Positions 1-64,000 of a stretch of DNA of 64,000 nt are shown piece by piece. The notes beneath the pieces were generated by a model. That model saw only the letters and a program-made list of their open reading frames with translations, ran no database searches and was not told the origin of the DNA. How positions within the stretch are numbered: the first letter of the stretch is position 1; each line of letters opens with the position of its first letter. The position numbers and the translations under genes were made by a program. The DNA is from Longimicrobiales bacterium (GTDB lineage Bacteria; Gemmatimonadota; Gemmatimonadetes; Longimicrobiales; Gaopeijiaceae): positions 3,328,001 to 3,392,000 of the forward strand of contig OZ250165.1 of the NCBI GenBank assembly GCA_965238005.1. Reading direction: 5' to 3'.

Positions 1-171
1 CGTGCGAACGTGATCGACCTTCACGTCCCAGAGCTTCTCGACGGCCCGGGCGATGTCGATCTTGTTGGCGCTCCTGTTCACGATGAAGGTGTAGACGTTG
101 TCCTCTTCGATGGCCCGCGCGGATTTCTCGGTGACGACCGGCGAGTAGATCACGTCGTAGACGTCACGCAT
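1..171 (-). CDS. rplW: 50S ribosomal protein L23 (runs off window edge)
   Basis: Manual translation from ATG at 171: [58 protein letters not shown]-x-x-TEK and YTF-V...ANK motifs; follows rplD. Confidence 0.95.
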
Positions 172-1228
172 CGTCGCCCTCCTCCTGTGCGTCGGCTCCA
201 CCCGAAAGCTCGAGCAAGCGCGCGTCGTAGTGGGCCTGGGCCGTCTTGCGGCTGTCTCGGGCCTCGAGGGCCTTCACGTCGTCGGCCGAGTCGAACTGGG
301 CCAGGAAGTCGGACATGTCGCCGACCTTTGGCAGCTTCACGGACGCTACGTCGATACCGCCCTCGATGGGAGCCTCGACCTCCGCCTTCTGCGCGGCCGT
401 GGGCTTCGCGGCGGGCTTCCCGGCCGTAGGTTTCTCGGCCGTAGGCTTCGCGGCCGTGTCGGCCTTCACCTTGGGGGCCGCCCTCTTGGTCGTCTTCTTG
501 TGGCCCCTGCGAGCCTTCCTGCGCTCGGCCCGGGCCTCGGCGGCCTCCCGCTCGCGGCTCCGGACTTCCGGCTCACCACGGTCCCGGGCCGCTGCCGCGT
601 CGCGGTGCGCCTCGGACGGCTCGGCCCCGTCCAGGGCAGCTTTCTCGATGACGACCACGTTGGCCCACAGAATGTCGTAGACCGACTCCTGGCCGAAGGG
701 ACGGATCTCGACGTTCGGCAGGTTGCGGGCCGAAAGGTAGACGTTCTCGCTTGGCCCGTCCGTCAGGACGAGGACCTTCCCGTCCGCACCGATGGCCGAG
801 AAGAGCGCGAGGAGCTGCTTGGTCTTGGGGGCATCGAACTCGAGGGCGTCCACGAGGACCACCCGCTCACCCTGTGCTCGCTGGTTGAACGCGGACCGGC
901 GAGCGAGGGCCCGGACCTTCTTGGGAACCCGTTCCCTCCACGAGTGGGGAATCGGCGGGAAAGCGACACCGCCACCTGCCCACTGCGCGGCCCGAATCGT
1001 TCCCTGACGGGCGCGTCCGGTCCCCTTCTGTCTCCAGGGCTTGTGGGAGCCGCCGGCGACCTGACCACGGGACTTGGCCGCCGCCGTCCCCTGTCGCTGA
1101 TTCGACAGATAGGCCTTGATCACCTGGTGGAGGACGTCCTCGTTGACGACCCCGTCGAAGAGCCACTCGGGGAGATTCTGTTCCCCGCCTTGGGCTCCAT
1201 CACTCTGGTAGTAGCGTGCTTTAAGCAT
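164..1228 (-). CDS. rplD: 50S ribosomal protein L4 with ~145 aa C-terminal extension
   Basis: [29 protein letters not shown]4 signature; S10 operon position. Confidence 0.97.
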
Positions 1229-1231
1229 GCG

Positions 1232-1849
1232 TCACTTCTGGATCAACAGATAGCTGTTCCTGGACCCGGGCACCCCACCCTTGATGAAGAGGAGGTGGCG
1301 CTCGGCGTCCACTCTCACGACCTGCAGGTTACCGATGGTGGTTCTCTTCCCGCCCATGCGGCCCGGCAGCTTCTTGCCCTTGATGACTCGAGACGGATCG
1401 GTCCCGGGTCCCAGGGAGCCCGGAGTCCTCGCCGCCGAGTGGCCGTGGGAAGCCGGGAGCCCTGCGAAGCCCCAACGCTTCACCACGCCCTGGAATCCAC
1501 GCCCCTTGGAGGTGCCCGTCACCTTGACCTTGTCACCCGCCTCGAAGACCTCGACGGTGACCGACTGCCCGAGCTCGAACTCGTCGCCTTCGGCCACCGG
1601 GAACTCACGCACGAGTCGGGGCGCCGCTTCGACGCCGGCCTTGGCGGCATGGCCCTTCTCGGCCATGCTGGCGCGCTTGTCCTTCTTGGACCCGAAGCCC
1701 AACTGAACAGCAGAGTACCCGTCCCTCTCCTCGCTCTTGATCTGGAGCACCGGGCAAGGGCCCGCCTCCACGACCGTCACGGAGAGCGCGGCTCCATCCT
1801 CGTCGAAGATCCGGGTCATCCCGATCTTCTTTCCAATCAATCCGGGCAT
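1232..1849 (-). CDS. rplC: 50S ribosomal protein L3
   Basis: [40 protein letters not shown] motifs. Confidence 0.98.
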
Positions 1850-2157
1850 CAGTCGACCCTAATCTCGACGTCCACGCCAGCAGGAAGATCGAGCTTCGTC
1901 AGCGCGTCGACCGTCTGCGGACGGCTCTCGACGATGTCGATGAGCCGCTTGTGCGTCCGAAGCTCGAACTGCTCGCGGCTCTTCTTGTCGATGTGGGGCG
2001 AGCGCAGCACCGTCCAGCGCTCACGCCGCGTGGGCAGCGGGATCGGTCCGCGCACGGTCGCGCCGGTCTTCTGCGCCGTCCGCACGATGTCGGCCGCGGT
2101 CTGGTCCACGAGCCAGTGGTCGAAGGCCTTGAGCCTGATTCGAATCCTGTCTGCCAT
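1849..2157 (-). CDS. rpsJ: 30S ribosomal protein S10
   Basis: [32 protein letters not shown]. Confidence 0.99.
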
Positions 2158-2478
2158 GTCTTCCTCTCACTGCGGGGCCGGTGGGCCCCGCGGGCTCTGC
2201 TGCTCTGTTCGCGACGGCGGAGTGGAGGGAGCAGTTGCCTCCTCCGCTACACCGTAGGCCGGGACGCTGCGGAGGCAACTGCTCACTCCGCTCCTGTAGT
2301 CCGTGGCCATTCGCCTGCGCTCGCGGGGCAAAACACCGGCCCCGCCCTTCGTTCCATCTAGCTTCCCATCTAGCTTCCCCAGCCTTCCATCCAGCTTTCC
2401 TAGCTTCCCGCCAACGCCCGCAGTGAGCGCCCGCCTGGGCGTGCGCACAGAAGGCCGGCAAGCTGCCGGAGCCCCGAC
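2153..2478. repeat. tuf-downstream intergenic element, copy 1 (paralogous to 26905-27331)
   Basis: Shares gccatgtcttcctctcactgcggggccggt, the hairpin gagcagttgcctcc...ggaggcaactgctc (2229-2284) and cccgcccttcgttccatctagcttccc with the spacer after the other tuf. Confidence 0.85.
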
Positions 2479-3669
<1,191 letters not shown>

Positions 3670-3711
3670 GGTTCTTCCTCGCGGGCTTCCTATGCCCGTT
3701 CCTGTGATCCG

Positions 3712-5814
<2,103 letters not shown>

Positions 5815-6086
5815 CTATCTCTATTCCGTCTGTCTCTATCTGTCTCTATTCCGTCCGTCTCTGTTCCGTCTGTTCAATCGTCCCGGTCGACTTCCCTGGG
5901 CGCCGCATTGTCGGCGAAAAAAAGCGCACGAGCCACTCGAAGCAGGAAGCGCGTCCTTCCTTCCAGCTGCCGTAGCCTGTCACCGGCAGCCTCCGCGCTT
6001 CGTGCCTCGTCGCTCAGTGCGCGAGACAACAGGTTGAGCTTTACCAGGCCTTTTTTAGCGGCAACTGGCGCTCGAGCGGATTTTGA

Positions 6087-6557
6087 CTACCAGCGATAGT
6101 GGGCGAACGCCTTGTTCGCCTCCGCCATCCGGTGCGTGTCGTCCTTTTTCTTGATAGTCGCGCCCTCTCCCCGGCTCGCAGCCAGGAACTCGTACGCGAG
6201 TCGCTCACCCATCGTCTTCTCCCCGCGACTGCGGGCGAAGCTGATGAGCCAGCGGCTCGCAAGTGCGGCCCGACGCTCGGGCCGGACCTCGATGGGAACC
6301 TGGTACGTGGCACCACCGACGCGCCGGCTCTTCACCTCCAGAGCGGGCTTCGCGTTGGTGAGCGCCTGCGTGAAGATGTTCAGGCCTGGCTGGCCGGAAC
6401 GCTCCTCGCAGATCTCCAGAGCTCCGTAGAATATCTTCTCTGCCAGGGACTTCTTCCCGCCGACCATGAGGTTGTTGATGAACTTCGTCACCTCGGCCGA
6501 ATCATACTTCGGATCTGGGATGAGCTCCCGGCGGACTGCCCTGCTGCGACGACTCAT
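6087..6557 (-). CDS. rpsG: 30S ribosomal protein S7
   Basis: [28 protein letters not shown]. Confidence 0.99.
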
Positions 6558-6567
6558 ACCCTATCCG

Positions 6568-6939
6568 CTACTTGGGTCTCTTGGCGCCGTACTTCGACCG
6601 ACCCTGGCGCCGATCACCGACACCGGAGGCATCCAGGGTCCCCCGGACGACGTGGTACCGCACTCCGGGCAAGTCCTTTACCCGTCCACCTCGAATGAGC
6701 ACGATCGAGTGCTCCTGGAGGTTGTGTCCTTCCCCACCGATATATGACGTCACCTCGTACCCGTTGGTCAGCCGCACCCTTGCCACCTTTCGAAGAGCCG
6801 AATTGGGCTTCTTGGGGGTGGTGGTATACACCCGGGTGCAGACCCCTCGCTTCTGAGGGTTCTTCTGCAACGCAGGGGACTTGTTCTTCTTCTGATGCTC
6901 GCGCCGTCCCTTGCGAACGAGTTGGTTGATCGTAGGCAT
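6568..6939 (-). CDS. rpsL: 30S ribosomal protein S12
   Basis: [40 protein letters not shown]. Confidence 0.99.
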
Positions 6940-7061
6940 GTCAGCCCAGGTTCATTTCGTCAAAAAAACGCGCTTGCTAACGCGCTTTCAAAGCGCGGGT
7001 CCTAGCGCGGTTTCGTGTAGGAGCCGCCGACGCTTCGGGGCGTCCGTTGCAAAGACTAGAA

Positions 7062-7090
7062 AAGTTAAAAGAGGCTCGGGGGGGTGTCAA
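7062..7090 (-). promoter_or_regulatory. sigma70-type promoter of the str (rpsL) operon
   Basis: Minus strand reads TTGACA-N17-TAACTT, about 120 bp upstream of rpsL. Confidence 0.7.
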
Positions 7091-7135
7091 CGGGGTGTTC
7101 CGCCCCGAAAACCGGCTTCGGCCGGGGCATTTTTT

Positions 7136-7152
7136 GGGGGGGGGGGGGGGGG
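7136..7152. repeat. G17 homopolymer tract
   Basis: 17 consecutive G after ttttt, between the str promoter and the inserted cluster. Confidence 0.9.
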
Positions 7153-7310
7153 TGAGGTGCCCCGCCATCGCTCGAAGCGATCCCATGAGCCTCCGGCGCA
7201 GTGTCAGGCCCCGGAGATGTCCTTCCGCCGGTGAGGTCCGGCCCAGGAGGACTCCATTGTCTGAATGGTTATCAGGGGAGTGGGGATCGCGCATCAAGCA
7301 TTCGGCCTTC

Positions 7311-8483
7311 CTACTCCCTATTCTCTACTCCCTTTCTTCCGCCGCCTATAGCTACCGGAGTTCCCCACCCCCCCACTGGACGCAAGGATCGCTGTCGGAC
7401 CAGCGTCGGCACCTGTGTGATGAAGTGCGCCGTTCGCAAGACACACTCCCACAGTTGAAACGGCAATCTGGGCAGTTCATTGAACGGCCCTCCGACGCCT
7501 ACCGTAGCCTGTATCGGATTGGGCCAACGGAGACGAATTGCTTTTAGCAGATGGGCGGGGTGCCGGAAGGAGTACGCCATCGACGGAGTATCCATATAAT
7601 GCTCCTCGATCGACCACTGGCGGAGCACTGAGGGAAGGAGCCATCGGGGCAGGTGTCTGGCCCTCTCCGCCGTCGGAATGCCGTCCAGGCGGGCCCCGAG
7701 AAGCTGGTGGGCCAGACACACGGTGGATGCCACCCAATCCGCGCGCCGCCGGTCTCCCCGCAGTAGATACTCCCAATCAAAATCCTCGGGCAGAGATTCC
7801 AGCACGACGGCGATGTCGCACAGCCACAGAGGGCGGAAGGCCCCATGGCCCAACATGTGTATGCACATGTAGCGGAGATGATCTTCGGGTCCCAATATCC
7901 GCACGTCGACGTCGCCCAGCAGTACCTGCTGGGAACGCTCGTAGACATCATCCAGCGAAGGGCGGTGGAGCTGGGGCAGACCCTTGTGCAAATCGACTAC
8001 GCCCGTCTCGGCCGCCGGAGTGGCAAGTGCAGCCGCCGCGACCGAATGCTGTTCCGGCCGAACACACAGGTCGATGTCCCCATAAGGTCGCAGCCCACGT
8101 TCGGGGTAAAGTCGAGCGATTGCCCAGCCCTTGACCAGCAGAGGGTCCACACCGGCTGACTGAAGGAGCGTAATGGCCTGAACGACTTGGCGCTCGTGGC
8201 GGGCAGCCTGGAGAGTGTAAAGGCGGTACGCCTGCCGAAGTTCGTGAGCGGCGGCGGAGATGCGGAACTCGGACGACCGCACCCGCCACCACCCCAAACT
8301 CGCTGCTCCGGTCCCGAGAAGGAGCGGCGTGACCTCGGCCAGCGCGCTAGGAGAGAGAGACAAGGGTGGTGGGTTATTGCGCCACGAGCCAGCGAGCACC
8401 GATGCTACCAGCTTGCCGCGTGGCCTCAGCTTCTGGTCAGGGTGTAGACGCGGAATGCCGCGATCCCACTGCACGTATTCCAC
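7311..8483 (-). CDS. Nucleotidyltransferase family protein (NTP_transf_5-like), module B
   Basis: LLVKGWAIARLYPERGLRPYGDIDLCV (K-G...R...D-I-D) and VDLH motifs; paralog of 10466..11632. Confidence 0.85.
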   Translation of the reverse strand: MEYVQWDRGIPRLHPDQKLRPRGKLVASVLAGSWRNNPPPLSLSPSALAEVTPLLLGTGAASLGWWRVRSSEFRISAAAHELRQAYRLYTLQAARHERQVVQAITLLQSAGVDPLLVKGWAIARLYPERGLRPYGDIDLCVRPEQHSVAAAALATPAAETGVVDLHKGLPQLHRPSLDDVYERSQQVLLGDVDVRILGPEDHLRYMCIHMLGHGAFRPLWLCDIAVVLESLPEDFDWEYLLRGDRRRADWVASTVCLAHQLLGARLDGIPTAERARHLPRWLLPSVLRQWSIEEHYMDTPSMAYSFRHPAHLLKAIRLRWPNPIQATVGVGGPFNELPRLPFQLWECVLRTAHFITQVPTLVRQRSLRPVGGWGTPVAIGGGRKGVENRE

Positions 8484-8492
8484 CGCGTAGAT

Positions 8493-9029
8493 TCATAGAC
8501 AGTCGTCGTCAACACACTCAGTAGCATCTGCTACACAGCATACACCAGGATCACCGCATATTGGCGAGTTGCCGCAAAAAGGAGGAAAACGGGTTTCGCA
8601 TTGTCCCGCACTAATACACCCAGATGCTTGTGCCGCCGCCACCGGCGCGACGATCGATGCGATCACCGGTAGGAGGATCGAGATCCCTGCAACCGGTCGC
8701 AGGGTTCGTAGCACTTCCCGCCGCGAGTATTGGGCCCTATCTGCCGGCAGTGTCAGCGGCTCACTCGGCAAGCGTGCCCTGCCCAAGCGGTCCAGCGCCA
8801 TCCACACCACCGCTTCGTCGGCCGGAATTTCCAGTTCCTTTTTCAGCAGCGCGGCTACATCGGCCACGCTCGTTCGTCCATCGCAGTGCTGCCAGACCAG
8901 GGCGGCCGTGCGATTCAGGCAACGGGCCTTGTCACGCTTCAGGTCGTATACCAGGGTTTCGTCCTGTAGCTCTTCGACGGCCGGCTCGCCATGCCTCGCA
9001 CGGGGCATCAGCGCGCTTGTCGTTTCCAT
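8493..9029 (-). CDS. PqqD/RRE domain fused to twin-arginine-like signal and 8-Cys core (putative precursor), module B
   Basis: ETLVYDL...CLNRTAALVWQHCDGRTSVAD (PqqD LN-TA--IW---DG pattern); SRREVLR + hydrophobic stretch + AAAQ; 44 aa tail with 8 Cys. Confidence 0.8.
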   Translation of the reverse strand: METTSALMPRARHGEPAVEELQDETLVYDLKRDKARCLNRTAALVWQHCDGRTSVADVAALLKKELEIPADEAVVWMALDRLGRARLPSEPLTLPADRAQYSRREVLRTLRPVAGISILLPVIASIVAPVAAAQASGCISAGQCETRFPPFCGNSPICGDPGVCCVADATECVDDDCL

Positions 9030-9118
9030 CGGTATCTCATTCCGAATCGATGGCGCGTGCTGACACTACCACGATTCCCGCGATGCGCACAAGCCACAAC
9101 TCGTCCCGAGCTACCCGT

Positions 9119-9925
9119 TCACGAGCCTCGGCCCGCCTGTTCCGTCAACCGGCCTAGGAGGACTTCGGCGACTTCGGCGGCCTCACCGCGCGCGCCCTTC
9201 ATCACCGTCGCCTCGGCCACGGTCGAGCTCAGCGTCGCGAAAACCCGCTCCGGATCACGTCTGGCGGGGACGGTGTGGTTCAAGAGCTCCAGCACCGCCC
9301 GCCCAGGCGAAAGCGGGCGCGGTCGCCAGCGTACACCGGGCCGGTAGCTGGTCTCAACCACCAAACCTACCGGGAGCGGCCTGACACCGGTTTTCCCGCC
9401 CAAAGCTTCCGGGCGGATCTTCTTCGGGCGCCCACCTCCGTTCTGCCGCATCGACAAAGCCTTGGGATACGGATGCACCCGACCATGCTTGTCAAGAACG
9501 GCGTATTCATCTGAGTAGTACGTCGCCCCCGCTTCGACCAAGGCCTTGATCAGAGTGGACTTGCCGGTCATCGTGCGCCCCGGGACGACGATGGCCCTGC
9601 CACGCCAGCCCACGACGCCGGCGTGGACAAAAACCCTGCGGCGGGCATGATCCGCGATGTGTATCTGCATGTGCCCTTCGAGGGCATCCAGTGCCTCGTC
9701 CGTGTCCTTCGTTCGTGCCAACCCTCGCGCGCCCACATACAGAACGTTGAAACGGCGACGGTTGGAGCCGACCTTGGTGCCGCTGGCTATCAGCGAATAC
9801 AAAAAATCCACGCGGGGGCCGCGAGCCGGCTTCACATCCGGCGGAAGCACTCCTTCAATCCGATCCAGGATCTCCGGGCTGCTCACCCGGATCCCAATAC
9901 GTACTCCGTGGGAGACGAACGCCAT
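9119..9925 (-). CDS. HPr-kinase-related P-loop Ser/Thr kinase, module B
   Basis: FVHAGVV...PGRTMTGKSTL (Walker A) and YYSDE; near-identical to 13551..14393. Confidence 0.8.
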   Translation of the reverse strand: MAFVSHGVRIGIRVSSPEILDRIEGVLPPDVKPARGPRVDFLYSLIASGTKVGSNRRRFNVLYVGARGLARTKDTDEALDALEGHMQIHIADHARRRVFVHAGVVGWRGRAIVVPGRTMTGKSTLIKALVEAGATYYSDEYAVLDKHGRVHPYPKALSMRQNGGGRPKKIRPEALGGKTGVRPLPVGLVVETSYRPGVRWRPRPLSPGRAVLELLNHTVPARRDPERVFATLSSTVAEATVMKGARGEAAEVAEVLLGRLTEQAGRGS

Positions 9926-9961
9926 CCCTGCCGCCCACCCAAGGCGGTCGATTTTCTTTTG

Positions 9962-10036
9962 TCAGGTAGATCGCCACACCAAGACCATATCGTCAGCGTC
10001 GCGCAAGTACGGTCGAGATCCATTGTGCTGTTTCAT
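9962..10036 (-). CDS. Putative 24-aa small ORF upstream of kinase B (MKQHNGSRPYLRDADDMVLVWRST)
   Basis: ATG..TGA, 75 nt, collinear with an equal-length ORF at 14394..14468; no clear RBS. Confidence 0.3.
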   Translation of the reverse strand: MKQHNGSRPYLRDADDMVLVWRST

Positions 10037-10465
10037 CGGCAATTCGTCGCTCAAGGGGTTGTCTGAGAAGGAGTCGTGCGGTCAGGGTGCATGCACAAAG
10101 ATAGGCCCACGAGCCAAAACCAGGGAGATTTAGTTACGCAACGTCACCTTCAAAGGCGACGCTCCGAGGCAAAGCCGCGTTTACGCGGCGAGGCCGTGGA
10201 GCGAGCGTCGATCCACCGCGCCCCCAATCACCTTCCCGCCAACGCCCTCCCGCCACAACGATTGAGTTGCAGACCGTCACAGCACGCATGATCCGAGGCG
10301 CGGCCGCGGACCTCCCCGCACCCAAGTATCCTCCCGCCAATGCCCAACAACCGGCATGCCAAAAAGCCGCGCGGGACGGAGGATTTCGGGGGGTCGAACG
10401 ATGAGCAGGCGAGCGCGGATTGCGCAACGAGCATTCGGCCTTCCTGCTCGTTGACGCCCTACTCC

Positions 10466-11632
10466 CTATTTTTTTCGGTTTCTGGCAGCCGGAGGTCCCC
10501 ACCCCCCCATAGGGCGGAGGGATCTCTCGCGGACCCGCGTCGGCACGTGCCTGATGAAGTACGCCGTCCGCAAGACGCATTCCAACAGTTGAAACGGCAA
10601 CCTGGGCAGTTCATTAAACGGCCCTCCCACGCGTACCGTGGCCTGTATCGGATTGGGCCAACGGAGGCGAAGCGCTTTGAACAACCGGGTGCGGTGCTTG
10701 AGGAACGACCCCATCAACGCATCATCCATGTAGTGCTCCTCCATCGACCACTGGGTGAGCACTGCCGGAACAAGCCACCGAGGCAAACGCCTGGTCCTCT
10801 CGCCCGTCGGAATGCCGTCCAAACGGGCCCCCAGGAGCTGGTGGGCCAGACACAGTGTGGACGCTACCCAATCTGCGGGCCGCGGATCTCCCCGAAACAA
10901 GTACTCCCAATCGAAATCCTCGGGCAGAGTTTCTAGTACAACGGCGACGTCGCACAGCCACAGAGCGCGGTGCAGGCCGTGCTGGAGCATGTGTACGCAC
11001 ATGTAACGCAGATGATCTTCAGGCCCCAAGATCCGCACGTCGACGTCACCGAGCGGTACAAGCTGGGATCGCCGGTAGACATCGTCCAACGAAGGGCGGT
11101 GGAGCTGCGGCAGGCCGGCATGCAGATCGACCGCGACCTTTCCGGTGGTCGGAGCAGCGAGTGCAGCCGCCGCTTGCGCATACTGTTCCGGCCGAACGCA
11201 TATGTCGATATCTCCAGAGGGCCGCAGCCCACGTTCGGAGTACAGACGAGCGACTGCCCAGCCCTTGACCAACAGCGGCTCCACCCCCGCTGACCGAAGT
11301 AACGTGATGGCCCGGACAATCAACCGCTCCTGGCGACCAGCCGCGAGAGTGTAATGGCGGTATGCCTGCCGAAGTTCATGTGCGACGGTCGAGGCGCGTA
11401 GCTCCGACGACCGCACCCGCCACCACGCGAGGCCCCCAGCGCCCCAGCCGAGCAGTAGGGGTGCGACCTCGGTGAGGGCGGCGGACGTCAGAGACGAAGG
11501 CCAAGGTGGTGAGGGCGTGCGCCAAGCGCCGACGAGGGCCGCGGCCACCAACTTACCGCGTCGCCTCGGATCGCTGGCGGCGCCCGGATCCGGAAACGAC
11601 GACGTCACCGCCCTATCTCCGCTTCCTTCCAC
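10466..11632 (-). CDS. Nucleotidyltransferase family protein (NTP_transf_5-like), module A
   Basis: LLVKGWAVARLYSERGLRPSGDIDICV, VDLH; true start may be GTG at 11608. Confidence 0.85.
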   Translation of the reverse strand: MEGSGDRAVTSSFPDPGAASDPRRRGKLVAAALVGAWRTPSPPWPSSLTSAALTEVAPLLLGWGAGGLAWWRVRSSELRASTVAHELRQAYRHYTLAAGRQERLIVRAITLLRSAGVEPLLVKGWAVARLYSERGLRPSGDIDICVRPEQYAQAAAALAAPTTGKVAVDLHAGLPQLHRPSLDDVYRRSQLVPLGDVDVRILGPEDHLRYMCVHMLQHGLHRALWLCDVAVVLETLPEDFDWEYLFRGDPRPADWVASTLCLAHQLLGARLDGIPTGERTRRLPRWLVPAVLTQWSMEEHYMDDALMGSFLKHRTRLFKALRLRWPNPIQATVRVGGPFNELPRLPFQLLECVLRTAYFIRHVPTRVRERSLRPMGGWGPPAARNRKK

Positions 11633-12764
11633 GCTTCAGGATCACCTGGTCCATCCGGGCTCCCAGACTGTTGAACAGCACGGTTCGATCCGAGGAGCTC
11701 ATGGTGGCTGGAACCGCCTGCTCGAGGACCGTGAGCGTCTGCGGGCTGCTCTTGAATGCACGCCAGAAGCGATGGGCGGCGAAAACCAGCTCGGGAACGC
11801 CGAACGGTGGCGATTTCAGGTTGGCTTTTCTAGAGATCTCGAGGGGTTCGTCGCCCCGAGCCAATAGGCGGAGGACGGGGGAAAGATCGGTCAGAATCCG
11901 ATGGGCTCCTTGTAACGAGGGCGGCTCAGGCGACAGCGCGCATGTGTGTCTCAGAATACGCTCCGCCAACGCCAGCGCAGCGAGCATTGCTTCCGAGCTC
12001 AAGCTGAGCAGGCCAAGCCGGAAGGGTGATGCCAGCGCCAGCAACAAATCGTCTGTCGCGTCGCGGGCGACGGGGCGGGACGGTAGATCCAGGCCGAGAA
12101 GCCGAGTCCCACGATCTACGCGGGAACCCAGCGCGGCACGATCGGCCGACGCATCGTTCAGCACGTCGCCGAAGCGGGCATGGTCCAGGGCCTGGGAACA
12201 CACATCCCGGAAGGTCGATTCCCTCGCCACAACGGCTCGCGGACCGAGATCGGGGTGTAAACGGGTAGGTGTCAGAAACGACTTCACGTATCCCGGATCC
12301 AGCATTCGGCTGTCACGGATGGCGGCCTCGAGGTCGGCGTGGGTACCCTCAACGGCCCCGGGCGATGCCGGGACCTGCAAACGCAGGGGACACAGGAAGT
12401 GCGGGCTGACGGCAACCGCGGCCCCGATCCGGGTGAACACGTTGAACGGAAAAGTCACACAAACCCCCGGCTTGGTGCCCTTTCCGTGCTCCTTTTCAAT
12501 ACGGCACTGGAGGTCGGCGTCGAGGAAAAAGCACCCCCCGGAGGGCGTGGCGATATTGACCTGATCGGCTTGACGGCTAGTGGACACGCTGCCGAGGGCT
12601 GGATAGATCTGTAGCAGCTTACGCATCTCACGCTCGAGGCTGCCGCCGAAGCCATCCCCGCGGCAGCACAGTGCCGTGCACTCCGCACAGACGTAGTGAT
12701 AAACGCCGTCCGGAAACGCGAAGAAGAACGAGCCGTCCTGACTATCCGTGGTTGGTGCGGGCAC
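11613..12764 (-). CDS. YkgJ-family (CxxCxxCC-type) cysteine-cluster protein
   Basis: YVCAECTALCC ... GGCFFLDADLQCRIEKEHG...KPGVCVTFPF pattern; RBS GGAGGAG before GTG. Confidence 0.75.
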   Translation of the reverse strand: MPAPTTDSQDGSFFFAFPDGVYHYVCAECTALCCRGDGFGGSLEREMRKLLQIYPALGSVSTSRQADQVNIATPSGGCFFLDADLQCRIEKEHGKGTKPGVCVTFPFNVFTRIGAAVAVSPHFLCPLRLQVPASPGAVEGTHADLEAAIRDSRMLDPGYVKSFLTPTRLHPDLGPRAVVARESTFRDVCSQALDHARFGDVLNDASADRAALGSRVDRGTRLLGLDLPSRPVARDATDDLLLALASPFRLGLLSLSSEAMLAALALAERILRHTCALSPEPPSLQGAHRILTDLSPVLRLLARGDEPLEISRKANLKSPPFGVPELVFAAHRFWRAFKSSPQTLTVLEQAVPATMSSSDRTVLFNSLGARMDQVILKRGRKRR

Positions 12765-12904
12765 GCCCTGCTCCTCCGCTCATTTCATGTGGCGCCGATC
12801 GTTGATGGTGACCGCCAGGGTGGGGGGAAGCGCGCCGGAGTGGGCCTAACGTACAGTCTTACCGCGGTTGGCTGGACATGCCCATTCGCGAAATGTCGTG
12901 ATCT

Positions 12905-13453
12905 TCAGCAACCACATTTCTCCTGGGCCTGGGAGTTACCCATGCACTTTCCATTACAACACATTCTCTTGTCGCAAGTGGTTCCGGTGTTGTTGATGCA
13001 TGGGGTGCAAACCGGCATCCCTCCACAAGCATTTTGGGGCAGGCACGAGGTTTGTGCCGCCGCCAACGGCGCGACGATCGAATCGATCACCGGCAGGAGC
13101 AGCGAGATCCCGGCTGCCCGTCGCAGAGTTCGTAGCATCTCCCGACGCGAGTATCGGGCCCGATCCGCCGGCAGTGCCACCGGCTCACTCAGCAAGTGTG
13201 CCCGGTCCAAGCGGTCCAGCGCCATCCACACCACTGCCTCGTCGGCCGGGAGCTCCAGTTCCTTTTTCAGCAGCGCGGCCGTATCGGCCACGCTCGTTCG
13301 CCCATTGCAGCACCGCCACACGAGGGCGGCCGTGTGATTCAGGCAAGAGGCCTTGTGGCGCTCCAGGTCGTAGATCAGGATTTCGTCCTGCAAGTCCTCG
13401 ACAACCAGCTCGTCTTGCCTCGCCCGGGGCATCAGCGCTCTTGTGGTTTCCAT
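12905..13453 (-). CDS. PqqD/RRE domain fused to twin-arginine-like signal and 10-Cys core (putative precursor), module A
   Basis: Start ATG 13453 (METTRALMPRAR) after GGAGTGAGG; EILIYDL..CLNHTAALVWRCCNG; SRREMLR..LLLPVIDSIVAPLAAAQ; 48 aa tail with 10 Cys. Confidence 0.8.
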   Translation of the reverse strand: METTRALMPRARQDELVVEDLQDEILIYDLERHKASCLNHTAALVWRCCNGRTSVADTAALLKKELELPADEAVVWMALDRLDRAHLLSEPVALPADRARYSRREMLRTLRRAAGISLLLPVIDSIVAPLAAAQTSCLPQNACGGMPVCTPCINNTGTTCDKRMCCNGKCMGNSQAQEKCGC

Positions 13454-13550
13454 AGGTACCTCACTCCAAAATCGCTGGCGCGTGCTTACACTACCATTAT
13501 TCACGATTCATATGTGGCGCACAAGCCAAAACTCGTCCCGAGCTACCGCT

Positions 13551-14393
13551 TCACGAACCTCGGCCCGCCTGTTTCGTTAACCGGCCCAAGAGGACTTCGG
13601 CGATTCCCCCGGCCTCACCACGCGCTCCCTTTAGCACCATCGCCTCGGCCGTGGCCGCACGCAGCGTCGCGAAGACCCGCTCCGGATCGCGTCTGGCGGG
13701 GACGGTGTGGGCCAAGAGTTCCATCACCGCCCGCCCAGGCGAAAGCCGGCGCGGTCGCCACCGCACACCCTCCCGGTAGCTTGTCGCGACGACCAATCCT
13801 ACCGGGAGCGGTCTGACACCGGTTGTCCCGCCCAAAGCTTCCGGGAGGATCTTCTTCGGGCGTCCACCCCCGTTCTGCCGCATCGACAAAGGCTTCGGAT
13901 AGGGATGCACCCGACCACGCTCATCGAGCACGGCGTATTCATCCGAGTAGTACGTCGCCCCCGCCTCGACCAATGCCTTGATCAGGGTCGTCTTGCCGCT
14001 CATGCTACGCCCCGGGATGACGATCGCCCTGCCACGCCAGCCCACGACGCCGGCATGGACAAACACCCTGCGGCGGGCATGTTCGGCGACGTATAGATGC
14101 AAGTGGTTTTCGAGGTCTTCCAGTACCTGGTCCGTGTCCTTCGTTCGTACCAGCCTTACCGCGCCCGCATACAGAATATTGAAACGGCGAACGTTGGAGC
14201 CGACCTTGGTTCCGCTGGCTATCAGCGAATACAAACCACCGACGCGGGGCCCGCGAGCCGGCTTGGCATGCGGTGGAAGCACTCCTTCAATCCGATCCAT
14301 GATCTCCGGACTACTCACCCGGATCCCGATGCGTAAGCCGTAGGAGACGAACGCGATCCCCGCCGCCCACCCGAGGCGGTCGATTTTCTCCAT
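13551..14393 (-). CDS. HPr-kinase-related P-loop Ser/Thr kinase, module A
   Basis: FVHAGVV...PGRSMSGKTTL (Walker A), YYSDE. Confidence 0.8.
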   Translation of the reverse strand: MEKIDRLGWAAGIAFVSYGLRIGIRVSSPEIMDRIEGVLPPHAKPARGPRVGGLYSLIASGTKVGSNVRRFNILYAGAVRLVRTKDTDQVLEDLENHLHLYVAEHARRRVFVHAGVVGWRGRAIVIPGRSMSGKTTLIKALVEAGATYYSDEYAVLDERGRVHPYPKPLSMRQNGGGRPKKILPEALGGTTGVRPLPVGLVVATSYREGVRWRPRRLSPGRAVMELLAHTVPARRDPERVFATLRAATAEAMVLKGARGEAGGIAEVLLGRLTKQAGRGS

Positions 14394-14468
14394 TCAGGTG
14401 GACCCCGGCACCAACACCATCTCGTCGACGTCGCACATCTGCGGTGGAGATCCTCTGTGCTGTTTCAT
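14394..14468 (-). CDS. Putative 24-aa small ORF abutting kinase A (MKQHRGSPPQMCDVDEMVLVPGST)
   Basis: TGA directly followed by the kinase ATG (TGAATG); collinear with 9962..10036. Confidence 0.3.
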   Translation of the reverse strand: MKQHRGSPPQMCDVDEMVLVPGST

Positions 14469-14644
14469 GGGGCAATTACACCACCGCGATTGACGAGCCG
14501 ATCGCAGCGCCATTAGAAGGCCGGCGCGACACTGTAAGTCAATGCATCATAACAAGTTCAGTCAGAAGGAACCAGTCGCCCCAGCACCCTGAAAGCCCGT
14601 TCGTACAGCACGTCCTAACCACACTGGACGCCCGATCACACCGC

Positions 14645-14683
14645 AAAAATATGAGGGGGAGTGCCCATCGGGCACTCCCCCTC
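14645..14683 (-). terminator. Intrinsic terminator after rpoC
   Basis: 14-bp stem gagggggagtgccc-atc-gggcactccccctc followed on the minus strand by atattttt. Confidence 0.75.
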
Positions 14684-14702
14684 GCTCACTCAACCGGCTT
14701 GC

Positions 14703-14793
14703 CGAAGCGGGTCGTCGGCTCCCCGGAGCGACGATCTGCGGCGCAGCCGTAGAGCGTAGCGTCGGCGCGCAGAGGAGCCGACGACCCGCTTCG
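14703..14793. repeat. 20-bp perfect inverted repeat with 51-nt loop just after the rpoC stop
   Basis: cgaagcgggtcgtcggctcc (14703-14722) / ggagccgacgacccgcttcg (14774-14793). Confidence 0.85.
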
Positions 14794-14795
14794 AC

Positions 14796-17700
14796 CTAGT
14801 CGGCCGTGACCTCTTCGAGCCCGATCAGCTCGCCCGGATCCACCAACGGAAGAATCTCCTCCTCGTAGAACGATTGCTCGACCATGAACTCCACGTCCTG
14901 ATACCGATGGACACCGGTTCCGGCTGGGATGAGGTGACCGATGATGATGTTCTCCTTGAGCCCCTTCAGGTCGTCCCTGGCGCCCCGGACTGCGGCGTCC
15001 GTAAGCACGCGGGTCGTCTCCTGGAAAGAGGCGGCCGAGATGAAGGACTCGGTCGTGAGGCTCGCCTTGGTGATCCCCAGCAGGAGCGGCTCGGAGCGAG
15101 CCGGCTTCTTGCCGTCTTTGATCGATCTGCGGTTCACCTCGCGGAATTCGACCCGGTCGACGTTCTCCCCTTCCAGCAGCGCCGTCTCACCGGGATCGGT
15201 GATGCGGACCTTCTGGAGCATCTGCCGGACGATCACACCGATGTGCTTGTCGTTGATTTGCACGCCCTGCAGTCGGTACACCTCCTGGATCCCGTTGAGC
15301 AGGTACTCCTGCACGGCCCGGGGGCCACGGATCTTCAGGATGTCGTGCGGGTTGATGGGACCCTCGGACAGACGGTCACCCGCCCGCACCCGGTCACCCT
15401 CGTGCACCCGCATGTGCTTGCCGACGGGCACCGGGTAAGCCCTCTCGTCCTTCTCCCCGGTGTCCGGCGTCACGATCACTTCGCGCTTGCCTCGTTTGAT
15501 GTCGCCGAAACGTACCTCGCCGTCGATCTCCGTGATGACCGCCGGGTCCTTCGGGCGACGCGCCTCGAAGAGCTCAGCAACGCGCGGCAGACCCCCCGTG
15601 ATATCTCGGGTCTTATACACCTCGCGGCTGATCTTGGCGATGGTGTCGCCGGGGTTGATCTTCTCACCGTCCCGGACCGTGAGCTGGGCGCCCATCGGGA
15701 TGATGAACTCCCGGAGCTTCTCGGCCTTCTTCGTGCCCTTCCGAATCTGGATAGTCGGGTGCAGCTTCTTGTCGCGATCCTCGATGATCGTCATCTGGCG
15801 ACGACCCGTGGACTCGTCCAGCTCCTCCCTCATGGTCTGCTCGTCGACGATGTCGACGAACTTCACGACCCCGCCGGAGTCGGCCACGATGGGCTCGGAA
15901 TACGGGTCCCAGCTGAAGAGCAGGTCGCCGGACTCGATCACCTGCCCCTCTTCAGCCGCGAGCGTCGCGCCGTACGGAACGCTCAGGCGACTACGGACCT
16001 GGCCCTCCGCCGTCTTGAGCAGGATCTGCCCCTCGCGTGAGGTCACGATCAGCTCGTCGTTGGGCGTAAGAACCGTGGTGACGCGCTCCAGAGCCGCCAC
16101 TCCGTCGATCTTCGAGCGACGCTGGGTCTGAGCCGCGATCCGGGCCGCTGTTCCTCCGATATGGAACGTCCGCAGCGTGAGCTGCGTCCCGGGCTCGCCG
16201 ATCGACTGGGCCGCCAGAATCCCGACGGCCTCACCGATGTCGACCAGCTGCATGGTGGCCAGGTTCCGGCCATAGCACATGTGGCAGAGGCCCCTCTTGG
16301 ACTCACACGTCAGCACGGACCGGATCTTCACGACCTGAATCCCTGCAGCTTCGATGGCGTCCGCGGTCTCCTCTTCGATGAGATGGCCGGCCTGGACCAG
16401 CAACTCTCCGTCGATGGGATCGTAGACGTCCTCGAGGGCCACGTTGCCCACGATTCGGTCCATGAGAGGCTCGATGATGTCCTCACCCTCCTTGAGGGCA
16501 GTCATCTCGAGGCCGAGGATGGTCCCGCAGTCTTCCCCGGTGATGGTCACGTCCTGGGCGACGTCGACGAGGCGGCGCGTGAGGTACCCTGCGTCCGCCG
16601 TCTTCAACGCCGTGTCGGCGAGACCCTTCCGCGCTCCGTGGGTAGAGATGAAGTACTCCACCACCGACAGCCCCTCGCGGAAGTTGGACTTGATGGGGCT
16701 CTCGATGATCTCGCCGATGCCACCCGTGAGCTTCTTTTGGGGCTTGGCCATGAGGCCACGCATCCCGGCGAGCTGCCGCATCTGGTCGCGGTTACCTCGC
16801 GCCCCGGAGGTCATCATCATGTAGACGGGGTTGAAGCCCTCCTGAGAACGCTCCAGCCGCTTGACCATGGCGTCGGCTACGTCGTTGTTGGCGTGGGTCC
16901 AGGTGTCGATGACCTTGTTGTACCGCTCACCGTTGGAGATGTAGCCGCTGGAGTACGCCTTCTGAAAGCGCTTGACCTGCTCGCCGGCTTCGTCCAGGAT
17001 CTGCGGCTTCTCATCCGGCACATCGAGGTCGGCGATACCCACGCTGATCCCACCCATGGTGGCGTACCGGAAGCCGAAGTCCTTCAGATAGTCCAAGAAC
17101 TCGGTCGTACGGGTCAGCCCCACGGTGGTGAAACAGTCGAAGACGAGGTCTCCCAGCTCCTTCTTGCCGAACGTCTGGTTGAAGAAGCCCAGCTCCGCCG
17201 GGATGATGGAGTTGAACAGCACGCGTCCCGCCGTGCACCTGAGCCACTTGCCGTCGTGGTCTCCGTCCTCCTCGGGATGCTTCGGCACCCAGTACCAGCA
17301 CGGGCTGTTGAACTGGAGCCAACCGCCCTCCAGCCCCATCTCCACCTCTCCGAACGTGGAGAAGTGGGGAACGTCGGCGTAGATCTCGTCAAGGCCCTCT
17401 TCGGCAGCGGCCCGAGCGTTCTTGGGCGCCTTGCTGTTGTACGCCACCTCCTCCAGGTCCGAGATCTCCAGGGCCGGCTTGGTGAGGTAGTACCCACCGA
17501 TGACCATGTCCTGGGACGGCGCCGTGACCGGTCGGCCGTGGGATGGCAGCAGGATGTTGTTGCTCGATAGCATGAGCACCCGTGCCTCGAGCTGCGCCTC
17601 GAACGACAGAGGTACGTGAACCGCCATCTGGTCCCCGTCGAAGTCGGCGTTGAACGCCGCGCACACGAGCGGGTGGATCCGGATGGCCTTCCCCTCCACG

Positions 17701-19091
17701 AGCACGGGCTCGAACGCCTGGATGCCCAGACGGTGGAGCGTCGGGGCTCGGTTCAGCAGCACCGGGTGGTCTTTGATGATGTCCTCGAGGACTTCATAGA
17801 CCTTCGGATCGTCACGCTCGACGATCTTCTTGGCTCTCTTGACCGTCTCGGCCTCGCCCCGCTTCTCGAGCTCGTGGATGATGAACGGCTTGAACAGCTC
17901 CACGGCCATGGCCTTGGGCAGGCCGCACTGGTGCAGTTTGAGCTCGGGACCGACCACGATGACCGAGCGACCAGAGTAGTCCACCCGCTTCCCGAGCAGG
18001 TTCTGGCGGAAGCGTCCCTGCTTGCCCTTTAGCATGTCGGACAGTGACTTGAGGGGACGCTTGCCCCGACCGCGAATGGCCTTCGAACGCCGCCCGTTGT
18101 CGAAGAGCGCGTCGACGGCCTCCTGAAGCATGCGCTTCTCATTCCGGAGGATGACCTCCGGGGCGCGCATGTCGATGAGCTTCTTGAGCCGGTTATTCCG
18201 GTTGATGACCCGACGGTACAGGTCGTTCAGGTCGGAGGTGGCGAACCGTCCCCCGTCCAGCGGAACCAGAGGCCGAAGGTCGGGCGGAATCACCGGAATC
18301 ACATCCATGACCATCCACTCGGGCCGGTTCCGTTCGCCCACGCTGCCGCCCGAGTTGCGCAAGGCGTCGACCACCTTGAGCCGCTTCAGCTTCTTCTTCT
18401 TACGGTGCTGTGACGTCTCCGTGGCGATCTCGATCCGCAGCCAATGTGCCAGGCGATCGAGGCCTTTGCCGTCGGAGTTGCGGTCGTTGATCCGGCGCAC
18501 CGGGCTGTCGAGCATCTTGAGAAGCGTGCGAACCGCCTCGGCACCGATCTCGGCCTTGAACCTCTCGTCGCCCTTGTCTCGCGACTTCACCCGCAGATCG
18601 TAGTACTCGTCCTCGTCCAGGAGCTCGAGGAACTCGACATCCTGCTTGCCGGGGTGCGTCACCACGTACGAGGCGTAGTAGATCACCTTCTCCAGATCCC
18701 GCAGCGTCATCCCGACCAGGTACCCCAGCTGGCTAGGTAGCGTCTTGAAGAACCAGATGTGACAGATGGGCACTGCCAACTCGATGTGGCCCATGCGCTC
18801 GCGGCGAACCTTGGAGAGCGTGACCTCGACCCCGCAGCGATCACAGACGTGCCCCCGGAACCGGATCCGCTTGAACTTCCCGCAGTGACACTCCCAGTCC
18901 TTCACCGGACCGAAGATGCGCTCACAGAACAGTCCGTCCCGCTCCGGCTTGAAGGACCGGTAGTTGATGGTCTCGGGCTTAGTCACCTCACCGAACGACC
19001 AGGAGCGGATCTCCTCGGGAGCGGCGATTCTGATCTGGATGAAGTCGAAGTCCGAGGAGCGCTGCTCTCTCGACCTGGGAAAATCGATCAT
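14796..19091 (-). CDS. rpoC: RNA polymerase beta' subunit
   Basis: [12 protein letters not shown] catalytic motif, [12 protein letters not shown], Zn-finger cysteines. Confidence 0.99.
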
Positions 19092-19094
19092 CGT

Positions 19095-22000
19095 CTATTC
19101 CTCCCGGCCGAGGGTTACGCTCAGGCCGAGGGCCTGCAGCTCTTTTACTAGCACGTTGAATGACTCCGGAATTCCGGGTTGGGGCAGGTTGTCTCCCTTC
19201 ACGATGGCCTCGTAGACCTTCGAGCGGCCCGCCACGTCGTCAGACTTCACAGTGAGGATCTCCTGGAGCGTGTGTGCGGCGCCGTACGCCTCCAGCGCCC
19301 AAACCTCCATCTCCCCGAAGCGCTGGCCGCCGAACTGGGCCTTGCCGGCCAGCGGCTGCTGCGTCACCAAGGAGTAGGGTCCGATGCTCCGGGCGTGGAT
19401 CTTGTCATCCACCAGGTGGCTGAGCTTCAGCATGTAGATCACGCCGACGGTGACGGGGAAATCGAACTGCCGCCCGCTGCGTCCGTCCCTCAGAAACGCC
19501 TTACCGTTGGGCAGGATGCTCGCCGATTCCATGATCTCGAGGGAGGCCGCGTCCAGTCCCTCGTCCAGCTTCTGCTTCCGATTGAGGTGCGCGATGGCGG
19601 GGAACTCCTCCGAGAACGTTCCGTCCCGGCGCCCGGCCAACTCCTTCCCGGCTTCGACCAGGTAGTCCCTGAGCGCATCGAAGAAGACAGCCAGCGGCTT
19701 CGAGAGCTTGAGCTTCAGGTAGGCGTCCAAAGTCCGTCCGATCCCGCTCTTGGAAGAGTCTATACCGTTCCCGTTGCCGTGGGCCCGGGCCTCCCTCGCA
19801 GGTAGGTCATGGGCCAGGTCGATGAGCTCGATCGTGGACTCGGCGTCGAGGGCCGGCATCTCCGCCTTGATGTCAAGGCACTGATGGGCCCACCGGAGGC
19901 CTGCGACCTTGAGAAGAAGGCCCACCTCGTCCTCGGAAGCCCCGTGGAAGACGGGCGTCTTGGCCTCGAATCCCAGGACACGGGCCGCCCACCCCAGGTG
20001 CGTCTCCAGGACCTGTCCCACATTCATGCGCGAGGGCACGCCCAACGGGTTGAGCACGATCTCGACGGGCGTCCCGTCGGGAAGGAACGGCATGTCCTCC
20101 TCGGGAGCGATCCGAGCGATGATGCCCTTGTTCCCATGCCGCCCGGCCATCTTGTCGCCTACGGAGATCTTCCGCTTCTCGGCGATGTAGACCTTCGCGA
20201 GCTGGACCACACCAGGCGGCAGCTCGTCGGGCTGGAAGACCTTGTCGATCTGCTCCTCGGTCTTCCCCTTCACCCGCTCGATCCGGTTCCTGGCCTCGTC
20301 GACCACGCGCCGGACGCGCCCGCTGGCCTCCTTGCTCCTCACCTTGAGGGTGCTCAGGTCGAGCTTGTTGAACTGCAACTCATCCAAGATCTCCCTCGTG
20401 AGCTTCGTGCCGTCTTCGAAGTACGGCTCAACGGTCCCCTTCTTGAGGGCCAAAGCCACGGTGTTCAGGTGGAGGATCTCACGTAGCTCTTCATCCCGAG
20501 CTGCGCTGGTGCGACTGATCTCCTCCCGCTCCTGCTGGCGAAGCTCACCGATCCGCGCCCCGTGCTCCTTCTCGAGAAGGGGATCGTCGATGCGTCGGGA
20601 GAAGATCTTCACGTCGATGACAGTGCCGCTCATTCCCGGAGGAACGCGCAGGGACGAGTCCTTCACGTCCTTGGCCTTCTCACCGAAGATGGCTGTCAGG
20701 AGCTTCTCCTCAGGCGAGAGCTCCGTCTCACCCTTGGGCGTGATCTTGCCCACCAGGATGTCGCCACTCGTCAGGCGAGCGCCGGTCCTGACGATTCCAC
20801 GCTCGTCCAGATCGACCAGGCTCTCCTCGGCCACGTTCGGGATCTCGCGGGTGATCTCCTCCATCCCGCGCTTCGTGTCTCTGACGTGCAACTCGAGCTC
20901 CTGGATGTGGATAGACGTGAACACGTCCTCCTTCACCAGCTTCTCGCTGATGACGATGGCGTCCTCGTAGTTGTATCCGTACCAGGGCATGAAGGCGACG
21001 AGCACGTTGCGGCCCAGCGCCAGCTCCCCGTTGTCCGTTGAAGGCCCGTCGGCGATGATGTCGCCGGGCTGGATCTCCTGGCCGTCCTCCACCAGGGGAC
21101 GCTGGTTGATGGCCGTGTCCTGGTTGGTGCGCCAGAACTTCTTGAGACGGTAGCGATCGTACTGGGCCAGCTTGGCCAGCGGCTGTTCGGTCTTGCCAGG
21201 CGTCACGGAGCCGGTGTCGATGACGATCTCTTCGGCCGTCACGTGGGCGACTCGTCCCCCCCGGCGGGCCGTGATGACCGCACCCGAGTCCCTGGCCACC
21301 TTGAACTCGAGGCCGGTGCCCACCAACGGTGCGTCCGTGTAGAGGAGCGGCACCGCCTGGCGCTGCATGTTCGAGCCCATGAGCGCCCGGTTGGCATCGT
21401 CGTGCTCGAGGAACGGGATCAACGCGGCGGCCACGGACACGAGCTGGTCGGGCGCCACGTCCATATAGTCGATGACCCCGGGCCGGAGCAGCGGGAAGTC
21501 TCCCCGCTCCCGGCACAGGACGAACTCGTTGACGAATGTCCCCCTGTCGTCCAGCGGCGCGTTGGCCTGGGCGATCCGCGACTCTTCCTCTTCGTTGGCC
21601 GAAAGCCACTCGATCTGGTTGGTGACCTTGCCCTTCTGCACCTTACGGTACGGAGTCTCCACGAAGCCGAGCTCGTTGATCCGGCTGTACGTCGTGAGGG
21701 AGGTGATGAGTCCGATGTTGGGACCCTCGGGGGTCTCGATGGGACACATGCGCCCGTAGTGGGAGTAGTGCACGTCCCGGACCTCGAAGCCGGCGCGCTC
21801 CCGCGTGAGGCCGCCGGGCCCCAGGGCGGACAGGCGCCGCTTGTGCGTCAGCTCGGCCAGCGGGTTCGTCTGGTCCATGAACTGGCTGAGCTGAGAAGAT
21901 CCGAAGAAGGCCTGGATGACGGCCGAGACCGTCCGGGCGTTCACCAGGTCGTCGATGTTGACCTTCTCCGGATCCGTGTTGATGGACATGCGCTCTTTGA

Positions 22001-23288
22001 CGAGCCGCGCCATCCGGGAGAGCCCCACCGAGAACTGGTTCGCGATGAGCTCACCCACGGTCCTGACCCGTCGGTTGCCGAGATGGTCGATGTCGTCGGT
22101 GCTCCCGCGGCCCTCACTCAGCTCGATGAGGTACCGGAGGATCTCGATGAAGTCCTCCTTGGTGAGGACCGTCTCGTGGGCAGGCGCATTGACGTCCAGG
22201 CGCTTGTTGATCTTGTAGCGGCCCACGCGGCCGAGATCATAGCGCTTGGGATTGAAGAAGACGCGCTCCAGTGCCAAGCGGGCCGTCTCTATGTTGGGCG
22301 CGTCTCCGGGCCGCAAGAGCGAGTAGATGGCGTTGAGTGCCTCCTCCTCGCTGTCGGTCGGGTCCTTCCGGAGGGTGTTCTTCACGATGGGGCTTTCGCC
22401 ACGACCCGAATCCCGCTCGCTGGCGTAGATCTTGATTCTCTTCCGGCCAGCCCTCTCCAGCCGCTCGGCCACCTCTTCGTCGATCTCGGTGGCCTCTTCG
22501 ACCAACACCTCACCGGTACCGCGATCGATGATCTCCTCGGCGATGACCGACCCGAGGATCTCCCTAGTGCCCTGCTTATCGACCGTTCGGGGATCCACGT
22601 TCTTCGTCGTGAAGAAGATCTGGTAGATGTCCGAGTCCGTTCCGTAGCCGAACGCCCTCAGAAGGGCCGTGGCCGGGAACTTCTTCTTCTTGTCGATGTG
22701 GACGTAGCAGATGTCGTTGATGTCGATGGTGAACTCGACCCACGAGCCCCTGAACGGGATGATCCGGGCGCTGTGCAGCTTCGTCCCGTTGGGGTGGATG
22801 CTCTCCTCGAACACCACGCCGGGTGAGCGGTGCAGCTGGCTGACCACGACCCGTTCGGCGCCGTTGATGATGAAGGTGCCCAGCTCGGTCAGGAGGGGCA
22901 GGTCACCGAGATAGACCTCCTTCTCGATGATGTCGCCTGGGCGCTTTTCGCCCCCTTCCAGCTCCTCCCAGACGATGAGACGTAGCTTCGCCTTGAGAGG
23001 CGCGGCATACGTCGTGTCCCGCTCGATGCACTCCTCGACCGAGTATTTCGGCTCACCCAGAGAGGCCGTGACGTACTCGAGCGTGAAGTTCTCGTGCACG
23101 TCTGAGATGGGGAAGATCTCCGTGAATACCCGGTCCAGTCCGAAATCCCACTGCTCCGAGAGATCCGCGTCCTGCTCCACGAGCTTCTCGAAGGAGCGGA
23201 GCTGGACGTCCAAGAGATTGGGCATCGGCATAACCGACTTGAGCTTCGCGAAGCTCACTACCGGACGATCATCTTTCCTAATATCCAA
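19095..23288 (-). CDS. rpoB: RNA polymerase beta subunit
   Basis: [48 protein letters not shown]. Confidence 0.99.
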
Positions 23289-23494
23289 GGGTTTCCCCCT
23301 TTGCTGGCCTGAACCCCGACGGGAGGCGGAACGAGCACATGTTCGAAAACGGATGAAGCGAACGAACCCCGGGGACGTACGCGTACGTCTCCGGAGGCCG
23401 ACGCGAGTTGGACCTGCGGTGATGAACCCGATATCTGGCGGGTCTCACCCGACGTCTCCCAGCCGAGCCGGGAGGTAACGTCACGGGGTGTGAC

Positions 23495-23875
23495 CTACTT
23501 CAGGGCTACGGCTGCGCCCTGCTCCTCCAGCTTCGCTTTGATCTGCTCAGCCTCGCCCTTCGTGACGGCCTCCCTGACGGTGCTCGGGGCTCCGTCGACG
23601 AGGTCCTTGGCTTCCTTCAGACCCAGGCTAGTGACCTCGCGGACCACCTTGATGACCTGGATCTTCTTGTCGCCAATGCCTTCGAGCACAACGTCGAACT
23701 CGGTCTGCTCCTCGGCAGCGTCCGCCCCACCGGCCGCGGGCCCGCCCGCGGCTGCCACGGAGGCGGCCAGGGCAGTGACGTTGAACTTGTCCTTGAACGC
23801 GTCGACGAACTCCGACAGCTCGAGGACAGTCATGTTGCCGATGGTCTCGAGAAGCTCTTCGTGGTTGGTAGCCAT
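23495..23875 (-). CDS. rplL: 50S ribosomal protein L7/L12
   Basis: [29 protein letters not shown]. Confidence 0.99.
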
Positions 23876-23978
23876 GATCGTGGCTCTCTCCTCAGTGCAC
23901 CCGGCCTCGGGCCAGGGTTGGGCGTGAATTCCCGGTTGTCACCTTGTTTAACAGGAGGCTCCTCCATGTGCCAGGAGG

Positions 23979-24509
23979 CTACTCCCCCTCGCTCTCCTTC
24001 TGCTGCTTGAGAGCATCCAGGAGACCGGACATCTCCTGAAGCTTGCTCTCCAAGGCACTCGCCAGCGCAGCCATGGGCGCTTCCAGGGCTCCGGCCAGCT
24101 CGGCCAGGAGCTGCTCCCTAGGCGGTAGCTGGGCCAAACGGACGATCTCGTCGGCCGAAACCACCTTGTCGTCGAGGAGGCCGAGCTTGAAGACCGGCTT
24201 GTCGCCGTGCTCCTTGGCGAAGTCGCTGATGATCTTCGCGGGCTCGACGACCCCCCCGTAGCCCAGCACGACCCCGGTGGGGCCGAGGAGGGCATCGGTA
24301 ATGTCCGGTACCTGCAGCCCTTCGAGGGCGCGCTTGACCAGGCGGTTCTTCACCACCAGGTACTCGGCCCCGGAAGCCCGGAGGTTCTGCCGGAGGCTCG
24401 TCATGGACTTCACGTCCAGGCCGGTGAAGTCGGTGAGGTAGATCACTGGAGCCTGTTCGACTTTCTCGCGGAAATCCACGACGAAGCTTTCTTTTTCCGC
24501 ACGGTTCAT
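23979..24509 (-). CDS. rplJ: 50S ribosomal protein L10
   Basis: DFTGLDV, VVKNRL, LAQLPPREQLL; position between rplA and rplL. Confidence 0.97.
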   Translation of the reverse strand: MNRAEKESFVVDFREKVEQAPVIYLTDFTGLDVKSMTSLRQNLRASGAEYLVVKNRLVKRALEGLQVPDITDALLGPTGVVLGYGGVVEPAKIISDFAKEHGDKPVFKLGLLDDKVVSADEIVRLAQLPPREQLLAELAGALEAPMAALASALESKLQEMSGLLDALKQQKESEGE

Positions 24510-25208
24510 CTATGGGCTCCGGCGAAACAGGTTGGGATCGATGGGGACGCCGGGTCCCATGGTGCTGGAGACCGTGACGCTCCTCACGTACGTGCCCTTG
24601 GCCGCTGACGGCTGGGCCCGAACGATGGAGTCCATGATGGCGCCCAGGTTGTCCCGCAACTGATCGGGTGAGAACGAGACGCGGCCGATGGGCGCGTGCA
24701 CGTTCCCGGTCTTGTCCACGCGGTACTCGATCTTCCCGCCCTTGATCTCCTTCACGGCACGACCGACGTCGAAGGTCACCGTTCCACCCTTGGGAGTCGG
24801 CATGAGTCCCCGGGGGCCGAGAATCCGACCGAGGGGCCCCACCTTGCCCATGAGATCCGGAGTGGCGACGCACACGTCGAACTCCCACCACCCTTGTTGG
24901 ATCTTGTCGACGTACTCGGTGCCCACGTAGTCGGCGCCGGCTTCCGCCGCCTCGGTCTCCTTCTCGCCCTGTGCGATCACCAACACGCGAACAGTCTTAC
25001 CCGTGCCGTGAGGAAGGACGACGGTGCCCCGCACGATCTGATCGGCCTTGCGGGGATCTACGCTTAAGCAAGTGGCGACCTCGACTGTCTCATCGAACTT
25101 GGCCGACGCCATATCCTTGACCATCTGGACCGCTTCGTCGGGCTTGAACTGGACGCCTACAGGCACTTTGGCCTTGGCGTCACGGAATCTCTTACCGTGT
25201 TTTGGCAT
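24510..25208 (-). CDS. rplA: 50S ribosomal protein L1
   Basis: Start ATG 25208 (MPKHGKRF); [37 protein letters not shown]. Confidence 0.98.
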
Positions 25209-25397
25209 GGCCCTGAGCCGGCTTGTTCGTCCTCCCACCCGTGGCGGCTCACATCGAGTGGTTCCGTGGACTTCTCGAGCATGGGCGCGGGCGGTATCTC
25301 CTCCTCGCTCCCTGCTGTTCGCTTCGCTCTCAGATGGTCGCTGCGGGAAGATCCCGACGCCGCCCCCCTGAGAAGTCACTACACAGCGTGTTTGCTT

Positions 25398-25937
25398 CTA
25401 GACAGCGTTTTGCTTCTGGTTTTGTACCTCTTGCTGGCTTGGTGCCTCGTCCTGCTCCTGGCCTTCTACCTCTTCCGGGCTTCGTACCTCTATCTGGTCT
25501 CGTGCCTCTCCTGAGCCTTCTAAGACGATGCCCATGGAGCGGGCGGTTCCGGAGAGCATCCGGACGGCGGCGTCCATGTCCGTCGTATTCAAGTCGACCA
25601 TCTTGGTCTCGGCGATCTCCTCGAGCTGCTTCCGGGTGACCGTGCCCACCTTTTCTCTGTTGGGCTCACCCGACGCCTTCTGGAGACCCGCAGCCTTCTT
25701 GATGAGGAAGGACGCCGGCGGCGTCTTGGTGATGAAGGTAAACGACCGGTCCGAATAGACCGTGATCTCCACCGGAATCGTCACGCCGGGCTGCTGCTGA
25801 GTCTTGGAGTTGAACTCCTTGCAGAACTCCATGATGTTCAGGCCGTGCTGGCCCAGCGCGGGCCCCACGGGCGGCGCCGGGTTCGCCTGGCCTCCCGCGA
25901 CGTGAAGCTTGATGAAACCGGTGACCTTCTTCGCCAT
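25398..25937 (-). CDS. rplK: 50S ribosomal protein L11 with acidic C-terminal extension
   Basis: [28 protein letters not shown]; ~38 extra C-terminal residues. Confidence 0.98.
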
Positions 25938-25969
25938 ATTCTATTCCTGAGAGGTTGCCGACAGGGTCT

Positions 25970-26521
25970 CTAGAACCCCTTCAACTGCGTGTAATCCAGC
26001 TCGACCGAGGTGGGCCGTCCGAAGAGCGAAACCTCGACCTTGACCTTGCCCTTTTCCACGTAGACCTCCTGGATCGTCCCGGAGAAGTCGTTGAAGGGAC
26101 CCTGCACGACCTCAACGGCCTGCCCGACGTGGAACGGGATCTCCTCATGTGTCCCGTCGTCCTCCTTCTCCACCTCGATCCCGAGGATCTTGTTGATCTC
26201 ATCCTCGTGCAGAGGCTGCGGTGCCTTCCCCGCACCGACAAACTTGATGACCCCCTGGATGTTGTTGATGGTGTGCATGGTCCTCTCGTTGAGATCCATG
26301 TTCACCAGCACGTATCCGGGGTACAAGCGCTTCGTGACCGTGACGCGCTTTCCGTTGCGAATCTCGACCACGTCCTGTGTCGGGACGACCACGTCCCGGA
26401 TCTCCTTGCCCTCGGCCTCGCCGGCCTCGTCTTCGATCCGACGCTGAATCAGCTTCTGGACCTTGTTCTCATGCCCTGAGTACGTCTGGATCGCGTACCA
26501 CTTGGAGTAAGCCATGATCAT
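25970..26521 (-). CDS. nusG: Transcription termination/antitermination factor NusG
   Basis: WYAIQTYSGHENKV, PGYVLV, KOW GPFNDFSG, FGRPTSVEL. Confidence 0.98.
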   Translation of the reverse strand: MIMAYSKWYAIQTYSGHENKVQKLIQRRIEDEAGEAEGKEIRDVVVPTQDVVEIRNGKRVTVTKRLYPGYVLVNMDLNERTMHTINNIQGVIKFVGAGKAPQPLHEDEINKILGIEVEKEDDGTHEEIPFHVGQAVEVVQGPFNDFSGTIQEVYVEKGKVKVEVSLFGRPTSVELDYTQLKGF

Positions 26522-26532
26522 GTGCGTCGTAC

Positions 26533-26745
26533 TCAGGCCCCGAAGATGCCCATGATGAAGTTGATCACAGTCCGTGATGCCACGTCCATTACCCAGATGA
26601 CCGCCGAGATCAGGAACACGAAGGCAATGACCACCAGGGTGGCGCTCTTGAGCTGCTCGTAGTCCGGCCAGGTCACCTTGCCCAGCTCATCCCAGCACTC
26701 CTCCACGAAGTCCCTAGTGGCAGTGATTTTTTCGCCGATAGCCAT
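26533..26745 (-). CDS. secE: Preprotein translocase subunit SecE
   Basis: ELGKVTWP motif plus TM helix; between rpmG and nusG. Confidence 0.95.
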   Translation of the reverse strand: MAIGEKITATRDFVEECWDELGKVTWPDYEQLKSATLVVIAFVFLISAVIWVMDVASRTVINFIMGIFGA

Positions 26746-26756
26746 GCGCCGACTCG

Positions 26757-26909
26757 CTACTTGGTCTCTTTATGCGCCCTGTGCTGCCTGCACCGCGGGC
26801 AGTATTTACGCTGCTCGACCCGCTCCGGGTGCAGGCGCTTGTTCTTCGTCGTGTGGTAGTTCCGCTCCTCGCACTCCATACAAGCGAGGATAATCTTGTC
26901 TCTAGCCAT
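26757..26909 (-). CDS. rpmG: 50S ribosomal protein L33 (Zn-ribbon type; absent from ORF track)
   Basis: Manual translation [50 protein letters not shown]. Confidence 0.97.
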
Positions 26910-27331
26910 GTCTTCCTCTCACTGCGGGGCCGGTAGGGCCCCGCGGACTCTACTGCTGGCCGGCGTTAGGTCGGCGAGCGAAGGGAGAAGTTGCCTCCTC
27001 CGCTACACCGTGGGCCGGGACGCTGCGGAGGCAACTGCTCCCTTCGCTCCTGCCGTCACTGGCCATCCACCTGCGCTTCGCGGGGCAAGACACCGGCCCC
27101 GCCCTTCGTTCCATCTAGCTTCCCCATCTCGCTTCTCTCGCTTCTCTCGCTTGTCTCGCTTTCCTAGCTTCCCGCCAACGCCCCAGTGAGCGCACCCGCA
27201 CAGGCGTGCGCGCGGTGTGGGCCGACAAGCTGCCGGAGCCCCGCTATGTCGCTGGCTTGAGCTTTTCTCTCTCCCGCAGCGTCCCGGTCTACGGTGTAGC
27301 GGAGGGGGAGAGAAAAACCTCAAGCCCCGAC
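26905..27331. repeat. tuf-downstream intergenic element, copy 2
   Basis: Homologous to 2153-2478; also carries an inverted copy of the hairpin-loop sequence at ~27274-27304. Confidence 0.85.
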
Positions 27332-28522
<1,191 letters not shown>

Positions 28523-28577
28523 CAGTCCCCTCGTGGCGTTGGGTCGCTTCCTTCGTTGTTCCCCTGAAGTATCTAAG

Positions 28578-28649
28578 AGCTCCGACCGGGATTTGAACCC
28601 GGGACCTCCTCCTTACCAAGGAGGCGCTCTACCACTGAGCTATCGGAGC
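28578..28649 (-). tRNA. tRNA-Thr(GGT)
   Basis: GCTCCGATAGCTCAGTGGTAGAGCGCCTCCTTGGTAAGGAGG...GGTTCAAATCCCGGTCGGAGCT cloverleaf. Confidence 0.97.
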
Positions 28650-28663
28650 GCCACCTGCAATAG

Positions 28664-28737
28664 AGCGGGAGACGGGACTCGAACCCGCGACCCTCAGCTT
28701 GGAAGGCTGATGCTCTAGCCAACTGAGCTACTCCCGC
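28664..28737 (-). tRNA. tRNA-Gly(TCC)
   Basis: GCGGGAGTAGCTCAGTTGGCTAGAGCATCAGCCTTCCAAGCTGA...GGTTCGAGTCCCGTCTCCCGCT. Confidence 0.97.
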
Positions 28738-28762
28738 AAAGCAACCGTCCGTTGGACTCAAG

Positions 28763-28844
28763 TGGTGGGGGTAGGATTCGAACCTACGAAGGCTAAGCCA
28801 GCAGATTTACAGTCTGCCCCGTTTGACCGCTTCGGTACCCCACC
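28763..28844 (-). tRNA. tRNA-Tyr(GTA)
   Basis: GGTGGGGTACCGAAGCGGTCAAACGGGGCAGACTGTAAATCTGC, long variable arm, GGTTCGAATCC. Confidence 0.97.
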
Positions 28845-28938
28845 GGCTACCGATCCGGGGCCTCTACCCCGCGACCTCCTTCTCCCCGGAACAAAGCAAG
28901 CCGCCCGACGCAGGCGGCCTTTTCCAGGCAAGCTTGAT

Positions 28939-28967
28939 AAGTTAACGACTCGATAAACCGTCATCAA
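28939..28967 (-). promoter_or_regulatory. sigma70-type promoter of the tRNA-Tyr/Gly/Thr-tuf operon
   Basis: TTGATG-N17-TAACTT; same -10 hexamer as the str promoter. Confidence 0.6.
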
Positions 28968-29880
28968 GCCCCGAAAAGCCCGGCTTTCGGCTGCAGCTCC
29001 GGGTCCGGTGAAGCATCCTCCAACGGCGGTCCGAGATTGCGATCGAGGAGGGCATGCTGATCGGGATCGCGGCCCATGAAATCCCTGAAGAGGACCTCGG
29101 GCTCGTCGCTGTCCCCCCCGTCAGAATACAGTCCAGGTAGGCCCTTCCGACCTCCCGGTTGAAGATCCCCTCGCGTTTGAACCGCCCGAAGGCATCGGCC
29201 TCCAGGACTTCGGACCAGAGGTAGGAGTAGTACGCGGCCGCATACCCGCCCGAGAAGATATGCGTGAACGAAGCCGTGGTGTGGGAGCGAGCGAAGACCG
29301 GGCACGGCATGTACCCTACCAGCAACTCTTCGATACGCGCCATGATGTCCTCGGCGGACGGCAACGTCGTCTCGCAGTGAAGCCAAAGGTCCAGGAATCC
29401 GAACGAAAGCTGGCGCATCTGCTTCCAACCGCCCATGAACCGCCGGGCCTGCTGTAGCCGGGCGTAGAGCTCCTTGGGGAGCGGCTCCCCGGTTTCGTAG
29501 TGGCCCGAGAAGAGGGGAAGCGCCTCTTCCTCCCACGCCCAGTTCTCCGTGATCTGCGAGGGGAGCTCCACGAAAAGTCCCAAGCCACGTTGATACCGGC
29601 CATGGGGGCGATGGGCACCCGAGAGGTCAGGTGGTGGAGGAGATGCCCGAACTCGTGGAAAATCGTCTCCACCTCCCGATGCGTCAGAAGCGACGGGATG
29701 TCGCCCTTGGGGGGAGTGAGATTCCCGGCGATGATGCCAAGGTGCGGCTCGAATCCCTCTTCCGTGGGCCCGCCGGTAGCCAGGTCGTTCATCCAGGCGC
29801 CTTGACGTTTCTAGCGGCGAGAATGCCAGTCCACGTAGAGGGTACCCCAGGTGGGTTCCGTCGTCCTCGTCTTCACGACG
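28964..29880 (-). pseudogene. M3 family oligopeptidase (PrlC/Dcp-like), C-terminal remnant
   Basis: [43 protein letters not shown] and FRDFMGRDP lie in three frames; in-frame TAG in [16 protein letters not shown]-terminal half absent. Confidence 0.85.
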
Positions 29881-29973
29881 GATTCGCTCGTCGGACGCGC
29901 TTGGGTAAGCTGCGGCCAACGGGGATCCGGCGCCACCCTCCCCCCGGCCCTCGAAAGCGATGGGTGAAGTGCC

Positions 29974-31125
29974 CTAGTCGGCCAGTTCGGGGACGGGCTC
30001 TTGAGTCAGCCAGAGGCCGGTATCGGGGACGAAGGTGGCCCAAGCGAACCAGAAGGACACGTAGGCCTCGGGAACCTGCACCAGCCTCTGTCCCTCCATG
30101 CTCCCCGAGATCGCACGCCCTTCCAGAGTCCACTCGCTGCCGGTCTCGACGTCGACGTAGCGTCCCTCCACAACCCCGAAGGTCAGGGCCTGGCCTCCGA
30201 CGGTGGTCCGGTAGGGCACCGCCGCTTTGGAGCTACGGTCCCAGAACACCACGATATCCTCGCCGTCTGCCTCGGAGTGAACGACCTTCCGGTCGCCAGC
30301 CGAGTCCAAAGCGTTGAACGGAAACGCCATGCCGCCGCCGTCCACGAAGGGAATCCCCAACACTCGCTCCTTGGGTGGGCGCCGGTCGTCGAAGTCACCC
30401 CTCGGGAACAGGGTCCTGGCGTTGTTCAAGCTCTCGTAGTTGCCGTACGGATCCTGCTGATAATTACGGGGGAACTCCGTGGAGCTCGAGACGACCTTCG
30501 TGTCCGGGTGAAGGTCCACCCACGCGTCCCAACGCATCTCGATGGCGGCGAGCATCTCCAGCATCTGTCCGTCGCGGGGCCCACAGCGCGCTCCCCGCAT
30601 CATCTGGGGCCAGAGCGACTGATCGTCGCTGCGATCGAACAGGATCAGGTTGTTCTGAAAGAGCAGGCCCGACACGCCGAACTCGGCTCCACCGGCGGCC
30701 GTGCGGTCGAAGACCATGCTGGACCCCGTGAGGGGGCAGTAGGTGACGGCCAAGGGGGTCGAGAAGGCGTTGAAGTTCACGATCTCGTGCCACCAGAGGA
30801 TGTTGTGGGGGATGGCGACATAGGTCCCCTCGATCTCCATCCCGATCACCCGATCCCACGTCCGGACGTAGCTGGCACCTGGATCGTCGATCCCCACGAG
30901 CTCGGGATCGGAAAGCGCAGGGATGCCGTCGCGACCGACACCGCCCGACACGATGAAGCTCTCGGGGATGCTGCAGGGGCCGTCTTCCGGTTGCTGGAGC
31001 TTCGGGAAGGTGCCGTCGGAGGAGTCGCCACACGCGGCGGCCATCAGGGCGAGAGCGAAGGCGAGGGCCATGACTTCGGCGGGCATCCTAGCCGGTGTAT
31101 GTCGCATCATTCTCCGTCGGGTCAC
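29974..31125 (-). CDS. DUF3179-family lipoprotein
   Basis: Lipobox MAAAC; RDGIPAL, WHEIVN, TYCPLTGS, FGVSGLL, FWFAW; true start probably slightly downstream. Confidence 0.75.
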   Translation of the reverse strand: MTRRRMMRHTPARMPAEVMALAFALALMAAACGDSSDGTFPKLQQPEDGPCSIPESFIVSGGVGRDGIPALSDPELVGIDDPGASYVRTWDRVIGMEIEGTYVAIPHNILWWHEIVNFNAFSTPLAVTYCPLTGSSMVFDRTAAGGAEFGVSGLLFQNNLILFDRSDDQSLWPQMMRGARCGPRDGQMLEMLAAIEMRWDAWVDLHPDTKVVSSSTEFPRNYQQDPYGNYESLNNARTLFPRGDFDDRRPPKERVLGIPFVDGGGMAFPFNALDSAGDRKVVHSEADGEDIVVFWDRSSKAAVPYRTTVGGQALTFGVVEGRYVDVETGSEWTLEGRAISGSMEGQRLVQVPEAYVSFWFAWATFVPDTGLWLTQEPVPELAD

Positions 31126-31449
31126 GGTCGCTCAGTCGGCTGCGTTCCTGGGGCCACGCAAGAAAACTCGCGGAGGCCCGGGCCTGTTCCCACTCGCCGC
31201 ATGAGATCACCCACGATCCGTGTGCGGCTCCCAACGCGAGGCTCCAAGTCATACTGGGCGGAACGGGCCGTCGCACACTATTCTCGATCCCAATCCAAGG
31301 GTCTCACGTAGAAAGCGGTCGAAGCCACTGTAGACGAGGAGGTGGTGAACATGGGCGTCGACGTCTCGACCTCGATCACCATAGGGTGTCCGCGGCTCTG
31401 ATTTAGAACGCAGCCACTCCAACAGCGCCCCGTTATCCGACTAGTGACC

Positions 31450-31800
31450 GACACTGGCCGTTCTGGTCGTCGGGCTCCCTCCTGGGCGCTCGGGACGGCG
31501 CCCCGACCCTGACCGCCTATCTCATTGTCGGCGGAATCGGCGTCTCAGTCTTTGCCGAAGGTGGGTCGGGGTGGGCGCACTTCGTAGGGCGACCGCCCGG
31601 TATCTACTGGGCTTGGTCGCGGCAGCCGCAGCGGCCGGTCGACTAGCCGACCGGGGCCTGCTCCGCCGGTTCGGCCCTGCCATTGCCGTCATGATCTGCG
31701 GTCATGCGCTGATTCTAGCTCTTGGGTGGTTGAGGTTCGCCTGGATGCTGGGGGCGACCCCCGCATTCTGGCAGGGGGTAGGGGGTCGCCCCATTTGTTA
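31450..31800 (+). pseudogene. bioY: Degraded biotin transporter BioY
   Basis: Frameshifted fragments TLAVLVVG / LLGARDG..TLTAYLIVGGIGVSVFAEGG / ATARYLLGLVAAA..GRLAD / GHALILALGWL resemble BioY. Confidence 0.6.
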
Positions 31801-31899
31801 TTGTCCTTCCTGCGCGGATGCATCGCTTTAGCGACCTGCACCGCCGGCGGTTACGACCTGTCCCTGAATCGGTGAAAGCAGCGGTGAACAGGGCCGCCG

Positions 31900-32889
31900 T
31901 CAGACGCTAACCTGCACCACCACCTTCCCCATGGCCTGACCGGATTCCAAGCGGGCATGGGCCCCTGCCACATCTTCAAGGGCATAGGGTTCGCCATCCA
32001 TCAGCGGGCGGATCTGCCCGGCTTCCGCAAGGGCGGTAATCTCCCGCATGATCTGGCCGTGCGCGGCCGCGCCCGTCCCATGCAACAATGGCATCAGCAT
32101 CATGACGGCGATATGCTGCAATCCCTTTAGGTGCAAAGGCGTCAAATCCTGGGTCGAATTGGTCTGGCAGCTGATCACCGTGCCCTTCAGTTTGGCGGCG
32201 GCCCAGGATTTTGGGATATTTTCACCTCCAACCGTATCATAGACGATATCGAAACCGGCTCCACCCGTATGGGCGACGACGTAGTCCTCAACGGTGTTTT
32301 CCCGATAGTTGATGGGAATGGCGCCAAACTCGCTGACCACGGCGGCCTTTTCCGGGCCGGATACGGTGGCGTAGACCTTGGCCCTCCGGGCGATGGCAAT
32401 CTGTATGGCGACATGGCCGACACCGCCCGCGCCCGCGTGCACCAGAACAGTCTGGCCCCGGCCTAAATTGGCGCCATCGACAAGGCCTTCCCAGGCGGTC
32501 AGACAGACAAGGGGTAGTGCCGCGGCTTCCACCATGGACAGATTGGTCGGCTTCGGCGCAAGAAAGTCAGCATCACAGGCCATGAATTCGGCCAAGGCCC
32601 CGCCCGTACCCTTGACCCCGCCGGCACAGCCATAGACCTCTTCGCCTACCGCGAAACCGCTGACATCGGCGCCAACCGCCTCCACCACGCCGGCCACATC
32701 GCCCTGTAGCACGGCGGGCATATCGGGGCCCAAAGGCGGACCAAGCTTGCGGATCTTCCAATCCACCGGATTGACCGAAGTCGCCGCGACCCGCACCAGA
32801 ACCTGGCTGGGGCCGATCCGTGGCACCGGGATATCCGCCGCTTCGAAGACCGACGGTGCGCCGCTTTCGCGGATGATCATTGCTTTCAT
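31900..32889 (-). CDS. MDR superfamily NADPH:quinone oxidoreductase / Zn-ADH-like protein
   Basis: VNPVDWK, GDVAGVV, AAALPLV..TAW, VLVHAGAGGVGH, GKVVV. Confidence 0.9.
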   Translation of the reverse strand: MKAMIIRESGAPSVFEAADIPVPRIGPSQVLVRVAATSVNPVDWKIRKLGPPLGPDMPAVLQGDVAGVVEAVGADVSGFAVGEEVYGCAGGVKGTGGALAEFMACDADFLAPKPTNLSMVEAAALPLVCLTAWEGLVDGANLGRGQTVLVHAGAGGVGHVAIQIAIARRAKVYATVSGPEKAAVVSEFGAIPINYRENTVEDYVVAHTGGAGFDIVYDTVGGENIPKSWAAAKLKGTVISCQTNSTQDLTPLHLKGLQHIAVMMLMPLLHGTGAAAHGQIMREITALAEAGQIRPLMDGEPYALEDVAGAHARLESGQAMGKVVVQVSV

Positions 32890-32940
32890 AATCCCGGATC
32901 CTGAATGGGAGGGGCGATATAGGTTCCCGTCTTACGTCAA

Positions 32941-33013
32941 AGCTGGCGAACGGACTCGAACCGTTAACCTGCTGCTTACAAGGCAGCTGCTCTGCCAATT
33001 GAGCTACGCCAGC
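32941..33013 (-). tRNA. tRNA-Thr(TGT)
   Basis: GCTGGCGTAGCTCAATTGGCAGAGCAGCTGCCTTGTAAGCAGCAGGTTAACGGTTCGAGTCCGTTCGCCAGCT. Confidence 0.97.
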
Positions 33014-33283
33014 AAACAATTGTCACACAGCAGGTTAGCACATCCTGCCGTGTTCACACGTGGGACTGAGTCACCAGAAAGTCACCGTGCGACCCACCGT
33101 CGGGCGCTTTCCTATGATGCCGGGCCTGTGGTTTCTAATGGCCACCCAGTGCATCTGCTCCCAAGGTAACAACCGGGAGGGCGGCGATCTACATCGAAGA
33201 GGGAGCCTTGAACGGCTCGCTACGAGTCAGTCGCTCCAGACGGCCATCGGAGCCTCCGTTCGAGGGCGAGAGCAAGGCGTCCT

Positions 33284-36200
33284 TCAAGGCACCACCGTCA
33301 CTTGGAACGTGGGCGCCGCCACAATCCCCGTCACCGACTGCGCCAGCGCCGCCGCCGGAATCGTCGCCGTGATGGTCTCCGCCGCCGCGATGTCGTACGT
33401 CGCCACCGCCGGCAACGTGATCGTCACCAGCGTGGCACTCGTCCGCACCACGTCCGTCACCGCCAGCGCCGGCTTCACCCGGGCGTTCCACCCGTTGGTC
33501 TCCCCCTGCGCCGACGTCAGCCCGTCGATGATCGCTTGCCGCTGCGGGTTGAACGCGGTGACCCACGTATCATCCGTCAACGTCAGAAGGATGGTCGACC
33601 CGCCCGCCTGGATGTCCGTCTCGTTGTCGTCCGTGACCGTCCCCGTCAACGCCGCGGTCCCCGCTGCCACCGTCACCTGGAACGTGGGCGCCACCACAAT
33701 CCCCGTCCCCGATTGCACCAGTGCCGCCGGAATCGTCGCCGTGATGGTCTCCGTCGCCGTGATGTCGTACGTCGCCACCGCCGGCAACGTGATCGTCACC
33801 AGCGTGGCACTGGTCCGCACCACGTCCTTCACCGCCAGCGCCGGCTTCACCCGGGCGTTCCACCCGTTGGTCTCCCCCTGCGCCGACGTCAGCCCGTCGA
33901 TGATCGCTTGCCGCTGCGCGTTGAACGCGGTGACCCACGTATCATCCGTCAACGTCAGAAGGATGGTCGATCCGCCCGCCTGGATGTCCGTCTCGCTGTC
34001 GTCCGTCACCGTCAACGCCGCGGTCCCCGCTGCCACCGTCACCTGGAACGTGGGCGCCGCCATAATCCCCGTCCCCGATTGCACCAGCGCCGCCGCCGGA
34101 ATCGTCGCCGTGATCGTCTCCGCCGCCGTGATGTCGTACGTCGCCACCGCCGGCAACGTGATCGTCACCAGCGTGGCACTGGTCCGCACCACGTCCGTCA
34201 CCGCCAGCGCCGGCTTCACCCGGGCGTTCCACCCGTTGGTCTCCCCCTGCGCCGACGTCAGCCCGTCGATGATCGCCTGCCGCTGCGGGTTGAACGCGGT
34301 GACCCACGTATCATCCGTCAACGTCAGAAGGATGGTCGACCCGCCCGCCCGGATGTCGGTCTCGCTGTCGTCCGTCACCGTCCCCGTCAACGCCACGGTC
34401 CCCGCTGCCACCGTCACCTGGAACGTGGGCGCCGCCATAATCCCCGTCCCCGATTGCACCAGCGCCGCCGCCGGAATCGTCGCCGTGATCGTCTCATTGG
34501 CCGTGATGTCGTACGTCGCCACCGCCGGCAACGTGATCGTCACCAGCGTGGCGCTGGTCCGCACCACGTCCGTCACCGCCAGCGACGGCTTCACCCGGGC
34601 GTTCCACTGGTTGGTCTCCCCCCGCGCCGACGTCAGCCCGTCGATGATCGCCTGCCGCTGCCCGTCGAATGTCGCCCCCCCCGCCACCCACGTGTCGTGA
34701 GTCAAGGTCAGCTCGATCGTCGACCCGCCCGCCTGGATGTCCGTCTCACTATCGTCAGTCACCGTCCCCGTCAACGCCGCGGTTCGCGCCCCCTCGGGCA
34801 AGGCGAAAATTGTGGCACTTCCTGAGTTGTTGCTCGGGTCGTCCACCTGGTGCTCCAACTGGGAGGCCGTGGCCGTGTTCGTGAGCGTCTCGCCGGCGAA
34901 GCCCTTGACCACCACGGCCGTTACCGTGAGGCGCGTCAGAGAGCCCGGCGCCAGACTCCGAATTGTCCACTCGCCGGAGTTCCGATCGAAGCCCGCGTCG
35001 GCCGAAACCAGCTGGAAACCATCGGGCAGGTGCTCGGTGACCACGATCTGGTCAGCCCGGTCGGGCCCAACGTTGAGGACGGAGATCGTGAACACGACCT
35101 CCTCCGACTCAATGGCCTCGGCCCGGTCGGCTTTCTTGGTCACGACGATGTCGGCAACCCGTCGGCCCACGTCCACGAAGGCGAAAGCCTCGTTGTTCTC
35201 GGGATCGTCACCCTGCTCGGTCAGCTGGGCAGCCGAAGCCACGTTCTCCAGCGTCTCACCTCCGGTCCCCTCACCCACGGTGGCGTCGATGCTTAGTGTA
35301 GCGGATTCCCCATTCGTGAGGGTTCCCAAGTCCCAGGCGCCAGTCGCCGCGGAATAGCTCCCGCGGGACGGCGTCACGGTCTCGAACAGCAAGCCGGCGG
35401 GCTGGCGGTCGGACACGGTGACGCCGGTCGCCGTCGCCGGGCCGTTATTGACCACCGTAACGGTGAAGGTCACCTGGTCCCCCTCCAGCGCCGTCGGTCT
35501 GTCCACTTCCTTGCTCACGGCGATGTCGGCCGTGGGGAGCGTTACCTCGAAGTCTTCACTGGCAGCGGGATTGAGACCCTGGGCGGTGGCCAAGAGGCGG
35601 TATAGTCCCCCTTCGGGAATCACCAGACCTTCGAAGGTGGCAAGCCCCTCCACGGCATCGACCGTCGTGGTTCCGCTTAGATCGGCGGTCTGCGGAGCGC
35701 CCACGACGCCCGGAGCGGCGGCGCCCACGACGCCCGGAGCGGCGGCGCCCACGACGCCCGGAGCGGCGGCGGCCACGACGCCCGGAGCGGCGGCGGCCAC
35801 GACGCCCGGAGCGGCGGCGGCCACGACGCCCGGAGCGGCGGCGGCCACGACGCCCGGAGCGGCGGCGGCCACGACGCCCGGAGCGGCGGCGGCCACGACG
35901 GCCGCGGTGTGATCCTGCAGTTCCACGGTTACCGGACCTCCGTAGCTCGCAACGCGGTCACGCCGGACGTCCACAACCTCCACACTAGGCGCGGGGTCCA
36001 GCGACTCGCCGGCCTCCATCGAGCCCGGCTGGCTGAAGAAGGCTAAACCTGTCGGTCGGGCCAGAACCACGACGTTGATGTGGTCTTGGTGACCTCCAGC
36101 GATCACGGTGACATCCGTCGTACCGGGCTGTAGCGCCTGGAGGAACCCGCCGTCGGTCACGGTGGCGATGGAGGGATCCGCGCTCTCCCACATCAAGGTC

Positions 36201-36754
36201 GGGGTGGCTGGCTGGTTCGTCTGGACACGGGCCTGGAGCTGTAGTCCGTCGCTTTCCGTCACGGGGTCGATAGCAACCCCGGTTACGGCCGTCACGAAGA
36301 GGTTGGCAGGGAGACCCGGGACCACCGTGACCTCCTGGACGGAGGTCGTCGAGACCGTGAGGGTGAAGTCCTGCGTGATCCCTGAAAACAAGGTCACCTC
36401 GAATCCGTTCTCGACGGCGATGAGCTCCGAGAGGATATACAGGAGACCGTCGACCATCTCGACCTCGCAGCTGATAACCCAGACGTCTAGGTTCGGATCT
36501 ACCTCCTCGACACACACCTGCACGATGGAATCGTCCGACAGCCGCTTGATCGTGATCCGGATCCGCGTGATGTCCTGAGTCTGATCAGCTGTCGTACCCT
36601 GGGGGAACACCGTATTCAGGGCCACGACCGCGCTTCCGGCAGGCGCCTGGCCTACGGGAGACGACCCGTCCGAGCAAGAGTAGACCAGGAAGAGAGAGAC
36701 GAGACCCCAAAGGGCCAGGAACCGTCGTTGTGTCATGGGGACCATTGTTGTCAA
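33284..36754 (-). CDS. Large surface lipoprotein: Ig-like domain, Ala/Val/Pro VNTR, two DUF11-like domains, four ~122-aa tandem repeats
   Basis: Lipobox LVYSC; WESADPSIATV (Big_2-like); ADIAVSKEVD...VTFTVTVVNNGP (DUF11-like) x2; C-terminal repeats. Confidence 0.8.
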   Translation of the reverse strand: MTTMVPMTQRRFLALWGLVSLFLVYSCSDGSSPVGQAPAGSAVVALNTVFPQGTTADQTQDITRIRITIKRLSDDSIVQVCVEEVDPNLDVWVISCEVEMVDGLLYILSELIAVENGFEVTLFSGITQDFTLTVSTTSVQEVTVVPGLPANLFVTAVTGVAIDPVTESDGLQLQARVQTNQPATPTLMWESADPSIATVTDGGFLQALQPGTTDVTVIAGGHQDHINVVVLARPTGLAFFSQPGSMEAGESLDPAPSVEVVDVRRDRVASYGGPVTVELQDHTAAVVAAAAPGVVAAAAPGVVAAAAPGVVAAAAPGVVAAAAPGVVAAAAPGVVGAAAPGVVGAAAPGVVGAPQTADLSGTTTVDAVEGLATFEGLVIPEGGLYRLLATAQGLNPAASEDFEVTLPTADIAVSKEVDRPTALEGDQVTFTVTVVNNGPATATGVTVSDRQPAGLLFETVTPSRGSYSAATGAWDLGTLTNGESATLSIDATVGEGTGGETLENVASAAQLTEQGDDPENNEAFAFVDVGRRVADIVVTKKADRAEAIESEEVVFTISVLNVGPDRADQIVVTEHLPDGFQLVSADAGFDRNSGEWTIRSLAPGSLTRLTVTAVVVKGFAGETLTNTATASQLEHQVDDPSNNSGSATIFALPEGARTAALTGTVTDDSETDIQAGGSTIELTLTHDTWVAGGATFDGQRQAIIDGLTSARGETNQWNARVKPSLAVTDVVRTSATLVTITLPAVATYDITANETITATIPAAALVQSGTGIMAAPTFQVTVAAGTVALTGTVTDDSETDIRAGGSTILLTLTDDTWVTAFNPQRQAIIDGLTSAQGETNGWNARVKPALAVTDVVRTSATLVTITLPAVATYDITAAETITATIPAAALVQSGTGIMAAPTFQVTVAAGTAALTVTDDSETDIQAGGSTILLTLTDDTWVTAFNAQRQAIIDGLTSAQGETNGWNARVKPALAVKDVVRTSATLVTITLPAVATYDITATETITATIPAALVQSGTGIVVAPTFQVTVAAGTAALTGTVTDDNETDIQAGGSTILLTLTDDTWVTAFNPQRQAIIDGLTSAQGETNGWNARVKPALAVTDVVRTSATLVTITLPAVATYDIAAAETITATIPAAALAQSVTGIVAAPTFQVTVVP
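33287..34780. repeat. Four near-identical ~370-bp tandem coding repeats
   Basis: Unit TAALTGTVTDDSETDIQAGGSTI.LTLT.DTWV...QRQAIIDGLTSA.GETN.WNARVKP...APTFQVTV repeated four times. Confidence 0.95.
35693..35899. repeat. 24-bp VNTR, 8 full units plus a partial
   Basis: Encodes (VVAAAAPG)x6 (VVGAAAPG)x2 VVGAP. Confidence 0.95.
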
Positions 36755-37337
36755 GAAAGCGGAGGCTCGCTTCCTCTACAGGTGTTTCCTTCAATCTGGC
36801 ATCCGGGCGGGTCAACCGGCAACAATCTTAGGGCGATCTGGCCGGTTGCGTTAAACATATGGCGCGAAGACCGGACCTCGATCACACCACAGTTAACAAG
36901 TCACTAAGTGGCTTATGGTAGGGATATGATGGGGATGATGCCGGGGTAGGACGGCTGCAGTTCTTGTCCCGCCCGGATATGGTGGACTGGTGGGGCAGTA
37001 GTAATATCCCGCCTACCGCACCGCCGATAAGAGTGACCGGTAGCGCGTGGCATTTCTCGCGCCCCTTTAGCCTCCTCCACACGTTCCGCTATGAGATTCG
37101 GCCTAGTACTCCAGAGGCGGAGATCCGTAGCATCATCGTGGGAACCTGCTAACACCGGAACCCCGCTCCTAGGTATCGGCCCTGACGTCTTAAGTCGGAT
37201 CCGGGGCCCTTAAGCATCGCCCCTGAGACCTTAGGTCGGGATTCGTCACCGTTGACGACATGACCTCCGGACCTGTCGTCCGAAGTCCCTGATCCCTGGT
37301 CCTCGGAACCCCCTCCGAGACCCTCCAATCTGGTCAT

Positions 37338-37375
37338 TTACAAGGCAGCTGCTCTGCCAATTGAGCTACGCCAGC
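37338..37375 (-). pseudogene. 5' half of tRNA-Thr(TGT) (att-like fragment)
   Basis: Identical to tRNA nt 1-38 through the anticodon loop, then diverges; TAGAAT -10 like box upstream at 37390-37395. Confidence 0.85.
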
Positions 37376-37421
37376 GAAAGCTGGATCTAATTCTACTCCG
37401 TCCGTCGGGAACCACAAAGGT

Positions 37422-38855
37422 TCATCGCACGATCTTCCAGCGCGTCCCGGCTGCCGAGTCCTCCAAGACGATTCTCTTCTCCGCCAGCTCGTCCCTGATG
37501 GCATCCGCGCGCTGGAAGTCCCGGCTCTCCCGGGCGGCCTTTCGCTCTTCGATGAGCGACTCGACCCAGGCCTCCACGTCCTCGTCCACGTGCCGCCCCT
37601 CCCGGGCCACGGCCAAGAGACCCAGGACCTGGTCCAGGGACGCCAGCGCCCGACGGGCCGCCGTGAGGTCCCCCTCCGAGATCCCGTCGGCGGCGTCCAA
37701 CTCGCTGTTGGTGCGGTTCACGAAGACGAATAAGGCCGCCAGAGCCTCGGCTGAGTTGAGGTCGTCGTCCATGGCTTCCCGGAAGGCGTCGACGGCCTCT
37801 TCCGCGATGCGGCCGGGAGCCCCGTCATCCGCCCCGCCGGACGCCTCCGTCTCGTTGAGGCGTGCCTCGAAGTCCAGGAGCCGCTGGATGGTGGCACCCG
37901 AGGCCTCCAAGCTGTCCCGAGTGAAGTTCAGCTCGCGTCTGTACTGGGCGCTCATGAGCTGGTGACGGATGGCCGCCGGCTCGATCCCGTCCTCGATGAG
38001 CTCGCGCATGGTGATGGTGTTGCCAAGGGACTTCGACATCTTCTCGCCCTCGACGATGAGGTGTTTGATGTGCACCCAATGGCGTGCGAAAGGCTTCCCC
38101 GTGACTCCTTCTGATTGGGCGATCTCGTTCTCGTGATGGGGAAACACCAGGTCTTCACCGCCCATGTGGATGTCCAGGGTCTCTCCCAGCTCGGCGATGC
38201 TCATGACCGAGCACTCCAGGTGCCATCCCGGACGTCCCCTTCCCCAGGGCGAGTCCCACGCGGCGCCTACCTCCTCATCTACGGGCTTGGCGGCCTTCCA
38301 GAGTGCGAAGTCCCTTGCGTCCTCCTTTTCGTAGTCGTCCTCGGCCACCCGGGCACCGGGCCGGGCAGCGTCCGGGTCCAGCCCCTTGAGGCGTCCGTAC
38401 GCGGGGAAAGAGCCGATGGCGAAGTAGACCGATCCGTCCTCCGCGCCGTACGCCAGCCCCTTCTGCTCCAGCTTCTCGACCCAGGCCACCATGTGCGGGA
38501 CATATTGGGTGGCCAGCGGGTAGCTTCGGGCAGGAAGGATGCCAAGGGTGCGCGCGTCGGCGAGAATCTGCTCGCTGAAGGGCGCGGTGTAGTCCGTGAT
38601 CTTCCTCCCCGCCTCAGCCGCCCGCTCGATGGTCCGGTCGTCCACGTCGGTGAGGTTCATGACGAAGTGGACATCGTACCCGGACCACGTCAGGTAGCGA
38701 TAGAGCAGGTCGTAGACCAGGAAGCTCCTGTAGTTGCCGATGTGGGCGTAGTCGTAGACCGTGGGCCCGCAGGCGTAGAGCCGCACATGCGGCGGATTCA
38801 AGGGCTCGAAGCTCTTCACCGTGCGGGTCAGCGTGTCGTAGAGTTTCAGGGCCAT
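37422..38855 (-). CDS. cysS: Cysteinyl-tRNA synthetase
   Basis: CGPTVYD.AHIGN, DFALWK, GRPGWHLECS, FPHHENE, KMSKS. Confidence 0.98.
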   Translation of the reverse strand: MALKLYDTLTRTVKSFEPLNPPHVRLYACGPTVYDYAHIGNYRSFLVYDLLYRYLTWSGYDVHFVMNLTDVDDRTIERAAEAGRKITDYTAPFSEQILADARTLGILPARSYPLATQYVPHMVAWVEKLEQKGLAYGAEDGSVYFAIGSFPAYGRLKGLDPDAARPGARVAEDDYEKEDARDFALWKAAKPVDEEVGAAWDSPWGRGRPGWHLECSVMSIAELGETLDIHMGGEDLVFPHHENEIAQSEGVTGKPFARHWVHIKHLIVEGEKMSKSLGNTITMRELIEDGIEPAAIRHQLMSAQYRRELNFTRDSLEASGATIQRLLDFEARLNETEASGGADDGAPGRIAEEAVDAFREAMDDDLNSAEALAALFVFVNRTNSELDAADGISEGDLTAARRALASLDQVLGLLAVAREGRHVDEDVEAWVESLIEERKAARESRDFQRADAIRDELAEKRIVLEDSAAGTRWKIVR

Positions 38856-38910
38856 GGGCCACCGTCGGTCAGGGTTGATGCCGGCTGTAGCGGCCGGTGA
38901 GAATAGGGTC

Positions 38911-39357
38911 TTACGACCGTGACAGGGGCAAGACGCGGAGCTCGGTCACCAGCCAATCGCCGTCTTCCGAGACGAAGGCGACGAAGACCGTCCTGGCGAG
39001 CACATCCGACGTACCCTGAATGCGAGACTCCCACCGGATCTCCGCGTATCCCTTGGGAGGGTCTCCCCCCACTTCTTCGACCCGGGTCACTCGGCTTGCG
39101 AAGCCTTCCCTGCTCCCGAGGTATTCCCGGAGAGAGGCTCCCGCATGGCGCGGATTGAGGGTGCCCACTTGCCGCGCCTCGAACTGTAGGCGCACGCCAC
39201 CCCGAGAGAAGCTCCCCTCGAGGCTCGAGACCTCGGCGGCCCCCCACCGTCTCGCGAATGTCGACGCGGCCTCTTCGAGGGATTGGCCGAGGCACGCGCT
39301 GGACGGGATCCCGAGAGCCACAAAGAATCCGACGAGCAACCGCCGCGAGGCCCTCAT
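38911..39357 (-). CDS. Hypothetical exported protein
   Basis: ATG overlaps the pyrF stop (ATGA); signal-peptide-like N-terminus MRASRRLLVGFFVALG; 148 aa. Confidence 0.6.
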   Translation of the reverse strand: MRASRRLLVGFFVALGIPSSACLGQSLEEAASTFARRWGAAEVSSLEGSFSRGGVRLQFEARQVGTLNPRHAGASLREYLGSREGFASRVTRVEEVGGDPPKGYAEIRWESRIQGTSDVLARTVFVAFVSEDGDWLVTELRVLPLSRS

Positions 39358-40121
39358 GCGCTGGTCACGTCCGTCGGGGTCTCCGCCGGTGCGCCGGGCT
39401 GCGCTCCGGCCTTCGACCCTGACGGCGACTCCGCCGGCGGCTCCGCCTGGCCGCGCACCAAGGCGAGAGCTTCCACCGGATCGGGGGCACGGGTGATCGA
39501 CCGGCCGACCACCAGATAGTCGGCACCGGCGTCGGCAGCCTCGATAGGCGTGGCAAACCGGGCCTGATCGTGGTGATCGTCGTCCCCGAGGCGGATGCCC
39601 GGGGTCACGACCAACAGGTCGGATCCCAAGAGCCGCTTGAGCGGGCGAGCCTCCATGGGTGACGCCACCACCCCACCCACACCCGCCTCCTTCGCCATCC
39701 CGGCGAGCCGTACGACCTCGTCCCGGAGGGAGCCCAGCTCCCGGCCCCACGCCGCCTCTACGTCAGGTACCGACATGGAGGTCAGGACCGTCACACCGAG
39801 CAGCGTGAGCGCTCCACCGGCAGCCTCGGCGGCAGCCGTCATCATGGGCACGCCACCCGTGGTGTGCACGGTGAGGAAGTCCACACCGAGCTCCCGTGCG
39901 GCGCTGACCGACCTCGCCACCGTGTTCGGAATGTCGTGCAACTTGAGATCGAGGAAGACTCTCTTGTCCCTCTGGGTCAGGGCCTCCACAACCTCCGGTC
40001 CCTCTCGGGAAAAGAGCTCGAGCCCCACCTTGTAGAAGTCACCGGCGCTGCCCAGGGCGTCCACCAGATCCAGCGCTTCCTTGCCGGTGGCGTAGTCGAG
40101 GGCCACGATGACTTCGGCCAT
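39354..40121 (-). CDS. pyrF: Orotidine-5'-phosphate decarboxylase
   Basis: IVALD, KVGLELF, FLDLKLHDIPNTV, VTPGIR, VVGRSIT. Confidence 0.97.
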   Translation of the reverse strand: MAEVIVALDYATGKEALDLVDALGSAGDFYKVGLELFSREGPEVVEALTQRDKRVFLDLKLHDIPNTVARSVSAARELGVDFLTVHTTGGVPMMTAAAEAAGGALTLLGVTVLTSMSVPDVEAAWGRELGSLRDEVVRLAGMAKEAGVGGVVASPMEARPLKRLLGSDLLVVTPGIRLGDDDHHDQARFATPIEAADAGADYLVVGRSITRAPDPVEALALVRGQAEPPAESPSGSKAGAQPGAPAETPTDVTSA

Positions 40122-40123
40122 GG

Positions 40124-41077
40124 TCAGTGCTCGCCTCCAGATGCTCCTACCGGGCTTTCCTTCCTCCCGAAGGCACCGACCAGGTACCGAATGTTGTCGA
40201 CGCCGGCGCCCTCACCGTAGTGGGCGAGACCCCTCACCACACGCTCGGCGGCCCGGGGGTCGGCAAAGGTGGCGGTTCCGATCTGCACCAGGGAAGCGCC
40301 GGCCAGGAGGTACTGGAGGGCGTCGTTCGCGTTGGTGATCCCACCCACACCCACGAGGGGGACCGACGTACGTTGCCGGGCACGGTACACCGCGTGGACC
40401 CCCACCGAGCGAAGGGCCGGGCCCGAGAGACCACCCGAACCCGCCCCGAGGGTGGCCCCACGCGTATCTACATCGATGATCAGACCGGGCATCGTGTTCA
40501 CCAGGGTGATCCCGTCCGCCCCGGCGGCCTCGGCCGCCTCCGCCACAGGGCCTATGTCCGGGACGTTGGGTGCGAGCTTGACGAGCATCGGGCGCTCCGT
40601 GAGCTCCCGCGCCCCCGTCACGACCTCGTGGAGCGCGTCGGGGTCCAGGGCGAACGGAAGTCCTCCCAGACGGGTGTCGTTTGGGCACGAGAGGTTGAGC
40701 TCGTAGCCGAGAAAGCCTCCGACCGCGTCGAGACCTTCCACGATGCGCCAATACTCGTCGGGAACATGCCCGGCCACACTCACGAAAACCTGGACACCGG
40801 TGAGATGCTCCTTTATCCAGGGCAGCTTCTCCTCGCACACCGTCTCCAGCCCCGGGTTGGCCAGGCCGATGGAGTTCAACATGGCGTTGCCGGCCTCGAC
40901 CACCCTGGGCGGCGGGTTCCCCGACCGAGGCTCCAGGGTAACCGACTTGGTTACGATTCCCCCGAGTGCGTTCAGATCGAGGACGTCCCGGAGCTCTTGG
41001 CCGAAACCGCAGGTGCCCGCCGCCAGGAGAACCGGGTTCTGGAAGCTCGCTCCGAAGAGTGTCTGGCCTAGTCGCAT
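40124..41077 (-). CDS. pyrD: Dihydroorotate dehydrogenase (class 1)
   Basis: Start ATG 41077; NPVLLAAGT, MLNSIGLANPG, ELNLSCPN, VKLAPN, GGLSG. Confidence 0.95.
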   Translation of the reverse strand: MRLGQTLFGASFQNPVLLAAGTCGFGQELRDVLDLNALGGIVTKSVTLEPRSGNPPPRVVEAGNAMLNSIGLANPGLETVCEEKLPWIKEHLTGVQVFVSVAGHVPDEYWRIVEGLDAVGGFLGYELNLSCPNDTRLGGLPFALDPDALHEVVTGARELTERPMLVKLAPNVPDIGPVAEAAEAAGADGITLVNTMPGLIIDVDTRGATLGAGSGGLSGPALRSVGVHAVYRARQRTSVPLVGVGGITNANDALQYLLAGASLVQIGTATFADPRAAERVVRGLAHYGEGAGVDNIRYLVGAFGRKESPVGASGGEH

Positions 41078-41093
41078 GTGCCCATCGATGGAA

Positions 41094-42497
41094 TCATCCG
41101 CCCGATCCACCCACCAGGAGTCGCCGCGCCTCCAGCTCCTCGTCGGCCCGTGCCAGGAGCTGGTCCAGGGAAGCCTGCAAACGGGCCTCCAAGTCGGCGA
41201 GGTCCGGTCCGGCATCGCCCTGACGAGCATAGCGCACGTAGGCGTTTCCCGGGAGTGCGCCCAGGCGGTCGTCGAGCCGCTCCCTCTCGGCGGGATGCGC
41301 CACCAGGGCCCTCGCCGCCAGGAGTGCCTTGCCGGACCACGGGGAGTCCGATTGGCCGTCGGCGTAGGCCTGGAAGAGGGCGGCGGCGATGCGAGGGGCG
41401 CCCAGGACGTCCCTGGAGATCTCCGCCGCAGCGAAGAACGCGATCCGGTCTCCGTCCAGTCCATAGTCCACGAGGAGCTCCACTCGGCGTATCCCATTAA
41501 GCAAGCCCTGAGCCTCGACGGCGGCGACGGCGGGAAGGAGAACGGATCGGACGTCGGCGAACAGCCCCACCTGACCTACATCCGCGAGCCGCCATCTCGC
41601 CAGGGTGACACGGGCGTTGAAGGCCTGCTCACCCACGCCCCCTCCCACGCGCCGGACATCAGCCAGTGCCCGTAACGTGTCACCGGCCTCGAACGCGAAC
41701 CCGGCCCTGGTCATCAGCAGGCGATCCCGCTCCGTGCGGGACCATCGGGCGCGCTCGGCATTCACCAAGACGCCGGCGGCCACTGCCGGACTCCAAACGT
41801 CGGCCACCCGGTGAAGAAGCCGGCGGATGGAGTCGCCATACGCCCGAGCACTGCTCGTGAAGAGTAGGGTCTGGACACCGCTAAGGGTTCTCGCGGAGTC
41901 GCCGAGCGCGATTCCCCAGATCAGGCGCTCCAAGCCGGCGGGAGCCACGTGAGTGCCATGCGCCTCCGCCGCCCGGTCGAGGTCCCACCAGCCCTGATCC
42001 ACGTACCCCTGCTGAAGCAAAGCCCGAGCTCGCCAGAGATGGCCCTCCGCCTTGATCAACGGGTCTCGCACGTCCACGAGGGCCTCATCCAGGAGTGGCG
42101 CACCCAGAGCCGGTCGGTCGGACGCCACATCCACGGCCCCCAGGTACAGAATTGCCTGCCGCCGCACCACCGGATCCTCGCTCACCGCCAACACACGTTC
42201 GAGGGCCTCTAGCGCGTCGCGGAGGTCTCCCCGTCGGAGGTGGGCTTGACCCATGAGGAGGAGTGCGTCGTCGGACCACCTGCCCCGCTCATCTGCGCGG
42301 TAAGCTCTCGTGGCCTTGTCGATGACCTCGCTGTAGCGCTCGGCCAGCGCCGAGTCCTGACCGGCCAAACGTGCCAGCTCGGTCTCACGATAGAGCTCCC
42401 TGGCGTTGTAGAGGGTGTTGAAGTACACGCACCCCGCCAGAAGTCCCGATCCGCACGAGGACAAAAGGAAGGCCCGAAAGGTAGGTGCCGGGCTCAC
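41094..42497 (-). CDS. TPR-repeat lipoprotein
   Basis: LLAGC lipobox then VYFNTLYNA; helical repeats (WSDDALLLMGQAH). Confidence 0.7.
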   Translation of the reverse strand: MSPAPTFRAFLLSSCGSGLLAGCVYFNTLYNARELYRETELARLAGQDSALAERYSEVIDKATRAYRADERGRWSDDALLLMGQAHLRRGDLRDALEALERVLAVSEDPVVRRQAILYLGAVDVASDRPALGAPLLDEALVDVRDPLIKAEGHLWRARALLQQGYVDQGWWDLDRAAEAHGTHVAPAGLERLIWGIALGDSARTLSGVQTLLFTSSARAYGDSIRRLLHRVADVWSPAVAAGVLVNAERARWSRTERDRLLMTRAGFAFEAGDTLRALADVRRVGGGVGEQAFNARVTLARWRLADVGQVGLFADVRSVLLPAVAAVEAQGLLNGIRRVELLVDYGLDGDRIAFFAAAEISRDVLGAPRIAAALFQAYADGQSDSPWSGKALLAARALVAHPAERERLDDRLGALPGNAYVRYARQGDAGPDLADLEARLQASLDQLLARADEELEARRLLVGGSGG

Positions 42498-43735
42498 GGT
42501 CGGGGGCCGGGAACGGTCTCGCCCTGCCCGGGTGGGTAACGCTCGAAGAAGCCGTGTATGGCGCGAGCCAGTGCCTCCGCGAGCTCCACCTGAAACTGGG
42601 CCCGAGAGAGGGCTCGCTCTTCCTCGCGGTTCGTCACGAAGCCCACCTCGACCAGCACAGCCGGCATGAGGGCATTCGTGATGACGGCGAACGGTCCCTG
42701 CTTGACCCCACGGCTCGGGCCGGGATGCACCGTCTCCAATTCCCTCTGCACCCCCTCCGCCAGCAGGGATGACCAGTGCTGATGATCCAGATTGCGCAGC
42801 TCCCGCAGGATGAAGCCGAGGTCTTCATCCTCCCCCTCCACTTCCCCATCCTCACGATCCATCCGGAGCGGAGCGTTTTCGTTGGCCGCCACCCGGCGCT
42901 CGTGTTCGGTGCGAGCCTCCGACAGGAAGTAGGTCTCGAATCCGCGGATGGAGGGACGGCCCGGGAGGGCGTTGACGTGGATTGAGACGAAGATCCCGGG
43001 GCGCTCGCCCTTCCAGTTTGTCGCAAGCTCTCCGCGCTCCCAGAGTTGGACGAGAACGTCCCGGTCACGTGTGAGGTGGACCTCCAGGCTTTCGTCTCCC
43101 CGGAGCTCCCGGGCCAGCGCACGACCGACGGCCAGGGCGATATCCTTCTCGCGCCGGCCTCCAGGACCCACCGTGCCCGGATCCCTGCCGCCATGTCCCG
43201 GATCGATGATCACCACGCGCTTGTCGGGCGGCTCCGTGCGGACGTCGGACGCCAAGCCTGCCCACACGGCGGCGTCCCGGATCTCGAGAACACCCTCCTC
43301 CGGCAGGAAGGCGTAGCTCTCGCCTAGTCGGACGGGAAGAAAATCCAGGACGAACTGGAGGGGCACGTGCCCCACTCCACCCTCCGTGAAAGGCACGTCG
43401 ACTAGTTGAAGCACCTCACCGTTCCATCGGCACAGCGGAGTGCCGAAGGCGAACTCGACTACCGACCCAACATCGGCCATCGTGGCCCGTAGGCCCGACG
43501 CGCTCGACTCCACCGCCCATCCCAGACCCTCCAGGGCCTTCCACCCCAGGGCGGCATAGCCCCGGGATCGGTCTACTGGCAGCGATGTTGTCGCGCCCTC
43601 GGGCCCGCGCACTACCAACGGAGCCGATCCTTGCGCACACGCGTCACCGGCGGGCGCCACTGTCGCGACCGTGATGGCGGTCAGCCAGGAAACCGCGCGC
43701 CGCTCCAGCCAAAGGCGTCCGATTCGCGGCGTCAC
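42494..43735 (-). CDS. N-acetylmuramoyl-L-alanine amidase (Amidase_3)
   Basis: IIDPGHGGRDPG, EKDIAL, FVSIHVNA, GFETYFL, PAVLVEVGFVTN. Confidence 0.93.
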   Translation of the reverse strand: MTPRIGRLWLERRAVSWLTAITVATVAPAGDACAQGSAPLVVRGPEGATTSLPVDRSRGYAALGWKALEGLGWAVESSASGLRATMADVGSVVEFAFGTPLCRWNGEVLQLVDVPFTEGGVGHVPLQFVLDFLPVRLGESYAFLPEEGVLEIRDAAVWAGLASDVRTEPPDKRVVIIDPGHGGRDPGTVGPGGRREKDIALAVGRALARELRGDESLEVHLTRDRDVLVQLWERGELATNWKGERPGIFVSIHVNALPGRPSIRGFETYFLSEARTEHERRVAANENAPLRMDREDGEVEGEDEDLGFILRELRNLDHQHWSSLLAEGVQRELETVHPGPSRGVKQGPFAVITNALMPAVLVEVGFVTNREEERALSRAQFQVELAEALARAIHGFFERYPPGQGETVPGPRP

Positions 43736-44196
43736 CGGTGTTTGTCCATGGCTCGACGTGCCTCTCGCTCCTGGGTTTCCCGCTTGAGCTTCTCCCGCTT
43801 ATCGTAGAGGCGACGGCCCCGCGCAACGGCGAGGGTCACCTTGGCGTGCCCCCTTCGGAAGTAGATCTCCAGGGGGATGAGGGTGAGCCCCTTCTCCTCG
43901 ACTTTGACCACCAGGCGCCGGATCTCGTCCCGGTTGAGGAGAAGCTTGCGCGTCCGCTCGGGATCGACATTGGCTCGGTTGGCCTGCTCGTAGGGGGCGA
44001 TATGGAGGCTGTGGAGCCAGACCTCACCGCCCTCCACGCGGGCGAAGGAGTCTCGGAAGGCGAGTTGGCCCGCCCGAAGCGACTTCACCTCGGGTCCCTT
44101 CAAGACGATTCCGGCCTCGTAGGTGTCCAGGATCTTGAACTCACGGCGGGCCTTCCGATTCCGGCCCACGACCTTTCGCCCGTTCGCTTCGCTCAA
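43732..44196 (-). CDS. smpB: SsrA-binding protein
   Basis: NRKAR, EAGIVLKGPEVKSLR, RKLLL, YDKRE. Confidence 0.97.
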   Translation of the reverse strand: MSEANGRKVVGRNRKARREFKILDTYEAGIVLKGPEVKSLRAGQLAFRDSFARVEGGEVWLHSLHIAPYEQANRANVDPERTRKLLLNRDEIRRLVVKVEEKGLTLIPLEIYFRRGHAKVTLAVARGRRLYDKREKLKRETQEREARRAMDKHR

Positions 44197-44236
44197 AACG
44201 ACATCCGCCGCGAAGGGACGTCTTGACCGGCATGCC

Positions 44237-45160
44237 TCACGCAGATCCTCCCAGGGCGGTCTGTATCTGCACCTTTCGTGCTTTGCGCATGGTGTACACC
44301 TGGGCGATTTCTCCGCTCAGAACAAACACTACGGAGGCATAATAGATCCAGAAGAACAGCACGACCAAGGTGGTCAGGTTGCCATATGTGGAGCGGTAGT
44401 CCGCCACCGAGGTGGCGTACCAGCCGAAGCCCCACTTCATCACTTCGTACGACACGGCCATGACGGTCGCGGCCAGCCACGCCGTCCGCCACTGAATTCT
44501 CCGAGCCGGCACGTACCAGTAGATCAGGGCGAAGAGTGCCCAGATGGAGGTGAAGGCCAGGAGGACCGCCAACCACCTCTGGGTGGTCCCCAGGAAGTCC
44601 TCCGCAACACCGATGAGCCCCGCTCCCCACCCGCCCAGCGATTGGAGAACCAGGGTGATCACCACGTTCAGGAGGAGCAGAACGCCCCCGATCACCACGA
44701 CCTGCACGTCGAAGAGCTTGCCCCTCAGGATACCCCGATCCGCCGCAATGTCGAAGACCTCACGGAGAGCGGATCGCAGGGTACTGACGAGGCGGGTGGC
44801 GAGCCAGATGAAGAGCAGGGACCCTACGACGGAATAACCGGCACGGCCCGCAACTAGGCCGTTGATGGCCGACCCCATCTCGGCCATCAGGTCGATGTCC
44901 CCCCCGACCGCGGGAATGTAGTTCTCCAGCAGGCGGACAACGACCTCGGACGGGTTACCGTAGCGTGCGCGGAGCACATAACCCCAGAGGCCCACGACCA
45001 GCAGGAAGAGCGGCACGACCGCGATCAGGAGGTTGTAGCTGATCGCGCCTGCCATGAAGAAGACGTTGTCCTCGGTGGACTTCTGGTACACGCGGAACCA
45101 GAATTCCCGAAAACGATTGCGGCGCGAGCCGAGTGGAGTCCCCGCTCCTCCTCCGGTCAC
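44237..45160 (-). CDS. YihY/BrkB family membrane protein
   Basis: AGAISYN, multiple TM segments, TYGNLTTLVVLFFWIYY. Confidence 0.85.
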   Translation of the reverse strand: MTGGGAGTPLGSRRNRFREFWFRVYQKSTEDNVFFMAGAISYNLLIAVVPLFLLVVGLWGYVLRARYGNPSEVVVRLLENYIPAVGGDIDLMAEMGSAINGLVAGRAGYSVVGSLLFIWLATRLVSTLRSALREVFDIAADRGILRGKLFDVQVVVIGGVLLLLNVVITLVLQSLGGWGAGLIGVAEDFLGTTQRWLAVLLAFTSIWALFALIYWYVPARRIQWRTAWLAATVMAVSYEVMKWGFGWYATSVADYRSTYGNLTTLVVLFFWIYYASVVFVLSGEIAQVYTMRKARKVQIQTALGGSA

Positions 45161-45179
45161 GAGGGTCCCGAGTCAGGCA

Positions 45180-45620
45180 CTACTCGCCGGCGCCCTCCTC
45201 GGAGGAGCCGTCCCCGTCCACGCCGGAGGCCTCCCTTGCAGCTGCGACGCCGGCACGGGCCGCGGCCTTGGACCGTGCGAGCCGTGTCTCGAGGTCGCTG
45301 CGCGCCTCCTGGGCGGCCAGTCGCCCCGACTCGACCGCATCCTTGACGATGCCGACCCGGGCCTGCACGCCGTCCCTTACCGTGTCCAACCGCTCCTCGA
45401 GAGTATTCTGCGCCTCACGTATCCTCTCCTCGGCGGCGATACGGAGCTTGTGGGCTCTCTCTCTGATCTCTTCCTGCGTTTCCTCGCCGGACTGCGGAGC
45501 GAAGAGAAGAGCCAGCCCCGCGCCTACGAGCGCACCCAGGAAGAAAGAGCCGAAGCTCCCGCCGCTATCCCGCTCGACGATGATGTAAGGCAAGTCGTCT
45601 TGATTACGCATCGGATCCAC
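45180..45620 (-). CDS. YtxH domain protein
   Basis: FFLGALVGAGLALLFAPQSGEET motif followed by coiled coil. Confidence 0.85.
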   Translation of the reverse strand: MDPMRNQDDLPYIIVERDSGGSFGSFFLGALVGAGLALLFAPQSGEETQEEIRERAHKLRIAAEERIREAQNTLEERLDTVRDGVQARVGIVKDAVESGRLAAQEARSDLETRLARSKAAARAGVAAAREASGVDGDGSSEEGAGE

Positions 45621-45967
45621 TCCTGTGTGCTCCGCCCGGTGGTAAGCGAAGAGCTCCTCACCATCTCAAAGATACCGTGCCACGCCGGTGGATCACAGGA
45701 CCTCCAGAAGGCTGTTGAGGAAGTACAGCGGGCCGCCACCCGCGCTACCGGACGGATACCCGGGATGCCACGGCCCCAGATCCGGGGTACCCGCGCGACA
45801 GCGTGGGTCGGAGCGACGACGCCATAGCCGTCGCCCCGGTTAGGAGCTCCAACAACGGGGGCACCGCGCGAAGCGTGGTCGGGGCCGTGCCACCGCAACC
45901 CACGATACGTAAGTTCATACCAATCATTGTGTTGGGCACAGGGCGGTTGGACTTCCTCAACAGCCTT

Positions 45968-47374
45968 CTAAACCCTCCATCGTGGGTCGGGGGCGGGGAG
46001 ATCGGGCACGTCGTGATCGGGTCGTCCCATGAGGCCGTACGTGAGCTCCTTCCCGAGCTCGACCCCTGGCTGATCCAAGGGATTCACTCCATACAGGGCC
46101 CCTGCATACACGGTGGCAATGGACATGAGCATGAAGAGCTCGCCCAGTGACTCCGCGTCGAGCGCCTCCATCTCGAACGTCATGCTGGGCCGTCCGCGAA
46201 GGCGCAGAGCTTCGGCCGTGGCACGACGCTCGGCGTCCAGGAGCTCGCCCAGACTATGCCCCCCAAGATAGCCGACCGACGCCATGCCGGGCCTATGCCC
46301 GGCGATCTCCAGGTCCTCCACTCCACCCGCACCGGCTGCACCGGTGATGGTCAGGAACACCACGACCTTGTCCCGGGGGCCCTCCATGAAGAGCTGTACC
46401 TGCGAGTGTTGGTCCGTGACGCCCACGGCGGGGAGCGGGGTCGGCCCCGTATGGACGGTGTTGCCCGCAAGGTCGTTGGCCTTTCCCAGCGACTCCGCCC
46501 ATAGCTGTTGGAACCAGGAGGTGAATGAACGGAGGCGGTTCGAGTAGGGCATCAGCACGTGGATCGAGGCGCCAGACTCGCCATGGGCCGCGTGCAGAAG
46601 CGTGGCCATGAGCCCTGCCGGGTTTTCCCTGAGGACCAGCGTTCGACAGCGGTCGTCGGCCCGAGCGGCCCCGGCCAGGAGCGCCGCCGCATCGATCCCT
46701 ACCACCGCGGCGGGAAGGAGGCCCACGGGCGACAGTACCGAGAAGCGCCCCCCCACGTTCGGCGGGATGGGAAGGCTGGGGATGCCTTCTCCCTCTGCGA
46801 TGGCACGAAGGGGGCCGTCGGTCGGATCCGTCGTGAACAGGAAGTGGCCCCGCGCCTTGTCCGGTCCCACCTCGTCGATCAGCAGACCCTCCAACACGAG
46901 ATAGAGGGCGATGGTCTCGGCCGTGGTCCCCGACTTGCTGACCACGTTGAAGAGCGTACGGCGGATGTCGACGTGGCCCAGTAGATCGCGGACCGTGTCG
47001 GGATCGACGTTGTCCAGCACATAGATGCGCGGGAAGTGCTCCCGGGCCTCGTCGTCCTTCTCGTTCCAGAGGGGTCCCAGCAGGGCGTCCCGGAGCGTCC
47101 GAGCCCCCAGCGCCGACCCGCCGATCCCGAGGATCACCACATTCTCGAACCACTGCCCGTAGCCGTCGGCCAGCTCCTGAGTTCGGGCCAGCGTCTCCGA
47201 GGCATAGGGCAGGTCGAAGAAGCCCATTTCGCCCGAGGCCCGGCTGGCCTCCACGGCCTCGTAGGCCTGACGGAAACGTTCGGCCAGATCCGTCTCTAGT
47301 CGCTCGGGCTCGATCCCCTCGCCGCCGAGGTTCGGGGCGACCATGTTGGCGTAGTCCAGGGTGATGGGCGTCAT
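45968..47374 (-). CDS. pgi: Glucose-6-phosphate isomerase
   Basis: Start ATG 47374; GIGGSALG, SKSGTTAET, VGGRFSVLS, QLWAESLGK, DQPGVELGK. Confidence 0.95.
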   Translation of the reverse strand: MTPITLDYANMVAPNLGGEGIEPERLETDLAERFRQAYEAVEASRASGEMGFFDLPYASETLARTQELADGYGQWFENVVILGIGGSALGARTLRDALLGPLWNEKDDEAREHFPRIYVLDNVDPDTVRDLLGHVDIRRTLFNVVSKSGTTAETIALYLVLEGLLIDEVGPDKARGHFLFTTDPTDGPLRAIAEGEGIPSLPIPPNVGGRFSVLSPVGLLPAAVVGIDAAALLAGAARADDRCRTLVLRENPAGLMATLLHAAHGESGASIHVLMPYSNRLRSFTSWFQQLWAESLGKANDLAGNTVHTGPTPLPAVGVTDQHSQVQLFMEGPRDKVVVFLTITGAAGAGGVEDLEIAGHRPGMASVGYLGGHSLGELLDAERRATAEALRLRGRPSMTFEMEALDAESLGELFMLMSIATVYAGALYGVNPLDQPGVELGKELTYGLMGRPDHDVPDLPAPDPRWRV

Positions 47375-48150
47375 GGAATTTCGATGCTCAGTCCGTCGTA
47401 CGCCGGAAGGATACCGTCCGGCAGCCGGTCCACCAGCTCCTGGTGCCGCACGCGATGGGTCAGATGGATCAGGTACGTACGCTCCGCCCCCACGGTCTGT
47501 GCAGCCTCTACGGCCTCCTCGACGTTGAAGTGCGTCGGATGGGGACGGCCGAACCAAAGCGCGTTGAGGACAAGCACCCGGACACCGCTCAAGGTCTCTT
47601 TGGTTTCGTCGGGCAGGCACTTCCCGTCGGTCACATACCCCAGATCTCCCACCCGGAATCCGTAGACCGTGACCGGCCCGTGCGGGACGGCCAGGGGCTC
47701 GAAGCGATGGCCCACGACGGTGACCGGCTCCGACGGATCGAAGGGGAGGAGGCGGATCTCGGGCTTGGTCGTTCCGGCCGGCGGCCGGTAGCCGTCGTCG
47801 AAAATGTACCGGAAACGGGTCCTGAGGAGCTCCTCGTACTCACGCGGCACGAAGGCTGCGAGGTCGCGTCGGCTATGGGCCGTGAAGACGCGCAGGTCGT
47901 CGATCCCGTGGATGTGGTCGGCATGCGCATGCGTGAACCACACCGCATCCACTACCTCGACCCCGGCGCTCAGAAGCTGCAAACGAAGCTCCGGTGGCGT
48001 GTCCACGAGGACCGTGCCCCCGTCCAGCTCCAGGAGGGCTCCGTGCCGGGTCCGCCGGTCTCGTGGATCGTCGGACGTGCATGCGTCGCAGTCGCATCCC
48101 ACGACAGGCACGCCGAACGAGGTTCCGGTCCCCAAGAAGGTGAGCTTCAT
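47371..48150 (-). CDS. MBL-fold metallo-hydrolase (PhnP-like)
   Basis: FLGTGTSFGVPVVGC.C..C, THAHADHIHGIDD, AYDG. Confidence 0.9.
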   Translation of the reverse strand: MKLTFLGTGTSFGVPVVGCDCDACTSDDPRDRRTRHGALLELDGGTVLVDTPPELRLQLLSAGVEVVDAVWFTHAHADHIHGIDDLRVFTAHSRRDLAAFVPREYEELLRTRFRYIFDDGYRPPAGTTKPEIRLLPFDPSEPVTVVGHRFEPLAVPHGPVTVYGFRVGDLGYVTDGKCLPDETKETLSGVRVLVLNALWFGRPHPTHFNVEEAVEAAQTVGAERTYLIHLTHRVRHQELVDRLPDGILPAYDGLSIEIP

Positions 48151-48153
48151 CCC

Positions 48154-48237
48154 CTAGTGTTCCGTTGCCGAAGTTCGCGAGCCCACGGATGCACCGTGTC
48201 CTCGACTGGCCGAGACACTTGGGCAACGGGACACTAG
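48154..48237. mobile_element. MITE-like element, CTAG-bounded (84 bp)
   Basis: TIR ctagtgttccgttgccgaagt / acttgggcaacgggacactag; one CTAG contains the pyk stop codon. Confidence 0.7.
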
Positions 48238-49651
48238 AGCATCTCCACTCGCATGGTGTTCGTGCTGCCTGAGGTATGGAACGGGTACCCGGACGTCACG
48301 ACGATGGACTGGCCGGCCTTGCCGACGCCCGACTCGAGCACCGCCTGCTTACCGAAGTCCGTCAGGGAGTCGTACGAGACCTCCTCGTCCACGGCCAACA
48401 CGGGCCATACGCCCCACACCGCAGACATCTGTCGATAGGTATGCTCATCGGTGCAAACACAGAAGAGGGGCGCCAAAGGCCGATAGATCGACACGAGCCT
48501 CGCCGAGCGCCCGCTCCGGGTGATCACGATCACAGCCGGTGCGTCCACACGGCGTGCCGACTCGACCGTGGCCGAAGCCACAGCGTGCTCCCGATCGGTG
48601 GCGCCTCCCCTCGGTTGGGCGTCGACGACCGTGTCGTAGACCGGTCCGCGGTCCAAGACCCCACTGGACTCGATCTCCCGGGTGATGCGCACCATCGCCT
48701 CCAAGGAGGCCAGAGGATGCCTCCCCACCGCCGTCTCGCCGGACAGCATGATCGCGTCTGTTCCGTCGAGGATGGCGTTGGCCACGTCCGACGCCTCGGC
48801 CCGGGTAGGACGGGGATTCTCGATCATGGACTCGAGCATCTGGGTCGCCGTGATCACCGGACGGCCGTACGTGTTGGCGATCCGGACGATGCGCTTCTGG
48901 GCCAGGGGCACCTGCTCGAACGGGAGCTCGACGCCGAGATCGCCCCGGGCGACCATGACCGCATCGGCCACCGCCATGATGGCGTCGAGGGCATCCAGCG
49001 CTCGGGCCATCTCGATCTTCGCGACGACGAGGGCCTGGAAACCCACCCTGTCCTTGAGATCCCTGACGTCGGCGCCCCTCCGGACGAAGGAGAGGCCCAC
49101 GTACTCGACCCCCTGGCGCAACGCGAAGTCGAGATCGGCGAGGTCCTTGTCGGTGAGAGACGGGGCCTGCACGTCGATGCCCGGCATGTTGAGCCCCTTG
49201 TTGCTCCTGAGCACCCCCCCCGCACCACATCGAACGAGACCCTCTGCCCCAGGATCTCGACGCACTCCAGCTCGATGAGGCCGTCGTCCAGGAGAATGTG
49301 ATCGCCCGGCTTCAAGTCTTCTGCTAGGTGGGCATACGTCGTGGAGATGTCCCCGTCCCGGACCGCGCCCTCGGGGGCCAGGGTGACGCGCTCGCCGGGG
49401 GTGAACTCCACCGGCTTCGGGAGGTCGCCCACCCGGATCTTCGGGCCCGCCAGATCGGCCAGGATCGCCAAAGGACGCCGGGACTCCTCGGCCGCCGCGC
49501 GCAGGTGCTCGATGACCGCGGCGTGACCCTCGTGGTCGCCGTGCGACATGTTGATGCGGGCCACGTTCATGCCGCCCTCTACCAACGCGCGGACGCGCTC
49601 CGGGGAAGAGGTGGCGGGACCCAGCGTACAGACGATCTTGGTACGAACCAT
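48234..49651 (-). CDS. pyk: Pyruvate kinase, split by a 1-nt frameshift in a G8 tract at 49214-49221
   Basis: RTKIVCTLGPAT, ARINMSHG and DLAGPKIR in one frame; KGLN.PG, MVARGDLGVE, ATQMLESM and RAEASDV in another. Confidence 0.9.
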
Positions 49652-49808
49652 TCGTTCGTTCAGGACAGTGCGGGGGATATGGCGAGTCAGTCGTTCGAGC
49701 GCTCCGTTGAACCTCACTCTGGCCGAACGGTCCGGCAAGGTTCCGCCGACGCCCCGACTCGGGCGTTCGCTTGCGCTCTGGCCTCCCCGAGCCGAAGCTT
49801 CTTGCTCA

Positions 49809-50975
49809 ATGACATTCCAACTCATCACGGACCCCCGCGGCGTGCAGGAGCTGGCCGATGCCCTGGCCGGCGAAACGCGCCTCGCCGTCGACCTGGAGGC
49901 CGCCGGCTTCCACCGCTACTCGGATCGGGTCTGTCTCGTCCAGGTGAGCAGCCCCGACGCGACGTACCTCGTGGATCCCCTGGCGGTGGATCCCGCGCCC
50001 GCGCTCCGAGGACCTCTCGAGGCGCCCGACGTACGCATCATCTTTCATGGGGGCGACTACGATCTCCGACTTCTGGACCGCGATCTCGACCTCCACCCGG
50101 TGAACCTGTTCGACACCCAGACCGCGGCCGCGCTTCTGGGAGAGCCTTCTCTGGGGCTCGCATCCCTCCTCGAGACCTACTTCAGTGTGAACCTCGCCAA
50201 GAAGTATCAACGGGCTGATTGGACGAAGCGGCCCCTCTCCGAAGAGATGCTGGCGTACGCCGCCTCGGACACACAGCATCTCCACGCCCTGGCCGATCTG
50301 CTGCGTGAGCGCCTGGACGCCATGGGACGGCTGGCGTGGGCACAGGAGGAGTCGTCCCTCATGGAATCGCTCCGTTGGAGCGAGGAGGGGAAGGCCGACC
50401 CGGTGACCAAGGTGAAACGAGCTCGCTATCTGGAGCTTCGCGAGGTAGCACTGCTCCGGGAGGCGTGGCTGTGGAGGGACGAGATCGCTCGAAGGAGGGA
50501 TCGGGCACCCTTCCGGGTCGTGTCGGACAATGTGCTTGTCGAAGTGGTGCAGGTGCGCCCACGGAGCGTCTCGGGGCTTGCCGAGATGAGTGGGTTCTCG
50601 CCTCAGCTCGCCGACCGGTCGGGCCGCTCCCTCCTCGACCGTCTGGAGCGAATCGACCGTGTGGATACGGAGGAGTTGGTAGGATACCCGCGGAGTAATC
50701 GCACCGGGCCCGGCCGTCCTCCGCCGGAGATCGTAGAGGTGGCCGATCGCCTGAAGGCGGCCCGCAACCGTCGATCGGAAGAGCTCGGCATCGCCCGGGG
50801 CACGCTGGTCTCCAACACGCTGCTGCTGGAGATCGCCCGGGCCGGTCCCGAGAACGGCGAGGCGCTCCTGGCCGTGCAGGGCGTGAGGCGGTGGCAGGTC
50901 GAAGCCGTGGGTGATGCCCTACTGGAGGCCCTCAACGGAGGAGGCCCCGCCCTCCAGTCCCCCGGGCCCCCCTAA
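49809..50975 (+). CDS. rnd: Ribonuclease D (3'-5' exonuclease + HRDC)
   Basis: AVDLE, CLVQV, FDTQ.AA, DWTKRPL..EMLAYAASD; start ATG 49809. Confidence 0.88.
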   Translation: MTFQLITDPRGVQELADALAGETRLAVDLEAAGFHRYSDRVCLVQVSSPDATYLVDPLAVDPAPALRGPLEAPDVRIIFHGGDYDLRLLDRDLDLHPVNLFDTQTAAALLGEPSLGLASLLETYFSVNLAKKYQRADWTKRPLSEEMLAYAASDTQHLHALADLLRERLDAMGRLAWAQEESSLMESLRWSEEGKADPVTKVKRARYLELREVALLREAWLWRDEIARRRDRAPFRVVSDNVLVEVVQVRPRSVSGLAEMSGFSPQLADRSGRSLLDRLERIDRVDTEELVGYPRSNRTGPGRPPPEIVEVADRLKAARNRRSEELGIARGTLVSNTLLLEIARAGPENGEALLAVQGVRRWQVEAVGDALLEALNGGGPALQSPGPP

Positions 50976-51043
50976 GTGCCCTAACGAGAAGACCCGCCCG
51001 AGTCGCTTCGGGCGGATCTCCACTCTCGGAAGCCGGCTCGAGG

Positions 51044-51424
51044 TCAGGCCGCCTCTTCCTCCTTGAGCTTACACTCGATGCAGTAGCGAGCATGGGGCAG
51101 CGCGTCCAGGCGCTCGAGTCCCACCTCGGCCCCACACGTGTGACACAGTCCGAAGTTCTTGGGATCGTTGTAGAGCCGGCGGAGGGCCTCCTCCAGCCTG
51201 TAGATGTAGCGGCCCTCTTTGGTCGCGAAGAGGGCTGCCTTCTCTCGCTCCATGGCCTCAGTGCCCTGGTCGGCCATGTGATCCGTGTACACCGAGAGAT
51301 CCGAGTCCATGGACTCCCGGTCGAGCTTCGCCATTCTGTCGAAAAGCCCCAGGGCCTTGTGCGCCTTCGCGCGCTCATCCATGAGCCGCTTCTCGATATG
51401 CTTGAGCTGTGTCTTGGTAAGCAT
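51044..51424 (-). CDS. DksA/TraR C4-type zinc-finger protein
   Basis: HMADQGT, FGLCHTCG..V..ERLDALP.ARYCIEC. Confidence 0.9.
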   Translation of the reverse strand: MLTKTQLKHIEKRLMDERAKAHKALGLFDRMAKLDRESMDSDLSVYTDHMADQGTEAMEREKAALFATKEGRYIYRLEEALRRLYNDPKNFGLCHTCGAEVGLERLDALPHARYCIECKLKEEEAA

Positions 51425-51595
51425 CTTGGTTATGCCTCGTTCAGGGACGGCGAGTCGTCCGACCGGCTGTAAGGAAGAAAAATTAACCGAATCGGAAATG
51501 GCCGTCTACTCTGACGTAATCTGGAGGGTGCCCCCCGCAGGGAGCCCCTTTGACGGGCCACGCGGATCGCATCCGCAGCGCCGAAGAGGTGGTTC

Positions 51596-52591
51596 CTACC
51601 AACGAATCAGGGCGCTCCCCCAGGTCAAGCCGGATCCGAAAGCGGTCAGCGCGAGCAGGTCGCCACGCCCGAGCAAACCCTGGTCTACCACCTCAGCCAG
51701 AGCGATGGGAATCGTCGCGGCCGTCGTGTTTCCGTAGCGCTCGATGTTGTTGTAGACTCGGTCCTCCGGGAGCCCGAGCCGGCGTCTCACCATCTCGGAG
51801 ATCCGGAGGTTCGCTTGATGGGGGATGAGGAGGTCGATGTCCTCCGTGGTGAGCCCGTTGGCCGCGAGCGCCTCTTCGACCACCTCGGGCATCCTCCTGA
51901 CGGCATGCTTGAAGACCTCTCTCCCCACCATGGTGGGGTGGTGCCGACCCGCCTCCAGGTCCTCCGCCGTGATCCGGGGATGGCGTGCGCTGGACGCGGC
52001 GTCGCACCAAAGGATCTCCGCGTGACGGCCGTCGGCGTGGAGATGCGTGGAGAGCACGCCTCGGTCCTCATTCTCCGCGGCGCCGAGAACGACGGCTCCA
52101 GCGCCGTCACCGAAGAGAACGGCCATGTCCCGTCCACGAGTCGTGACGTCGATCCCCGTGGATTGGATCTCCACGCCGACCAGGAGGATCGTACTGTACT
52201 GCCCGCTCTTGATCCAAGCGTCCGCCACGGACAAGCCGTACAGGAAGCCGGTGCACTGGTCCCGAACGTCCAGAGCCGGAACACCGGCAAGGCCCAGCTC
52301 CCTCTGGAGGAAGACGCCCGTGCCGGGGAAGAAATGATCGGGACTGATGGTGGCCAGGATGATGGCGTCTACATCGGCGGGCTCCATGCCCGCCTCCTCG
52401 AGGGCATCGGTGCTGGCGCTCAGGGCCATCCCGGCCCCTGTCTCACCCTCCGAGACCCAGCGCCGCTCCCTGATCCCCGTCCGCTCTGTGATCCACTCGT
52501 CGGAGGTGTCCATGCGCTCCGACAGATCTTGATTGGAGACCACCCGTTCCGGCACGTAGTAGCCGGTTCCCAGGAACGCTGTCGTGGGCAA
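51596..52591 (-). CDS. fabH: 3-oxoacyl-ACP synthase III
   Basis: Probable TTG start after AAGGAGG; DTSDEWITERTGIRERR, QCTGF, FGDGAGA, PHQAN, YGNT.AA. Confidence 0.92.
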   Translation of the reverse strand: MPTTAFLGTGYYVPERVVSNQDLSERMDTSDEWITERTGIRERRWVSEGETGAGMALSASTDALEEAGMEPADVDAIILATISPDHFFPGTGVFLQRELGLAGVPALDVRDQCTGFLYGLSVADAWIKSGQYSTILLVGVEIQSTGIDVTTRGRDMAVLFGDGAGAVVLGAAENEDRGVLSTHLHADGRHAEILWCDAASSARHPRITAEDLEAGRHHPTMVGREVFKHAVRRMPEVVEEALAANGLTTEDIDLLIPHQANLRISEMVRRRLGLPEDRVYNNIERYGNTTAATIPIALAEVVDQGLLGRGDLLALTAFGSGLTWGSALIRW

Positions 52592-52730
52592 AACGCCCTC
52601 CTTGCTCAGATCGGACTCTCCCCGGCCGGACCCCACCAGGCTGGATCCCTCTCCGCCTCCGTGGGTAGTCGAGGTCTCGTCACGATCAGGGGCGCCGAAT
52701 CCTGTGTCAATCGGAGGGGCCGAAGCCACT

Positions 52731-53009
52731 GTGGAAACCATCGACTGCCGACGTTGTGGGCCGGACAAGGCCAAGCTGGCGAGGGCGCCGTTTCGCACCG
52801 ACCTGGGAGAGCGCATCCAGGAGCAGATCTGTTCCAATTGCTGGGCCGACTGGCTGCAGCATCAGACTCTTCTGATCAACCATTACGGTCTGGATCCGCG
52901 GGAGACCAAGGCCAAGGACTTCCTTTACGCCCAGATCGAGAACGTGCTCCTGGGCGACGGCGACGCGGAACAGGTCGACACGAGCAAGGAGGGCTCAATC
53001 GAGTGGTGA
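52731..53009 (+). CDS. Fe(II)-trafficking/oxidative damage protection protein (YggX-like)
   Basis: GTG start; PF..DLGERIQEQICSNCWADWLQHQTLLINHYGL. Confidence 0.85.
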   Translation: METIDCRRCGPDKAKLARAPFRTDLGERIQEQICSNCWADWLQHQTLLINHYGLDPRETKAKDFLYAQIENVLLGDGDAEQVDTSKEGSIEW

Positions 53010-53132
53010 GACGGTGGATCCCGACCTAGTCTGGGCGATGGCGGGAGGATAATGGAGGATTACGGGCGGTTGACTCCGACGCCTGGGGGACCTAGACCGC
53101 ACCCCATTACTCGGACAGGCTCCTAGACTAGT

Positions 53133-54824
53133 CTAGGACCCGGCGAGCACTTGCGACCGGCAGGCCTCATCCCAGTCGAGCCGGACCAGCATCCCCCCTC
53201 CCCATGACGCCAGAAGCTCCACCGAACCCGGGCAGCGCGCGTCCAGCTCGTCCAGTGCCTCCTTGTGAATCCGGCCGGCATTCTCCAGCAGCACGTACTC
53301 GATCCCGGCCGCGTTCCAGACCTCGAACTGCTCCCGGTTGGTCCCCCAGGTAGGCCCTTCTCCCGCGGGATGAAACCGGGCGCTGGGCGCGACGGTGCGC
53401 CCGGTGTGCAACGCCAGTCCGGCCCAGAGCTCCGGAGCACCCACCACGCCATCCTGCGGGACGCGCTCCTCCACGGCGAAGACTGCCCGCGCGAGCATGC
53501 GGGAGCGCACGTCGAACGCCTCGAGGTGACGGTCCGCCCTCAGATGCAGAAGGCTCACCCCTCCCAGCCAAACGATCCAGCAGAGGCCGAGGATACCCAG
53601 GGCGGCGCTACGAACCGGGAAGCCTCCAACGTCCGCCACGGCCCCCTCGACACCGTCGACACCGTCACCCGAGGCGGGTGACGCACCCCGCCTCACGAGG
53701 GCCCTGATCGCCGCTCCGAGCTCTCTCTGGAATCCACAGATCAGAATCAGGCCCAGAAGTGGTGCCACCGGCATGATCAGACGGCGCTCCTGGTAGGGCC
53801 ACATCCAGAGCAGGCCCACCATCAGGCCGGCCGTCAGGACCGGCGTCCAGGACTCTCTGGACAGTCGGTAGAGACCAATTCCTCCGACACCGGCGACTCC
53901 GAGCGTCAACATCATGCCCCAGAGGCCGCCGACACCGGGGCCGACACCGGGAAAAAGGACACCCGCGATTCGCGACGCCAGGGCCACGGCGCTGGACGCC
54001 ATCCCTGCCAGGAACCCCCCACCTTCGCCACTCGCCTGTCTGGTCAGCCACCCCCCGTATGGGCCCAGCGTATCTCTGAGAGGTGCGGGAATGGCCGTCG
54101 CCGCGCGACTCGACCAGACGAGCCAGGGAGCTACGACGACGAAGACGCCAATAGCGGTCCAAACGGCCCAGCGTATCTGCCGCCGAAGAAGGAGCGCCAC
54201 GGGCACGGCCGCTCCCAACACGACGCCCATGGTTCGCACGTGATAGGCGACGGCCAAGGCCAGGATGAAGGTCGCGAGAGCTCGTCCCGTGGGCTTCCGC
54301 TCCAGGCGCGATCCCGCCCACAGAGCCAGAACGAGCACGAGTAGGAAGAGCGGCTCCGAGAGAGGCACCAGAGAGAGACGCCATACGTCGGGCATGAGCC
54401 ACAGGAATCCGGTGGTGGCTACGGAGCTCCTCCACGAGAAGCCCAGGTAGCGTAGGTAGGACACGAACAACCCGCCACCCACGACGACGAAGAGGAGATT
54501 CACGAACGCCGCGAGGGACCCCTGCGCGACAGCCGTGGGCGCCAGCCTCCAGAGCACCGCGAGAACCAGAGGATAGACCGGAGGAAACTTGGCGCCCGGC
54601 GGCGAGCCAGCGACCTGGGAGTAGCGAAGCCCCTCGCCCTCGGCCAGAGACTGGCCCAGGAGCAGATACGCACCGTCGTCGTGCCAGACTCCCGGCGGGA
54701 CCGCCTCCCAGGCCACGACCCCCACCACGCCAAGCGCAACGGCGGTGAGAGTGGCGACGGAAAAGCCCGGTGCCCCCCCTGTCGGGGCGGCACCGGGCTC
54801 CTCGCTTGCCCTCGAGGCGGGCAT
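53133..54824 (-). CDS. Polytopic membrane protein, GT-C (ArnT/PMT-like) glycosyltransferase
   Basis: HDDGAY after TM1, FPPVYP, LSEPLF, many TM helices. Confidence 0.65.
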   Translation of the reverse strand: MPASRASEEPGAAPTGGAPGFSVATLTAVALGVVGVVAWEAVPPGVWHDDGAYLLLGQSLAEGEGLRYSQVAGSPPGAKFPPVYPLVLAVLWRLAPTAVAQGSLAAFVNLLFVVVGGGLFVSYLRYLGFSWRSSVATTGFLWLMPDVWRLSLVPLSEPLFLLVLVLALWAGSRLERKPTGRALATFILALAVAYHVRTMGVVLGAAVPVALLLRRQIRWAVWTAIGVFVVVAPWLVWSSRAATAIPAPLRDTLGPYGGWLTRQASGEGGGFLAGMASSAVALASRIAGVLFPGVGPGVGGLWGMMLTLGVAGVGGIGLYRLSRESWTPVLTAGLMVGLLWMWPYQERRLIMPVAPLLGLILICGFQRELGAAIRALVRRGASPASGDGVDGVEGAVADVGGFPVRSAALGILGLCWIVWLGGVSLLHLRADRHLEAFDVRSRMLARAVFAVEERVPQDGVVGAPELWAGLALHTGRTVAPSARFHPAGEGPTWGTNREQFEVWNAAGIEYVLLENAGRIHKEALDELDARCPGSVELLASWGGGMLVRLDWDEACRSQVLAGS

Positions 54825-54838
54825 GTTCGTCGCGCGAC

Positions 54839-56056
54839 TCAGCCCGTGAGGACGGCGTTGATATCCACCAGGGCCTCTTCCAGCGTGGACTTCTCGATGG
54901 TCAGCGGAGGCGCGAAGCGGATGACCTGGTGGTGGGTCTCCTTGGCCAGGATTCCCTTCTCCTGCAAGGCCTCGCAGTACGGCCGGGCCGTCCCGGACGA
55001 CTCCTTGATGACAACACCGACCATGAGCCCGCGGCCGCGCACTTCCTCGACGTGCGGTGAGTCGATGGCGCGGAGCTCATCCATGAACCAGCTGCCCAAC
55101 GCGTCGGAGCGCTGCGACAGATTCTCCTCGAGAATCACGCGGAGCGAAGCCCGCCCCACGGCCGCACCCAGAGGATTGCCGCCGAAGGTCGAGCCGTGAT
55201 CACCGGGCCGGTAGAGATCCATGAACTCCGAGTCGGCGATGGCTGCAGACACCGGGTAAACGCCACCGCCCAGAGCCTTGCCGACGATGAGCACGTCGGG
55301 CCGGACGTCCTCCCAGTCGCAGCAGAAGAGACGACCGGTGCGACCGAGTCCGGTCTGGATCTCGTCGGCCACGAAGGCGATTCCGCGCTCGCGGCAGATC
55401 TCGGCCGTCCGGCTCAGATAACCTTCCGGAGGTACGACGACTCCGCCCTCGCCCTGCAGAGGCTCCATGAGGAAGCCGACCGTATTCTCGGTGATGGCGG
55501 CCTCGAAGGCTTCCACGTCGCCGTACGGCACCATCACGAACCCCGGCGTGAAGGGCCCGAAGCCCTCCTTGTATTGATCCTCGGAGGAGAACCCGACGAT
55601 GGTCGTCGTCCGCCCGTGGAAGTTGTTCTCGCAGACGATGATCTCGGCCTGTCCTTCGGGCACGCCCTTCACCTGGTAGCCCCACTTCCGCACGGTCTTG
55701 ATGGCCGTCTCCACGGCCTCGGCCCCCGTGTTCATGGGAAGGGCCTTGTCGAATCCGCTGGCCTCGCAGAGCTCCCGGAGGAAGGGACCCATCTGGTCGT
55801 TGTGGAACGCCCGCGACGTCAAGGTCAGCTTGGCCATCTGCTCTTCGGCGGCTCGCATGATCTCTGGATGGCGGTGTCCCTGATTCAGTGCCGAATAGGC
55901 GGCGAGCATGTCGAGATATCGGTTGCCATCAACGTCCCAAACCCAGACGCCCTCTCCTCGGTCCAGCACCACCGGGAGCGGCTCGTAGTTGTGGGCGCTG
56001 AACTGGTCAGCCTCACTCAGATACTGGTCGGTTTTCGATGCACTTGCTTGAATCAT
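54839..56056 (-). CDS. rocD: Ornithine aminotransferase
   Basis: AHNYEPLPVV, AYSALNQGHRHP, LTSRAF, DEIQTGLGRTG, GKALGGG, HGSTFGGNPL. Confidence 0.95.
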   Translation of the reverse strand: MIQASASKTDQYLSEADQFSAHNYEPLPVVLDRGEGVWVWDVDGNRYLDMLAAYSALNQGHRHPEIMRAAEEQMAKLTLTSRAFHNDQMGPFLRELCEASGFDKALPMNTGAEAVETAIKTVRKWGYQVKGVPEGQAEIIVCENNFHGRTTTIVGFSSEDQYKEGFGPFTPGFVMVPYGDVEAFEAAITENTVGFLMEPLQGEGGVVVPPEGYLSRTAEICRERGIAFVADEIQTGLGRTGRLFCCDWEDVRPDVLIVGKALGGGVYPVSAAIADSEFMDLYRPGDHGSTFGGNPLGAAVGRASLRVILEENLSQRSDALGSWFMDELRAIDSPHVEEVRGRGLMVGVVIKESSGTARPYCEALQEKGILAKETHHQVIRFAPPLTIEKSTLEEALVDINAVLTG

Positions 56057-56104
56057 GAGACACTCACATGACGTCGTTCGGCGACGCCGTTCGGGGATGA
56101 GACA

Positions 56105-56383
56105 CTAGTGTGGTGTTACAGAAGTGTCTCGGCCATTGATCTCGCTGCGCTCGATCGTCTCGCGGTCAACTCGGCGCTCACGACGAGCATGAAGGTCGCT
56201 CGGCTCGAGCACCGATGCATCCGGCCCTGCGGCGTTCCTCCTCCTCGGACCACGGCGTTCGGCCGCGGTGCCCGCGTTGCTATTCCTCGTCGTCGCGCCT
56301 GACCCACGCATCCGGCGCGGGTACCCCGGATCCGGCGCCTCGGCACTCTCGGTGGCTCGCGAACTTCTGGGACACCACACTAG
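56105..56383. mobile_element. MITE-like element, CTAG-bounded (279 bp), related to 48154-48237
   Basis: TIR ctagtgtggtgttacagaagt / acttctgggacaccacactag; shares gaagttcgcgagcc and ggccgagacactt subterminal motifs in reverse orientation. Confidence 0.7.
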
Positions 56384-56476
56384 CAGGTACGAACACGCTG
56401 GAATTATAATAATAGCATTAATGCTAATAATAATACTACACTTGAGAGCGCATAATGTGCCCTCCCCAAGAAACAT

Positions 56477-57439
56477 TCAAGAGCCGCGCAATGGGTACGC
56501 GACCGGAGCCAGCTCTCCTTCGTTCACCTCGAGTCGAAAGACGTCGGGCCGGGCGTAGTGCCCCACGACGTCGAAGTCGAACTTCCCGCGGACCACGGCC
56601 CCCATGTCGAGCTCGGCCGTGAGGATCCCTTCGGCATCGAAGAGGGGACCGGCAAGGCAGTCTCCGGCCGGGTCGTAGATGGCACTGCCACCGGGGCACA
56701 GGGTCTCGGGCCAGGACTCGAGCTCCCCAGCGATCTCCAGGTCGTCGGGGTACATGTCGCGGGTCACGTACTGGTTACACCCCAACACGAAGCAGCGCCC
56801 CTCCAGGGCGATGTGCTGCAGTGTGCCCTGCCATCGGCCCCGGTAGTCGGCGGTGGGTGCGAGGTAGATCTCCACCCCCTTCCCGTACATGGCCATGCGG
56901 GCGAGGGGCATGTAGTTCTCCCAGCAGATGAGGCCACCCACACGGCCGAATGGAGCCTGGACCGTCGTGAGCGTGCTCCCGTCTCCCTCGCCCCAGATCA
57001 GGCGCTCCGCCCCCGTGGGCTTGAGCTTTCGGTGCTTGCCCAGAAGCGAGCCGTCGGCGCCGAAGTACAGGAGTGTGCAGAAAAGGGTGCCTCCGCTGTA
57101 GGTGGAGTCGCGCTCCACGACGCCCACGGCCAGGTATACGCCCGCCTCACGGGCCGCCTCACCCATGCGCTCGGTGGCCGGCCCCGGCACCTCGACTGCA
57201 GTGTCCCAGTAGCACTGCCAGACGCGCCGGCCGGCGTCGCTCCGGCCCCCCACTGCGGTGCCGAAGGCCAGGCCCCAGGGATAGCCGCCGACGTACGCCT
57301 CGGGAAAGACGACCAGTCCTGCGCCGTCGGCCGCGGCCTGGGCCGTCAGGTCGGCGACCTTCTCGGTGGCCCCCTCCCGGTCGAAGAAGGTGGGGGATGC
57401 CTGCACGACGGCGGCCGTCACGGTGCGATTGTCGCTCAC
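56477..57439 (-). CDS. Nitrilase (carbon-nitrogen hydrolase)
   Basis: Probable GTG start 57439; VFPEAYVGGYP, KHRKLKPT..ER, GGLICWENYMPLAR, GHYARPD. Confidence 0.92.
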   Translation of the reverse strand: MSDNRTVTAAVVQASPTFFDREGATEKVADLTAQAAADGAGLVVFPEAYVGGYPWGLAFGTAVGGRSDAGRRVWQCYWDTAVEVPGPATERMGEAAREAGVYLAVGVVERDSTYSGGTLFCTLLYFGADGSLLGKHRKLKPTGAERLIWGEGDGSTLTTVQAPFGRVGGLICWENYMPLARMAMYGKGVEIYLAPTADYRGRWQGTLQHIALEGRCFVLGCNQYVTRDMYPDDLEIAGELESWPETLCPGGSAIYDPAGDCLAGPLFDAEGILTAELDMGAVVRGKFDFDVVGHYARPDVFRLEVNEGELAPVAYPLRGS

Positions 57440-57482
57440 GGTTCTCTCCGGTGTTCCGTTGCCAAAGCGACGGGACACTAAC

Positions 57483-58424
57483 TCAGCGGCTACGGTAAAC
57501 GAACTCTGCCACTACGTCCCCCACCATGAACAACGTCTGCGCGCTCGTGTTTTCCGGGGTGTCGTCGGGCGTGTGCCAAAGGCCGTTCCTCGACCCGTAG
57601 TCGAAGTCGATGACGTCGATGGTGGGGATTCCGGCGTCGTTGAGCTTCAGATGGTCGTCGACGACCCGGGCCGTCTCGTCCAACGGGAAGTAGCGCCGAT
57701 AGCCCAGGTCCGCAGCGATTCCCCAGACCCGCTGAACGAGCTGCGGCGCAGCCTCGAGGGAGTAGGCCTCCACGGGAAATCGGGGGTCGGCATCGCCCAC
57801 CAGGTCCAGAAGTACGGCGAAGTCCGGGGGGTTGTCTGAGCCCCTTCCCGTAGCGTAGTGGGCGGCCCCGAGGAACATGTCGGCCGTTGTGGGCCCGTAG
57901 TCCTCGCCGTCGCTGAAGAGAAGATCCACGCCCCCGGGCGGAGCCTGCTCGGCGAACATCCGCGCCAGCTCGAGGAGCACGGCCGTGCCTGACGCCCCGT
58001 CGTTGGCACCGGGCACCGGCTTCTCCCGATCCTCGTCGTCTCGGCTCTGGTCCGCCTTCGGCCGCGTGTCCCAGTGCGTGAGGAGGAGGAGGCGTCGATC
58101 GCTGTCGAGGCCGAAACGCGCGATGACGTTCGTGAGGCTCAGGGAGTCTCCGTCGCGGGTGACGTGCTCGAACTCGTCGAGGAACACCGTGTCGGCGAGC
58201 TCGCTGAGCTGCTCCACCATCCAGGCGAGTTGGCGGGCGTGGCCCTCCATCCCCGGCACACGCGGGCCGAAGGCCACCTGCGCCAGCAGGTCCTGAAAGG
58301 CCCGGGTGGCGTCGAAGGCCGGGCGGTCCACCCTGACCGAGATGGTCCTCTCCTCGGAATCCCCACCTCCGCACCCTACCACCAGAAGCTGTAGAGCCAT
58401 CATCAGCGACCATCGCTTCGTCAC
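57483..58424 (-). CDS. M28 family peptidase / glutaminyl-cyclase-like lipoprotein
   Basis: Probable GTG start 58424, lipobox VVGC; HWDTRP, GANDGASG, DGEDYG, LDLVG, DDH, WHT.DD. Confidence 0.85.
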   Translation of the reverse strand: MTKRWSLMMALQLLVVGCGGGDSEERTISVRVDRPAFDATRAFQDLLAQVAFGPRVPGMEGHARQLAWMVEQLSELADTVFLDEFEHVTRDGDSLSLTNVIARFGLDSDRRLLLLTHWDTRPKADQSRDDEDREKPVPGANDGASGTAVLLELARMFAEQAPPGGVDLLFSDGEDYGPTTADMFLGAAHYATGRGSDNPPDFAVLLDLVGDADPRFPVEAYSLEAAPQLVQRVWGIAADLGYRRYFPLDETARVVDDHLKLNDAGIPTIDVIDFDYGSRNGLWHTPDDTPENTSAQTLFMVGDVVAEFVYRSR

Positions 58425-58506
58425 TTCGTCCTCGCGGTAGAATGTCTCGGCGGCATGGGGCGCTGGTGTCGCCGGGCGTCTGAGCCGGTGGGCGGGTAGC
58501 GGGACA

Positions 58507-58599
58507 CTGGTGTTCCGTTGCCGAAGTTCTCGAGCCACCAAGAAGGTCGGATGCACCGTGCCCTCGACCGGCCGAGACACTTTGGTAACGGAACACTAG
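58507..58599. mobile_element. MITE-like element (93 bp), same family as 48154-48237
   Basis: ctggtgttccgttgccgaagttctcgagcc...cggatgcaccgtgccctcgaccggccgagacactttggtaacggaacactag. Confidence 0.7.
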
Positions 58600-58684
58600 A
58601 ACCCCTGGGCGGTCCCGGGGTTTCTTCCGGGTCGGGGCCCGCGTATCCTCCCGATCATCCCTGGACTCCTTCCTGGAGCCGTTC

Positions 58685-59011
58685 ATGAATAGACCCCCGC
58701 CCCTCGATGTGCTCGAGCAGGCGAGTGAGTGGAAGGCGCAGGGCTTGGGCGTGGCCCTGGCGACGGTGGTTCGAACGTGGGGCTCGGCTCCGCGACAGCC
58801 GGGCAGTCAGATGTGCATCAACGAGCACGGGCACTTCGTGGGCTCGGTGTCGGGCGGATGCGTCGAGGGCGCCGTAATCCAGGAGGCCCAGGAGCTCATG
58901 GTCCATGGGGGCACCAAGCTCCTGCAGTTCGGCGTGACTGACGAGCAAGCGTGGGAGGTGGGCCTGGCCTGCGGTGGCGAGGTGGAGATCTACGTCGAGA
59001 GAGTGGAGTGA
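58685..59011 (+). CDS. XdhC/CoxI family protein, N-terminal part
   Basis: LATVVRTWGSAPRQPGS, GSVSGGCVE, GLACGG. Confidence 0.9.
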   Translation: MNRPPPLDVLEQASEWKAQGLGVALATVVRTWGSAPRQPGSQMCINEHGHFVGSVSGGCVEGAVIQEAQELMVHGGTKLLQFGVTDEQAWEVGLACGGEVEIYVERVE

Positions 59012-59772
59012 AGGCCGAGCTCCTGAGCCGACTGGTCGAGGACCGGCGCAATGAGCGAGCCGTGGTCCTCGCCACGAACCTGGACACCGGGGAGCAGCTG
59101 CTCCTCTACCCGTTGGAGGCCGACTCGCAGGTCGGTGATCCCCGAGCCTCGGAGGAGGCCGAGCACGCCGAAGCAGGCCCCGCGGAAGACGGCACCGAAG
59201 GCTTCGGCCCCGCCCTACACCGGGCGGCCCGCAGTGCACTCCTGAACGACCGCTCCCAGCCGGTGGACGGACCCGGCGGCCCCTTCTTCCTGCAGGTGCA
59301 CAATCCACCTCACCGCATGGTAGTGGTGGGCGCGGTACACATCGCCCAGCCGTTGGCCCAGATGGCGAGGCACGCCGGCTTCTCCGTCTCGCTCGTGGAT
59401 CCCCGCGAGGCCTTCAACACGGAAGCTCGCTTCCCGGGCGTCGACCGTCTCCTCTCGTGGCCGGATACTGCCCTGGCGAACCTGGAGCTGGACCATCGAA
59501 CTGCCGTGGTGACCCTCACCCACGACCCCAAGCTCGATGACCCCGCGCTGGCGACGGCCCTGGGCGGTCCCGCCTTCTACATCGGAGCCCTCGGCAGCCG
59601 CAAGACACACGGCCGGCGCCTCGAGCGCATGAGGGAGGCCGGGTTCGACGAGGAGGCTCTGTCCAGGATTCGCGGCCCCGTGGGTCTCGACATCGGAGCG
59701 CGGACGCCGGGCGAGATCGCCGCGGCCATTCTGGCCGAGGTCATCGGAGAGCTGCGGCGGGAAGTGACATGA
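59008..59772 (+). CDS. XdhC family protein, C-terminal (Rossmann) part
   Basis: GTGA overlap; VVGAVHIAQPL, THDPKLDD, YIGALGSRKT, GPVGLDIGARTPGEIA. Confidence 0.9.
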   Translation: MKAELLSRLVEDRRNERAVVLATNLDTGEQLLLYPLEADSQVGDPRASEEAEHAEAGPAEDGTEGFGPALHRAARSALLNDRSQPVDGPGGPFFLQVHNPPHRMVVVGAVHIAQPLAQMARHAGFSVSLVDPREAFNTEARFPGVDRLLSWPDTALANLELDHRTAVVTLTHDPKLDDPALATALGGPAFYIGALGSRKTHGRRLERMREAGFDEEALSRIRGPVGLDIGARTPGEIAAAILAEVIGELRREVT

Positions 59773-60422
59773 CCGATGATGCGTTGGAGGCGGCGGATCC
59801 GACCCCGCCCGCCCCCTCCGGCGTGATCTGCGTGGTGCTGGCCGCAGGATCCTCCACCCGCATGGAGGGGCGCAACAAGCTGTTGGAGCGCGTCGACGGC
59901 GCTCCCATGGTGGCGACCGTGGTACGAGCCGCTCTCGCGTCCCGGGCCGATGAGGTCGTCGTGGTCACGGGTGAGGACCGTGAGCGAGTGGAGGCGTGCC
60001 TCTCCGGGCTCCCGATCCACCTCGTGTGGAACCCGGACCACGCCCAAGGCCTCAGCACATCCCTCAAGGCCGGAGTCTCGGCCCTCCCCGGCGGCGCACG
60101 GGCCGTCGTGGTATGCCTGGGAGACATGCCCCTGCTGCGTCCCAGTCACATCGACACCCTGGCCCGGGCCTTTCTCGCAGATCCCGATGGCTCCATCTTC
60201 GTGCCTACATGGCAAGGCCGGAGAGGCAATCCGGTGCTGTGGACCGTGGACCTGCTCCCTGAGATCGGCACCCTCGCGGGTGACGTCGGTGCCAAAGCGC
60301 TCATGTCTCGCCACCCGACCAGGGTGCGCGAGGTCCCGGTGGATGCGCCCGGAATCCTCACCGACGTGGACACACCCGGGGCACTTCGGGAGTTGACCGC
60401 GCCCAATGACGCACGATCCTGA
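59769..60422 (+). CDS. Molybdenum cofactor cytidylyltransferase (MocA-like)
   Basis: VLAAGSSTRM..NKLL, LGDMP, GRRGNPV, GDVGAK, DVDTP. Confidence 0.88.
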   Translation: MTDDALEAADPTPPAPSGVICVVLAAGSSTRMEGRNKLLERVDGAPMVATVVRAALASRADEVVVVTGEDRERVEACLSGLPIHLVWNPDHAQGLSTSLKAGVSALPGGARAVVVCLGDMPLLRPSHIDTLARAFLADPDGSIFVPTWQGRRGNPVLWTVDLLPEIGTLAGDVGAKALMSRHPTRVREVPVDAPGILTDVDTPGALRELTAPNDARS

Positions 60423-60499
60423 CGATCATTGAATCCGACGACGACGGCACCCAACCACGACTGACCCCAGCTAATCCGAATGTCCTCCCTCAAGTCCGA

Positions 60500-61090
60500 A
60501 TGTCCTCCCTCAAGATAGAAGAACGTTTCGAGCTGGACGCGCACCCGGACGAGGTCTGGGCATACCTCACCCAGCCCGAGCGCATCGTCGTGTGCCTGCC
60601 AGGAGCCGAGCTCACTGAGGTCATCGACGAGCGGAGCTTTGCGGGAAGGGTCAAGGTGACGCTCGGCCCGGTGGCCATGGACTACCATGGGACGATGGAG
60701 TTCACCGAGGTGGAACCCGAGCAACGGGTCATCCGGATGGAGGGCAAAGGCCAGGAGAGGCGCGGCGGTGGGACGGCCACCCTGACCATGGAGGGCACGG
60801 TCCGCGGGCTGGAAGGGGATCGCTCCGAGGTCTCGGTCGTGGCGGACATCCGGCTGGCCGGCAAGATCGTCTCATTCGGAAGGGGCATGATCCAGGCGGT
60901 CACGGCGGAGGTCTTCAAGGAGTTCACCGAACGCCTGGCCGACGAGCTGGCGGCGAGTGGACCGGCTGATGCAAGTCCTGCCGGGGATGGCGCAGGTCTC
61001 GACACCGAAGAAGGGGGACCGGTGCCCCTGCTCAGGCTTCTCCTCCGGTCCCTCCGATCTTGGCTCCGGCGCCTCTTCGGGCGGGAGTAG
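60500..61090 (+). CDS. CoxG/SRPBCC family protein
   Basis: VW..L..PE....CLPGA, LAGKIVSFGRGMI. Confidence 0.85.
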   Translation: MSSLKIEERFELDAHPDEVWAYLTQPERIVVCLPGAELTEVIDERSFAGRVKVTLGPVAMDYHGTMEFTEVEPEQRVIRMEGKGQERRGGGTATLTMEGTVRGLEGDRSEVSVVADIRLAGKIVSFGRGMIQAVTAEVFKEFTERLADELAASGPADASPAGDGAGLDTEEGGPVPLLRLLLRSLRSWLRRLFGRE

Positions 61091-62288
61091 GCGGCAGCGT
61101 CAGAGCCTGTGCCAGCTCCCTCAGGCTGTTCAGGCTGTGCACGGGTCGGAAGTCGTCCACGTGCGGAAGGATGGCCCGGATGCCCTGGGCCTCCGGCTGG
61201 AACTCCTCATAGCGGAGGAGGGGATTCAGCCAGAGCAGCCGGCGGCAGGAGCGGTGGAGCCGATCCATGGCCGCTCCGAGTCCCTCCCCCCCTTCCCGGT
61301 CCAACCCGTCGGTGATCAGGAGAACCACGGCTCCCTGCCCCAGCACCCTTCGGGACCAGGAACGGTTGAATGCCTCGATGCAGGCCCCGATGCGCGTGCC
61401 GCCGTCCCAGTCCTTCACCACATGGCTCAGGCGCTCCAGCGCCACGTCCACGTCGCGATGCCGTAGGTGACGGGTTGCGTTGGTGAGGCGGGTCCCGAAC
61501 AGGAAGGTGTGCACCCGATCCCTGTCGTTGGTCAGCGAGTGCAGGAAGTGGAGGAGCATCCGGGTGTATCCGCTCATGGACCCCGAGATGTCGCACAGGG
61601 CAACGAGGGTGGGAGGCCTCCGGCGCCGGGCGCGCCACTCCAGCGGTATGGTGGCCCCTCCGGCTCTGACCGTCGCGCGGTGCGTGCGTCGCAGGTCCAC
61701 TTCGGATCCTGCCGGGTGGGGCCGGCGTCGCCGGGTCGGCAGGTCCCGGACCGGGACGCGCAACCGGGCGATGGCTTCACGGGCGGCCTCGATCTCGGCG
61801 ACGGACATCTGCTCGAAGTCCTTCTCCGACAGAGCCTCCCGTTGGGAGTAGGTCATTCGGAGGTCCACCCCGACCCTCTCGTGTTCCGGGCCGGCCCCGG
61901 GACCACCGTCGGCCCAGGCCTCGGCGAGACGCCGCGGTAGGGGTGGGCCCTCGGGCACGGGAACCTTGGACACGGACAGGAGCTCCTCCAGGACCGAGTT
62001 GGAGGGAGGGCGATCAGACCAGAAGAGCTTGAAAACCTCGTAGAAGGTCGGCCGGTGCTCGCCCCGTCTCACTAAGACGGCGTGGAGGGCCCAGAAGAAC
62101 TCGTCGGGGCGTGTGACGTCCACAGCGGCCAGAGCCCCTACGGCGTTGAGCACGTCGCCCGGCCCCGTGGGGAGCCCCGCCCGCCGGAGCAGCCGGGCGA
62201 AGTCGGTGACCCTTTCGGTAAGCCGTTCGCCCCACCGGGAGTCTCCGCTGCCGGACTCCCCGTGACCGGACGATCCCCCTCTAGACAA
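61032..62288 (-). CDS. CoxE-like VWA domain protein
   Basis: CDISGSM, FGTRLT, DWDGGTRIG, ITDGLD, WLNPL; probable TTG start overlapping the ATPase stop. Confidence 0.85.
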   Translation of the reverse strand: MSRGGSSGHGESGSGDSRWGERLTERVTDFARLLRRAGLPTGPGDVLNAVGALAAVDVTRPDEFFWALHAVLVRRGEHRPTFYEVFKLFWSDRPPSNSVLEELLSVSKVPVPEGPPLPRRLAEAWADGGPGAGPEHERVGVDLRMTYSQREALSEKDFEQMSVAEIEAAREAIARLRVPVRDLPTRRRRPHPAGSEVDLRRTHRATVRAGGATIPLEWRARRRRPPTLVALCDISGSMSGYTRMLLHFLHSLTNDRDRVHTFLFGTRLTNATRHLRHRDVDVALERLSHVVKDWDGGTRIGACIEAFNRSWSRRVLGQGAVVLLITDGLDREGGEGLGAAMDRLHRSCRRLLWLNPLLRYEEFQPEAQGIRAILPHVDDFRPVHSLNSLRELAQALTLPPTPARRGAGAKIGGTGGEA

Positions 62289-63189
62289 CTTCCTGCATGA
62301 TGGCCAAGGCCGGCTCGCCGCGCACCCGCGCCAGGTCGTCTTCGTACTTGAGAAGCACACCCAGCGTATCGTTCACCACGTCGCCGTCCAGGCTCGACCG
62401 TCCCAGGGTCAATAGCGCCCGGGTCCAGTCGATGGACTCGGCGAGACCGGGTACCTTGAAGAGATCCTCCTGCCGCAGCCGCTGGACGAAGCCTACCACC
62501 TGGCGGGTGAACTCCTCCCCCGCCTCGGGCACCCGAACCGCGACGATCTCCGTCTCGCGATCCCTGGTCGGGTAGTCGATCCAGTGGTAGAAGCACCGGC
62601 GTTTGAGGGCGTCGTGGATCTCGCGCGTCCGGTTGGAGGTGATGATCACCACCGGCGGCTCCTTCGCCTTGATCGTTCCCACCTCCGGCACGGTGATCTG
62701 GAAGTCGGAGAGGAGCTCCAGGAGAAAGGCCTCGAAGGGTTCGTCGGTGCGGTCCAGCTCGTCGATGAGGAGGACGGGTGGCCCCTCCGGACGTGGCGCC
62801 AGGGCTTCCAGGAGGGGCCTGTGGATCAGGAACTCGTCCGAGAAGACGTCGGACTCGAGGCGGGCCCGATCCGTGACGCCCGCCGCCTCGGCGATCCGGA
62901 TCTCGATCATCTGGCGAGCGTAGTTCCACTCGTAGACCGCGGACGATACGTCCAGACCCTCATAGCACTGGAGGCGGATCAGACGCCGCCGCAGTCCTGA
63001 GGCCAGAACCTTCCCCACCTCGGTCTTGCCTACCCCAGCCTCTCCCTCCAGGAAGAGCGGCCTCCCCAGACGCAGAGACAGGTAGACGGCCGTCGCGAGA
63101 GACCGGTCCGCTACGTAGCGCTCCTCCTGGAGGAGCTCGAGGGTCTCATCGACCGAATCCGGGATCGATACGCGCTCTTCTATGCGCAC
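62281..63189 (-). CDS. MoxR-type AAA+ ATPase (CoxD-like)
   Basis: [42 protein letters not shown]. Confidence 0.92.
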
Positions 63190-63974
63190 GCCTCCACAGC
63201 ACGGCGGGCCATGACGGACACCAGGTGGGCCCGGTACTCCGCGCTGGCGTCCGTGTCCGAGACCAGACCGTCCTGCTCCACGCCGATGCCGTCGAGGGCT
63301 CCCGGCGCGAAGTCGGAGGCCAGAGCGTCTTCCATGGCCTCCACGCGGAAGACCTTATACCCGGCGCCGGACACCGCCACCCGGACGCCGTCGCCGCCCT
63401 GGGCCACCATGACGCCGGTGATGGCGTACTTGGAGGCCGGGTTTGGGAACTTGGCGTAGGCGGCCCTCTCAGGAATCGGGAAGCGGACCGACGTGATGAT
63501 CTCGTCGTCCTCGAGCGGAGTCTCGAACATGCCCACGAAGAAGTCGCCGGCGGCGATCTCACGCCGATCGGTCACGACCGTGGCCCCGAGCGCGACCAGG
63601 GCGGCCGGATAGTCGGCCCCCGGATCACTGTGTGCCACCGAGCCACCCAGCGTGCCTCGGTTCCGCACCTGCGGGTCTCCGATCCCTCCCGCCAGGTCGG
63701 CGAGAGCCGGGATCGCGTCCTGCACTTCGGCGGAGCCGTTCACCTCTGCGTGGGTCATGGCGGCCCCGATCACCAGGGTATCGCCGTCCCGCTGGATTCC
63801 CCGGAGCTCGTCGAGCCCGGCCAGCGACACCACGTCGCTGGGCGCCGCCATGTCCAGCTTCATGATGGGGAGCAGGCTCTGACCACCGGCCATGAACTTG
63901 CCCTCGTCGGTCCCGCGCATGGCGTTCTGTGCCTCGGTCACCGTGCCGGGACGATGGAACGTGAAGTCATCCAT
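63180..63974 (-). CDS. Xanthine/CO dehydrogenase family FAD-binding medium subunit (CoxM-like)
   Basis: [36 protein letters not shown]. Confidence 0.92.
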
Positions 63975-64000
63975 TGTTCTTCCCCCTCAGCTCGAGGTCT

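Follow-up and report, generated by a model that had tools for sequence, protein, structure and literature searches.

Two gene sets on the minus strand of a Longimicrobiales genome appear to encode a hitherto undescribed route to decorated, secreted peptides. They lie at 7311-14393 of the window (the whole 64,000-nucleotide stretch that we analyzed) and form two co-oriented modules, A and B, each with an HprK-fold kinase, a PqqD/RRE fusion protein, and a PF14907 nucleotidyltransferase (NTase). In the fusion protein, an RRE domain is followed by a Tat-like signal ending in AxA, a near-invariant Ser/Thr, and a hypervariable Cys-rich tail of 40-47 amino acids. We reason, with a probability of about 0.58, that each module is a compact ribosomal-peptide pathway in which the fusion protein itself is the substrate. 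The direct results behind this reading are gene anatomy, the conservation pattern, folds, the cassette's repeated occurrence, and a complex prediction that passed.

Gene content of the two modules

Both modules sit between rpoC and rpsL-rpsG-fusA. A terminator-like hairpin follows rpoC and separates the cassette from the rpoC transcript. The seven reading frames reported in an earlier note on this DNA were all present on the minus strand with the spans it gave, which are 12905-13453 (module A) and 8493-9029 (module B) for the complete fusion genes and otherwise those below.

7298..7312, no strand: 15-nt flank repeat at the 3′ end of module B, twin at 10431-10445
7311..8483, minus: ntB, PF14907 nucleotidyltransferase, 390 aa (PF14907, E 2.9e-29)
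8496..8624, minus: pqqB residues 136-178, Ser136 and 8-Cys variable core (type I)
8625..8726, minus: pqqB residues 102-135, Tat-like signal (SRREVLRTLR, hydrophobic segment with KD19 2.34, AAAQA)
8760..9029, minus: pqqB residues 1-90, RRE domain (PF05402, E 9e-9)
9119..9925, minus: kinB, HprK-fold kinase, 268 aa (ORF; partial TIGR04352 match; structure model)
9926..10044, minus: conserved 5′ region of module B, homologous to 14394-14477
10466..11632, minus: ntA, PF14907 nucleotidyltransferase, 388 aa (PF14907, E 1.8e-28)
11613..12764, minus: YkgJ/FliB-like CxxCxxxCC protein, 383 aa, accessory gene (ORF, Atlas neighbours)
12908..13048, minus: pqqA residues 136-182, Ser136 and 10-Cys variable core ending CGC (type II)
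13049..13150, minus: pqqA residues 102-135, Tat-like signal (SRREMLRTLRR, hydrophobic segment, AAAQT; alignments, column statistics)
13184..13453, minus: pqqA residues 1-90, PqqD-type RRE (PF05402, E 2.4e-7)
13551..14393, minus: kinA, HprK-fold P-loop kinase, 280 aa (ORF; partial TIGR04352 match; 82% identical to kinB)
14394..14477, minus: conserved 5′ region of module A, homologous to the module B 5′ region
14653..14683, minus: strong terminator-like hairpin after rpoC (14 pairs, 11 of them G-C, T tail)

The enzymes proved to be what the earlier note had proposed, an HprK-like kinase and an NTP_transf_5 protein. TIGR04352 (HprK-related kinase A) is the best NCBIfam match of both kinases; it covers the P-loop core and is partial, with 53.9 bits for kinA and 55.6 bits for kinB, short of the curated cutoff of 200. 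The AF2 model of kinB is confident (pLDDT 89.8), and its best structural matches are HPr kinase/phosphorylases (E 3e-4 to 1e-3); the PDB contains no sequence relatives of the kinase. Walker A residues G121 and K122, as well as D139, are invariant across 22 kinases. The ancestral start of kinB has been lost, with a replacement ATG 12 codons downstream. PF14907 matched the two NTases at 100.2 and 102.8 bits (cutoff, 31.2). Residues D136, D138, and D178 (ntB numbering) are conserved in at least 95% of 8 aligned NTases, and the acidic motif reads GDIDL in ntB and GDIDI at the aligned place in ntA. Neither kinase nor NTase has a membrane segment (maximum KD19, 1.04 and 1.28). ntB begins 9 nt past the pqqB stop, and the start of ntA overlaps the YkgJ-like gene by 20 nt.

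That accessory gene occurs in module A only, with orthologues 83-84% identical in four other loci. Its YkgJ-type label is tentative: the protein carries the CxxCxxxCC motif, and the Atlas clusters closest to it carry PF03692 or FliB_C (feature neighbours, 0.91-0.97), but the Pfam search, PF03692 and PF27117 included, gave no match at E ≤ 0.1. The FliB model NF038110 matched weakly (E 0.023). An ORF scan of the locus bore out the reported absence of lasso cyclase, B2 peptidase, radical SAM, YcaO, and LanM genes near either module. No ABC transporter was present among the cassette ORFs or in the 72 and 74 flanking ORFs scanned, and no precursor-specific protease is encoded among the cassette ORFs.

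The fusion protein as a candidate substrate

PF05402 matches both fusion proteins (31.4 and 36 bits; cutoff, 23.4), as their PqqD-fusion label implied, and the pqqA start, ATG 13453, agrees with homologues. Fold searches with the pqqB RRE placed the RREs of lasso B1 proteins (5v1u, 6jx3) and CteB at the top of both searches (Z 7.1, 7.0, and 6.4; rmsd 2.5-3.3 over 68-74 residues). The fusion protein model is weak overall, with a pLDDT of 57.9 and values below 50 for residues 87-135. It shows the RRE topology at a modest pLDDT of 50-65 and models the pqqB tail as a compact mini-domain (pLDDT 77-85).

Conservation divides the protein. Among 113 type-I proteins, leaders have a mean pairwise identity of 85%, against 34% for cores with Cys excluded, and the conserved pre-core sequence reads SRRxxLRxL...P..xSIVAP.AAxAxS. 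Tat signals follow the consensus [ST]-R-R-x-hydrophobic-hydrophobic-[KR], then a hydrophobic region and an AxA site. The fusion signal fits motif, region, and site, but it is internal, starting at residue 102 behind the RRE, rather than N-terminal. A Tat-like signal behind a 100-aa domain is atypical. Among 150 distant representatives, position 102 is S or T in 136, R103 is found in 150 and R104 in 149, and the twin arginines with a hydrophobic segment are present in 148. The AxA pair is well kept (A132 in 122, A134 in 131), and the second residue after it is S in 109 and T in 30 (S/T, 139/150), with neither in 11. Eight Cys residues are found in 113 of 115 proteins. Tails run from about 5 to 190 aa, some of them low-complexity (His/Asp, Gly/Lys, or Ser-rich runs), and Cys-free tails exist. 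The alignments contain no conserved core Ser/Thr besides the one at the junction. The genome encodes TatC and two bacterial signal peptidases I; TatC only indicates that the Tat route exists, and we infer that the fusion protein would use it.

Complex prediction paired kinB with pqqB at 0.79 in 3/3 runs, with 0.00 for the best control. Of 157 solved complexes, 116 scored this high, as did 2 of 215 mismatched pairs. The runs share at least 90% of contacts, with a partner pLDDT of at least 77. Fusion residues 17-39, 124-132, and 134-137 are in predicted contact with kinase residues that include H101, R117, and E140; the P-loop-facing residue is not given. The prediction supports binding of the fusion protein by the kinase.

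The cassette design recurs in Gemmatimonadota (24/301 genomes) and in a second phylum, labelled Acidobacteriota (20/301 genomes), and matches at E ≤ 1e-30 number at least 1,479 protein clusters (50% identity level). Kinase and fusion genes are adjacent in all 24 distinct first-phylum loci, 22 of which have a full NTase. In the second phylum, all three genes are adjacent in 11/20 loci, and another 6 have an orphan fusion gene, no enzyme being encoded within roughly 8 kb. Orphans also occur in genomes G438 and G351, which have a full cassette elsewhere, and in G224 a single enzyme set accompanies three fusion genes in tandem. Kinase/RRE/NTase sets recur without lasso B or C genes, as had been proposed. 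The suggestion that the precursor is a Cys-rich peptide carried on its own RRE gained from the conserved leader, hypervariable core, tandem and orphan copies, and predicted kinase docking. The earlier note had overlooked that a Tat-like signal and an AxA site separate RRE from core.

We envisage a pathway that would begin in the cytoplasm, with the N-terminal RRE docking the HprK-fold kinase and holding the fusion's own conserved SIVAP segment. Docking would present a Ser, replaced by Thr in some relatives, 1-3 residues past the AxA site. The kinase would phosphorylate this residue, possibly more than once, as happens in the linear polyphosphorylated peptides (LPPs) discussed below. A sugar or nucleotide may next be added to the phosphate by the PF14907 transferase. 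Directed by the twin-arginine signal, the C-terminal part would then cross the membrane, where housekeeping signal peptidase I could cut at AxA and release a disulfide-rich peptide of 40-47 aa, modified near its new N terminus; RRE and signal would stay behind. The peptide might be antimicrobial, signalling, or matrix-associated. No protease or exporter would be expected in the cassette, because the Tat-like signal and AxA site lie between RRE and core.

What defines RiPP pathways is that a short leader is read in trans by an RRE, either separate or part of an enzyme. This arrangement would be reversed in a precursor with its own RRE and then a general export signal, and the fusion would explain how a three-gene pathway is complete without protease or exporter. 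It would extend kinase/NTase tailoring, published for lasso and LPP peptides of Bacillota, to Gemmatimonadota and Acidobacteriota. Since the candidate acceptor residue is clear, the function of the PF14907 transferase becomes easier to test. The family is wide in Cys frameworks, knottin-like ones included, and may be an untapped source of stable secreted mini-proteins. Tentatively, and with doubt outweighing confidence, we consider the cassette a member of a very large, multiphylum, and hitherto undescribed class of "self-leadered" ribosomal peptides. Here the cis-fused RRE would grip its own twin-arginine signal, like a built-in Tat proofreading chaperone, and hold back export until the kinase and nucleotidyltransferase put a phosphate-linked tag on the first core residues. 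General Tat/signal peptidase machinery would then release the hypervariable peptides, knottin-like or other. If true, the class would offer a general means of diversifying secreted mini-proteins that bear a phospho-tag, and would stand apart from every leader-in-trans RiPP class.

Known systems and rival explanations

The earlier note had called this an unclassified peptide-modification system. It is not wholly unclassified: the enzyme set and logic are common to the LPPs (LppA/K/B/S/D/N) of Bacillota (Popov 2026, PMC13381572). LPP clusters, as described there, have an HprK-like kinase, an RRE, and an NTP transferase but no macrolactam cyclase. Each encodes one to three precursors, whose N-terminal part is conserved and whose C termini vary widely; the clusters are embedded in capsule loci and patchily distributed, though called restricted to Bacillota. 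The cassette resembles LPPs in enzyme set, lack of cyclase, precursor makeup, patchy spread, and polysaccharide-locus links. LppK, the HprK-like enzyme, polyphosphorylates core Ser3, beside the cleavage site of a signal-peptidase-I-like enzyme; LppN showed no activity in the study's heterologous host. The cassette's conserved Ser/Thr, 2 residues past AxA where the LPP Ser is 3 past its cleavage site, is only suggestive of the same chemistry. Against the parallel, LppK did not phosphorylate an S3T variant, whereas 30 of our 150 representatives have Thr as the hydroxyl residue and 11 lack both Ser and Thr there.

The systems differ in several respects. The LPP RRE is a discrete protein; here it is the N-terminal domain of a precursor-like protein, with no separate PqqD gene. 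LPP clusters have a SipW/archaeal-type signal peptidase I and an MsbA-like export pump, and the cassette has neither; TIGR02228 (SipW-type peptidase) had no match at E ≤ 0.001 in this genome, which is 95.85% complete. The LPP leader YxxPxVLxHQxIxFETxxS is absent from the fusion alignments, with the twin-arginine signal and AxA in its place. Unlike LPPs, fusion cores are Cys-rich, and their hosts are Gemmatimonadota and the second phylum. The LPP transferase is LppN, and the candidate counterpart in the cassette is a PF14907 protein.

The paeninodin/pseudomycoidin lasso systems share a tailoring set of HPr-kinase homologue, PqqD-type B1 RRE, and nucleotidyltransferase, and in pseudomycoidin the NTase adds hexoses to the phosphate (PMC8498205). 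The cassette RRE is structurally closest to lasso B1 proteins (5v1u, 6jx3). In lasso systems, however, the phosphorylated Ser is C-terminal, while our conserved Ser is at the leader/core junction. Lasso clusters also have a macrolactam synthetase (C) and a B2 cysteine peptidase, neither of which is in or near the cassette; genome-wide, the synthetase model reached at most 57 bits (cutoff, 300), and one marginal PF13471 match lies 620 kb away. DUF2282 precursors carry general-secretion signal peptides and pair with DUF2063 RREs (PMC12710340). As with the fusion protein, the precursor itself includes a general export signal, which makes a dedicated exporter or leader peptidase unnecessary. That signal is N-terminal and Sec-type, with a separate RRE and other enzymes, and ours is Tat-like, internal, and placed after an RRE on the same chain. 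The kinases fall far below the TIGR04352 cutoff (53.9 and 55.6 versus 200 bits), the fusions had no match to its PqqD partner model at E ≤ 0.1, and we found no paper mentioning the TIGR04352 system.

We think it unlikely, though worth weighing, that the phospho-Ser/Thr of a membrane-held fusion protein accepts or primes a sugar chain linked through phosphate. Instead of a free bioactive peptide, the cassette would then yield a glycan anchored on a peptide, or else a component of matrix or capsule, and only a short decoration would form in this genome, which lacks neighbouring glycosyltransferases. The earlier note held that polysaccharide loci with other substrates would count against its idea, and this applies partly. 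A PF00953 (WecA/MraY-type) phosphoglycosyl transferase lies directly upstream in 5/8 scanned full second-phylum cassettes (L085, L086, L087, L089, and L094), and the true substrate or product may therefore involve polysaccharide. GT4-family transferases and sugar epimerases are near L085, L086, and L089, Wzz/BY-kinase near L077, and GtrA near L082; GlcNAc and GT2 transferases adjoin the G255 cassette. LPP clusters likewise lie within capsule loci (PMC13381572). Yet most Gemmatimonadota cassettes, both modules here included, stand alone amid housekeeping genes, a mere glycan anchor needs no hypervariable Cys-framework tail, and closeness to glycan loci does not identify a substrate.

A plain membrane anchor would account equally well for the hydrophobic segment (KD19 2.34). 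With such a span, a compact mini-domain for a tail, and no precursor-specific protease encoded, the fusion might stay uncleaved as a single-pass membrane protein, RRE inside and Cys-rich knob outside, and recruit kinase and NTase to the membrane for action on another substrate, the tail serving as a sensing or binding domain. We regard this as distinctly improbable: the AxA pair and twin arginines are conserved far more than an anchor requires, tails vary from about 5 to 190 aa and include low-complexity runs, up to three tandem fusion genes share a single enzyme set, and the cassette offers no other conserved candidate substrate gene. A kinase with a Cys-rich core also recalls class III/IV lanthipeptide logic, in which phosphorylated core Ser/Thr would be eliminated to dehydro-amino acids and attacked by core Cys to form thioether rings. 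This is barely credible here, as the cassette ORFs have no lyase or cyclase domain, core Ser/Thr are not conserved apart from the junction residue, Cys-free tails exist, and even Cys counts fit disulfide pairing.

Relation between the modules

The modules are clearly homologous. DNA at 8628-10044 and 13052-14477 is 85% identical, and at 7273-8427 and 10406-11567 it is 78% identical; at the protein level, kinases share 82%, fusions 64-68%, and NTases 72%. Homology extends into the flanks, as claimed: there are exactly two copies of the 15-mer GCATTCGGCCTTCCT, at 7298 and 10431 (expected, 0.02), and the aligned upstream blocks have 87% column identity. Contigs of other public runs bridge the module junction with zero differences (e.g., 9774-10656), and the tandem arrangement is therefore not an assembly artefact. 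The term "duplicated" holds for this homology and fails for a recent split. A tree of the kinases pairs kinB with one from another genome (L045; support, 100/96) as its sister, rather than with kinA; the modules are therefore old paralogues or separate acquisitions, not a recent duplication in place. The rpoC/rpsL location of the cassette is fixed in Longimicrobiales and unusual. DNA similarity between the modules stops precisely at the leader/core border, at 13052 in module A and 8628 in module B.

Two modules between rpoC and rpsL

Few bacterial gene strings are as highly conserved as the rpoC-rpsL string, which here is split by a cassette. Using ORF calling, with Pfam on the flanks, we found seven genes on the minus strand in two co-oriented modules, as the earlier note had described.

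Genes of the cassette and its flanks
14796-19091: rpoC, flank of the cassette (Pfam)
13551-14393, minus strand: kinA, HprK-fold kinase, module A
12905-13453, minus strand: pqqA, fusion protein (RRE, Tat-like signal, variable core), module A
11613-12764, minus strand: YkgJ-like gene, module A
10466-11632, minus strand: ntA, nucleotidyltransferase (NTase), module A
9119-9925, minus strand: kinB, HprK-fold kinase, module B
8493-9029, minus strand: pqqB, fusion protein, module B
7311-8483, minus strand: ntB, NTase, module B
6568-6939: rpsL, other flank (Pfam)
6087-6557: rpsG, other flank (Pfam)
3712-5814: fusA, other flank (Pfam)

A strong terminator-like hairpin lies 3′ of rpoC at 14653-14683. 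About 100 nt 5′ of each kinase is conserved between the two modules, which suggests that each has a 5′ region of its own. We call no promoter, because scanning for sigma-70 sites yielded 1 where 1.5 were expected, and Rfam returned no RNA family over 6500-15000 at E ≤ 0.1. The same intergenic site (window 6940-14795) holds the cassette in the Longimicrobiales loci L043, L045 to L048, and L051 to L053. Longimicrobiales thus have a conserved insertion site, as rpoC and/or rpsL-rpsG-fusA flanks were seen in 8 of the 17 named loci. At this site, another genome, G224, carries a single kinase with three fusion genes in tandem, a YkgJ-like gene, and one NTase.

The modules are paralogous, with DNA identity of 85% over 8628-10044 versus 13052-14477 and 78% over 7273-8427 versus 10406-11567. 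The homology noted earlier in the flanks is also there: a 15-mer occurs only at 7298 and 10431, in addition to the conserved stretch 5′ of the kinases. The earlier idea of a duplicated module holds as far as paralogy goes. In a kinase tree of 23 rows, from which three rows duplicating other loci were dropped, kinB is sister to the kinase of L045, a locus of another genome (support, 100/96), with kinA outside the pair; L052, whose rpoC is the nearest at 97% identity, has one module only. This grouping and the single module of L052 argue that A and B are paralogous lineages now in tandem rather than recently duplicated. The NTase tree is an unresolved polytomy. The junction between the modules is spanned by contigs from other public runs that show zero differences. 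Many contig joints between modules, such as 9172 to 13612, were considered as single-module variants and rejected: their sides are short or there are extra letters, and the contigs come from metagenomes. In L052, the NTase of the single module matches in two pieces in different frames (L052:7652-8822), which suggests a frameshift or a sequencing error.

Searches of the window's own genome found no further copy of the kinase or fusion gene and one distant extra PF14907 gene. This third NTase (L007:691-2043 in G000:C1; 450 amino acids; E = 4.2e-19) lies about 250 kb upstream of the window and adjoins a class I methyltransferase and a 256-amino-acid protein with no Pfam match; the same searches found no kinase or PqqD fusion near it.

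The enzymes and the fusion protein

Pfam found PqqD (PF05402) in both pqqA and pqqB and NTP_transf_5 (PF14907) in both ntA and ntB. It gave nothing for the YkgJ-like protein at E ≤ 0.1; this protein has a CxxCxxxCC motif, and its closest Atlas clusters are PF03692 and FliB_C proteins. Both kinases match only the P-loop core of NCBIfam TIGR04352, "HprK-related kinase A" (54 to 56 bits; cutoff, 200). The AF2 model of kinB, from an alignment of 22 kinases, is confident (pLDDT, 89.8). Its top structural matches are the HPr kinase/phosphorylases 1kkl, 1kkm, 2qmh, 1ko7, 3tqf, and 1knx (E = 3e-4 to 1e-3); PEP carboxykinases come next. The ancestral start is lost in kinB, which reads CAA where kinA has ATG, with an in-frame TGA ahead (9925-9965 versus 14393-14400); kinB begins at a new ATG 12 codons downstream, where kinA reads ATC.

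Alignments give the order of the fusion protein as an RRE domain (residues 1 to 90), a linker, a signal segment, a Ser, and a variable tail. The AF2 model of pqqB is weak overall (pLDDT, 57.9). RRE structures top both Foldseek and VIA-align: TbiB1 (5v1u), lasso B1 (6jx3; 28% identity, Z = 7.0), and CteB (Z = 7.1). Since the fold-search rows span residues 14 to 92, we claim no fold family for the Cys-rich tail beyond AF2 secondary structure. Pairwise identity, averaged over 113 close homologues whose tails have eight cysteines, is 85% up to the first core Cys; beyond it, the mean is 48%, or 34% when the Cys columns are excluded. Exactly eight cysteines occur in 113 of 115 motif-bearing proteins, in the frame C-x5-C-x6-9-C-x5-6-C-x5-CC-x6-8-C-x4-C. 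The leader/core border is the exact end of the DNA similarity between the modules. The pqqA core, with 10 Cys and a CGC end, is unlike the 8-Cys frame. Tails of relatives range from about 5 to 190 residues and may be 6-Cys, knottin-like, Cys-free cationic, or rich in Ser, His/Asp, or Gly/Lys. We found no rule linking YkgJ presence to Lys-rich type II cores (the 10-Cys pqqA kind), because L052 and L053 have type II cores without YkgJ. Directly downstream of the 6-Cys fusion gene of L033 is a 307-amino-acid MauE-domain membrane protein (L033:10378-11301 in G283), which would fit disulfide formation outside the cytoplasm.

We then searched a profile of 18 diverse fusion members against 50%-identity clusters. 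It matched 10,179 clusters at E ≤ 1e-3, at least 1,479 of them at E ≤ 1e-30, and we examined the best 150. In 148 of these, RR precedes a hydrophobic segment. The signal reads [S/T]-R-R-x-h-h-[R/K], about 20 hydrophobic residues, and then A-x-A. In the 150 aligned to the profile, position 102 is S in 114 and T in 22, R103 is kept in all, and R104 is kept in 149; P121 (143), S/T at position 125 (148), P129 (147), A132 (122), and A134 (131) follow. The hydrophobic region has a KD19 of 2.34. A twin-arginine signal consists of an RR motif, a hydrophobic region, and AxA; the fusion agrees with this consensus, but its signal is internal. TatC is encoded in the genome, as are two signal peptidases I of the bacterial type; a search of it for a SipW-type peptidase found none. 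Position 136 is S in 109, T in 30, and another residue in 11. Signal peptidase is not known to need a hydroxyl at the second position beyond AxA, which makes residue 136 the best candidate for the modified site.

The predicted kinB-pqqB pairing, that of kinB with its fusion protein, modeled from our own alignments, scored 0.79 in all three runs, versus 0.00 for the best of three controls. Of 157 solved complexes, 116 attain this mark; of 215 mismatched pairs, 2 do. At least 90% of contacts are common to the runs, with partner pLDDT of at least 77. PDB sequence searches with the fusion profile, kinB, ntB, and a kinase profile gave nothing useful; as no sequence relative of the kinase was found there, a score due to memorized structures is unlikely. 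In the model, kinase helices 206 to 233 pack on the RRE sheet (17 to 39) and on the fusion's own segment 124 to 132, and the interface takes in fusion residues 134 to 137 and 147 to 155 and kinase H101, R117, and E140. The prediction supports binding of the fusion protein by the kinase; the residue facing the P-loop is not given by the model.

Recurrence and proposed role

At E ≤ 1e-5, there are matches in 24 of the 301 genomes, and 19 of the 128 genera, of the window's phylum. The 17 named loci are from Gemmatimonadota-lineage MAGs, except one labeled Acidobacteriota, and come from a profile built on closer homologues, which reaches close relatives only. The kinase adjoins the fusion gene in 24 of 24 distinct loci, and 22 have a full NTase (L029 has a fragment only; L033 is uncertain). 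The phylum of the Acidobacteriota-labeled genome has matches at E ≤ 1e-15 in 20 of its 301 genomes. Among 20 loci fetched from this second phylum, all three genes are adjacent in 11, and 3 contain two of them; the other 6 are orphan fusion genes, and some of their genomes carry a complete cassette at another locus. By Pfam, we scanned 72 of 124 ORFs of first-phylum loci and 74 of 134 of second-phylum loci, leaving out small and far-flank ORFs and L028, L090, and L091. No lasso cyclase, B2 peptidase, radical SAM, YcaO, or LanM was among the 72 and 74 ORFs scanned. Among these ORFs, the module recurs without lasso B/C genes in both phyla, as the earlier note had anticipated.

The nearest known system is that of the linear polyphosphorylated peptides (LPPs), described in Bacillota and called restricted to them (Popov et al. 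2026; PMC13381572). Their precursors are reported to have conserved N termini, variable C termini, and polyphosphorylation at core Ser3, with a link between the clusters and capsule loci. The cassette resembles them in its enzyme logic and in where the candidate Ser lies, so the earlier label of an unclassified system holds only partly; it lacks a discrete RRE, the SpI peptidase, the pump, and the leader motif, four of their defining features (PMC13381572). We therefore filed it, by analogy, as probably LPP-like in its working and not as an LPP member. In lasso precedents, the kinase acts on a C-terminal Ser and the NTase adds hexoses to the phosphate (PMC8498205). PMC12710340 reports that 21% of PF05402 proteins exceed discrete-RRE length yet have no other Pfam domain; it mentions Sec-signal precursors in other systems, and these passages have no description of an RRE-precursor fusion. 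Nor did we find this design in the limited collection of literature searched.

We propose that the cassette is related to the LPP systems, comprises three genes, is self-leadered and Tat-signal-bearing, and makes secreted disulfide-rich peptides tagged near the N terminus; we give this a probability of a little under 60%. The observation in the earlier note is confirmed and its interpretation partly right. The note had named polysaccharide loci as a setting that would speak against it, and glycan genes are indeed present at second-phylum cassettes: a PF00953 phosphoglycosyl transferase is directly upstream of 5 of 8 full cassettes scanned, and glycosyltransferases, sugar epimerases, and Wzz/BY-kinase or GtrA are nearby. 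A glycan-linked role is what these neighbors would favor; with the Longimicrobiales cassettes set among rpoC and ribosomal genes, we consider it unlikely. That the fusion protein is an adaptor that stays uncleaved seems to us quite improbable, given the conserved AxA pair and twin arginines. Lanthipeptide-like chemistry was set aside, as no lyase or cyclase was found in the cassette ORFs. So was a toxin-antitoxin reading: in L030 (10775-12475, G142), an AbiEii nucleotidyltransferase toxin gene and a 283-amino-acid ORF with no Pfam match lie between the fusion gene and the NTase, as part of an insertion between cassette genes.

Other neighbors were seen in the second phylum. The orphan fusion genes of L080, L084, and L088 adjoin giant surface proteins of 1,300 to 2,600 amino acids with cadherin-like, Big, DUF4214, CarboxypepD_reg, or Peptidase_C25 domains. 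In L086, L087, and L089, TsaB-like (PF00814) and RimI-like GNAT genes lie downstream of the NTase and may simply be housekeeping neighbors.

Follow-up and report, generated by a model that had tools for sequence, protein, structure and literature searches.

What do two related genes encode that join, in a single short polypeptide, a PqqD-type RiPP recognition element (RRE), an internal twin-arginine-like segment and a Cys-rich tail? Both fusion genes lie on the minus strand of the window, i.e., the whole stretch of 64,000 nucleotides, which was analysed through its list of ORFs with translations (Table 1). A preliminary description had proposed that both paralogs run from the RRE through SRRE(M/V)LR, a hydrophobic stretch and AAA|Q to a Cys tail; translation and Pfam confirmed this order, and the tail strings and their Cys counts (10 in A, 8 in B) proved correct. 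The longest ORF frame of fusion A spans 12905-13504, and the start was placed at 13453 because homologs begin at METT. Residues 102-133 read SRREMLRTLRRAAGISLLLPVIDSIVAPLAAA in A, comprising the n-region SRREMLRTLRR, the hydrophobic segment LLLPVIDSIVAP and the AAA site, and SRREVLRTLRPVAGISILLPVIASIVAPVAAA in B. Identity between the two proteins is 64% overall; it rises to 78% within residues 1-136 and falls to 17% for the tails. The composite pattern [ST]RRx-hydrophobic-hydrophobic-[RKQ], followed by a hydrophobic window and then AxA, matched 6 of the 23,269 stop-to-stop frames of at least 100 aa in the same genome, two of the six being fusions A and B.

Table 1 Features of the two fusion-gene cassettes and their surroundings (positions within the window)
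Feature	Position	Strand	Description or basis
Nucleotidyltransferase B, 390 aa	7311..8483	-	Pfam PF14907, E 2.9e-29
Fusion protein B	8493..9029	-	178 aa plus stop; Pfam PF05402, E 9e-9
B residues 134-178, predicted core	8496..8630	-	Translation; QASGC...DDDCL, 45 aa, 8 Cys
B residues 102-133, signal/leader	8631..8726	-	Translation; SRREVLRTLRP..AGISILLPVIASIVAPVAAA
HprK-related kinase B, 268 aa	9119..9925	-	TIGR04352
Nucleotidyltransferase A, 388 aa	10466..11632	-	Pfam PF14907 NTP_transf_5, E 1.8e-28
383-aa CxxCxxCC protein (YkgJ/FliB-like lead)	11613..12764	-	ESM Atlas neighbours; only in cassette A
Fusion protein A	12905..13453	-	182 aa plus stop; RRE, internal RR signal/leader, 10-Cys tail
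A residues 134-182, predicted released core	12908..13054	-	Translation; QTSC...CGC, 49 aa, 10 Cys
A residues 102-133, Tat-like signal and leader-like motif	13055..13150	-	Translation, column conservation
A residues 1-92, PqqD/RRE domain	13178..13453	-	Pfam PF05402, AF2, VIA
HprK-related kinase A, 280 aa	13551..14393	-	First gene of cassette A; NCBIfam TIGR04352 HprK_rel_A
Terminator-like hairpin, rpoC/cassette A gap	14653..14683	-	14 pairs, 11 G-C, T-run; consensus match only

The N-terminal domain matches Pfam PqqD (PF05402) above the gathering score in both genes (9e-9 for B, 2e-7 for A). The AF2 model of fusion A, computed from 91 diverse sequences, has a pLDDT of 85.5 and a pTM of 0.71, with pLDDT values of 94-97 at residues 11-60 and a strand-strand-strand-helix-helix-helix topology over residues 16-84. 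Its best Foldseek and VIA matches are the leader-bound lasso B1 RREs 5v1u, 5v1v and 6jx3 (TM per target 0.75-0.78; VIA Z 7.2 for 6jx3_B and 7.0 for 5v1u_A). Residues ~10-90 thus model as a lasso-B1-type RRE winged helix, as the preliminary description had anticipated from its PqqD assignment. Only five columns are invariant in the 91-sequence subset, namely, D29, G51, L87, R103 and R104.

Behind this front lies a hypervariable tail. Pairwise identity among 46 close homologs is 85% over residues 1-136, whereas it is 30% in the tail (18% without Cys), and tails swap between unrelated Cys frameworks within the 85%-identical fronts. Cys counts are even in 118 and odd in 2 of the 120 close homologs; among 139 representatives, 123 have an even count, 6 an odd one and 10 no Cys. 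The A-type tail class is the commonest in close homologs (66/120), and 8-Cys tails occur in 49/120. The last six Cys of the B tail are spaced C-x5-C-x5-CC-x6-C-x4-C; C-C-CC-C-C frameworks were found in 16 tails and knottin-like spacing in 25. Certain tails are Lys-rich strings without Cys. In the AF2 model of A, tail residues 141-182 have pLDDT values of 78-93. The even counts point to an oxidising compartment, and a conserved front followed by a hypervariable, even-Cys tail would fit a released disulfide-rich core. Of the two cores envisaged previously, knottin/defensin-like or metal-binding, the latter is less likely than disulfides, because many tails are spaced in the knottin manner C-C-CC-C-C rather than in CxxC pairs. 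The same division into conserved front and hypervariable tail hints that the predicted peptide acts in antagonism or in interactions at surfaces.

Our preferred reading, to which we give roughly even odds, is that each fusion gene specifies by itself the complete precursor of a disulfide-rich mini-protein destined for export, in which the RRE self-presents the leader, tailoring takes place in the cytoplasm, and exit by Tat is accompanied by a cut at AxA. Residues 102-133 resemble a Tat export signal, in which [S/T]-R-R-x-hydrophobic-hydrophobic-[R/K] is followed by an h-region rich in Gly, Ala and Leu and then by Pro129 and A-x-A. Among the best 150 representatives from a library of 1.84 billion proteins, from which motif counts were taken, 148 carry RR followed by a hydrophobic window, the exceptions being one RK and one fragment, so that the Arg pair singled out in the preliminary description is indeed conserved. 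It is preceded by S (77%) or T (14%) and followed by x, L/V/M, L/V/M/I and then R (68%) or K (13%). The hydrophobic segment spans about residues 110-129 (length 17-20), and in the close family it includes an Asp or Glu, which counts against the preferred reading. Of 148 representatives, 121 have a strict AxA, at a median of 32 residues past RR; in the 91 sequences, P129 is conserved in 88, A131 in 68, A132 in 69 and A134 in 76, and this conserved Pro...AxA c-region suggests cleavage. As a whole, the signal/leader segment shows higher conservation than is usual for signal peptides. The genome encodes TatC (195.9 bits), as do 5/5 distant carrier genomes, and two LepB-type signal peptidases. On the other hand, the trimmed fusion proteins matched none of the Tat-signal models in Pfam or NCBIfam, even at E<=10, which counts against Tat.

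An internal Tat signal, which the preliminary description set against the normal N-terminal position, has published counterparts: the sections considered of a recent review assign FecR to class V and internal signals in Rieske proteins of actinobacteria to class IV, and they list Tat lipoproteins as a substrate class (FEMS Microbiol Rev 2026, PMC13673990; see also Keller 2012 and Tooke 2017). In these classes, as in the fusions, a folded cytoplasmic domain is followed by an internal twin-arginine signal and a membrane-crossing part; however, their signals are described there as uncleaved anchors of regulators or redox proteins, whereas the fusion family has the Pro...AxA region and a 45-aa variable peptide as cargo. 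An uncleaved, FecR-type bitopic protein with the class V layout is nevertheless an alternative, albeit an unlikely one. The RRE would then be cytoplasmic, the RR segment, whose length would suit it, a permanent anchor, and the tail, tethered outside, could serve as a sensor, as a receptor or as a module displayed at the surface; the kinase would act either on the cytoplasmic domain or by way of it. Cleavage of the fusion proteins is indeed a prediction, but Pro129, the small residues at 131, 132 and 134 and the strict AxA would be superfluous in an anchor. Moreover, framework switching behind near-identical fronts, together with tandem arrays of 2-5 fusion genes at acidobacterial loci, is a pattern typical of released peptides, and the Cys-free, Lys-rich tails also speak against a tethered module.

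More doubtful is a reading in which the same exported precursor enters the membrane through SRP/Sec/YidC as an N-in signal anchor and the Arg pair is kept because it touches the RRE or an enzyme, or for positive-inside topology. Oxidation of small Cys-rich peptides normally follows Sec export, no cofactor or folded cargo requiring Tat is evident, and the lack of Tat-model matches would fit as well. Yet K and R interchange freely in plain positive-inside signals, whereas RR persists across 148 of 150 diverged clusters, and the flanking [S/T] and hydrophobic-hydrophobic-[R/K] follow the Tat consensus; the putative cytoplasmic tailoring enzymes next door would also favour a post-translational, modification-tolerant route.

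These neighbours recur with the family. Kinases A and B (82% identical) match TIGR04352 (E 1.4e-14, 53.9 bits and E 4.2e-15, 55.6 bits, respectively) below its cut-off of 200; kinase A has a Walker-A-like GRSMSGKT, and G133/K134 are invariant across 41 homologs. Nucleotidyltransferase (NTase) B begins 9 bases past the fusion B stop. The 383-aa CxxCxxCC protein had no match in Pfam or NCBIfam; its nearest ESM Atlas clusters carry PF03692 CxxCxxCC on 34-82% of members and further clusters FliB_C, and homologs occur in 6/79 related loci. Gene order is identical in six genomes of the phylum. Across the 79 loci, an HprK-like kinase is adjacent in 43 and a PF14907 NTase in 49; since 24 have neither nearby, both are accessory to the fusion family. 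No transporter family recurs in at least 5 of the 79 neighbourhoods, and no peptidase family recurs in them. The ORF list and Pfam show neither a lasso cyclase nor a B2 protease in cassettes A and B. An MsbA-like exporter is absent from them, and this absence counts against the preferred reading.

Within the signal segment, the conserved residues have the layout of a lasso/LPP leader, hydrophobic-x-x-P121-x-[V/I]123, with a near-invariant Ser/Thr136 at P+15. Of 150 representatives, 131 have V/I at P+2, 89 have S and 36 T at P+15, and P-3 is hydrophobic; P-x7-[PSQ] lies downstream of RR in 139/150, and Ser/Thr136 is retained in 87/91 diverse sequences. The aromatic Y/W that defines the lasso/LPP leader is, however, replaced by V, L or A. 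In LPP RiPPs, core Ser3 of LppA is polyphosphorylated by the HprK-like kinase LppK, the leader being cut 12-13 residues after Pro (Popov et al., Nat Commun 2026, PMC13381572). By analogy, Ser136 occupies the position of this Ser3, and we infer that it may be the phosphorylation site. Against a specific tie to the kinase, P+15 Ser is equally conserved without one nearby: 37/44 genes lacking both kinase and NTase have Ser, whereas the 39 genes with both have S in 28 cases and T in 4. Also against the preferred reading, none of the tail classes ends in Ser, whereas the lasso kinases characterised in PMC8498205 target a C-terminal Ser, and no SipW-like peptidase of the LPP leader type was found in the genome. 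As to the RRE, AF2 with 91 sequences yields a compact model in which residues 123-126 form a beta strand; residues 114-134, with a pLDDT of 65-72, are helical in a shallow model and strand in the deep one, which weakens this placement. Of the top 20 RRE-leader MI-APC pairs, 17 involve beta3/alpha3 residues 34-40 and 72-86, which make up ~26% of the RRE positions scored; top within-domain pairs resemble real contacts, and phylogeny and the indel-prone columns 115-116 act as confounders in the MI. The leader segment may therefore dock onto its own RRE groove, and the evidence points more to such binding in cis than to the earlier proposal that the RRE recruits the kinase or NTase.

The same data bear on a cytoplasmic RiPP precursor, whose hydrophobic segment would be only an RRE-binding leader and whose core would be cut and exported by machinery encoded elsewhere. 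The leader spacing, the AF2 strand in a compact protein, the covariation with the groove and the high conservation of the segment all accord with it. We nonetheless hold it improbable, slightly more so than Sec insertion: no peptidase or transporter family recurs nearby, the genome lacks a SipW-type peptidase, the invariant RR and Pro/AxA c-region fall outside the printed lasso/LPP leader motif, and even Cys counts imply oxidising surroundings. A Tat- or Sec-targeted lipoprotein, lipid-anchored through Cys137, is highly improbable, for although Cys137 follows [A/Q]-[A/T/G]-S in 58/91 diverse sequences and most close homologs, and Tat lipoproteins are a listed class, this Cys is missing in 33/91 while Ser/Thr136 persists, paralog B and others have additional residues ahead of the first Cys, and Gln at -3 in A and most close homologs (-4 in B) presumably misfits the lipobox.

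The closest published system is that of the LPP RiPPs (LppA/K/B/S/D/N), described as restricted to Bacillota, in which, within the motif YxxPxVLxHQxIxFETxxS, the leader is cut after T-1 and core S3 is phosphorylated (PMC13381572). The preliminary description was unaware of these RiPPs, which, in the sections considered, have the same enzyme set and a Ser phosphorylated three residues after the leader cut. Both systems combine an RRE, an HprK-like kinase and an uncharacterised NTP transferase with precursors that have a conserved front, a highly variable C-terminus and a leader with Pro, V at P+2 and Ser at P+15; neither has a macrolactam cyclase. Shared features, as predicted for the fusions, would be leader cleavage 12-13 residues past Pro by an enzyme of the signal-peptidase type and presentation of the cleavage site by the RRE. 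In LPP, however, the RRE is a discrete protein rather than the N-terminus of the precursor, and the fusion family has V, L or A for the Y of YxxP, adds the twin-arginine n-region and AxA c-region, and lacks the SipW-type peptidase (in cassettes and genome) and MsbA-like exporter; its cores are Cys-rich, its hosts are Gemmatimonadota, Acidobacteriota and others, and phosphorylation there is a prediction. Lasso peptides (paeninodin, pseudomycoidin) supply the nearest solved structures, B1 RREs, and likewise have adjoining kinase and NTase families; HprK homologs phosphorylate the precursors and an NTase attaches hexoses to the phosphate (PMC8498205). They differ in their cyclase, B2 protease and Ser-ending precursors, as far as that source describes them.

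HPr-rel-A PqqD models of NCBIfam gave no match on the fusion proteins at E<=0.01, and the kinases reach 54-56 bits against the cut-off of 200; judged by these profiles, the cassettes are relatives, not members, of the HPr-rel-A system. That system pairs the same kinase lineage (TIGR04352, HprK-related kinase A) with a nucleotidyltransferase and a PqqD-family partner protein. A conserved, protein-sized leader before a short hypervariable core, as in the fusions, is also found in long-leader RiPPs (nitrile-hydratase-like and Nif11-like leaders), and venom/knottin precursors have a conserved pre-pro region and a hypervariable Cys-rich mature part, in which C-C-CC-C-C frameworks occur. To our knowledge, neither involves an RRE fold or an internal Tat motif, and knottin precursors have N-terminal Sec signals in eukaryotes.

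Under the preferred reading of a self-contained exported precursor, the RRE would take up its own leader segment in the beta3/alpha3 groove in the cytoplasm, thereby offering the Ser136 region to the adjacent HprK-like kinase; the phosphate might be extended by the PF14907 nucleotidyltransferase and, in cassette A, the YkgJ/FliB-like protein might introduce a further change. The segment would then pass to the Tat translocase, the RRE remaining inside while the tail crosses the membrane, and signal peptidase I would cut after A131-A-A133 to free a peptide with N-terminal Gln, whose disulfides would form outside the cytoplasm.

The fusion proteins belong to a very large, apparently undescribed family, with 602 representative clusters at E<=1e-30 in Gemmatimonadota, Acidobacteriota and other phyla, the carriers at the 79 loci fetched being exclusively uncultured MAGs. 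This family probably yields tailored, secreted mini-proteins.

On the minus strand, the interval between rpoC and rpsL holds seven ORFs which form two paralogous cassettes, and the two fusion genes found there are the only copies in the genome of the organism. Because a strong terminator-like hairpin stands after rpoC, the cassettes probably have a promoter of their own. No RNA record was among those listed as containing the sequence, six in number and all DNA-type contigs. The kinases of cassettes A and B scored 53.9 and 55.6 bits, respectively, against the HPr-rel-A family (HprK_rel_A; NCBIfam TIGR04352), for which the curated cut-off is 200 bits, and thus appear to lie near this family but far below its threshold. 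A near-identical 19-base hairpin-forming sequence with a plus-strand T-run marks the 5′ end of each kinase gene (9930–9948 and 14362–14380); it may reflect no more than the paralogy of the two cassettes, or else be a structure conserved where the kinases start. The 383-aa protein of cassette A, which carries CAECTALCC close to its N-terminus, matched no family in Pfam or NCBIfam; in the Atlas, it is grouped with YkgJ CxxCxxCC clusters and, farther out, with clusters of flagellin lysine-N-methylase (FliB-like), and it is a possible additional tailoring enzyme.

Features of the two cassettes and their flanks (coordinates in the window)
Feature	Coordinates	Strand	Remarks
rpsL	6568–6939		flanks the cassettes on the cassette B side
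Cassette B nucleotidyltransferase	7311–8483	minus	Pfam NTP_transf_5
Cassette B fusion protein B	8493–9029	minus	Pfam PqqD, E 9e-9
Cassette B kinase	9119–9925	minus	NCBIfam TIGR04352, below cut-off
Cassette A nucleotidyltransferase	10466–11632	minus	Pfam PF14907 NTP_transf_5
Cassette A 383-aa CxxCxxCC protein	11613–12764	minus	
Cassette A fusion protein A	12905–13453	minus	Pfam PqqD, E 2e-7
Cassette A HprK-related kinase	13551–14393	minus	NCBIfam TIGR04352, below cut-off
Strong terminator-like hairpin	14653–14683		after rpoC, before cassette A
rpoC	14796–19091		flanks the cassettes on the cassette A side

The N-terminal domain of the fusions is a predicted RRE. The Pfam profile PF05402 (PqqD) matched fusion B at 36.0 bits and fusion A at 31.7 bits, against a gathering cut-off of 23.4, and AF2 modelling from an alignment of 91 diverse sequences (mean pLDDT 85.5, pTM 0.71) yielded three strands (16–20, 25–29, 34–38) followed by three helices (40–48, 55–66, 72–84) at pLDDT 94–97; with 46 close homologs, mean pLDDT was 59.7 and pTM 0.32. 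The PqqD/RRE fold proposed in the preliminary description, which had called for structure prediction of the fusion as a check, is therefore upheld: a winged helix was modelled and its nearest structures are RREs. In both Foldseek and the Foldseek-independent VIA, lasso B1 proteins with bound leaders (5v1u, 5v1v, 6jx3) ranked first (VIA Z 7.0–7.2; TM per target 0.75–0.78), followed by other RiPP RREs and PqqD; the RRE took up the hit lists of both searches. The likeness to lasso B1 derives from these structure searches alone, since a sequence search of solved structures with the diverse alignment returned weak PqqD matches only (E 0.03–0.04).

The domain is followed by residues 102–133, which read SRREMLRTLRRAAGISLLLPVIDSIVAPLAAA in fusion A and SRREVLRTLRPVAGISILLPVIASIVAPVAAA in fusion B. 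All parts of the arrangement described beforehand, namely an RR pair, a hydrophobic stretch, an AxA site and a tail, were found on translation of both paralogs, and the RR proved to be conserved among homologs: RR followed by a hydrophobic window occurs in 148 of the 150 best representatives, the other two being one RK variant and one fragment. The best 15-residue Kyte–Doolittle window exceeds 1.5 in 148 of the 150, and a strict AxA is present in 121 of 148 representatives, at a median of 32 residues beyond the RR. Among the 91 diverse sequences, a subset of our own choosing, only D29, G51, L87, R103 and R104 are invariant, and P121, S/T125, P129 (88 of 91), A131, A132, A134 and S/T136 are each conserved in 68–88. 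The composite RR-hydrophobic-AxA pattern is rare in the genome, with 6 occurrences in 23,269 long frames, two of which are the fusion genes.

Around the RR, the consensus runs S/T, R, R, x, L/V/M, L/V/M/I, R/K, K/R, L, G, with S/T before the RR in 91% and R/K after the hydrophobic pair in 81% of the best representatives; judged by sequence, it corresponds to the Tat consensus, F being exchanged for other hydrophobic residues. No Tat-signal family of Pfam or NCBIfam matched the fusions trimmed to residue 99 onward at E ≤ 10, which lowers the Tat assignment only a little because such short models are weak. The RR stands at residues 103–104, behind a folded domain rather than at the N-terminus. 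In a 2026 review (PMC13673990), a Tat signal that is internal and not cleaved, behind a folded cytoplasmic domain, defines class V (FecR), the internal Tat signals of polytopic Rieske proteins form class IV, and Tat is said to tolerate small unstructured cargo; the internal position is thus unusual, not new, since both classes are already recognised as a minority. By analogy with class V, the fusion could be an uncleaved FecR-like membrane protein, a reading to be weighed against the AxA site that follows the hydrophobic stretch. Sec export in place of Tat is another rival reading, to be set against the invariant R103 and R104. The gene tatC was found in the genome of the organism itself, which also encodes two LepB-type signal peptidases, and in those of 5 of 5 distant carriers.

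Beyond this segment the paralogs diverge, being 78% identical over residues 1–136 and 17% identical in the tail. Tail A (QTSC...CGC) comprises 49 aa with 10 Cys and tail B (QASGC...DDDCL) 45 aa with 8 Cys, the Cys counts given earlier being confirmed by translation. The tails of representatives have a median length of 45 aa and are composed of 14% Cys and 13% Gly; among 139 full-motif representatives, 123 have an even number of Cys, 6 an odd number and 10 none. Cys frameworks vary among proteins with 85%-identical fronts. The C-C-CC-C-C framework is found in 16 of 121 representative tails and the knottin-like six-Cys spacing C-x-C-x-CC-x-C-x-C in 25 of 121; the last six Cys of paralog B match the latter, a likeness in Cys spacing only. 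By these features, the tails appear to behave like released, oxidised cores. A separate small precursor gene or an internal start for the tail was ruled out by the continuous frame and by the layout in 148 of 150 representatives. In two distant members, at related loci L023 (8209–8718, minus) and L024 (2654–3319, minus), SRRE, the hydrophobic stretch and an AMA site are kept, and the tails have no Cys and are basic or Lys-Pro-rich; at L023, the kinase and fusion genes are separated by a GNAT-like ORF.

The family is large. A word-indexed search recovered 405 homologs, and all 120 of those listed have [S/T]RR, the hydrophobic stretch and AAAQ-type sites, with 10 Cys per tail in 66, 8 in 49, 6 in 3 and 9 in 2. 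A profile of close homologs, run against 1.84 billion representatives, gave 7,038 matches at E ≤ 1e-3, 4,460 at E ≤ 1e-10 and 602 at E ≤ 1e-30; the fusion layout was counted in the best 150 only, and the weaker matches may be PqqD-domain-only relatives. Within the phylum, 14 of 201 scanned genomes had a match, with the signal region covered at only 8 places in 6 genomes, and in these six the kinase-fusion-NTase order is repeated. When one genome was scanned for each species, 79 loci came up, every one from MAGs, of Gemmatimonadota, Acidobacteriota (Pyrinomonadaceae, Blastocatellia, Chloracidobacterium, Vicinamibacteria), Methylomirabilota/Rokubacteria and Chloroflexota, further carriers being delta-proteobacteria, Actinomycetes, Devosia and a Clostridia MAG. 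Adjacent to the fusion gene at these loci are a kinase (43), an NTase (49) or a CxxCxxCC gene (6), and neither kinase nor NTase is nearby at 24 of 79, chiefly acidobacterial arrays; no peptidase or transporter family recurred in at least 5 of the 79 neighbourhoods.

In Acidobacteriota, fusion genes stand in tandem, 2–5 per array. Arrays devoid of kinase and NTase include L055, L072, L075, L078, L081, L083, L084, L093 and L095, and acidobacterial arrays often adjoin a protein of ~433 aa (12 loci), a PrmA-like SAM methyltransferase, a Dam-type methylase, an amidohydrolase and a giant C25-peptidase protein; the 433-aa neighbour could be placed in no family of Pfam or NCBIfam, and in the Atlas it falls only into 'hypothetical' clusters. 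One Pyrinomonadaceae MAG carries at least four separate family loci (L087, L089, L101, L103). The insertion point of the cassettes described here, between rpoC and rpsL/rpsG (6087–19091 in the window), falls within the otherwise very conserved rpoBC-str gene row and recurs at L026, L028, L031–L033, L037, L038 and L048, and at L102 the cassette adjoins rpsL in the opposite, divergent orientation; overall, rpsL/rpsG are neighbours at 10 and rpoC at 8 of the 79 loci. A genome from another family of the same class (G142) has two distant copies (L003/L019 and L016/L020), whose fronts match those of the window at E 9e-93 and 6e-84, nearly as close as the A–B pair. Such closeness, combined with a patchy occurrence in 14 of 201 genomes, suggests horizontal spread.

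Kinases and NTases of these types have precedents. According to a review (PMC8498205), the C-terminal Ser of linear lasso precursors is the residue that HprK homologs phosphorylate, and an NTase adds hexoses to that phosphate. Whereas such substrates end in Ser, tail A ends in Cys and tail B in Leu, and among 42 kinase-linked tails the 40 with the eight commonest last residues finish in C, V, A, P, R, L, I or G, none of these 40 in S. Lasso macrolactam cyclase and B2 protease are absent from all seven scanned ORFs between rpoC and rpsL, and neither family is recurrent in the 79 neighbourhoods. In the linear polyphosphorylated peptides (LPP), described by Popov et al. (Nat Commun 2026, PMC13381572) as restricted to Bacillota, precursors combine a conserved front with a variable end, with the leader motif YxxPxVLxHQxIxFETxxS, a cut after T-1 presented to the peptidase by the RRE, and a polyphosphorylated core Ser3; counted from the leader Pro, the Ser stands at P+15 and cleavage falls at P+12/13. 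Counted likewise from P121, the fusions have V or I at P+2 in 131 of 139 representatives, a hydrophobic residue at P-3, S or T at P+15 in 125 of 139 (and in all 120 close homologs listed), and the AxA site at P+12/13, in the register of the LPP cut as that text gives it. In their spacing, therefore, the h- and c-regions of the putative signal seem to follow a lasso/LPP leader as well. The P, the V at P+2 and the S/T at P+15 are shared, whereas Y, HQ and FET of the motif as published there are not. Contrary to expectation, Ser at P+15 is not specific to kinase-linked loci, being equally conserved where no kinase is nearby. Compared with the LPP core set outlined in the same paper (SpI-like peptidase, discrete RRE, HprK-like kinase, NTP transferase and MsbA-like exporter), the fusion cassettes have the kinase and NTase, with the RRE fused rather than discrete; a SipW-type peptidase was not found in the organism's genome, nor an exporter in the two cassettes.

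The leader geometry would suit a purely cytoplasmic leader, a reading that leaves the Tat-like consensus to be accounted for. The lipoprotein reading is disfavoured: a lipobox requires an invariant +1 Cys, and Cys directly follows Ser136 in only 58 of the 91 diverse sequences.

Two computations bear on whether the RRE binds the leader in cis. The deep-alignment AF2 model does not show the segment as one long helix; it contains a strand (123–126) within a compact protein (pTM 0.71), a strand that may pair with β3; the shallow and deep models disagree on the secondary structure of the segment. MI-APC analysis of 250 non-redundant sequences recovered plausible within-domain contacts, and 17 of the top 20 RRE-by-leader pairs fall on β3 or on one face of α3, a figure that phylogeny and indel columns may inflate; these 17 couple RRE residues 37, 40, 73, 77, 81, 85 and 86 to leader residues 100–102, 109, 111–113, 115–117, 119, 130, 132 and 133.

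Of the readings considered, the likeliest is a mechanism in which the fusion would be a self-presenting precursor: its RRE would bind its own leader, the kinase and then the NTase would act near Ser136, the candidate phosphorylation site, the tail would be exported by Tat with the RRE remaining inside, signal peptidase I would cut after AxA, and disulfides would form outside. A Tat route would make sense for a cytoplasmically tailored substrate. The apparent weak points of this mechanism are the absence of the leader motif's aromatic residue from the fusions, the seeming independence of P+15 Ser conservation from a nearby kinase, and the disagreement between the predicted structures of the segment. 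We regard as unlikely a more elaborate version, in which the RRE would be a built-in proofreading chaperone holding its own signal/leader until kinase and NTase have phospho-decorated Ser136 and then releasing it to TatC, so that export of knottin-like, phospho-glycosylated mini-proteins would be modification-gated and one segment would be RRE-binding leader, Tat signal and signal-peptidase site; if true, this would be a previously unrecognised coupling of RiPP-type tailoring to general secretion.

Full-text literature searches returned no description of a fusion of RRE, RR signal and Cys-rich tail, and the supplements of the LPP paper, which lay outside the searched text, could list related clusters. 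By analogy, we rate the fusion system as using tailoring of the LPP/lasso type together with a class V-like Tat architecture; what seems unusual is the substrate-borne RRE and the use of one segment as leader, export signal and cleavage site. In known RiPP pathways, the recognition element is carried by an enzyme or adaptor; if our reading is true, this logic would be reversed, the substrate carrying the recognition element and binding its own leader. It would also link RiPP leader recognition, internal-signal Tat targeting and disulfide-rich mini-proteins, fields usually kept apart, and a leader doubling as a general-secretion signal would make a dedicated peptidase and exporter unnecessary. 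The enzyme set of LPP and phosphorylated lasso peptides would be extended far past Bacillota, with Ser136, three residues beyond the predicted cut, offered as the candidate phosphorylation site. The family is very large and belongs to phyla of soil and sediment that have seldom been cultured, and may for that reason offer a wealth of stable, knottin-like bacterial peptides that has yet to be drawn on.
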